Shown here one piece after another: positions 1 to 64,000 of a DNA stretch of 64,000 nt; positions within the stretch are counted from its first letter, which is position 1, and every line of letters starts with the position of its first letter. Both the position numbers and the translations under genes were made by a program. The notes below the pieces were generated by a model, which saw nothing but the letters and a program-made list of their open reading frames with translations, made no database searches and had not been told where the DNA came from. Origin of the DNA: the human T2T-CHM13v2.0 reference genome, Homo sapiens; the NCBI RefSeq assembly GCF_009914755.1, contig NC_060925.1. One strand, given 5' to 3'.

Positions 1-1590
1 CATTACCAAATTGAATTTATTCCAGGCATGCAAGGTTGTTTGAAAATAAATTAATATACCACAGTAATAGGGTAAAGGACAAAAAAAATCAAATGGTCAT
101 TGCAATAGATGCATAAAAAGTATCCGTCAAAATCAAACCCCCTCAACAAACTAGGAATGTAAAGGTACTCTCTCAACCTGATAAAGAGCTTCTACTAAAA
201 AGCCCACAACTAATATCATACTTAATAGTGAAAGACGGCTACTTTTCCCTTAATATCACAAACAAGATAAGGATGTCAGTTCTTACCACTTGAATTCAAC
301 ATTGTACTGAAGGTTCTAACCAGGGCAAATAGGCAAGAATAAAGAAATAAAAGGCATTCACAGTAGAAAGGAGAAAATGAAATGATCTCTATTTGCAAAT
401 AACATGATACTATATATAGAAAATCCTAAAGAATCCAATAAAAAAAGTATTTGAGCTAAAAAATGGATTCAGCAAAGTTGTAGGATATATCAACACACCA
501 AAAAAATTTATTGTATTTCTATACACTAGAATGAATAATTTAAAATTGAAAATAAGAAAACAATTACATTGGCAAGAGCATCACAAATACTTAGGAATAA
601 ATTTAACAAAATAAATGTAAGGGTTTGTACACTGAAAACTACAAAATATTGTGAAAAGTAAACAAAGAAAATGTAAATAAATGTAAAGATATCTCATGGT
701 CATAGATCAAAAGTCTTAATATTAAGATGGCAGTACTCCTGAGATTGATCAATCCCAAACACAATTACAGCTGCTATTCTTGCAGAAATTGGCAATTTTG
801 TTCAAAACTTTATATAGAAATGCAAGGGACTCAGAACAGTCAGAATAACCTTGCAAAAGAAGAACAAAGTTGCATGTTGCACCCTTCCCTATTTCAAAAC
901 TTGTTTCAAAGCTACAGTAATCAATACAATATGGTACTGACATAAGAATAGACATCTATATCAATGGAATAGAACTGAGAGTCCAGAAATAAATCCTTAC
1001 ATTTATGGTCAATTGATTTTTGACACAGGTGCCAAGACCATTTGATAGAGAAAACAAGTCTCTTCAATGAACTATACTGAAAAACTGGATATCTACTCAC
1101 AAAATTATGCAGTTGGAACCCTTCCTCAAACCACAAATGATGGAGTTAGACCCCTTTCTCAAACCACACACTAAAATGAACTCAAAACAGATCAAACATC
1201 TAAATGTAAGAGCTAAAACTAATAAGAAAACATAGGTGCAAGTCTTCATGATCTCGGATCAGGCAATAATTTTTCAATGTCACACCAATAGCACAAGTAA
1301 CAAAATTTAAAAACGATAAATTTGACTTCATCCAAATTCTGTGCAACAAGTGATACTATGAAGAAAATGAAAACACAAGCCACAGAATAGGAAAATAATT
1401 TTAAAGACTTATATCCAGCACATATAAAGAACTCTTACAGTTAATAATAAAAAGATAAATGACCCAATAAAAAATAAAAAATATATACAAATGGAAAACA
1501 AATACATTAAAAGATATTCAACACAATTAGTGATTAATGAAATGCAAATCAAAACCACAATGAGATACTTCTTCACACCCAATAGGATAA
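1..1590 (+). mobile_element. Old L1 (L1M-type) ORF2 fragment, decayed
   Basis: L1 ORF2 motifs in order: 'tttattccaggcatgcaagg', 'gatctctatttgcaaataacatgat', 'caatggaatagaactgagagtccagaaataaa', 'gaaatgcaaatcaaaaccacaatgagata'. No long ORF. Confidence 0.85.
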
Positions 1591-1789
1591 CCACAAATCC
1601 TTGCTCTGCCAAGCAAATAATAGCATTATAACCTCAGTTTACTTACTCATAAAACAAAGATAATTAAACCTAACATGCAGAGTAATTTATAGGTTTTGAA
1701 AAATATCTGTAAAGTATTCATCTGAAAGCAAAGTGGCAACTTAATAAACCAAAGCATTTATATTTTTTACTTTTTATAGGTGACTCTAA

Positions 1790-2150
1790 AAGACTAGAAT
1801 TTATAGAAGTAGATAGTAGAATGGTGGCTACCAGTAGCTGGGGATGAGTGGGAAGGTGAGAGATAGACAGAACCTGACCAAAGAGTACAAAGCTTCTATC
1901 TGACCAAAGAGAAATAAGTTTCAATATCTATCCCACAGCAAGGTGACATTAGAAATGATAATGTATGTTACAAAATTACTAAAAGAATGTATGTTAAAAT
2001 GTTCTCTCTACAAAAAAATGACAAATATGTGAGGTGATGGATATGTTAATTAGTTTGACATAATCATTCCACAATGTATATACATATATCTAAGTGTTTT
2101 ACCCCATAAGTATATATTACTATTTGACAATTACAAATAAAAATTTTAAT
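1790..2150 (+). mobile_element. L1MA-type 3' UTR fragment
   Basis: 'atagaagtagatagtagaatggtggctacc', 'gtgaggtgatggatatgttaattag', 'aatcattccacaatgtatatac', then an A-rich end. Confidence 0.7.
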
Positions 2151-2557
2151 TTAGAAATTTTTTAAATCATTTATTACTATTGTTACAATTAGAAATTTGC
2201 TGAATACCACTAATACCACTCCACAACTATGGTATTAATATCCTATTTCAGGGTGGCAATGATAACAATGATGTTCTGAAAACATATACAATGGGATTTT
2301 TAATCTTATTGCAAATTCTGTGGCCCAAATTGAATTTCAACTAACAACTGTTGAAAACTATTTCCAATGGTTTTCCTTTTAATCCCATATGCCACCTACT
2401 CACAAAATTTAGCCCTCTCTGTATCTTCCCAATAGGAAGAACAACAACAACCTAGGCTAGAAAAAAGTGTTACAAAAATGAGCGTTGTCATTACATACCT
2501 CTCAGAATCACCAAAAATCAATATGCACAATTTCAGAGTACATGAGAAATCCCAGGA

Positions 2558-2588
<31 letters not shown>

Positions 2589-2969
2589 TATTTCCTGAGG
2601 CTAGACCCACCTACGTTATGGGAAAAGGTATCAGGAAGAAAAAAGGACTGTCTTCTCATTAGCGTCAGTGACATTGTCAAATATGAAAGCAGAACATTAC
2701 CTAAACCGTTATCCATCCCATTGATGCTTTTACAAAATATTCCAGAAAACAAAGGGAAATGTTTTCTGGATTACAAGAATAGCAAAATACAAATAAATAC
2801 ATGAAAAAATAAATACCCCAAATTCCATGATGCAGAGAGAATCCTCGCTACCATCTGAAGCTAACCTTTTCATATCTTTTTCTACAAATACTCATATTTT
2901 ACATGGCTGAGATCAAACTATGTATATAGTGTCACAGCATTTTTCTACTTAACATTTTATCTTACGGTT

Positions 2970-3715
2970 ATGAGCTATCTATTGCTGCATAATACAATTA
3001 TCTCACAATTTAGCACCTTAAAGTAAGAAATATTTATTATCCCACAGTTTCTATGGGTCTCTGGGACAAACACTTTTCTACCTTGAATTTCTGCTGAGTA
3101 ACAATATCTCTGAGCTTCTTAACAAGCTTCCATTGTTTCATTGAGAACACTTATTTTAAAGGTTAAGTATACCTTTAAAATATTTAGATGATTTTTATTC
3201 AACTTAGTACTCTGAAGCACCACCTTTCATCTTTCTGAGGTCTCAACCAGGGATTTTACAATCACATCCTCAGTTTCATCTCCAGACAAAGTTTTTCTAG
3301 AGTGCCCTGAATTGTATCTTTACCTAAGATGATAAATTTTAGAAACATTTGTCATCTATAAATACTGGACATTTTTTAAACCATAAAGCCCTGGATCCTT
3401 TATATTTAACAGTGCTTGCTTTAGTTTATCTCCCTTTTCTCAAATTTTACTATAGGTATCAAGAAAAAAAACAGGCAGTGTTTCCAACATTCTGCTTAGA
3501 AATTTCCTCAGCTACATCACTCAGTTCACTCAGTGCACTTTCTACTTTCTACATTACTGCAGTGGCAGTGTTGGTAAATTTTCCATCACTACATAACAAG
3601 AACCCTCTTTCATCAAGTTTCCAACAAGGTTTTTCTCATTTTCCTTTATGCCTTCACCTAAAGCCTTCTCAAAGGTAGTTTTGTTTCTATAGTTCCTTCA
3701 ATACTGTACAAGATT
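2970..3715 (-). mobile_element. MaLR (MLT1-type) LTR end plus internal-sequence fragment
   Basis: 'ctatctattgctgcataa...tttattatcccacagtttct' is a reverse MLT1 LTR terminus. 'ctgcttagaaatttcctcagc' is a reverse MaLR-internal motif. Confidence 0.55.
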
Positions 3716-3894
3716 CCACTGACACGCTCCCTAAGTCCCCCCTGTAACAGTGAAACAGGGGATGAAGCCCAGCCTGCATATAGCGACATTTTAAACATTT
3801 CGCTAACACCCTTGGAAACCAGCTGAGAAAAGAGAAGGGCGGACATATCACGTGATAAACTACAACTCAATCTAGACGCACCCTAACAAAGATT

Positions 3895-4873
<979 letters not shown>

Positions 4874-4899
4874 AGCCCCAAGTTACAGACACTTGGAAA

Positions 4900-5517
4900 A
4901 CCGCTTAGACATTCCACAGATCTGCCTTTACAAAGCACATAACTAAGTCTATATAATGTCAAGGTGATCAGCCAAAAACTGAACTGCACACTAGAACAAA
5001 AACAGAGGATAAAAAAAGAACCAAGAATTTCTACAAAAAACATCTACAATGTCCAATTTATAACAAAATATTTCTAGATATACAAAGAAAAATGAAAAGA
5101 AAAAAACTCCATCAATACAGATGGACACCGAGATGGCCCAGATTTGGGCTTTTGGAAACAAAGAGCATATTATAAATATCTTCAAATAACTAAAAAAATT
5201 TCAAAGAATAAAAGAATGAACAAATAGAGAATCTTATACAGAAAACTCAAATCTATAAAAAGAAACAAATGGAAATTATAGACCTAAAACTTACAATGAT
5301 GGAAATTTAAAAATTCATGAAATGGGCTGAAAAACAGATTAGAAACATCAGAATAAAAAGAAACTATTACAAAATATCTGCTCTGAATAACACAGAGAAA
5401 TTAAGTTGAAGAAAAGTTAACAAAGCTTCGTGGACGCATGGGAAAATAACAAGCATGTAATAAGAGTTCCAAACAAAAAAGAGACAATGTGGTAAAAAGA
5501 ATATTTTACGAAATAAT
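4900..5517 (+). mobile_element. Old L1M ORF1-region fragment (continues at about 7059-7960)
   Basis: A-rich, decayed ORF1-like sequence. It resumes after the inserted L1PA/Alu with 'aatccagaattctatatc', 'gtgaaatgaagac'. Confidence 0.55.
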
Positions 5518-6770
5518 GCCTGATTGCCCTAGCCAGAACTTCCAATAATATGTTGAATAAGAGTGGTGAGAGAGGGCATCCTTGTCTTGTGCTGGTTTTC
5601 AAAGAGAATGCTTCCGGCATTTGCCCATTCAGTATGATATTGGCTGTGGGTCTGTCATAAATAGCCCTTATTATTTTGAGATACATTCCATCAATACCTA
5701 GTTTATTGAGAGTTTTGAGCATGAAGCGGTGTTGAATTTTATCAAAGGCCTTTTCTGCATCTATTGAGATACTCTGTGGTTTTTGTCATTGGTTCTGTTT
5801 ATGTGATGGATTACATTTATTGATTTGAGTATGTTGAACCAGCCTTGCATCCCAGGGATGAAGCTGACTTGATCGTGCTGGATAAGCTTTTTAATGTGCT
5901 GCTGGATTCGATGTGCCAGTATTTTATTGAGGATTTTTGCATCAATGTTCATCAGGGATATTGGACTGAAGTTTTCTTTTTTTGTTGTGTCTCTGCCAGG
6001 TTATGGTATAAAAATGATGCTGGAAACAAATGAAGTGTATTCAAATAGGAAGAGAGGAAGTCAAATTGTCTCTGTTTGCAGATGACATGATTGTATGTTT
6101 AGAAAACCCCATCATCTCAGCCCAAAAAGTCCTTAAGCTGATAAGCAACTTCAGCAAAGTCTCAAGATACAAAATTGATGTGCAAAAATCACAAGCATTC
6201 CTATACACCAATAATAGATAAACAGAGAGCCAATTCATGAGTGAACTCCCATTCATGATTGCTACAAAGATAATAAAATACCTAGGAATACAACTTACAA
6301 GGGATGTGAAGGACCTCTTCAAGGAGAACTACAAACCACTGCTCAAGGAAATAAGAGAGGACACAAATGAGAAAACATTCCACGCTCATGGATAGGAACA
6401 ATCAGTATCATGAAAATGGCCATACAGAACAAAGTAATTTATAGATTCAATGCTATCCTCTTCAGGCTACCATTGACTTTCTTCACAGAATTAGAAAATA
6501 CTACTTTACATGTCATAAGGAACCAAAAAAGAGCCCGTATAGCCAAGACAATCCTAAGCAAAAAGAACAAAGCTGGAGGCATCATGCTACCTGACTTCAA
6601 ACTATACTACAAGGCTACAGTAACCAAACAGCATGGTACTGGTACCAAAAACAGATATATAGACCAATGGAACAGAAGAGAGGCTTGAGAAATAACGCCA
6701 CACATCTACAACCATCTGATCTTTGACAAACCTGACAAAAAAAGCAATGGGGAAAGGATTCCCTATTTAA
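5518..6770 (+). mobile_element. L1PA-type element with 5' inversion (5518-~6022 minus, ~6028-6770 plus); 3' end missing
   Basis: Minus ORFs give ORF2p RT peptides ([12 protein letters not shown]..., [23 protein letters not shown]). Plus ORFs continue with [24 protein letters not shown]. Confidence 0.92.
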
Positions 6771-7970
<1,200 letters not shown>

Positions 7971-10900
7971 AATATATGCATATCCATGTCTACATGGATA
8001 TATGTATGTTATATACATATATATGTTAGACACCTACTGTAAAATTTTCTGCCTTAGTGTAGTTCAATTCTAATAGCCCATTACAATTTCTACCAAAATT
8101 TCCACCTTCCATATAGTATTGTCTTCCCCAAAATCAGGTCATTTCAGTTTCCTGCCTATATCTCTTCAATGGTTTCCCAATACACATCAAATGAACCACA
8201 AACCCTTTACTATGGTCTATGAGACACTACATAATCTAATCCTTGTCTATCTTTATAGTTTCATCTTTTGCCACTCCCTCACCTAATGAACCTCTTTTCA
8301 GTTCCTAAAACAAACATATCCTACATCAAGACCATTCTCTGTGCTGTCTCCATCCCTGCCTTCTCACAGATCCCTACTATCTTTTAGGTCTCAGTTTAAA
8401 GCTTATCTCATGATAGAAGACTCTCTTAACTAACCTAAAAGTTTCTTTGATATCTTTATTACTAAATTCTTTCCCTCTTTCATAACATTTCTCACAACAT
8501 GAAATTATATGTGTGTTCATTAATTTCATATTGCATTTCTGCCACCAGATATTAGCTCTTTAAGGGTAGGAACCACATTTTTTTCACTTATGTACACCCT
8601 ACGCCTAGCATTATGTCTGAAATATAGAATGTACTCAATAAATTTGTATTAAATAAATGACATATGTAAATACCTACAACATAAAATTACCCCAGTAAAT
8701 TTTCTATTTATAAAATTACTACAAGAAATGCTGACAAAATTTGCATGCCCAGCAGCATCACGGACATATTCTCCTGGGTAACTTTCATCACTTGTCTTCC
8801 TTTTTATAATATGGTGGTATTACATCACAAAGTAACAAGAGTATAGTTTGAGAGAATTCCCACTAGCTTCGGGGGAGCCATGTTTATGGATCAGCAACTT
8901 ATAGATTTATTAGAATTTTAAAACTTCTCATTTTATATTTATTATAAAAAGGAACCAATTTAGCATAGCTTCCTGATAGAGAATATATTAAAAAAACAGC
9001 AGCTACACAAGATTAACAGTCCACAACTCTTGGTAACTGGAGAAATAAAGATGTACTCACTTAAACCAGGAGCAAATTATAGATTATATTATAAACCAGA
9101 GCAGAAGTATATATAAACTTTGAAGTGTAGTCAAATGGCATTTTGTGGAGATGAAAAGTAACAGAATGATTATGGTCTCCTAAATATTATAAATCATTTT
9201 GTGATTATGGAAATAAACAGAAAACTACTGAAAGCCAGAAGATAGCTGGGTGCTTTACACAGGTCCAGTGGCAAACAATGTATTTGCCTTTATGTATTTT
9301 TTGGTAAATAAATCAAGTCCTTTCTTTCTTACCTCAGGTTTTTATTATATTTCTTATGAACTGTTAAAATGCTCTTGTCACTGGTCTCCAAGATGCAACC
9401 CTTACTCAATCACACATACCCATCCAACCTCCAAACTGTCTCAAGGGCAATGGTTCTGGCAAAAAGGTAAGAGGAATATAGTAGAAATTCAGTAGGTATA
9501 GGCGTAAAACAGACTTAAGCTTTAAGTCAAGTAATAGGATATGAAGATTTGTTAGACTCATAAATGTGGGTAAATCTTTCTAGACTCAAATTTCTTATTT
9601 GTTTAATGAGAATAATAATATGCATTTCATATGGTTAGACTAAGGAGAAATTATTAGTGCATACATAAAAGCTTTTAATGAAAACACAAAATCATTATTT
9701 GTTGCATAAATGACTACCACCTAACCAAACAATGGAAGTCCATTACTCTCTATCCTCTTATTTTTATTCAAAGCACTCTTCATCACCTGATATTTAAATA
9801 TTTTTATGGACTATCTCCCACACAAAAATATCAGATCTATGAGAACAAGAACTTTGTCAGTTTTTGGTGATAGTTGTAGTCCCAGACCTCCAAACAGTAT
9901 CTGACATATATCTGGTACTCAAATTTCTGTTTCTAATTTCTTTGGATAATTCTTATCAACTACAAAATTAAGTTTAAACAGAATAGCATAGTGGGTGCTC
10001 TATCCGTTGATACTAAACGGATTTCTAGCTTCTCTGACCATGTTCCTCCATGTCTCCCAGTCTTTGAGCACACCAGGGTACTCACTTGCTTCCTTAAACA
10101 CAAAATAATCTGTTGGAGTAGAATAATAATAATAGAACTGAAGAAAAGCATACAGACTGCTGCTCTGAAGGTAAATTTAGATGGAGTGAATACCACAGGT
10201 GAGTTAAAGGAAGAACTGGTTGACATCCATATTTCTGGCTTGAGCATCTGCGTAAATAGTAGGTCTCAACATAATGATGGGGAATGGGTTCAAAGGAAAA
10301 AATCTAGAATTCTACTTTGGATCTCATTTTTTTTAATGTCTATGATAACACAAGTGAAGATGTTAAGCAGACAGCTGAACATGCAAATCTGAAGTTAAGA
10401 GGTCTAGGTAAGAAATTTAAATTTAGGAATAGTAAATTAAAAGGATGATAAAACAGAGAAAAGAGACTAGAACTGTGATCTGAGGAAATCTAACTCTTAG
10501 GATTTTATTAGAAGAGGATCCAATAAAAGAGATCAATAGGGGGTAGCATGTATGACTGAAGGAAAATCAGAAGTGTGAGTTATTGAAGAATCCAAAAAAG
10601 AAGACTGATTCAAGAAAGAGAGAAGTCTATGTTGAAAGCTACTGAAATCAATTATCGTGAGGATAGAAATGTGCTTTAAATTTAGCCACATGATGATCAC
10701 TGATGACTTTGAAAAGAACATTTTCAGGAAAGTAGTGAGTAAAAGTGGAAAACAGCTTGGCAAAATTGAAGAATAAGTGAGAATCAAAAGAGTGAAAACA
10801 ACATGACTGTGTTTGTCATATTTTGCTCCTTCAGAACACAGGCACTCTGCAAGTTGAAGAGACGGATTCTCACCACTAAAATAAAAAATATTGTCATTTT

Positions 10901-12300
10901 TTTTGCCGATACATAGAAAAAGCAATTTAATGTACAGAATACTCTCACTTATAAGTTCTCCCCATAACAAAAAATTGAAAACGGATTTAAGTTAAATTAC
11001 CCAAGATCTTCTCACAAAGAAGACAAGATAATTAATTTTGTATAAGATATGTACTTCAATTTACCTATGCAATTCATTTAAAATCAGATATGATTATCTT
11101 CATTTTAGGTGAGTAAATGATTTTCAGAGAGGCAGTAACTTGTCCAAAGTTACACAACAGTTGGTTTTAAAGAGAACCTAGGATTCCAATCATGTCTAAG
11201 AAAGTGCTAACACTTCTACTGAACAAAACTATAAATTAACTGCCACAAGTATTGAGAAATATTTGATAGAATTTTTACACATCTCTGTTATAATACATTG
11301 GATTTCAATTATTTACTTACAAATTTTTCTCTCCCCAACGCCAGTAAAAGTTTTGATGATAAAAGATTTTCTTCTTTATGTTTATAGACTCATGTTCCTA
11401 GCATAATGCATGACTCATAATAGGAATTCATTAAATAATTGGTTAAATGAATGTTGAATGAAAGAATATTTATAAGAACTTCAATTCAGGATATTTTCAA
11501 ATGTCCCAGGAGCATAAGTATTAATTCACTCATGGCTATTTCGTTTTGAGGTCTAGAAATTGGTGATGAGAATTCAATATAATTTACGAAATATCTGCTG
11601 GACAATTGTTTGTGTTAGGCATAGCACTAGATGTTGAAAAGTAAAGGAAATGAATTGGAAAATAATCAGACAAAATCTCTGCCCTTGAGGTCTTCATATA
11701 AAGATAGCAATACGAAGATAGGGAAATAAAAAAGGGAAAATATGATAAATTCATTGAGAAGAAGAAGAAAGTCACTGGGCTAAAGAAAAACTGAAATGAT
11801 ATTTTAAATGAAGAGAAAATATTAGGTATAGTCATATAAACTGGCCTAAACATAAGCATTCAGCTGATATTTAAAAAAAAAATAGAAGTACCATTCTAAA
11901 GTATATGAGGACTTTCATTTAAGTCTTTTATAAAAAGGAAGACATTAACAAATGGCAAGACATACTATGTACCCAGATAAAACTATCACAAATTTGCCAC
12001 TGCTTTACAAATTAATATATAGTTTCATATAACTCCCATCAGGAACTAAGTAAAGGTATCTCAATGATTTTTTTAATAAATTCACTGAAATATGTATCTA
12101 GCAAGCTGAATAAATGAGAAGGATGTAAAATTTCTGGAAAGGGAGGAAAAATCACTGGTGTCCTGTGTATTCCTGAGACACATCTGTAGAATTGTTACTG
12201 AAGTATTCCAGAGTTATGGCCCAGGAGTATGCATTTTCATAAGCACCCAAGATGATTCTAATTAGAAGATCTAAGGGCAAAATGTTATAAACCACAGACC

Positions 12301-12340
12301 GTGTGTGTGTGTGTATGTGTGTGTGTGCATCCATGTGTGT
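12301..12340. repeat. (TG)n microsatellite, interrupted
   Basis: gtgtgtgtgtgtgtatgtgtgtgtgtg. Confidence 0.9.
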
Positions 12341-12369
12341 CAGTAAGATATAATAAAGGGAACATCCCA

Positions 12370-13320
12370 AATCAGTAGTAAAGAGATAAATTTTTCAATA
12401 AATAATTGATAAAAACAGCTATTCAGAAAAATTTAAGTTAGTACTTCAGTTTACAACATATACCAACATAATTTTGATGAGGATTACAGAATTAAATATA
12501 TGGAATAAAACCATAAAAAGACTAGAAGAAAACTTGAGTAAATATTTTTCTGATTTGGAAGGATTAAACATAAAAGCAGTGAGAGAAAAGATACAATGAA
12601 TAATCAATATAATTGACTACATAAAATGTAAATTATCTTATGTGAAAATCATGATCATAAAATTAAAATATATCAAGCTAAGAAAATACTGGCCACAATG
12701 ATAACTAAGACTTAATATTCTTACACCATAAAGAGCTCAAATATACCACCAGAAAAACATTAAAACTCTAATAGAAAAACTGGGCAAAAGATATGAACAG
12801 GTAATTCAGAAGCAGAATAACAAATATTAACAAATACATTAAAATAAGTTTAACTTTAACAATGGTATATAGATGAGTAAGTAATGATTTTCCTACAGTG
12901 TTTGTAGAAACTTAAATTGGTACAATCATTCTGTAAAGTAATTATCAGCAGAGTTTAAGGGCTTAACAAAAAGATTCAGATCCTTTGAAATCATAATTAC
13001 ACTTCTAAGTTCAGTATCCTCCAAAAATGAGGAGAAATGAAGACAAAAAAATGTATGAAGATACCAAATGCAACATTATTAAAAATAGTAACACTAGTGA
13101 TTAAATGCTCAACAATAGGGAAATCACTAAATAATTCCAACCGCTTAATAATATTCTGTTACAAAGACTATTAAATTTATAATTTAAATTTAAATTTAAA
13201 ATTTAATTTAAATTTAAAATTATCTTTTTAAAATATTAGAAGACTTAAAAATTCGTTCATGTATAATAAAGTGAAAAGCACAAAAAAAATTACACTCTAT
13301 AAGTAATCTCAACCATTCAG
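12370..13320 (+). mobile_element. Highly decayed L1ME-type 3' region
   Basis: 'aatagaaaaactgggcaaaagatatgaacagg', 'taaattggtacaatcattct', 'taaatgctcaacaatagggaa'. Confidence 0.55.
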
Positions 13321-14121
13321 AAAAGAACTATGTTTCTGCTTTTTTCTATAAATTAAAAATAAATATGCAGGTTATTAGAATTTATTTCTAGGTGGTAGAA
13401 TTATGATTTCTAAATTACAGATTATTTTAATTTGCTTCATTATGCCTTTTCTATCTTTTACACATTTCTAATAATGAGTACATATTATTATTTCAATATT
13501 TAAAAGTGACTTTTCAATGGGTATAACTTTCCAGTTATGCAAGATGAGTAAGTTCTAGAGATCTGCTATACAACTATACAACAGTTTTCCTATAGTTAAC
13601 GAATTGCAGTGTACATTGAAAATTTGTTAAAAGACTAGATCTCACATGAAGCATTCTTGCTATAATAAAATATCTAAATATTTACCTTAGCATTGTGTTA
13701 TCCTTATAAGAAATAGGAGGATTATATTGTTCTTTCTAAAATTAGAATGTACTACATAGTCTAAATCTGCCATTTAATCTCCAGCAAATTTTTTATCAAC
13801 TTTCTATTCATAAAATAACGATATTAGTAAATCCTGCCAATTTCACAAAAATATTTTAAGAATTAATTAAATTTCAATATTCTGAGCTTTGGGAAAGAAA
13901 TTCCTGAATTAGCTTTCCATTAAAGTTGCACAAATCAGTGATGAAATTGTGATGCCTTGGCATTCAGTTTGTTCTCTTCTGATATTAAAGTTTCTGAACC
14001 TCAAAATATAAATGTTTATAGAAGACAAGATTGTTACTGTGCCTAGGATAAATAGGTACATTAGTTATCTTATGAGTCACTATCAGGAGGTAAAATGGTA
14101 AGTCTATATTTAATTTTTTGT

Positions 14122-14421
14122 TTTAGAGACAGGGTCTTGCTCTGTCGCCCAGGCTAGAGTGGAGTGGCAGAATTATATAGCTCAACTGTAACCTCAAACT
14201 CCTGGCTCAAGTTATCCTCCCATGTCAATCTCCCAAGGATCTAGGGCTACAGGTATGCCACTGTGCATGGCTAAGTTTTTAAAATTTTTTTGTAGGGATG
14301 AGACCTTAGGGTCTCGCTATGTTGCCTATACTGGTCTTGAAACACTGGCCTCAAGCAATCCTGCCAACTAAGCCTCCCAAAGCACTGGGATTACAGGTGT
14401 GAGTCACTGCGCAGCACAGCC
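14122..14421 (-). mobile_element. AluJ-type SINE
   Basis: 'gagacagggtcttgctctgtcgcccaggct'...'ctcccaaagcactgggattacagg', diverged. Confidence 0.88.
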
Positions 14422-14436
14422 TTAATTATCATTTTT

Positions 14437-14723
14437 CTTTTTTTTTTCTTTTCTTTTTTTTTGAGACATAGTCTCACTCTGTTGCCCAGACTGGAGTGCA
14501 ATGGCGCGGTCACTGTAACTTCCGCCTCCCGCGTTCAAGCGATTCTCTTGTCTCAGCCTCCTGAATAGCTGGGACTACAGGCATGTGCCACCACACCCGG
14601 CTAATTTTGTATTTTTAGTAGAGATGGGGTTTCACCATGTTGGCCAGGCTGGTCTCGAACTACAGACCTCAGGTGATACATCCAAAGTGCTGGGATTACG
14701 GGCATGAGCCACCTTGCCCGGCC
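14437..14723 (-). mobile_element. AluS-type SINE with 13-bp TSD
   Basis: TSD aattatcattttt at 14424-14436 and 14724-14736; two short internal deletions. Confidence 0.93.
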
Positions 14724-16765
14724 AATTATCATTTTTAAAAGTATGTACCTCTCTTCTCTGGGAGATATTCTTGACCAATAAAATGGCAAAAATGCATGTG
14801 GCCAGAGGGGGAAGAATCGAATCTGATGGATGATCAAATTAAGTAATTAAGCAATGGACAATGAAGGTTTGGTTATACTTATGCTATGAAGTGAAAATGT
14901 TATTTTACTCTTTATTTTTAAAATTAAAGATAACAAATCTGCCTCAGAGGGCTGTTTCTAATATCCAATAAGTTAAGCAGTGTTAAGAACTTAAAACACT
15001 GAAGTGTTCAATAAATGTAAGCAGTGATGGTGTCAGTTAACAGTCATCCTCATACTTTTCATAGTAATATACAATTATTAATTGCCAGAATATTTCATTT
15101 ACTCCATTAATGCATGCATTTAAATTTATCCAGTGGTATACATCTTTAATAAAGTTTAAAATCTTCAGCTTATGAGTTTTTAAAGATAAAACATAAAATG
15201 CCATTTTTATGATTTTATTGTCTAGTTTGATTGTTGAAGAATATAACCGCATTCCAAATGTTTCTCTATGAGGCATCTATTCATCTACTGACTGACATAT
15301 TTAATGTTTAAGTTCCTTTTATTTAAGTTCTTATTGCTTTCTTTATGTGGTTTGGATTGATAATTTAATATTGACATTTGCAATGCATCCAAAGAACTTT
15401 CTATATGACAATTGCAGTGTTATAGTCAAAAAGTCTTTGCATTAAATGTTTGTTATTTCATTTTCCAAACTCTGGAAGTATTTTATTTTATTTAAAATAT
15501 TTTCAGCATCTTTGTAAATTAAGTGTTAATCACCATGGAAAATGCCAGCATAGTTAAGTGTTTGGTTGCAGATAAAATCATATTAATTCTTCAAAATTAT
15601 AGCTACTTATCTTTTATTTAATAGCTAAGAAAATAAGAATGCCAAAATACAGTCAGAAAATAGAGAAATCTCTAGTATACCATCCACTCTCCATTAGCCT
15701 AAAGTAAAATAAAATAATAATAATGTTGCTATGAAACAATGGATTTAAATTCTCAGGAAGAGTATAAAATGAATTACTATATTAGTAGTGCACCATGTGC
15801 ATTGCAAACGTCTCGCTGAAGTTAATTTTCATTAAAAGCACCCTTTGGCCACACAGAGAGCTTTAAAATATATGACTTTCTCTGTCACTCTAATAATTAG
15901 GCCTACTTCACTATGGGAAAATAACATGTGATAATAACTTTATATGTCAAGGTTGTAAATCAAATTAAAAAAAATCCACAGACTCAGCTCTGGGAGATTT
16001 TCCAAAATACGTAAATTTCAGAATTGAAGTCCAACAGTTGAGATCCTCTCACAGAAATTATCTGTCTCTGAAATAAACAGTATCTAACTGGTACACTTAT
16101 TGTATCACTATAGTCCAGGGTTCCATGAATATCCTCATTGGAAAGATCTGAGAAAGTTGTATGCTAGTAATGATTAATGTCTGGGCTGTAGAAGACTTGT
16201 AGAGCTTTTAACAGTTGTTTATAGGAAGTGAGGGAGGGAAGAAAGGATAGTAGAAAGAGAGAGACAGATACATAGTAGAAAGAAGATAGATTTTAGAGTG
16301 AAAAAACAAGGGCAAAGGTATTAGGAAGTGAAAGGGCATCTTGATGGCATCATCAAGACATAGTGACTAAGCCAAAAAGATGGTCACATACCATATGACA
16401 TTATAAAAGAATTCTGAACTGACAAGACATTCTGAGTCTGCCTCAGGCGAGTAGTTGTGATCAATATACATTATCTCCTTGAGTTTCTAGTACTTATAAT
16501 GATGTCCATATGTTTGCCAAACAACTCAGTGCCACAGTGACCCAGATGGACACAGAAAATAAAATTATACCTTCCACCATTAGCTTTCTTTATGTATAGA
16601 TAAATATTGAGAGGTTTGCAGGAAAAAGAAGAGGGAGGGTAGGAGTAGAGAGGAAAAAAAGAGATCAATCCCTTAACTATAAGTAACATAACAGCTGTCA
16701 CTTCCATAGTATCTGCCTCTAAACAGAACTAATTTCCTTTAATTTTCTACTGTCTGCTTAGGGTA

Positions 16766-18188
16766 TGTTACAGACAGTCTCTTAAGGTAGTCTCCATGAT
16801 CTTTACCTCTTGGTGTTTACACCTTTATGTGATTTCCTTCCCTTGAGTGCAGGTAGGGGCTGTGACTTGTTTCCAACCAAAAGAATATAGCAAAAGTGGT
16901 AATATGTATGTGATTACAAGTACATGATTTCATGATTATGTTACAAATCTCACTTTTTGTCCCTTGCTGCTTTGAGAAAGCAATCAGCCATGTTGGGGAA
17001 CTCCATTTATTTTTTTTATTTATTATTTTTTTTCTCATTTTCTTTTTTTTTATTATACTTTAAGTTTTAGGGTACATGTGCACATTGTGCAGGTTAGTTA
17101 CATATGTATACATGTGCCATGCTGGTGCGCTGCACCCACTAACTCGTCATCTAGCATTAGGTATATCTCCCAATGCTATCCCTCCCCCCTCCCCCCACCC
17201 CACAACAGTCCCCAGAGTGTGATATTCCCCTTCCTGTGTCCATGTGATCTCATTGTTCAATTCCCACCTATGAGTGAGAATATGCGGTGTTTGGTTTTTT
17301 GTTCTTGCGATAGTTTACTGAGAATGATGATTTCCAATTTCATCCATGTCCCTATAAAGGACATGAACTCATCATTTTTTATGGCTGCATAGTATTCCAT
17401 GGTGTATATGTGCCACATTTTCTTAATCCAGTCTATCATTGTTGGACATTTGGGTTGGTTCCAAGTCTTTGCTATTGTGAATAATGCTGCAATAAACATA
17501 CGTGTGCATGTGTCTTTATAGCAGCATGATTTATAGTCCTTTGGGTATATACCCAGTAATGGGATGGCTGGGTCAAATGGTATTTCCAGTTCTAGAACCC
17601 TGAGGAATCGCCACACTGACTTCCACAATGGTTGAACTAGTTTACAGTCCCACCAACAGTGTAAAAGTGTTCCTATTTCTCCACATCCTCTCCAGCACCT
17701 GTTGTTTCCTGACTTTTTAATGATTGCCATTCTAACTGGTGTGACATTTATGCAGCCAAAAAACACATGAAAAAAATGCTCATCATCACTGGCCATCAGA
17801 GAAATGCAAATCAAAACCACAATGAGATACCATCTCACACCAGTTAGAATGGGGAACTCCATTTAACAAAAAACTTTGGATGGTCTCTAAGAGCTGAGGG
17901 CAGATTCCAGTCAACTGCTATAAACTGAAACTCTCAGTCCTACAGCCACATGAGACTGAATTCTGCCAACAATCTGAGTAAGTTAGGAAGTTGATCCTTC
18001 CCTGACTCAACCCTCAGATGAGATTACAGCCCTAGCCAACACCTCAATTGCAACTTGACAACGCTTTAAACAGAGGACTTGCTAAGCCATGCCCAGACTC
18101 CTGGTCCACAGAAACTGTGATAAAAAAGTGTTGTTTCAAGCCACTATGTTTGTGATTATATTGTTACACAGCAATAGATAACTAACAC
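16766..18188 (+). mobile_element. MLT1F/G-like MaLR solo LTR interrupted by a young L1
   Basis: 5' 'ttcccttgagtgcagg...gtgacttgtttccaacc'. 3' 'cacagaaactgtga...ttgttacacagcaatagataactaaca'. Confidence 0.75.
17010..17849 (-). mobile_element. Young 5'-truncated, 5'-inverted L1PA (L1PA2/3-like) with 16-bp TSD
   Basis: Poly(T), 3' UTR and ORF2p C-terminus (...[11 protein letters not shown]) on minus. Inverted piece about 17743-17852. TSD tggggaactccattta at 16994-17009 and 17850-17865. Confidence 0.95.
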
Positions 18189-18652
18189 AGGGAGAAACAA
18201 GACAAATAGATTTGTAAAACCTTTGTCTAAAGTAAGTCAATAACCATTGAATACATCCCTGAGGATCTCAAATATAAAAAAAAAGTGCATAGGCTTTACA
18301 TGACATTATTCTATACCTACAGGTTCTTCACTGTTTGCTTTTCTGCTCTCACTTGTGTTCCTAATGAATGCTCAAAGAAGTAACCCAGTTGAGATATTAC
18401 AATATACATTACCATACTAAGCAAAGCCAGACATATAATTGTATAAAACAGGCAATTTCTTAAAAAGCATCATTTGAAAGTCATCCCAGAGTAATCCTTA
18501 TTCAAAAAATGTCTCTTCAAGTGGCCTGCACAGTGTTTGAAATACGTCTGTTATGGTGTCATCCTTCTGGAGATAAAGCTATGTGTTTTTAGAAGTGTCC
18601 TGTAAGAAAGAAAATATCTCAGTGAAGAATAACATATCAGAGCATTATCTTC

Positions 18653-19534
18653 TGTAGGGAGACCCCCTGAAACTATTGCTATGGAATAAAAGATAAAATG
18701 CTCCTGATTATTGTACATACAAAGTTGCCTGCAGGATTGTGTAAAGACAATGCCAGGTTGGACTGCCAGAACGAGCCAACAGTGCATGATGTGCTTCCCC
18801 CTGCAGAGAGCCTATGAATGGACGTGCAGTCAGGGAGTTTTCACATCACCAAGATTCCTATCCCAGAAAAGCAGATGTTCATAGCTCTGGGAATGGAATG
18901 TGACCCATGTGGAGAGCCTATAAACAGACACATCGGGGGGGGTCGCCTGTCTATATGGATAAGATAGGGCTACAAACGCCCTCATCTTGCCACAGCTCTT
19001 CTAGGCCTCTTTAGGGTTAAGGCATACTCCCTTCTGAGAATTTCTGGTCTAACCGGTTGTCTAGCTTCATGTCCTGTTTCTATGGATTGTTTGTAACCAG
19101 CTTTTGCTGCAACTGTTACTGCTGATTAATATCTTGCTAATCATAGGTTATGGAAAAACTGTGTTTCTGTTTTTAGTCTCTGTTAGAAATTACTGATGCA
19201 CACACTGTATTATAAATTCTTATCTCTGTATACTGTACTTCTGCATACAAATGTTATGTTAAAGAATTACTTCATCCCCATGTGACCATCTCACCTCATA
19301 ATCAAATGACCCTAAATCCCTCACTAACCTACCCCCGCCCTCACTAAACTTAATAATAAATGCTGGTATATCCAGTGCATTGTTGGCACCACGGGACCAG
19401 AAGGCGGTGACCCCCCTGGACCCAGCTTTCACTATCTTGTGTGTGTCTATTATTTCTCAACCTGCCTATCCATCCGCCTGGGAACAAAGAGAGAGCCCCA
19501 TTGCATTGTGGGCTGCTGGCCAGATCCCACAATA
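18653..19534 (+). mobile_element. MER11D-like (HERV-K/HML-type) solo LTR
   Basis: Starts TGTAGGGAGACCCCCTGAAAC; AATAAA at about 19355. 6-bp TSD atcttc at 18647-18652 and 19535-19540, the length expected for betaretrovirus-like ERVs. Family name from recalled consensus. Confidence 0.85.
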
Positions 19535-20880
19535 ATCTTCTACCAATATGTCTGCTGATTTAATTTATCCAATAGTCATTGCCCTAGCAAAGCACATAAA
19601 AATAAACTTTTCATTTGTAACTGAATAGATACATAGCATTTTTATAGTATCTGCTTTACAATTTCAAAAGAACCTTCATAAGTTAAATTTCATTATATTT
19701 AATGTATGAAGTTAAATATATGATATATAAGTTATATATGTATTATATATAGCTTATGAAGTTATATCTAAATTTTATATATTCATAATTTATTTAATTA
19801 AATAAATCTTATTTAATAAAACTTTATATGTAAAGCTCCTAGGAGAGTGCCTGCCTATGATTTTTACTCAACAATGTTCATTCATTCTCTTCCTTTTAAT
19901 CCTAACAAGATTTGATCCCCACTCCTTTAAATGAGGAGACCAAGTAGCAGCAAATAAATAACTTGCTCAAGATCATTAGCCTAGTCATATAACAGAGTTG
20001 AGACTTTAACCCAAATCCTCAGACTATGAATTTTGCTCTCTCTACTTTTGTCTCTACTGCTTCAGAAAGCACCACATATCCATCACTTAGAATATGAAAA
20101 TCCCATAGACAAAATCTAAATGACACTCTCTATTCTGCTTTAAAGATATTTAACTTTAATTTCTGTGACATTTAATGAATGCATTGTTTATTGAAATTAA
20201 ATAGAATTTTATAAAGATTTGGAATCCTAGTCCCAATTCTGCCACTAGCCAGCTCTGTGATCTTGAAAAAGTCACTCTACTTCTCTGAACTGCAGTTTTC
20301 TCATATCCAAACTGGAGGTAATACTAATGATGATTCTGATAACCTGATATTTGCCTCAACGTGTCGCTGACATAATGAGATAATGAATCTGATCAACCTT
20401 TGAAAGTGGTACTATAGTATTTAGCAAATATGTCATTGCCATCAGTATCATAATTATTATTGACCAAAATTCTATAATTGTACTATCTTAATAAACCCAG
20501 TTTTTCTAATCTGATGTCAATGAAAATATTTGGTTATTAACACTTCTGATTTTTTTGTTTGATGTTTCTTTGAAATACAAAAGATACTACTATTAGAAAG
20601 AAGTTAAAACAAAGTAACCTATCCTAAGATGTGTGGTTTAAATTCATGCTAGAAAATTGTACATTTGGACTGTTCTTTAAGTGTGCTGCTAATTGCTAAA
20701 AATACAGTGTTGATGAACCTTACCTGGTTGGAATTTTTTTAAATTAGTAGTTAAAATGTGGCTGTTACAGCTTCTCACAACAGACTCCTTAAAATCTTAA
20801 ACCATAATTCTTTTATATTAAAGTATAACTTTAAAAGCACTCTTCTCTCACAAAAAAACTATCAATGTGTTAGTGTAAGC

Positions 20881-21064
20881 CAGCCGTGTCCAACCCTTTG
20901 AATGCGAGGAATGTTTTGCTTACCTGTGATGGCAGATATTACAAAACTTATGCACGGACCTTTTTTTAGCTCATTAGCTATCATTAGTCTTAGTGTATTT
21001 TGTGTGTGGCCCAAGATAATTCTTTCAATGTGTCCCAGGGAAGCCAAAAGGTTGGACATCTCCA
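20881..21064. mobile_element. MER30-like hAT-Charlie MITE
   Basis: Imperfect TIRs (cagccgtgtccaacc / ggttggacatctcca). 8-bp TSD gtgtaagc at 20873-20880 and 21065-21072. Confidence 0.85.
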
Positions 21065-21659
21065 GTGTAAGCCATTCTCTAAGTACAGTATACAATGGAT
21101 GAGGTCAAAAGGAAGGGCAATGAGTACATTAAAATTATTTACTTAAGAGTATTCAACATTTATTATGGAGTATAATTTCACCTATATGCAAGTAATTCAC
21201 ACTATACTGGCTCAGGCTTAGGAAAAATCATGTATTGAATTCATTACATTTATTACTTTTGAAAACACTGATAGTTTTGTTATATTACTGAAGGCTGAAT
21301 TTATTAAGTGATTCATAAAACTGGGCTCCACTTTGTTCATTAATTGTAGGACTAACTAGTGTAACTCTTTATAAATAATTTGCATTTTCATCAATTAACA
21401 AACATTTATATTTGCTGGTGAGATAGAAACCTATTAATACATTCTGAAAATAAACAATTTGAGAATCAGGCTTTTCACACATTTAAATTTGCTTTCCTGG
21501 TGACGAAGTCAATCTTTACATTAGAGTATCCCTAGATGCATAACAAACCACAAAAAAACTTTGAGGTTTATAGCAACATTTTCATTATTTCTTCCTGTTT
21601 CTTGGGTTGAATGGTGGCTTATCTGGGCTCACCCCTGACATATGACTCTAAAGCACATC

Positions 21660-22283
21660 ACGGTGTAGACTATATTTAAAGTCAAGTAATTAGATGAGAT
21701 AACCAAAGGGAATAATTGTAGATAGTGAAAATGTACAAGAACTGAGCCCTGAAACATTTCAGTTTATAGAAGATAAAGAAATGAGGCAGAATCAGCAAAC
21801 ATAAAGAAGTGGCCAATGATGGAGAAGGAAAACAAGGGAGTTTCGTATGTATTTCTAAAGCCAAGTAAAGAAGTATATCAAAGAAGAGGGAACGAGAATA
21901 GTTAACTGGGTCAAATCCTGTTGACAGAACTATAAGAACAGAAGATAAGAATTCAGATTTAGCAAACTGGAGGTTATTAATGAACTTGAGAAGAGCAGTT
22001 TTGGAGAAAGGGTATGGCTCATGAAAAGCCTGATTGAATGGGTTTCAGGGAAAAAGAAATTACAGCCAGACAACTCTATAAATATTTTTCTTCTGTAAAG
22101 GGGAGCAGAGAAAGGAAGTAGTAACTTATGAGGTTGTGGGGCAAAGAGAAAGATTTTTAAAGATAGAAGAAATAACAGCATATTTGTATGCCAATGGAAA
22201 TAACATAGAGATAAAAAATAGCAATAAACAAGATACAGAGAAGAACTGCTGAGGTGATGTCCTTGAGTAGCTGAAATTAAATG
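21660..22283 (-). mobile_element. L2 fragment (resumes at about 24755-24930)
   Basis: Purine-rich L2-like motifs: 'gatgagataaccaaggg', 'aactgagccctg', 'gggtcaaatcctgttga'. Confidence 0.55.
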
Positions 22284-22284
22284 G

Positions 22285-24753
22285 TGTTTGAGATTGTCTG
22301 AATGCTTGTTTCTCCCAAAAATTCATACATTAAAACCTAATCAGCAATGTGATGCTATTTGTAGACTGAGTCTTTGGCAACTGATAAGGTTATAAGGGTG
22401 GATCCTTCATAGATAAGATAAGTACCCTTATAAAAGTGGCCTCAGAGAGCTGCCTTACTCCTTTCGCTAAGTGAGGACACAGCGAGAAGGCACATCTATG
22501 AAACAGAAACTGGGCCTTTACCAGACACCAAATTTGCCAAATCCTTGATCTGGGTCTCCCCAGCCTCTGGAACTGTGAGAAATAAATTTTCATTGTTTAA
22601 AAGCTTCCCAGCTTATGGCATTTTTTAAATAGCAGCCCAAACAGACTAATGCAAATGTTTGTACTGATAATCAGGTACTGCTATAACAAATACCTAAAAT
22701 GTAGGAGTGGCTTTAAAACTGTAATGGGTAAAGGATGGAAGTGCTTGGAGGTGTGTGCTAGAAAAAGCCTACATTCCTATAAACAGACTGTTAAGGGTGG
22801 CTCTGATGAAGGCTTAGAAGGACAGCAGGGGAGTTATAGAGAAAGCCTCAATCTTCTCAGAGAATATGTAAGTGGTCATGATCAGAATATTGGTAGAAAT
22901 ATGGATGGCAAAGGTCATTCTGATGAGTTCTTAGAAAGAAATAAAGAACATATTAATGCAAAATGGAGAAAGGCAATCTTAGTTATAAAATGGCAAAGAA
23001 CTTGGCTTAATTGTGTCTGTGTCCTAGTATTTTGTTGAAGTATTTCTGTGTCCTAGTATTTTGTTGAAGGTAGAACTTGTGAATACTGAAATACAACATT
23101 TGGCTAAAGAAAGTTTTAAGCAAAGTGTTGAAGGTGCAACTTGGCTTCTAATGTAAAAAATAGAAAAATAATTTAAAGATGGAATTTTAAATAAAAAAAT
23201 GAAGCAGAACTTAAAGATCTGAAAAACTCTCAGCCTCTCCAAATTGTAACAAATGAGAAAGCATGTTTGGGAGAGAATACTAATGGTGTAACCAAGTGAA
23301 CATTTGATAAGATTAATATGAATCAGCCAAGTTCTATTCATCAAAACTATGGAAGAATGATCCCAAAGGCATTTTGGAGATTACCAGGGATACCCCTCTT
23401 ATTACAGGCCCAGAGTGCCAGGACCTGGGGGACAGAATAATTTCAAAAAGGGGCCATAGGTGCCCACAGGACCCACATACTCGCTGGCCAGTACCACCCC
23501 AAAGCTCTGTTCCCAGCATTCTGGTGCAGCAGTCTTTGACCACCCCAGGTTCAGCTCCAGTGGGCCCAGGTGTGGTACAGGCAGTAGTTGCCACCCCTCT
23601 AGAGGACACAGACAGTAAACCTTGCCAATATCTGTGTGGTGCCACCTCTGCCAGTTCTCAGACTACACAAGCTGTGGAAATGTGGCTACCTCCATCTAGA
23701 TTTTGGAGGATGGAGCCTCCCAGAGTTCTAGGCATGCAATCCAGGCAGAGTGCTGGGTTGAGCTGGCTGAGAGTGGGGCAATTGCAGAGAGTCTCCACTA
23801 GGTCAATGTCTAGGCTGTACCTAGTGGGGTACAGCCACCCCCACGATCCCAGACCAGTAGAGCCACTGGCATGTGAATCCAGCCTAGGAAAGCAACAGAC
23901 AGGTGACTCCAACCCTTGAAAGCTGCAAAGCGATTAGGGCAGGGTTACCCAGAGCTTTGGGGACTCAATCCCTGCCAAGTAAAGCTGCAGAAATAGGATC
24001 TCTCCCCTGGAAGGTCTGGAGGGCAGAGCCTCAAGTCAAATAAGATGATTCTATATCCTTAAGGTTTTAGACTTGCAATCTGCTGCCCCTTTCTCCTTTC
24101 CTATTTCTCCCTTTTAGAATGAGAGTATCTATCCTATGACTGTCTCACCACTGTAATGTGAAAGCACATAACATGTGTGATTTCATAGGTACATAGCTAG
24201 AGAGTAATTTGCCTTAGAATGAATCATACCTTGAGTCTCATCCATATCTAATTGAGATGATAGATGAGACTCTGGACTTTTGACTTTTGAGTTGATGCTG
24301 GAAATAGTAAACACTTTTGGGGTTACTGGGATGGAATGAATGCATTCTGCTTCTGAAAAAGACAAGTTTTAGTGGGCCAGCAGCACAATTCTATGATCTA
24401 AATATATGTGTTCCTCCAAGATTCAAATGTTGAGACCTAATCACTAATTTGATGCTGTTCAGAGGTGAGGAATTTTGGGAGATAATTATGTCATGAGGGC
24501 AGAGCCCCAATGAATAGGATAAGTGACCTTACAAAAGAAGCCCCAGAGAGCTGCCTTGCCCCTTCCACCCATGTGAGGGCACAGTGAGAGGGCATCATCT
24601 ATTAACCAAAAAGTGGGGCTTCACCAGATGTCAAATCTGCCAATGCCTTGACCTAGGACTTTCCAACCTCCAGAACTGTGAGAAATAAAGTACAGTTGTT
24701 TAAAAGGAACCCAGTTTACGGTACTTTGTTATAGCAACCTAAACAGACTACAG
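22285..24753 (+). mobile_element. Two-LTR MLT1A0-like MaLR element (5' LTR ~22285-22653, internal, 3' LTR ~24389-24753)
   Basis: Both ends share 'cagagagctgcctt', 'gaactgtgagaaataaa', 'aaacagacta'. The ~1.7 kb between them has MaLR-internal motifs ('gctataacaaatacctaaaatgt', 'gacttttgagttgatgctgg'). Confidence 0.85.
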
Positions 24754-25831
24754 CAACATGTAATGTGCAAATGGAGAGATTACCCTCAGATAAGAACAGA
24801 AACAGTTCCTCCAGTAAAAGATGGAAAGAAACAGTAAAGGGCACAGATGCAAGGAAGCTGGTGAATATGGTGACAGAAATTTTTGGAAACTCTCTTCCAA
24901 TTGCTTCTATTTTCTCTATTTATTGATTGTATATTACTCATCAGCCACAGAGCCTTGAAGAGATTTTAATTTGGATTTCTTGTTTGAGTGACGGGGTGGA
25001 TGAGGATGTCTATAGATTCACAAAGGGAAGACAGGAGGAGGCTCAATGTTGAAAAGACTACAAACTTTGATGCACACTGACTTTGGGGTGCCTCTCAGAC
25101 AACTTACTTCATAAATGCACAGAGCTGAATTTAGTTACAATTACATGAAGTCAGTTAATAAATATAATAAGATTATATCCCCTCAAGTTTTTCTCAATTA
25201 CTATTAAAATTATAAAAATTAGTATATACATATACGTGTGACATTCTTTTTATATTTCTGTTCTGAACATGAGGACTTATAATTTAACGAATGAATTATC
25301 CGTTTAAGAATATCACTTGTCTAGCATAAGACAACTTACTATTCCTAAATACTTATAAATATTAGGAGAAAAAGCACGTTGAATATATCAGAAAAATGCC
25401 CTGTTCCTAACATAGTAGAAACTAATTTATGTTTCTGACATCGTAGTATATAGATAATTTGCACATGGGTATGATTCAAGTTAGCAGTCTATAGAAGATT
25501 GCTAGGATATGAAATCCCCTTGTATATTATGGTAATTTACCTTCACATTATTTCATTGTTATAGATTCCGAGGTTCTCACTAGCTTCTGAAAAAAACATG
25601 CAGCGATAATATATGGTTTGCTCCCTATTTGCTTTCAGAAATAAAAATACTAAATCAAAATTAACATGGAAAAATCTGAACCTAGTAGGCGGTTAGGCAA
25701 TTGAAGAAAATCAATCAGTGTAAATATGGAGTTATGTGCTACCAATTGAATAATACTATTAAATATTACATTTTATTGCAATCGGTTTTCAACTACACAG
25801 GAAAATTCTTCCCTTGTAGCATCCAATTACA

Positions 25832-26054
25832 TTTTTTTTTATTATTTTACTTTAAGTTCTAGGGTACATGTGCACAACATGCAGGTTTGTTACATATGTA
25901 TACATGTGCCATGTTGGTGTGCTGCACCCATTAACTCGTCATTTACATTAGGTATTTCTCTTAATGCTATCCCTCCCCCCTCCCCCCACGACAGGCCCTG
26001 GTGTGTAATGATCCCCACCCTGTGTCCAAGTGTTCTCATTGTTCAATTCCCACT
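25832..26054 (-). mobile_element. Short L1PA 3'-end insertion (~220 bp)
   Basis: 'ctttaagttctagggtacatgtgcacaacatgcagg'...'gttcaattcccact'. Confidence 0.9.
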
Positions 26055-28299
26055 ATTCTTAAGAACCAAAAATGGTGTTCTGGACAACACCAGTGCTATT
26101 GGAATGCAGTCTCTAATAAAGAGTTGGTGGAACTATTATAGCAGAACTATGAACTTACAGGTCTATAAACCAAAGTATAAAAGGAGCATTGCAACATATT
26201 TTCTAACACCTAACTGCTGTAACCAAATAGTTTATTGTCAAAACCAAATGATATCCTGCTGTACAACATTATATCTATAGCTAATAATACCGTATTGCAC
26301 ATTTAAAAATGTGTTACAAGGGTAAGTCTCATGTTAATTGTTCTTACCACAATAAAAAATAACTTCATATAAATAATGCAAAATTAATACCAGCTTCAAA
26401 CTCCCCATGTGTGATACAGAGAAATTTATATAAAGAAAGGATAACAACCAGACAAAATGCTGTAAACAATCAAGGCTTCAACCTTATCTATCTCAAGTAC
26501 TGCTGCTGGGAAGTTATAATGAAATCTCCGCCTAAATTTAAAAATACTAGAAAACTTGCTATATAAATCCTGTAATTTTTCAAACACCTGTCTATTTAGT
26601 GGATTAGCTATCTCCAATAATACCTTCCCACCCCATATTAATTATTTAGTTTCACAGTGGCTACTTTCAGTTCCATTAAAAAATATCTGCTTCTAAAACA
26701 ATCATAATTATCATTCAATATAAACCTATTTTGTTCCAGATGCTTTACATATCATACAAAATTGATCTTTACCACTTTCCTCCCTATAAGGTAGGTGAAG
26801 GTTTTCCTTCCAGTTGAGGAAAATGAGGCTCAGCTAAGTACCAGACACAAAGTCACACAACCAGTAAGTAGCAGAGACAGAATTTGAACTGAAGTCTGTG
26901 GGACTCCAGAGTGCCCTTATATCTATAACTTACTACTAGATACAAGAATCTATTCCAAATCCATCAGGGAAGTAAAAAGAGGAGTAAGAAATAATGTATG
27001 TCATTAAAGGGCCTATTACATTCTAGGAAAAAGTAACTATACTAGAAAGTAGAATATTATATTCTAAAAGAACAGTTTAAACAATTGTTTTAGTACAGGG
27101 AGATACCACACATCTAATTATAAATTTCAGGAAAGTTTTTATGGATAAAATGGCATTTGAAATAGATCTTAAATAATTAATTATTTTATCATAAGGTGAA
27201 GACTTGATGTTAATAGGGGGTACTGGAGAAGGCTATATAAAGAAGGCATTTCTAAAACAAAAGAATAATGAAGAAAAAACAGCAAAAAACATGTTTCATG
27301 TATAGTGAATACTTCTGATTGACTGGAATACTGGGTAAATATAGCAGACTGAAACAAAGGAAGAATAGAAAGATAGGTTAAGTTCAACCTAAAGGCTCTT
27401 AAGTGACATGTTGAGGAAGTTTCAATTCATTTAAAAGGCATTGGGAAGTTACTGGAAGTTTTTTAGTAGAAAGTGATATGATTAAATCTATGCTTCAGGA
27501 AAATGACTTGAGCAAAAACATATACAACATATTGAAAAGGTAGACACCTGAGGTAGCAAGCTAAATTAGGAAATTACTGCAATAGTCATGGCAGCCTGAA
27601 CTAAGACAATCACAGTAGTCACAGAAAGGGTGGCACAGTATCAAATATATAGGCAATTAAACCAGCAGGACTTAGTTACTTTTCTACTTAAGGTAGTGAA
27701 AATAAGAGTAAAGAGTTAAGTGGGAGAAGAGCTTCAAGGTCTGGGACCTAGATATCTATCCGAAACACTGACTTTCACAAAATTCAAACTTTCATCAGGT
27801 AAAAGAGAGGTAAATAATCATGAGGTAAAATGATGTGTTTTATCACCACTTTTATCTAAGAACTTCTATGTTGGAATGGATCCTGTGGAAAATGGTGTTC
27901 CAATGTGTGCTCTGCAGACTTCCTGAATCAGAATCATCTGGGGTTGCAGGTCATGAGGATTCCAGTCTGCATTTCATCCATTTCTGCATATCTACAACAC
28001 TTGTTATTTATAGCGCTTAATTGAGAATTTATACAGCTTTATTTAAAGCTGTATAGTAAATACATAGTAAAATTTCTATGAAAGAGAATGGCTTTCTTGG
28101 GTACTTACAAAGTTCATTCTTAATTTTTGTTACTTAGACTTTATAAGTATCTTAGCTACCCAACTATTAATAGAAGACAAATTCCCTAAGGATAAAGACT
28201 AATAATAATAATGTCTCTAGGTACTTTTACACTAATCGAAGCACTTTACAGTTTACCTGTTTGGTACTCAATTATTATAATGATATTCACCATATTATT

Positions 28300-28427
28300 A
28301 AAAATTTTTTTAGAGATGGGGTGTCGCTATGTTGCCCAGATTGATCTCGAACTCCTGGGCTCAAGCAATCCTCCTGCATCAGCCTCCCAAAGTGCTGGGA
28401 TTACAGGCATGAGCCACCATGTCCAGC
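28300..28427 (-). mobile_element. Alu monomer (FLAM-like)
   Basis: Single left-arm monomer 'gagatggggtgtcgctatgttgccc...gagccaccatgtccagcc'. Confidence 0.85.
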
Positions 28428-30487
28428 CAATAGTCACCATATATTACTAGACAAATTATATAGCACTTTATCTCATCCTCAATTTTGTCAGTTTTACAAA
28501 TTAGAGAACCAAGGTCCACAAAACGTAAATACTTCATCAAAAAACAGAGTTAGCGAAAGACAAAGGTAAATCAGAATCCAGAGCCATCTAATTCCAAAGT
28601 ATATTTTCTTCTCCCTACGTCATGTTGCCTCCACAGTGTTACATGCCACAGTGCTAGTTACAAAAGTACTCATTCAAACAAATTTTTGTTTGTTTTCTGT
28701 TGTGGTTGTTATTAAGTATTTAAGCCTTGTACATAAGCAATCATTGCACATAATGAATGATCAATGAGTATCTGTCAAGTGAATTAATGTAGCCTCAATG
28801 AGAAAACTAAAATTCTTAAGAAAAAATAGAAAATTATAGACACAGACAAAGCACGAATACATTCACTGTGCTGCTTACAAATATAATCATTCCCCCTCTG
28901 GCTTAGTGCTAAAATTAAAACAGTCATAGCATTTGTTAAACTCCAATTGTTTGGGTAAAGCAATGCTTCCAAGGTGGAACGAAAGGGAGAAATATCCATA
29001 GGGATCCCTCTGAGCATGATTTCCTCCAACACCTACATTCTAGGGCTGTTAAGAATGGGAGACACAAGGCTGTATACATGGACTTGTAGATTTGGAGACA
29101 GATAGATGTTATACTTTGATGACATACTCACATTTACCTATATACATCAAAAAAGAGCCAGTTCCATTTATCTACATTCTTCCAACCTAACAAACACTGA
29201 CATAAAGGTGCTTGGCTAGGAGAAAGGGATGTAAGTTCATTCATGGGTTTCTCCACATAATCTATGAATACTGATGTTAGAGGAAGGAACACTGGACTAG
29301 CTGGTCATTCTAGAAATGTAGACCACTAATGCCCACAGTGCTGTGCAAAACCCTGTCACAAGTCACCCTTTCTCCTTCTCCTGGGTTTCCTTGATAAATG
29401 TTAATTTTCTAACTTTGGTCTCATCAATTTTCTAGTCATTTATTCTGCAAACATTTACTGCAGAACTACTATGTGCCAGGTACTGTACTAAGTCACACCA
29501 TGGGAAAGAGAATCTAAGAGAAGTCCTTGTCCCAACAGTTCAAAGTCTCACTGAAGAGACCTACATGTAACTAAATCACTGCAGTGCAATGATTGAAGAA
29601 GACATATAAATATCCCAGATGAAAGATATGGGAAAGAAGCCAGAGCTATAAGATTTAATGAACTAAAAAGCGCATCACCTGCAAGAAACTTAAACAATAC
29701 CTGTAGAAGTGCCAGGCTAAGGGAGAATCACAGAATCCTAGAATGTTCCGGGTTGAAGGAAAGCCCAATTAATTGCTACTAAAAAAGAATATCTTACTGA
29801 CAAAGCAGCCCATAACCACTGTGCCAGGTTCTGATAATACACAAATAAACTCTGAGCCCAGCCCACCTCAAGAAACCCACAACTCAGTGAAAGACTCCTC
29901 ACTATACCACTAGTAGGCAGAGGCATTAAAAACAATATGATGATATTAAGAAAAACATTAAAAATTGTATTAATATAGAATGCCACATCACTAAGATGGA
30001 ATTTAAAAGTAGCCCTTGCTTAAGACACTCTCCTGCTATAAACTCTGAAATATTGTCATCAACCTATGCCTCTGCAAAGACGTATTAATTGCATGTGACA
30101 AAACAGTCTCTACTCCAATACCCTCTATTCTCAGCCCTCGTCTCCTGACACCACTCTTTATCCCTAGGTAAACATGGCCACTCCCTCCTTGGTGACTCTA
30201 TAATACCCTATACAGACTCTGCTCATTCATTCTTCATGCATTCATTTACTCACTTATGTAATCAGTAAGTATTTTTTAGCACCCATTATGTACAAAACAC
30301 TGTACTAGGTGCTGGGGACATAAAGTACTCAATAAAACAAACACAATCCTATTCTCAGGGAGGTTACATTCCAGAGGGTGTAGATTTATAATACGAAAAT
30401 AAATATATAACAGGTCTGGTGATGGTAAGTGCTAAGAACAAAAACAAAGTTGGATAACAGAGATACGGAATATGGAAAGAGAGTACT

Positions 30488-30836
30488 TGATATGGTTTGG
30501 CTGTGTCCCCACCCAAATCTCATCTTGAATTGTAGCTCCCATAATCCTTACATGTTATGGGAGGCACCCAGTGGGAGGTAACTGAATCATGCGGGCAGGT
30601 CTTTCCCATGCTATTCTCATGATAGTGAATATGTCTCATGAGATCTGATGGTTTTATAAAGGGCAGTTCCCCTGCACATGCTTTCTTGCCTGCTGCCATG
30701 TAAGAAATGCCTTTGCTCCTTTTTCGCCTTCTGCCATGACTGTGAGGCCTCCCCAGCCATGTGGAACCATGAGTCCATTATAAATTACCCAGTTTTGGGT
30801 ATGTCCTTATTAGCAGCATGAGAGCTGACTAATACA
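30488..30836 (+). mobile_element. THE1 (THE1B/C-like) solo LTR
   Basis: TGATATGGTTTGGCTGTGTCCCCACCCAAATC...GACTAATACA. 5-bp TSD gtact at 30483-30487 and 30837-30841. Inserted in an L2. Confidence 0.93.
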
Positions 30837-31539
30837 GTACTGTATTAATTGTGTAGCCAGCAAAGACCTCCCTGATAAGATGACATTTCAGCAGAGATGT
30901 GAATGACATGAGAAATGTACCATATAAGTATCTATGTATCATGTAGGAGTATTCCAGGCAGAAGAAGTTCAAACACTCTGAAGTGAGAACATGAGTAGCG
31001 TATTTAAGGAACAGGCAGTGGACAGATGACAGTGTCTTGAACGCTATCAGCCCCTACAGCCTTATAGTGTACTTACTTGTATCCACTATCACACTATGAG
31101 CTCCCTGAGAGAAAGGATCCTGTCTTAGTTACCTCTGAGTTGCCATTGCCTAGGACAGAATCTGACCCAGGAGACACTATATAAATATTTGAGTAATAAA
31201 TTAATGAGTGAGGATTCAACCTTTCTTCTCTCCCTTGCTTGATTCACTCCCAGGTATTATTGATGAATATGTGCTGCATCTTCAACTAGGTTTCCAGCTT
31301 TTCTGAAGGCAAACACTATGTCAAGTATATCTTTTCCTGTTCCTCCCATCTCACATGTACCCCTAGGGTTCAATGCAGTGTTGTACAAATATTATATAAG
31401 ACCAACAGATATAAAATCATTGAAGGAATATCTAGGTCTAGTGCTACCAAGATACCTGGAATAGGAAATAAATGGCAGAAATCACAGATCAAAATTCTGC
31501 ATAGAAACAAATGGTGTCAAAATATGAAAAGTAGCCATT

Positions 31540-32517
31540 AATTTTAATTTTTATTTTTTGTGGGAACATAGTAGGTGTATATATTTATGGGGTATATCAG
31601 ATGTTTTGATAGAGACGTGCAATGCAATGTGTAAAAATCACATCACAGAAAATGGGGTATTCATCCCCTCAAGCGTTTATCCCTTGTTACAAACAATCCA
31701 ATTATACTCTTTTAGTTATTTTAAAATGTACAACAAAGTTATTATTGACTATACTCACCCTGTTGCGCTATCAAGTACTAGGTCTTACTCATTCTTTTTA
31801 ACTATTTTTCATACCCTTAACCAGCCTCACTGACCCTAACCCTCCACTACCCTTCCCTGCCTCAGCTAAACATTCTTCTACTCTCTAACTTCATGACTTC
31901 AATTACTTTGATTTTTAGATCCCACAAATAACCGAGTACATGAGACGTTTGTCTTTCTGTGTCTGGTTTATTTCACTTAACACATTGACCTTTAGTTCCA
32001 TGTTGTTGCAAATGACAGGATCTCATTCTTTTTATGGGTGAATAGTACTCCATCATGTATACATGTCACATTTTCTTTATCCATTCATCTGTTGCTGGAC
32101 ACTTACATTGCTTCAAAATCTTGGCTATTATGAACAGTGCTACAACAAATATGGGAGTGCAGATATATTTTTGATATACTGATTTCCTCTCTTTGGGGTA
32201 TATACCTAGCAGTGGGATTGCTGGATCATATGGTAGCTCTATTTTCATTAACTTGGGAACCTCCAAAGTGTTCTCCATAGTTGTACTAACTTACATTCTC
32301 ATCAACAGTATATGAGGGGGTCCCTTTTTTCCACATTCTCACCAGCATTTTTTATTGCTTGTCTTTTGGTTATGAGCCATTTTAACTAGCGTGAGATGCT
32401 ATTTCATTATAGTTTTGCTTTGCATTTCTCTGATGATCAATGATATTGAATACCTTTTCATATGCCTGTTTGCCATTTGTATGTCTTCTTTTGAGAAATG
32501 TCTATTCAAGTCTTTTG
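31540..32517 (-). mobile_element. L1MA-type 3' fragment
   Basis: Minus [21 protein letters not shown]. 3' end 'ttttgtgggaacatagtaggtgtatatatttatgggg'. Confidence 0.9.
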
Positions 32518-32573
32518 AAAACTAGCTGTTTCTTAGGTAGGGAAACACTCACCTAATTTCAATCATTACCATC

Positions 32574-32855
32574 TTTTTTTTCAGTGGGAGGTCTTACTCT
32601 GTTGCCCAGGATGGATTGCAATGACAGGATCATGACTCACTGCAGCCTCAAGCTCCTAGGCTGAAGCAATCCTCCCCCATCAGCCTCCCCAGTCACTGGG
32701 GTTTACAGGCATATGCCACCATGCCTGGCTATGTATTTTTTTAAGAGATGGGGTCTTGCTATGTTGCCCAGGCTGGTCTCAAAGTCCTGGACTCAAGTGG
32801 TCCTTCTGCCTCAGGCTCCTGAGTCATTGAGATTACCTGAGGCAGCATGCTCAGC
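32574..32855 (-). mobile_element. AluJ-type SINE
   Basis: Diverged dimer 'ggtcttactctgttgcccagg'...'gagatggggtcttgctatgttgcccagg'. Confidence 0.85.
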
Positions 32856-35029
32856 TCTTATCATTACCACCCTTAACTCTCACTAGTACTACTTTACAGA
32901 TACAACCAGAATAATACCATCATAATTAGAGTATGCTTTCAGGATTCAGAACTGGATCAGAAGAGAGTGGCCCCAGCAAGATAGCCAGAAAGTCTGATGC
33001 ACAATGTCCAAAAAGCATAGGATGCTCAGACATGATTTAAGCTGGAAAAGGTTCCAAAAGGTCTAGGTAATGGGCATATACAATAATGTAGACCAAGCAT
33101 ATTTGCCACTTAGTGGTCCAAGGAAATATGTCTATTCATATCTAGATTTTATCCAGCGATTGGTAAAAATGAAAAGTAGATATGAGTATAGACATGGTGA
33201 AAATTAGGCCTCCCAGCCCAGATTCATATCTAGAGGGCAAGGGTTCAGGCAATAACCTACGCTTGAAGAGATACTAATTCTAATATTCTAAGCTGAGTGA
33301 TGAGTAAGACTTTGGCACAGAAAAGAAGGTATCAAGAAAGAACTCATTTTTACAGACAATACCAATGAAAATAATGCAGGAAATGTAACAACTTACAGAC
33401 TAGTGACCAGGGTTTGTCTCTTGTATATTAGATAACAAGACTAATTGGCAGCATCTCTAATACTGCTCATAGACATTATGCTGTGGTCAAGAAATGGCTC
33501 AGAGATGAGGCAGACTGGGATAGAAGTCAAAACCCATCAGTAGCAGATTTAACTGCTGGAAGCCAGGATGAGAAAGGTAAAGGTCTAAGGTGAGAGCTGC
33601 TCACAAAATCAGATTGGTCAAACTGGAGGAAACTTTGCAAACCTGAAACCCAACTATATTAGAGATGTCCATTACTTCTCCTCCACTCATAGCCTCTTAG
33701 AGAATCTCTCCTACCCACATCCCTGAAGAGGCAGCCCTATATACACAATGACCACCTTCTTTGGTTTACAGTTGACCAGACCCAAACTGAGAAAATCATA
33801 TTTTCCTTCTTATAATTAGGAATTGAAATACAAGACTGAGTTTGTTAGAGTATGTTGAATAGGCCAGTCAACCCTATGGCAGGCAAGTGAACACTCAGCA
33901 AGCTTGAAACAGAAACTAAAAACCTTAAAAAGAAAGTTGGCCTGAAGGGCAGGGAATGGAATATAAAGTATTTAGGAACAAGGAGATTCTAGATCATGCA
34001 GACCCAGGCATATACATGGAAGAAGAGATTGCCTAATAAGTTTCCAGCTTCCTTTATGCACTATGAGTTAAAAATATTGTCTGTTTATTAATGGTTAAGA
34101 ATTATGGGATAAAATTTTCCTTGAAAAATAGTCATCTTCTTTAAGATTTTAGGGGTTTTTAATAACACATAATTCTCATTCGCAATACTGTTATTTATAA
34201 CCCTGTGTTAAATATTCAGACTCAATTATTTATTCTATTCCTAAGTAATATTAAGCTATACTTTAAATATTATCCCATACTTTTGGATACACAAATCTGA
34301 GAGAGAAGAAAATATACAAACAAAGAAAAAGTGTATACTCTTCCCATCAGCAATGACAGCCAAATTTTACTTATAAGATTGCTTTCCATATTTTACCCTG
34401 TTTAGATATGTAAAAGGCTAACATCTAATCCCATTTGTAATGCTGATCCAGCAAGAAAGAAATTAATTTGGCATTAGAGTAGTAACATCAATTTCCCATG
34501 TAACTAAAGTAATGCATTTACTGGAAAGAGATTAATATCAATTCCATAAATCATTCACATGCTTTTTCCGGGTTTGAGACATCCGAGTAATGTCATATAT
34601 GTGAGCTGATATCACTTTGTGCATGTGCCATTCATTAATCTGTGCCTGGGGTTACAGAGAAGTTGTCAGGAGAAAATATAAAACTTAGAAAAAAATCAAT
34701 CTTTCTGTTCTTAATTTTTTGTAACTTGTTTTAAGTAAGGTAAGCCAAATGTTGCTAGAAATGCAATGACATTGATCCACACTAGCAGCCAGCATTTTCA
34801 GAAAAAAAAAATTAAACATTTGGTCACTTAGCTTCCTGGTGGTAACAACTACTTAATATCCACATAAGACAATGTGTAAATGTCAATGCAAATATTCCAT
34901 TAAGGAGCCTCAATAAAATGATGACTAAAAGAAGAACTGAGTCTGAGTCTCTCCTTTAAAGAACAGTTCATCTTTGTTGTTGAATTTCATAATCATATGG
35001 GTTTTTTTTAGTTTCTTGCTTTCTGTTTG

Positions 35030-35315
35030 TTTTTGTTTTTTTTGTTTTTTTTTTTTTGAGATGAGGTCTTGCTCTGTCACCCAGGCTGGAGTGCAGTGGC
35101 ACCATCATGACTCACTGCAGCCTCAAACTTCCAGGCTCAAGAAATCTTCCAACCTCAGCTCCCAAGTAGCTGGAATTATAGGTGCATGCCATGATGCCTT
35201 GCAATATTTTTTAAAATTTTTGTAGAGTTGGAGTCTCCCTATGTTTCCCAGGCTGCTCTTGAACTCCTGGGCTCAGGTGATCCTCCTGCCTTGGCATCCC
35301 AGAGTGCTGCGATAA
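35030..35315 (-). mobile_element. AluJ-type SINE
   Basis: 'gagatgaggtcttgctctgtcacccaggctggagtgcagtgg'...'cccagagtgctg'. Confidence 0.88.
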
Positions 35316-38300
35316 TCACATTACTCAGGATCCCATAGATAAAAAGAACCAATATGATATGTGTATATGTATATGGTCTGTGTGTGATATACATATAAAT
35401 CATCCAATCCCCAAAACACAGCACCAATTACCTGCATGATACAGAATGGGAAGAACAAGGCCCAGATGTAAGAGCGTGGAGCTTGTAACACTCCTATTAT
35501 TTATTATTACTTTTGACAAATTGATAATATTAACCTAAACTTAAATCTTCCATTCCAAGTCATCTGTGGCTAGCAAAACTGCAGGGACAAGGAAATGAGT
35601 GACACAGTGGAAAGAGTCCAGGCCTTTGATTTGACTAAAGTCAAATCCCAGCTCTATCATTTACTAACAGTTACTTGTCTTTGAGCTTCTAATATTTCCT
35701 CATCTGAAATATTAGAAAAATAGTGCCTATTTCATGGGATTCTTAGGAGAATTAGAGATAAAGTATATAATGTTTCCTGGAATATAATAGATGATCAATA
35801 CTTCTCTGGCCATATTTATTCTGTTCACTTCCAGGGCACAGGGTAGAATTTCACCTTTTGACCCCCTGAAAATAGACGTGGCCATATGACACATTTTGTC
35901 CAATGCGATATAAGTGGAAATTATTTGTGACTTTTCCAAAAAGGTATTTTTATTATAATTTGGCTATCATGACTTAAAACATACTGAGACATTTCTCTCT
36001 TGCGATGCATTCACAATATCAGAACTCTTTTTATTTTATAGTATATTAGCAACTTACAGAACAGTTACGCTATCTTCTATTAATTGTGTGAAACAGAAAT
36101 ATTGTCAACTAAGCAGGACAAGGTTCATTATTCCATTTTAGTGATGAGATCACACATTCAGAGAAGTGAGGTGATTTTTCCCAAGACCACATAGATAATA
36201 AGTGTCAGGTCTTCTGATTCCTAGATAATACCAATCCGTGTATAAGAAAAAAATAAATGCCACACTAACAATGGACTGTTTTATAAGATAATTTATTGAG
36301 ATGCTAATCTGTGCTGGTAAATGATATCCCACATTCTATTTTTTCCAACACTGAACATTTATTTCCCTGCCTCCCACCCACACACCATACGCTCTATTCT
36401 CTAGGCTCTTTGAGATCTCTTACCTCAAGGGAGGTTTGCGTGGCAATAAAAAAGAAAACATTGCCCCCAACACTTCTTTTCCTGACCTTAGCTAGGATTA
36501 TGCTAGTAGAAAGAGCAGAGTTCCATTGGAAGCAGAGAAGGGAAGAAAAACGTCCTATACTTTGGGAAAGAGAAGTCAAAGATTCCAGGAATGGTGGGAG
36601 GAAGAGGTGCTCCCTGGCAATCCTCAGTAATAAATGGCTTCGCAGGGTACCTACAGAGGAAGAACGCTAGGCACTAGGTCTCTGAAGCTAGGCAAAAGCT
36701 CCAATAAAGACCCTCATGTCCTGCTTGTGTGAGACTTCCCACATTCAAGGAGTTGCATGAGCTTGAATTATGAGGGTGTCATGGTACCCAGACATTTAAA
36801 AATCAGAATGTTTTATCTCCTAGCGTAAGCATCACATACACCTCTTGGAGTCTTATGTGACTTTTGAGAAAGAAAGCCTCAGTTAAGATGTGAAAATGAA
36901 TTTCCTCTAATCCCAGTGAGAAGGAAATCCAGAGTCAGATTAACTTGATATAAATAAACTAATTTGAAATTTCTTACTGAGTGTATAAACGAGGACCCAC
37001 ACCCTAGCCCAAAGTCCTTCTGAAAACACACACTTAACTGCCAATTTCATTTAATTGTGTGAAACAGTTATAAATTGTATCCCATAATATGTTCCTGATT
37101 ATTCCTAAAGGATTGAGTTTTCCAAATCCAAAAATGTTACCCTTTCTCCATCAACTGTGAGATGATGTGAAATGAATTATCTCCCTCCATTACGGAGGAA
37201 TAAGATATGCTATGAATGCATGCAATAAGCCCTCACAGATCAGATACTCAAACCCTACACAGGGATTGAGCCAAAGTTCCCCAAAGTGGTAACAAGTACA
37301 TTCCTATCTACTCAACTCAAAGGGTCTCAACTAGCTAGTCTACAAGCTAATATAGGACATCAGACTGGTTATTAGCTTGTACTTCAACTTGGAAATGCTC
37401 TAGTTGCTAATAATGAGCCAGGAAATAAACATATAAATGCTGAATAACCAAAAGTTAACTAAGATGTATAAGAACAGGTTTTGAGGTCCGGTAGGCCTGG
37501 GCTGAACTCCAGATTCTGCCACTTATTAGTTAAGCGCACTTAGTCAAGTCACAACTTCTCTAAATCTTAATTTCTTCAACTTCCTTCTCTACAAACAGGA
37601 ATAACATGCTTACCCTAATTTTTGTCCAGGATTTATGAGAGGCCACAATAGATGTGAAAACACTTTGTTAATCATAAAATGCTTACAAATATTAGCAATT
37701 ATTACAGTTTTATTACTTTTCTTGCTGTTGTTATTACTTCCCACTAGCCCCTGAGGTCTACCAAAGGTAGCACATGGGGAGTTCCCCTAAAAAATAGGCT
37801 GATTGTGCGGTCCAGTATGCTTTTAAAAGGAATAGGTACCATGAAGCTTCTAAATTATTTATTCATTCATTCATTCATTTAATAAATGTGTATTGAGTGC
37901 CCCAAGAATTCTTCAAATCATTCAATATTCAAAATGTATCCTCATTTACCTCTCACAGTGACCATTAGAAGCTCTTCCTTTGGGTTTAGCTGTGTGACAT
38001 TTGGAGAGACATTTAAACTGAAAACCTGTTTCTTCATCTGTAAAATTAAGATGGCATCACTTATCCCACAACATAGGGTCAAATGAGATCAAGGCTATGA
38101 AAATGCAAAGTCACCAATATGGCACTCCAAATGTTCAAGAGTGCTACTGATAGACTTACCTTAACTACCTAAAAGTCCTAAGGATGATGTGGGAATTTAA
38201 GATTATCTTGAATGTATAAGCATTGTACTGAGCTACTGCTCTCTGTAGAATGTGTTTATGACAGTAGTTATTTCCATAAATACTCATAAAGCCAATGGAG

Positions 38301-38982
38301 TAAGGAGGCATCAAGGAAGTAAAGACATTTGGTATGTTTTAACTTTCTTTTCTAGTCACTAAATGTTTATATTTGTAAGCTGCATTGCTTTACTGTGATT
38401 ACGAAATTGTTGTTGACTTAGTTGGAAATGTTCCTATAAATGATAGATTTTCCATTTATGAAAACTTGATTATCTAAAATTGAGAAAACAGAATTCAGCT
38501 GTAGATTAATTTCAGGATAAACTTTTAAAAATAGAATACATAAATGTGGGTCAACATTTACAAGTTATCAATTCTTTTTTTAACTAATAAACATTTCTTT
38601 TTTCAATCCCAAATACAGAAAGAAAATCTCACTTACATTAATTTTGAGTTTTCCTAGAAAAATATCACAGAACATCAGAGTTGGAAACAACTTTGATGGT
38701 GATCTAGCCATAAAAGTTGGATTGGGGAGGATGAGATTTAAATCACATCCATTTAAAAATATTTTAACCTATGAATGAGAAAATTCTGTGTAATATTTTC
38801 TTTTCCAGAAAAAAAATTGGGGGGGTTTTATTCACATTGTTCACAACATAAAGACAGATGATAAGACACCGAATATGTTTTTAAAACTATAAAATTAAAG
38901 GTATATTTCCATCCGGGTCAACAACAAAACTTTAAGTATTTTTCTTTTTTGTATTTTTCTTTCTTTTCTTTTTCTTCTTTCT

Positions 38983-38984
<2 letters not shown>

Positions 38985-39017
<33 letters not shown>

Positions 39018-39242
39018 TGTGAGACGGAGTCTCGCTCTGTCACCCAGGCTGGAATGTAGTGGCGTGATCTAGGCTCACTGCAACCTCCACCTCCTGGGTT
39101 CACGCAATTCTCCTGCCTTAGCCTCCTGAGTAGCTAGGATTACAGGTGCTCACAACGCCTGGCTAATTTTGTATTTTAGTAGAGATGGGGTTTTGCTATG
39201 TCAGTCAGGCTGGTCTTGAGCTCCTGACCTCAGGTGATCCAC
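38985..39242 (-). mobile_element. AluS-type SINE, 5'-truncated, with (TG)n tail
   Basis: (TG)n at 38985-39020, then 'gagacggagtctcgctctgtc'. Stops at 'caggtgatccac'. Confidence 0.9.
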
Positions 39243-39479
39243 ATAATTTCTAAATAAAATTATCCAAATTCTCAAATGCTCATCTCCAGAAAGCCTTTCT
39301 GTCCTCCAATCCACATTGATATCTTACTCCAAATTTATACATAAGTATGATATTCATTATACAAACTCATACTGAAGTATTTACAATTTTATTTTGCTGT
39401 ATAATAGTTTGTGTATGCTTAATTGTGCTTCTACAACTAGTCTACAAGCATATGACTTGCAATGATGGGGACTGGAGAT

Positions 39480-40300
39480 GCTGTGGTGGAGACTGTTACT
39501 GATTGCAAAATTCATTTCTTATTCTACCTGGGCACACAAATAGACTTCATTTCTCAGTCCATTTGTGTCCATATGACTATTTCTCATTAATGGATTATAA
39601 GTTGAAAGAATATGTAATATTTCCAGTTTAAGGCTTTTAAGAAGTAGATGCATCTCCTCTTTTAATTGTTCTCCTCACACCAGTTAGATACAGATGATGA
39701 TGACAGACTTTGGGAACAGTGGAGTCACTGAAATGGAAGATGGAAGAAGTCTAGAACCCTGAATCATCATGTAGAATGAATACTTACCTGTCTTGGACTG
39801 TTATATGACCAAGAAATAACTTTTGCTTATATTTGCACCATTATATATTTTGGAATTTATTTGTTACAGAAGTCAAGCCTATGTAAACCAATGCAGCTAT
39901 GGTTACTTAAAGTTGGATTTTCTCTTAACAAAATGCTCAAACATGGGTCCACAGCTTAGCTATAAGGCAGTGTGAAAATTGACCTAGTGGGCTGGAAAAA
40001 TTATTATGTCATAAAGTAACACCATCAACATTGAGAACTTGGAAGAATATCATGGGCCCAACTGAGCTGGTAACTCTAGTAGACATAGTTTAAAAATATA
40101 TATTAATACACGTTGGTTGTTCCTTGCTGGTAATAATTAGATCAGATAATAATAGACCAGTTTTCAAGGAAAATTGAATGGAATAGAGCAAATGCAAGAA
40201 ATTGAGGCACAGCAGGTTTGAAAAATCAGCTACCTTTGGACCTCAAATTTTGGAAGCAAGAATGTCCCAAGCTGCTGAAGACAAATGAATTATTCTGTGA
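39480..40300 (+). mobile_element. Old MLT1 (MLT1J-like) LTR plus adjacent internal fragment
   Basis: 'ctgggcacacaaatagacttcatttc', 'gaagaagtctagaaccctgaatcatc', 'tttatttgttacag'. Confidence 0.5.
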
Positions 40301-40451
40301 ATTGAGGAGAGATTTTGAAATGGGTAGGGAATCATCCAGAAACATGGTAAAGCAGCCATAGAGAACTAAGGAGTGCTTGATATCCAATTTTAAGTCATGT
40401 TCACTTCTGCAATTTTTAAAGAAATTTCTATTCTTCCATTAAGGCTGCATA

Positions 40452-40453
<2 letters not shown>

Positions 40454-40487
<34 letters not shown>
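40454..40487. repeat. (TG)17 microsatellite
   Basis: Uninterrupted TG run followed by CA-rich sequence. Confidence 0.9.
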
Positions 40488-40489
<2 letters not shown>

Positions 40490-40607
40490 ATACACACACA
40501 GAAACACACAGTACTGTGTGGGAATGTATACATTTTCTTGGCGATATAAAGAAAAGTTAAGTTCCATAACAGGTATGACATAAAGCAGAAATAAAAGACC
40601 AGGTGAG

Positions 40608-40905
40608 GCCAGGCACAGTGGCTCAAGCCTGTAATCCCAGCACTTTGGGAGGTCGAGTTGGGTGGATCACCTGAAGTTGGGAGTTCGAGGCCAGCCTGAC
40701 CAACATGGAGAAACCCCGTCTCTACTAAAAACAAAAATTAGCCAGGTGTGGTGGTGCATGCCTGTAATCCCAGCTACTTGGGAGGCTCAGACGGGAGAAT
40801 CGCTTGAACCCGGGAGGCAGAAGTTGCAGTGAGCCGAGATCGCGCATTGCACTCCAGCCTGGGCAACAAGAGCAAAACTCCGTCTCAAAAACAAAACAAA
40901 ACAGA
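40608..40905 (+). mobile_element. AluSp-like SINE
   Basis: 'gaccaacatggagaaacccc', 'gggcaacaagagcaaaactcc'; (AAAAC)n tail. Confidence 0.92.
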
Positions 40906-42168
40906 AAAACAGGTAAGATGCATGGGAAACCAAAATCCTAACAAAGGAGGAACTGAGAGTCAAAATAAAGATATACAGAGAAGTACAGGATATGGTTCTT
41001 GGGCTGACACCTGGGTTATACAAGCAACCTCTGTCCAAGGTAAAGATTCCTGCATTACAGTTAACAAGTGTTTACTAACAATGCTAAGCTCTGTGTTTGA
41101 GCCTCACGATTTGTCAAATGAATGAGATATGGCATTTGAATCACAAGGGAAGGCACATCAACAAAGAAATGATTGATAATGAAAAGCTTAGAAGCAATAG
41201 AAGCTATTCACTTAAACCAACCTATGGTTTCAGAAGCAATGAAGCCATTCACTTAAACTGACCTTAGGGCTTCAGAGAAGGCTTCCTGGTTAGACAACTA
41301 AGTTATCTTGAAGGATAAATGCAAATAAGCCAGAGAAAGAAGGGTAGGAATGGCTTTTAAGACAAAGATAATCATATAAACTAAAGCAAGGAAGCATAAA
41401 ATTACACCACGCATGTGGAGAACTAAAACTGTGTAAACATAGTCTAAAACTAAGGCAAAGAGGGCTAAGAAAAATGTCTGGAAAGGTTGGTAGTGGGTAA
41501 AGTCATGGAAAGTGCTAAATGCTATCATAAGATGCGTGGGCTTCATTTCATAAACAATGAGGATGCACTGAAGATTCTTATCTGATTCATTCTCTTCTGA
41601 ATCTGAGCTATTGCTATTTTTTGGTTTGCCTCTATTGATTTTGACTCCATACTACTCCATAGATTTTTTTTCTCCACTCATAATAGAGCCTCTCTTATTT
41701 GCTCTGCCAGTAAGTAACCACCCTGATAAGTCACCCAACCTGTTACAGCTTCCTAAGCAAGACCCAGATAGAATATAGTGAGCAACTCAATATATTGTTT
41801 TCAAAACACTGAATGGTTCTAACTGACTCTATCTTCTTTACTGATACAAAAACTGTCATTTTCTTTTGTTTTTCTAAATAATATGCCCTCTTCTGTGATG
41901 TATTTTAAAGCATACATGAATATTCTGCATCATCCACTAAACAATCATGCATCTTATTTCTATTCCATGAAAACAGGAAGAAGGAATAGGACACAAGAAG
42001 AAGGAGTAGGAAGGGGACAAAAAATTTATGTTGTTGACATTTACCAAGTGCCTACTATGTAATAGGCATTTGATACATTACCTTATGTAATTTTCACAAC
42101 CATTCTACAAGACAGTTCATTATTCCACATATTTTAAAATGAGAAAACAGAAGTTCAGAAAGGCTAAA

Positions 42169-42592
42169 TGTGATGGGTAATTGTATGTGTCAATTTGGCT
42201 GGGTCACCGTGCCAAAATATGTGATCAAATCTTTACTCCGGATGTCTCTGTGATGGTGTTTTTGGATGAGATTAACATTTAAATTAACAGATTTTGATTA
42301 AAGCAGATTGCCCTCCATAATGTGGGTAGACCTCATCCAATCAGTTGAAGACTTGAATAGAACAAAAGACTGACCTCCTTGAGTAACAGGAAATTCTGCC
42401 AGCAGATGGCCTTCAGACCAACTGCAGAACTGGCTCTTCCCTGGATCTCTAACCTGCTGGCCCACTCTGCAGACTTGCCACCTTTCATAAACATGTGAGC
42501 CAATTCCTTAAAATAAATCTTCACTCACACATACACACACACACACACACACCTTTTTGGTTCTGTTTCTCTGGAGAACCCTGACAAACATA
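42169..42592 (+). mobile_element. MLT2 (HERVL-type) solo LTR inserted in a MIR
   Basis: 'tgtgatgggtaattgtatgtgtcaa'...'ggttctgtttctctggagaaccctgac'. 5-bp TSD ctaaa at 42164-42168 and 42593-42597. Internal (CA)n. Confidence 0.88.
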
Positions 42593-45466
42593 CTAAAGAA
42601 CTCAAACAAGGCCACCCATATAGTAAATAATAAAAAAAAACAAAACTTACAACCAGAACTGTTTGTTTCCAAAGCTAGGATTCCACTAGCTACACGATTT
42701 TCCATATAATAACTTTAAACACTATTATATTAAAAATGAAAACTAATTTACATAATATTTTAAAACTATTTTAATATTTGTGTAAATTGATAAGCTTAAA
42801 AAGTTGTTTTTTTCCTGTGTTGGAGCACTCTTCAGGAAAAATTATAAAAATTAATAAAAAACAAAAACCCTCTGTAATTGAAGTTTAGTGCACAGGGAAG
42901 TTTTTTAAAAAAAACAAGCAAAACATATTGGGAAGGAATTAACTAGTACATATGGGTATGAGCATTTGCTTCTAAATGTGGCAATGAAATCTGCCCTATG
43001 AGACATTCTTTCAACACATTTGTTTTAAACAAGTATGTTCTGCCATATTTAAGGGACATTTCAAATACAAACCTTCTGTGATTGATATGTAAATTATGAA
43101 CAGAGTGACAAATCGAAGACTAAGATGAAGGCATTGAGTCAAGTTAACACATCTACACTTGGCTCCTTTAGGATATCTAATAGCTAAATATAAGAATGAG
43201 TTGATGACAAAGCAAGGAACCATATCAGGTTTTCATGATCTCCTCTTACATAATAACTGTATCCCTGTATAGACAAAGAAGGCAGAAATAGGAGAAGACA
43301 AGACTACAGAAAATTGTTTTTACTCATCCATGAAAGAAGAAGGCTTTAGGGTGAGTATAAACTTGCCAATTATTTTAGGACCCACCATTTTATGTTTAAG
43401 CAATTGTCATTTATTCATTTATCCATGGATGTTTTGTGCACCTATTAAGAGCTAGCCATTGTAAGAAAAGAAATCATGGTTCCTGCCCTCAAGAAGTTTA
43501 TGCTTACAGGCACAGTGAAAAGCTATGTTCCACAAAAGAAATATTAGTAAAACTGAAATTGTAAACTGGAAGACGGAAAAGCCATATACAGCTGCAGATA
43601 TCATAGGAGAAAGTAAGTTTGGGTACAGACTTTGAGGATAGATTTCAATAAAAGTTGAAAAAGAACATACCAAACAAAGAGAGTATCATAATTAACGTTA
43701 AAGACAATAAGGATTTGATATTGGTTAGCAGAATAAAAATGAAAATGCATACATGAGAAGGATCATACAGGTAGAGTATGAATTCTCAATGGGGGTGCTT
43801 TCATTTGGAGCAAAAACATTTTAGACTATTACAATGATTTGTTGCCCTCTGAAAATCACAGTACCTAAAGAGATATGCGGTATATCAGTAGCAATGAAAT
43901 TTCAGGGAGCTGGGGGAGTAGGAAAAAATACCCAAAAAGTAGAGTAATAATAAAAAAATCAGTTAAAAACATTAAGATGGAGTAAAAGGATTTAATAAGA
44001 AATTAGATGGGGTGACAAAGAAAAGCAAAAGCTGACTCTAGAATGACTAGAAAGCTATTAGAATTTTTGAAATTAAAAAAAAGTTTTAAGGTCAAAAGGG
44101 CTCTTCTGTTTTGAAGTTAAAACATAAGTTTGGTTTGGAAAGCTGTCCATTTTAAAATATCAATACACATCTAGATACAGACACAATCGGATAGTTTAAA
44201 ATATAGAATCACTACCTTGAAGAGAGTTCAAGGCTGATGATACTTTCCAAGGCAGTGTTATTCAAAATTTGGTCCATAGATTGATGCTGGTCTGCAATGT
44301 GTTTGTTGTACATTGCTACCAATTAAGTACAGTATGATACTTTTACAGTCATTTGACATCCAAACTTATGATTGGTTTACTTATCTAGTTCAATAGGGTG
44401 TAAATAAATTTAAATGTTGACAAACTCATGTGGCAAATTGCACCTGGCATGAGCATCATACAAGTCATGCACAGTAGGATCATATAGAGAGCCATGACAG
44501 ACTGGGGAGAAATAAAGTTGGTTCTTGACCACACATAGTTCTGAGAAGCGTTTTACCAGGGCTTAATTATGTAGAGCTTATTACTTAATGAAACTGTATT
44601 CCATCATTTCTAAGATAGCAGGGACACTAGTAAAATGTCTAACAAAGAGTAAGTACTCAATAAATCAAACAAGCTTCTAATTTTTAGACAAAATGTTATA
44701 ATATGTGCATAATTGCATTTTTATTGGAAGGGAGTTCATAGCTTTCATTAGATTCTTATGAACAGATGCCTGTTACCTAACAAAGGCTAATAACCAATGC
44801 AGTAAAAAAAAAAACAACTCATTACTACTATTATCTTTGTACCTTCAGTATCTGCACATAATTTCATTCATCCATTTAACAAATAATTATTGAATGCCTA
44901 CTCTATGTTAGGCTCTGGAGATAGAGCAAATAGACAAAGTAACTATTCTTATTGTAAGAAAGGCAGATAAACAAATAAAAAAGCAAGTAGCATATGAAAA
45001 CAAAATGCTATAAAAGAGAAACTGGGTAGCTGCTTTGGATCATCACAGAAGGCCTCTCTGAGGAAGCAATATTTAAGCTGAAATCTGAATACCAAGAAGT
45101 AAAGATGGTGTGGGGGAGGTGATCAGAATTCCAGAAAAAAAAATTTGGCTGAATCAAACAGCCTAAAAACAAATATGGCCTGCTCTGGAAACAGGCAGAA
45201 AGTCACTATGGCTACAGCATTATTGGGAAGAGTAAGAATGTCATGAGGTGAAGTCAGAAAAGTAGTCAAGGGCCAGACCAAGTAGTCACTGATCACTTTG
45301 TAGTCAGGATAAGAAGTTCACATTATATTCTAACTCTGATGGGAAGCCAATGAAGGTTTAAAATAGGGAAAGAATGAGATGTGATTTGAATATTTAAGAA
45401 TATTTCTGGGTACTGTGTAAAGAATAGATAATGGGGGAGAAGAAACTTGAGTGAAAGGAAGCAAGA

Positions 45467-45832
<366 letters not shown>

Positions 45833-46299
45833 TTAATGGATTCAGGATATTTAAGCACAATAATAATTCTTAATGGACGGATGGATGAATGGATGGATGG
45901 ATGGATTATGAACTATTAGATATGTACTCAAGATTTATAAAGATTAAAGATACGTAAGCTGAACCTTGGAAAATGCCTTATAGGTCATGTGTGGAGGAAA
46001 ACAAGATAGGTCAGTCCGAGACAGGGGGAGAATGAAGATGTTGTAATCACAGCTGCCAGGGTAAGACAGTATTGGAAAGTAAGAGTAATCATTAGAAATG
46101 TCATGTTGCACAGGAATCAAAAACTAAAACAAAACTATCAAATTACATCAGTATGCCCCTGGCAACCCTTCAAAGAACAATCTTGCTGGAGTGGCCAGGA
46201 TACAAATCAGACTATAAAAAATAAAGATGTAATGGTATATAGTGACATTTCCATTTTTACTGGAAATCTTTCCAAAATCATCTCACACATAATTAAATC

Positions 46300-54040
<7,741 letters not shown>

Positions 54041-54242
54041 ACCAGAACCCTCTTTCCAAAATCTGTGTAGCCCTTAAGTCTGTATACATAAACTCCATTT
54101 TAAAATGTTAAAAACTGGTCATGAACACAATTCACCAAGGTGGTATGAAATAATTAAGCATGACCTAGTTCAGTAAATTGCAAGGTTGGCAACACACTGC
54201 TCCACTAGTGTCAACTATGACAATTAAAACAGAGCTTCTCCT

Positions 54243-54558
<316 letters not shown>

Positions 54559-56737
54559 TCAGCAAATCATGCCAACTACTATAGCCCTGAGCTATTGGAA
54601 GCAGAAGGTGGTGAGTGAAGATCCAACCCCACCATTTATAGTAACCCCAGGGAATCAATGAGAAAGGTTTCTTGCCCTCAACATTCAGGAATGAATCAAA
54701 AATGGGTCAGTGAAAGAGCTCGTGCCAGGTAGTTCAATAAAAGGAATTTACTATGGGAAACTAGTTGCTCAACTATTGGGAAAGCCAAAAGGCCAAATGG
54801 GGAGAGTGGGAAAAAATAACACAGAGATTAACAACAGTGAGAAGTGTCTAGTGTACTCATAGACAAAAGGGCAAAGACAAAAGCTATTGATATCCTGAGA
54901 GCTCCGGCTATCCAACAATGATGATATCACAAGAAAGGAGTTGTTTGGCAAAACCATGAATGTAGGTGTAGCCACTGCTGGAGATGCCACCCAAAGGAGA
55001 AAGAAAAAGAAATACCTAGGCTTCTTCCTTCTTCCTGCCCTACAGACACCTGCAAGAGGTTCCTCTTAGCTGAGGTAGCTAGAAGCCAGTTGACAACGAA
55101 GCCTGGGAAATGCGATTTTCAGAATTTTGTCCCTAACACTACAGAGCAAAGGTGGAAAATGGAATTAATTGCAAATAGTCAAATGACCTGCACAAGATAT
55201 TCCTAAACCTTCAGATGCCAACTCAATTTGAAAGCTGTATGATAACCCATAATTTGTACAGATTTTTCAATACTGAAGTATATTATAAAAATATTATTAT
55301 TTTATGGAGCATGAAGAATAAAAACATAGATAACATTCTAGTTTGCTAGTTAATATTTCTTCAAGTGTTATTTACAAATGGGAAGAAGCAATAACAGTAA
55401 GTAAAAAGTAAATTTTAACTGAAAATTATCATGTTCTGGTTATCACTAGAAAAATTATGTCTTAGAATTTACACTAATACATACACATACTATAATCATT
55501 CTAGTGGTACCTTAAATTGTTATTTAAAAAAAACTCAACCATATTTAATAAGATGATGTGTCTCCTTTTGTGATTATTTTACTACTAAAGCATAAGAGGG
55601 TGGTTTATGTGCATCGTAAGTCCCCTTCAAAGCTGTTTCTCAGATTACTTGAAAAGAGCAGTTGAAGAGGCATGCAAACAGGTTTCAATATGCCCAATTC
55701 ATATTTCTTCAATTGTGCTTTCCAAGGCCTTTAAGTTTAGCTGTTACTATAGAAAATACCATCATTCTTAGAGGAAAATTATTTGGGAATGAAATATTTC
55801 AATTCCTCCTTGTTAAGAAAGCAGAGAAAATAGGAAAGAAAAATATATACCAGTAGATACATAACTGTTATATCAAAATATAATTCAGTAAGGAGGTCAG
55901 TAATCTTATAAACAAATTAAAACTATATTATAATAGAAGTTCAGATTTGTTTCAATTATGAGTCAGAAACAAGGAACAGAATTAAATTTTTGGTCTACAG
56001 TTACAGAGTTACCAATATTTCTCCAGCAGAATTTCTAGACATAGTGAAACTCTCCTTTATATTTAATAACCATGCTTTTTTCCTCCTAAATGTCCTATTT
56101 TTTCTCTAAATGAGATAATGGCCTTATAAGGTGGCATGTTCTGGCATAAAGTAACAGTATTAGTAAAAATGAAATTTCTATCAGATCTCATGTTAAAGAG
56201 GTCATCAAATGAAAGCATTTGGATTTTATCCTGAAAACAATGGGGAGCCATGACAGATTTTGAGGAATAATGTAATATAATCAGATTATTTGCATTTTAA
56301 CTTTGGTTGCATAGTGGAGCATGGACCAGAGAGAGGTGGAGTAGTTAGAAAGCTGTTGTACAAGTCCAAGGGGACCCATGTTGAGGACCTTATATAGGAT
56401 AGAAGCTACAGGGTTAAAACAGTTGTGAGATATTATCCTCATACATTTAGGTGTTGTGATATATTACAATCATCCATTTAATTACAAAAAGAGGGAAACA
56501 AGAATGCATTGTACAATACTTTCTCCTATTATAATTCTATGAGGGAAATTCCACGAGGGACAAGAAGCTAAACCCACTGGTCAGGACAAAAATTTTGGGG
56601 TAGTAAAACAAACAGGGCAGCAATACATATAATTCAGGAGGATCCACAAGACAGAGCTGTGATAAAGGGTGAGATTATAGAGAGGAACCCAACAAACAGG
56701 GAGATACACACAAGCCAGATTCAGAGTGTGGACATAG

Positions 56738-58350
56738 GTACATTTGGTAGAATTTGGCTATAAATATGTCTGGTCCAGGGTTTTTTTTTGGTTGGTAGTC
56801 TTTTTATTATTGATTCAGTTTCAGAACTCAATATTGGTCTATTCAGAATTTCAATCTCTTTCTGATTCAATCTTGGGACATAGTGTGCTTCCAGGAATTT
56901 AACCATTTACTCTGCACTTTCTAATTGGTTTACATAAAGTTGTTCATAGTAGTCTCTGGGGATTTTTGTATTTCTGTGGGAATAGTTGTAATGTTGTATT
57001 TGTCATTCCTGATTGTACTTAAGTGGATATTTTTTTCTTTGTTTATCTAGCTAGCAGTCTATCGATCTTGTTTACTCTTTCAAAAAATGAACCCATGGTT
57101 TCATTGATGGTTTGTATAGATTTAATAACTAGTATCAATCCTAGTGAAACTATTCCAAAAAACTGAGAAGGAGGGACTCCTCCCTAACTCATTCTATGAA
57201 GCCACTCTCAGCCTAGTACCAAAAACTGGCACAGACATGACAAAGAAAGGAAACTTCAGGTCAATATCGCCAATGAATGCAGACACAAAAATTCTCAACA
57301 AAATACTAGAAAACTGAATCCAACAGCCCATCAAAAAGCTAATTCACCACAATCAAGCAGGCTTTATTCCCAGGATGAAGTCAATAAGTGTTATCTACCA
57401 CATGAACAGAATTAAAAGCAAAAATCATATGACCATCTCAATAGAGAAAGAAAAAGTTTTCCATAAAATCCAATATCCCTTCATGATAAAAACCCTCAAC
57501 AGGCAGACTTGTTATCAAACAGACATACCTCAACATAATAAGAGCCGTCTCTGGCAAACCTATAGCCAACACCATACTGAATAGGAATAAGCCGGAAGCA
57601 TTCACATTAAGAAATGGAACAAGACAAGGATGCCCACTCTCACCACTCTTATTTTACATAGTACTAGAAGTCCTAGCCAAAGCAGTCAGGCAAGAGAAAG
57701 CAATAAGAGGCATCCAAACAGGAACAGAAGAAATTAAACTATGTTTTGTCACTTGCAATATGACTGTATACTTAGAAAACCCTAGAGACTCCAGCAAAGG
57801 GCTCTTAAACCTGACAAACTATTTTATCAAGGTTTCACAATATCAACATACAAAAATCAGTAGCATCTCTATAAACCAATAAGCATCCAGAATGGGAATC
57901 AAATCCAGAACACAATTCCATTTATTATACACTAGCCACAAAAAAATGAAATACACAGGACTACAGCTTAAACAACTGGTTAACTGAGGCAACTACAAAA
58001 CACTGCTGAAAGAAATCAGAGATGACACAAATAAATGGAAAGACATACCATGCTCATTGATTGGAACAATCAGTATCATTAACATGGCCATACTGTCCAA
58101 AACAACTTACAAATTCAATGTTATTTCAACCAAATTACCAACATCATTTTTCACAGAATTAGAAAAAAATCATAAAATTCATATGGAACCAAAAAAGAGT
58201 CCAAATACCCAAAGTAATCCTAAGAAAAAAGAACAAGGCTGGAGAAATCATACTATCTAACTTCAAACTATACTCTAAGGCTACAGTAACCGAAACAGTA
58301 TGGTGCTGGTACTAAAACGGACACAGAGATCAATGGAACAGAATAGAAAA
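56738..58350 (+). mobile_element. Older L1 (L1PB/L1MA-type) with 5' inversion (56738-~57120 minus, ~57129-58350 plus); host of the THE1/ZNF cassette
   Basis: Minus peptide PRLNQKEIEILNRPILSSETESIIK. Plus 'gagggactcctccctaactcattctatgaagcc'...'gatcaatggaacagaatag'. Confidence 0.9.
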
Positions 58351-58354
58351 TAGA

Positions 58355-58497
58355 GGCAGAAGAAATTTCTAAGCGGCAAAGCATACAAGAGGTGACTTGG
58401 GTGCTGTTAAAGGCATTCAGTTTTATAAGGGAAGCAGAGCATAAAAGTTCAGAAAATTTGCAGTCTGACAATGTGATAAAAAAAAAAAAAAATCCCA
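58355..58497 (+). mobile_element. THE1-internal (MaLR) fragment
   Basis: 'ggcagaagaaatttctaagcggcaaagcatacaagaggtgacttgggtgctgttaaaggcattcagtttt...gcagagcataaaagttcagaaaatttgcag...aaaatccca' matches the 5' part of THE1-int as recalled. No LTR upstream. Confidence 0.85.
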
Positions 58498-58602
58498 CCG
58501 GCACCACGGCCTTTGTCTCACAGTCAGGCGGAGCAGGGGCAGCCATTCCTGCCAGAAGCCAGGGCATGACCCCTGGGCTGCCTGTCTCCACAGACCCAGT
58601 GA

Positions 58603-63080
<4,478 letters not shown>

Positions 63081-63170
63081 ACCCACTCCACATGTGCTGG
63101 GGACATAGGAAGACCTTAAGACATAGCTCATCCCTTTCTAGATTTGACCCAATCATACACATGAGAAACA

Positions 63171-63207
63171 TATGTCTTTATCAACAGGGTGGAAACAGAC
63201 TAATACA
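63171..63207 (+). mobile_element. 3'-terminal 37 bp of a THE1 LTR
   Basis: tatgtctttatcaacagggtggaaacagactaataca aligns ungapped, 28/37, with the end of the in-window THE1 LTR (30800-30836). It ends in the terminal CA. Confidence 0.8.
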
Positions 63208-63317
63208 AAAGTGAAGAGACAATCCACTGAAGGAAAGAAGTATCTCATGTACTCCATAAATATATACACCTATTAAATATTTTAATTTCAATCTTTGTGG
63301 TTACATGATAGGTGTAT

Positions 63318-64000
63318 GACCAAGCTGAGAAACAACTCAAGGAGGCAACCCCATTTACAACAACTACAAAAAAATAAAATATCTAGGAATACATGTAACC
63401 AAGGAGATGAAAGATTTCTACTAGAAAAACTGCAAAACACGGATGAAAAAAATATAGATGACATAAACACATGAAAAAACATCCCATACTCATGGAGCAG
63501 AAGAATTAATACTGTTAAAGTGATCACACTGCCCAAAGCAAGCTACAGATTCAATGCAATCCCTCTCAAAATACTGACATTATTTTTAACAGAACTAGAT
63601 AAAGCAATCCTAAAATTCATATTGTACCCAAAGGAGCCCAAATAGCCAAAGCAGTTCTAAGCAAAAACAACAAAGCTGGAGATATCAAATTATCTGGCAT
63701 CAAATTACACATACTACAAGGCTTTATTAACCAAAACAGCATGGTACTGGTTTAAAAATAGACAATTAACATCAATTAAAGAATAGAGAACCCAGAAATA
63801 AAGCCACCTATCTCCAGCCAACTACACATACATTGGGAAGAGGACATTGTTTTCAATAAGTGGTACTGGTAATATTGGATTGCCACCTGCAGAAGAATGA
63901 AACTAGACTCCTATCTCTTGGCATACACAAAAATCAACTCAAGATGGATTAAAGACTTAAATGTAAGACCTAAAACTATAAAAATACTATAAGAAAAACT
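63318..64000 (+). mobile_element. L1PB-type ORF2 fragment, runs off the window
   Basis: 'ccatttacaacaactacaaaaaaataaaatatctaggaatac', 'tacagattcaatgcaatccc', 'aaatcaactcaagatggattaaagacttaaa'. Confidence 0.9.

What the first reader, a model, noticed from the sequence alone, without database searches (positions are those of the whole stretch)
63171..63230. Only a U5-sized LTR tip survives and the 5' LTR is absent: possible misdirected first strand transfer and one-ended integration
Seen: the LTR remnant is only the terminal 37 bp and joins cleanly at CA to L1 sequence ('aaagtgaagagacaatcc'). The other end has no LTR. About 370 bp of host L1 is missing between 58350 and 63208, estimated from the equivalent motifs at about 50010 and 49630. 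Inference: minus-strand strong-stop DNA jumped onto the ZNF135 RNA instead of the THE1 3' R, copied to the 5' end of that RNA, then switched back to THE1-int. Such a cDNA lacks the PPT and U3 and cannot rebuild a 5' LTR. That would explain one integrase-like end and one repair-like end with target deletion.
Basis: inference. Interest (0 to 1): 0.75.

Follow-up and report, generated by a model that had tools for sequence, protein, structure and literature searches.

The report
ZNF135 copy inside broken THE1 element
A dead copy of a zinc-finger gene transcript sits between two small pieces of an extinct THE1 retrovirus-like element, most likely because that element's copying enzyme jumped onto the gene's RNA, although an ordinary L1-made copy followed by deletions is not excluded.

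Summary
Three introns are removed, the last is kept, and there is no poly(A). The chimera lies in an old L1 that lacks about 370 bp at that point. There is no 5' LTR, U3, R, PBS or target-site duplication.

Best reading (0.5): THE1 reverse transcription switched templates. It left U5 after about 37 nt at a 6-nt microhomology, entered the ZNF135 3' UTR, ran to exon 1, and jumped back to THE1 RNA. One end was joined by integrase and the other by host repair.

Completed strong-stop DNA would carry R and exceed 150 nt.

Main rival (0.33): an L1-made retrocopy entered a resident THE1 provirus, and deletions followed. The ZNF135 5' end lies 5 nt past the only long A-run in THE1, an L1-like target. 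The copy also dates at or just after the youngest THE1 relatives sampled.

Primate orthologues would decide. This is a known kind (LTR-mediated retroposition) in an unreported family and form.

The parts
56738..57113 (-). Inverted 5' segment of the host L1
   Evidence: aligns in reverse to positions 2549-2168 of the in-window L1 reference, next to the sense part that begins at 57126.
57126..58350 (+). Host L1 ORF2 region, left flank of the insert; ends at reference position 3393
   Evidence: 57126-57322 aligns to reference 2556-2752, and 57760-58347 to reference 2796-3393.
58342..58354 (+). Left junction: AATAGA-A-AATAGA, a short duplicated or filler stretch between L1 and THE1 (4 bases, 58351-58354, belong to neither)
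   Evidence: Read against the L1 sequence at 63783-63800 and the THE1 copies. Calling it a repair-type templated insertion is inference.
58355..58497 (+). THE1 internal fragment, positions 713 to about 855 of a 2281-bp THE1 copy (about 359-500 nt after the 5' LTR). Includes THE1's own A-run at 58478-58492, then TCCCA.
   Evidence: 2399 candidates, 40 scored; apart from the window itself, 39 matches at 93-95%. Searches show the context in the copies; 94.9% to L002 element positions 713-850.
58498..58531 (+). Last 34 nt of parent exon 1 (G000:C19:61156099-61156132)
   Evidence: a 22-nt BLAST match, extended by eye to 34 nt. The parent continues with the donor AGG|GTGAGC and lies in a CpG island (GC 0.76, CpG o/e 1.0).
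58532..59065 (+). Parent exon 2 (58532-58842), KRAB-A exon (58843-58969) and KRAB-B exon (58970-59065), spliced together
   Evidence: the pieces match C19:61156794-61157208, 61158388-61158514 and 61160238 onward. All parental boundaries are GT-AG. One search gives the KRAB translation.
59066..61370 (+). Retained last intron, with an old antisense Alu (59826-60125). It lacks 945 bp of the parental intron at 59825|59826.
61371..63169 (+). Last exon: linker, zinc-finger array (stops and a frameshift) and the first 91 nt of the 3' UTR. Overlaps the annotated ZNF859P.
   Evidence: The parent match ends at C19:61165349-61165355.
63170..63175 (+). Junction microhomology GTAYGT: parent GTACGT, THE1 GTATGT, window ATATGT
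   Evidence: Chance of 6 or more perfect bases is 0.0018, and of 3 or more is 0.059, in 200,000 random breakpoint pairs.
63171..63207 (+). Terminal 37 bp of a THE1 LTR, all within inferred U5, ending in CA
63208..63300 (+). Host L1 resumes: 33 bp of ORF2 (about reference 3766-3795) fused by an internal L1 deletion to the last ~40-60 bp of an old-L1 3' end. A second L1 follows at 63321-64000.

Best explanation
This is a fossil of an aberrant THE1 (ERVL-MaLR) reverse transcription, a retrocopy made by an LTR element rather than by L1. All steps below are inferred from the junctions.

1. Minus-strand DNA synthesis started at the THE1 primer-binding site and copied the last ~37 nt of U5.
2. At a GTAYGT microhomology the enzyme switched to a co-packaged ZNF135 transcript whose last intron was still unspliced. 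It entered the 3' UTR 858 nt before the poly(A) site.
3. It copied that RNA to within exon 1, possibly skipping 945 nt of the intron on the way.
4. It jumped, without homology, to THE1 RNA about 500 nt after the 5' LTR and copied at least 143 nt more.
5. The cDNA had no PPT, U3 or R, so no LTR could form. Its intact U5 end (…CA) was joined to an L1 by integrase. The other, non-viral end was joined by host end-joining, with loss of about 370 bp of L1 and a few filler bases.

The product is an inert pseudogene in an AGBL4 intron.
For: RNA origin: three introns are removed exactly at parental GT-AG sites and the fourth is kept.

Not the ordinary L1 type:
- There is no poly(A), and the 3' end stops inside the UTR. 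A chrX copy of the same gene runs 858 nt further and ends in A9.
- The A-run lies upstream of the insert, which is the wrong side for a poly(A) tail.

The THE1 pieces:
- Both are on the same strand and in element order.
- 1394 bp of the element (positions 851-2244) are replaced by 4672 bp of ZNF135.
- The parental 16-kb locus has no THE1.
- No second copy of either junction exists in the assembly.

The 3' junction has a 6-nt microhomology, P = 0.0018 if perfect. The median in published LTR-mediated retrocopies is 6 bp (PMC5131818, passage).

The LTR end is complete to CA. It lacks the GTAAAT spacer and the TGGTACCAG... PBS that follow it in THE1 copies, as after integrase processing.

A switch inside U5 predicts both the absent 5' LTR and the absent U3/R, so two oddities have one cause.

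One-ended integration with host-made deletions is experimentally known (PMC5041404, passages).

The window's THE1 fragment has 3 private substitutions in 122 sites. The median in relatives is 6.2%. By my arithmetic, Poisson P(≤3) is about 0.055 at that rate.

LTR-mediated retrocopies are documented in human, 3 cases, and for a mouse MaLR, ORR1A3 (PMC5131818, section 6 and Supplemental Table 8).
Against: The 5' junction:
- ZNF135 begins 5 nt after the end of the only strongly A-rich window (≥10 A in 12) of the THE1 element. That window was found in 5 of 7 copies examined, and none was found in the other 2.
- The run is preceded by T. That is the geometry of an L1 endonuclease site plus a 5-20-bp target duplication.
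- For a random acceptor the chance is about 20/1570, or 1.3% (my arithmetic).
- The junction has no microhomology. In the published Drosophila set, 25 of 29 junctions did.

Dating, with K2P as the distance measure:
- Retrocopy versus parent intron is 0.074 ± 0.006 (0.069 without CpG sites).
- Of 27 relatives, 20 gave an LTR pair. I dropped L048 as a mis-pair, since one search shows it has no 5' LTR. For the remaining 19, 5'/3' LTR distances are 0.097-0.212, median 0.136; without CpG the minimum is 0.079 and the median 0.128 (medians taken by hand).
- The closest THE1A-type LTRs in the genome are only 89-91% alike.
- The event would therefore have to be among the very last THE1 events.

Other points:
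- 5' truncation of THE1 proviruses is not rare: 4 of 26 independent relatives have no 5' LTR within 6.5 kb. The missing 5' LTR is thus weaker evidence than it looks.
- The published model expects both LTRs in the product.
- The jump back to THE1 RNA is not needed for this kind of integration, so it is an extra unforced step.
Confidence: 0.5

Rival explanations
1. Ordinary history in four steps.
1. A normal THE1 provirus integrated into the L1. This accounts for the clean CA junction, with AAAGT as its 5-bp target duplication.
2. L1 machinery later inserted a full-length, polyadenylated, intron-retaining ZNF135 retrocopy at THE1's internal A-run.
3. A ~2.3-kb deletion between GTACGT in the UTR and GTATGT in the LTR removed the UTR tail, the poly(A), the second target copy, the rest of THE1-int and most of the 3' LTR.
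4. A ~1.1-kb deletion removed about 370 bp of L1, the 5' LTR and the first ~358 nt of THE1-int.
For: - T|A15 followed by TCCCA lies immediately upstream of the ZNF135 5' end. This A-run is the only such run in THE1. It fits an L1 endonuclease site and a 5-20-bp target duplication.
- The copy dates younger than all 19 dated THE1 relatives, as expected if it entered an older element.
- 4 of 26 relatives are 5'-truncated.
- The retrocopy itself shows a 945-bp loss, so kilobase deletions do happen here.
- The same gene made a classical L1-type copy on chrX.
- Most human retrocopies flanked by LTR elements are insertions into existing elements: 518 were screened and 3 kept in PMC5131818 (passages).
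- THE1 target duplications are 5 bp in 3 of 3 copies checked.
Against: - It needs three independent kilobase-scale deletions within about 10 kb, counting the intron loss.
- One deletion must remove every L1 hallmark and stop 37 bp before the LTR end. Another must remove exactly the LTR that the template-switch model says could never have existed.
- 0 of 26 relatives have lost the 3' part.
- A 6-nt junction microhomology is long for a plain deletion.
- A full-length L1-made copy of a ~5.5-kb RNA is uncommon (general knowledge of 5' truncation).
- No poly(A), second target copy or other direct L1 hallmark survives to be checked.
Confidence: 0.33
2. cDNA capture at a DNA break (endonuclease-independent retroposition). 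A resident THE1 provirus suffered a break. A broken end inside the LTR annealed by GTAYGT to ZNF135 RNA and primed reverse transcription, for example by L1 ORF2p. 1.4 kb of THE1 was lost as a target deletion. The 5' LTR and 370 bp of L1 were lost separately.
For: - There is no poly(A), the copy is 3'-truncated, the 3' junction has microhomology, a target deletion is present and there is no target duplication. These are the features described for endonuclease-independent insertions; that description is recalled, not read here.
- The clean LTR/L1 junction follows from an ordinary earlier integration.
Against: - It still needs the separate 5' deletion.
- The position next to the A-run becomes a coincidence of about 1.3%.
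- Landing inside a THE1 provirus in the sense orientation is also a coincidence.
- Such events are rare for mRNAs (recalled).
Confidence: 0.07
3. Template-switch cDNA plus homologous repair. A chimeric THE1-ZNF135-U5 cDNA was made as in the best explanation. It then replaced the interior of a THE1 provirus already resident in the L1 by recombination or gene conversion, as Ty1 cDNAs do in yeast. The 5' part was deleted later.
For: It explains the clean LTR end and the U5 junction together. cDNA-mediated conversion is cited for yeast in PMC5131818 (reference to Derr et al. 1991; passages only).
Against: - Only 37 bp of homology would be available on the right side.
- It needs both the rare chimeric cDNA and a resident THE1 provirus at the site, plus a later deletion.
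- Nothing in the sequence calls for it.
Confidence: 0.05
4. One reading: completed minus-strand strong-stop DNA transferred to the ZNF135 RNA instead of to the THE1 3' R.
For: The retained tip is about the inferred size of U5. ATTAAA lies 61-70 nt before the LTR end in the copies, so the cleavage site should lie about 31-60 nt before the end.
Against: - Strong-stop DNA is U5 plus R. The THE1 start site is upstream of LTR position 204 (PMC10735291, passage), so R-U5 exceeds 150 nt. No R is present.
- The acceptor is an internal UTR site 858 nt from the poly(A) site, not an RNA 3' end.
Confidence: 0.02

Closest known systems
LTR-mediated retrocopies made by template switching (Tan et al. 2016, PMC5131818). 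Human cases: FAM8A1 x2 with HERVK14, and ENSG00000176788 with MER4. Mouse cases include the MaLR ORR1A3.
   Same: A cellular RNA copy replaces the interior of an LTR element. The element is discontinuous. There is no poly(A), the copy is 3'-truncated, and microsimilarity is present at a switch point.
   Different: - There are no LTRs at all except a 37-bp U5 tip, whereas the published model expects both.
- The switch is placed before first-strand transfer.
- One junction is blunt and an intron is retained.
- The family (THE1) and gene are not in their Supplemental Table 8. Their PDF data sets could not be read.
Aberrant one-ended retroviral integration (ASLV vectors with one defective end; HIV with suboptimal integrase inhibitor or mutant integrase; PMC5041404 and its references 11 and 12)
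   Same: One viral end and its host junction are normal. The other end is truncated and joined by host enzymes, with deletion of host DNA.
   Different: Those are experimental proviruses that have LTRs. Here the 'bad end' would result from a cDNA that never had a U3 end. The timing of the L1 deletion cannot be shown.
L1-mediated (semi-)processed pseudogene, e.g. the chrX copy of the same gene (G000:C23:100356100-100357593 plus A9)
   Same: It is an RNA-derived copy of the same parent. An A-rich, L1-like target lies at the upstream side of the chr1 copy.
   Different: The chr1 copy has no poly(A) and no detectable target duplication. It stops 858 nt short of the poly(A) site and is bracketed by THE1 pieces.
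Retroviral transduction of cellular genes, and Ty1-mediated pseudogenes in yeast (recalled; cited within PMC5131818)
   Same: Non-homologous or microhomology-guided template switches occur between element RNA and a co-packaged cellular RNA.
   Different: Those products keep the cis elements needed for further replication. This one keeps none and is a dead end.

Membership tests
LTR-element-mediated retrocopy (criteria of Tan et al. 2016) | RNA-derived copy of a cellular gene (intron loss) | tested here: met
   3 of 4 parental introns are removed at GT-AG boundaries; the last is retained.
LTR-element-mediated retrocopy (criteria of Tan et al. 2016) | LTR-element sequence on both sides, same element, discontinuous by more than 20 bp | tested here: met
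   THE1 positions 713-850 lie on the left and 2245-2281 on the right, on the same strand; 1394 bp are missing.
LTR-element-mediated retrocopy (criteria of Tan et al. 2016) | No L1 hallmarks (poly(A), target duplication) | tested here: inconclusive
   There is no poly(A) and no duplication. However, a T|A15 run lies 5 nt upstream of the insert's 5' end, and a second target copy could have been deleted.
LTR-element-mediated retrocopy (criteria of Tan et al. 2016) | Microsimilarity at the switch points | tested here: inconclusive
   The 3' junction has 6 nt, one position ambiguous because of a parental CpG. The 5' junction has 0 nt.
LTR-element-mediated retrocopy (criteria of Tan et al. 2016) | Both LTRs present in the product | tested here: not met
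   There is no 5' LTR, and only 37 bp of the 3' LTR.
LTR-element-mediated retrocopy (criteria of Tan et al. 2016) | Formed while the LTR family was active | tested here: inconclusive
   The copy gives 0.074 ± 0.006. The youngest related proviruses give 0.097 ± 0.015, or 0.079 without CpG. The window's THE1 fragment has 3 private changes in 122 sites.
L1-mediated processed pseudogene | Poly(A) tail at the 3' end of a 3'-complete copy | tested here: not met
   The copy ends 858 nt before the poly(A) site used by the chrX copy, and no A-run follows it.
L1-mediated processed pseudogene | Flanking target-site duplication of 7-20 bp | tested here: not met
   The flanks are THE1-int on one side and a THE1 LTR tip on the other, with no repeat of A15TCCCA downstream. 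If it once existed it would lie in the missing stretch.
L1-mediated processed pseudogene | Insertion at a TT|AAAA-like site | tested here: met
   GAT|A15 TCCCA lies directly upstream of the insert, and it is the only long A-run of THE1. Tan et al. call this feature unreliable on its own.
THE1 (ERVL-MaLR) provirus | Two LTRs, a PBS after the 5' LTR, and a 5-bp target duplication | tested here: not met
   None of these is present. Relatives show the LTR pair, GTAAAT+TGGTACCAG... after the 5' LTR, and 5-bp duplications in 3 of 3 copies. That the PBS matches tRNA-Leu is recalled, not tested.
THE1 (ERVL-MaLR) provirus | Sequence homology to the THE1 interior and LTR terminus | tested here: met
   93-95% to 39 scored copies over about 135 bp, and 86-97% over the 37-bp tip.
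One-ended integrase insertion | One intact viral end at CA joined to host DNA without microhomology; the other end truncated, with host rearrangement | tested here: met
   At 63207|63208 the LTR's ACA is followed by L1's AAAGTG (the L1 copy L032 has C before AAAGTG). The left end has filler and about 370 bp of L1 missing.
One-ended integrase insertion | The host deletion arose at the time of insertion | not testable with these tools
   This needs orthologous or empty-site sequences from other primates.

The most novel reading that the evidence does not exclude
The locus preserves a single failed replication cycle of an extinct MaLR element. Reverse transcriptase left U5 before strong-stop DNA was finished, copied a partly spliced host transcript end to end, and jumped back to element RNA. 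The LTR-less cDNA then entered the genome through one integrase-made end and one repair-made end, with a target deletion.

That would be the first THE1-mediated gene copy reported in human. It would also be a natural example of one-ended integration, so far known from vector experiments.
Probability: 0.45. Interest if true: 0.55.

Novelty: new variant of a known kind. Interest (0 to 1): 0.4.

Why it matters
If the template-switch reading is right, it shows three things.
- The ERVL/MaLR machinery, not only L1, copied host genes in anthropoid ancestors.
- Such copies can enter the genome without any LTR. Screens that require LTR flanks would then miss this class.
- One-ended integration with host deletion, so far an observation from vector experiments, also happened in germlines.

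If the rival is right, the locus is an ordinary L1-made pseudogene trimmed by deletions. It would then be a warning that such trimming can imitate LTR-mediated retroposition.

Either way the element is an inert pseudogene (ZNF859P) in an AGBL4 intron, with no sign of function.

Tried and rejected
- Mapping the THE1 poly(A) site from polyadenylated LTR copies failed. One pattern gave 4 hits against 5 in the reversed control. The other gave 1 uninformative hit. The R/U5 boundary is therefore inferred only from the ATTAAA position.
- Direct alignment of the 33-nt right flank to the young in-window L1 was not significant (285 of 300 shuffles scored as high). It was placed through the old L1 copy L032 instead.
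- 'The A-run is a poly(A) tail': rejected. THE1 copies carry the run at that place, and the window continues with THE1's next bases TCCCA.
- 'The THE1 pieces came along from chr19': rejected. There is no THE1 in the 16-kb parental locus.
- 'DNA-level duplication of the gene': rejected because of the three exact intron removals.
- 'The chimera is a member of an amplified family': rejected. No second copy of either junction was found.
- Canonical L1 insertion of the present structure as a whole: rejected on geometry, because the A-run is on the 5' side and there is no 3' poly(A).
- 'The internal A-run is THE1's PPT': rejected. The real pre-LTR tract is G-rich.
- The 945-bp gap in the intron as a splice: rejected, because the boundaries are not GT-AG.
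- Literature: ZNF859P gave 0 papers. ZNF135, THE1 and MaLR gave no hits in the readable supplement of PMC5131818. Its PDF data sets, Supplemental Figures and Methods could not be read and might list the locus.
No tool here names genes outside the window.

Full report
**What is there**

The window is human chr1 (T2T), and the assembly could be searched. On the + strand, from left to right:

- **Host L1.** An old L1 has an inverted 5' piece at 56738-57113 and ORF2 sequence at 57126-58350. The ORF2 part ends at position 3393 of an in-window L1 reference.
- **Left junction.** Four filler bases lie inside a short AATAGA-A-AATAGA duplication at 58342-58354.
- **THE1 internal fragment, 58355-58497.** The genome search found 2399 candidates and scored 40. 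Apart from the window itself, the 39 matches are 93-95% identical. In full copies this stretch lies about 359-500 nt after the 5' LTR, at positions 713-850 of the 2281-bp copy L002, 94.9%. The 'poly(A)' at 58478-58492 is THE1's own A-run (GATAGAAAAGAAAAACCCATTTTC in relatives). The window continues with THE1's next bases, TCCCA.
- **Copy of the chr19 locus, 58498-63169** (parent C19:61156099-61165349).
  - It has the last 34 nt of exon 1, then exon 2, then the KRAB-A and KRAB-B exons. All are joined exactly where the parent has GT-AG introns.
  - The last intron is retained, followed by the zinc-finger exon and 91 nt of 3' UTR.
  - The reading frame carries stops and a frameshift.
  - Identity to the parent is 91.5-93.9%.
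- **THE1 LTR tip, 63171-63207.** These are the last 37 bp of a THE1 LTR, ending ...CTAATACA.
- **Host L1 resumes, from 63208.** There are 33 bp of L1 ORF2 near reference position 3766, then the extreme 3' end of an old L1. A second L1 starts at 63321.

About 370 bp of the host L1 are missing at the insert.

**The junctions**

*3' junction.*
- The parent reads GAGAAAC-GTACGT-TCATAC.
- THE1 LTRs read ...GG-GTATGT-CTTTATC.
- The window reads GAGAAAC-ATATGT-CTTTATC.
- That is a 6-nt overlap, with one position ambiguous because of a parental CpG. Random breakpoint pairs reach 6 or more perfect bases in 0.18% of 200,000 trials, and 3 or more in 5.9%.
- The parental UTR continues past this point. A second, 5'-truncated copy of the gene on chrX follows the parent for another 858 nt and ends in A9. 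The chr1 copy is therefore 3'-truncated and never shows a poly(A).

*5' junction.* It is blunt: THE1 ...AAATCCCA | CCGGCACC... exon 1.

*Right end.* The LTR is complete to CA. In THE1 copies the 5' LTR is followed by GTAAAT and TGGTACCAGTAGAGTGGGG, the PBS; that this matches tRNA-Leu is my recollection. None of that is present in the window.

THE1 makes 5-bp target duplications in 3 of 3 copies checked. There is none here.

**What it is not**

- It is not a DNA duplication, because introns are gone.
- It was not carried over from chr19. No THE1 lies in 16 kb around the parent.
- It is not a member of an amplified chimera family. No other copy of either junction was found.
- It is not, in its present form, an L1-type pseudogene. 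There is no poly(A) and no duplication, and the A-run is on the wrong side.

**Best explanation (0.5): template switching by the THE1/ERVL reverse transcriptase**

U5 exists only at the 5' end of the element's RNA. A reverse-transcriptase-made junction between a cellular 3' UTR and the last 37 nt of U5 therefore means that minus-strand synthesis, freshly primed at the PBS, left the THE1 RNA for the ZNF135 RNA at the microhomology. It then ran to exon 1 and jumped to THE1 RNA about 500 nt after the 5' LTR.

Such a cDNA has no PPT, U3 or R. The lack of a 5' LTR and the near-absence of the 3' LTR then follow from one cause.

Its intact CA end fits integrase. The other end fits host repair: it is truncated, has filler, and is missing 370 bp of target. 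That division of labour is documented for ASLV and HIV (PMC5041404, passages).

The structure meets the published working criteria for LTR-mediated retrocopies: a discontinuous LTR element on both sides, no poly(A), and microsimilarity (PMC5131818; passages, section 6 and Supplemental Table 8). That study lists three human cases, none with THE1 or this gene, and a mouse MaLR case.

Completed strong-stop DNA contains R. The THE1 start site lies upstream of LTR position 204 (PMC10735291, passage only; its figure was not seen). R-U5 is therefore longer than 150 nt, yet only 37 nt are present.

ATTAAA lies 61-70 nt before the LTR end in the copies. The tip thus begins 23-33 nt after the signal. 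It is U5-sized or slightly shorter, with no R.

The acceptor was an internal UTR site, not an RNA end. If reverse transcriptase did this, it was a premature copy-choice switch, not a misdirected strand transfer.

**The main rival (0.33): L1-made copy into a resident provirus, then deletions**

Evidence for it:
1. The ZNF135 5' end lies 5 nt past the only strongly A-rich window in THE1, which was present in 5 of 7 copies (none in the other 2), and the run is preceded by T. That is how the upstream side of an L1 endonuclease insertion looks. For a random acceptor I estimate about 1.3%.
2. **Dating** (K2P distance).
   - The copy differs from the parental intron by 0.074 ± 0.006, or 0.069 without CpG.
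   - Its own branch carries 25 private changes in 601 sites. The chrX copy carries 18 and the parent 4.
   - Of 27 THE1 relatives, 20 gave a 5'/3' LTR pair. I dropped L048 as a mis-pair. The other 19 give 0.097-0.212, median 0.136; without CpG the minimum is 0.079 (medians by hand).
   - The closest THE1A-type LTRs anywhere are 89-91% alike.
   - The copy thus dates at or just after the youngest relatives.
3. 4 of 26 independent relatives lack a 5' LTR within 6.5 kb.
4. The copy has itself lost 945 bp of the intron, including the poly-T end of an Alu that the parent keeps.

Evidence against it:
- It needs three separate kilobase deletions in about 10 kb.
- One must erase all L1 hallmarks and stop 37 bp before the LTR end.
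- None of the 26 relatives has lost its 3' part.
- The 6-nt microhomology is long for a plain deletion.
- The window's THE1 fragment has only 3 private changes in 122 sites, against a 6.2% median in relatives. Poisson P is about 0.055 at that rate, by my arithmetic.

**Weighing**

My rough weighing of these points favours template switching by a small factor that depends on uncertain base rates, hence 0.5 against 0.33.

Break-capture (0.07), cDNA conversion of a resident provirus (0.05) and the literal strong-stop model (0.02) take most of the rest.

**Novelty and verdict**

LTR-mediated retroposition is a known kind. A THE1 case in human, with the switch inside U5, no LTRs and one-ended insertion, would be a new variant.

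I found no paper on ZNF859P. The locus is not in the readable supplement of PMC5131818; its PDF data sets were not readable.

The locus itself is inert. Primate orthologues, which these tools do not hold, would settle the matter. Interest: 0.4.

Noticed in passing
window 59825|59826 (parent G000:C19 about 61161062-61162006): The retained intron of the copy lacks 945 bp that the parent has. The missing stretch includes an Alu and the poly-T end of the antisense Alu that both share. The boundaries are not GT-AG, and only 2 nt (AG) overlap. It is either a reverse-transcriptase skip or a later deletion.
   Followed up: partly
window 63238-63300 and locus L032 (G000:C7:54158948-54159023): The host L1 jumps from ORF2 (about reference 3795) straight to its last ~50 bp. 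An unrelated old L1 copy on chr7 has almost the same internal deletion, at a shared AARTATYT similarity. This is either a recurrent deletion or a deleted L1 lineage that spread.
   Followed up: no
loci L044/L045, L048, L054, L057 (extended as L058-L061): 4 of 26 independent THE1 proviruses related to the window's fragment start inside the element (probe positions 356, 436, 670, 271), with no 5' LTR within 6.5 kb upstream. 0 of 26 lack the 3' LTR. The asymmetry could mean that 5'-truncated insertion was intrinsic to THE1.
   Followed up: partly
G000:C23:100356100-100357602 (locus L025): There is a second retrocopy of the same gene on chrX. It is 5'-truncated, 95.7% identical to the parent over 1494 bp, ends in A9 and has a possible AAAAAGT target duplication. 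It is a textbook L1-type copy and younger than the chr1 copy.
   Followed up: partly
window 59820-60125: The Alu inside the retained intron differs from the parental Alu by K2P 0.15. The flanking intron differs by 0.074. Possible causes are misalignment at the deletion edge or Alu-Alu conversion in the parent.
   Followed up: no
window 63079-63169: The 91 nt of 3' UTR just before the junction differ from the parent at only 1 site, where about 6.7 would be expected (Poisson P about 0.01, my arithmetic). The chrX copy has several changes in the same stretch.
   Followed up: no
window 58342-58354: The L1/THE1 junction reads AATAGA-A-AATAGA-GG. The second unit looks like a short templated copy of the adjacent L1 bases, as seen in alternative end joining.
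   Followed up: no
window 30488-30839 and 24262-24322: A solitary MaLR-type LTR (77% to a THE1 LTR over about 350 bp) and a 61-bp THE1-int-like scrap lie elsewhere in the window. Neither is related to the finding.
   Followed up: no
window 56738-57126: The host L1 has a 5' inversion: an inverted piece matching reference 2549-2168 lies next to the sense part starting at reference 2556. This is the usual twin-priming pattern.
   Followed up: no
loci L044 and L045 (G000:C1 about 25.10 and 25.17 Mb): Two THE1 copies 70 kb apart have identical structure and scores. They are probably one element within a segmental duplication, so I counted them once.
   Followed up: no
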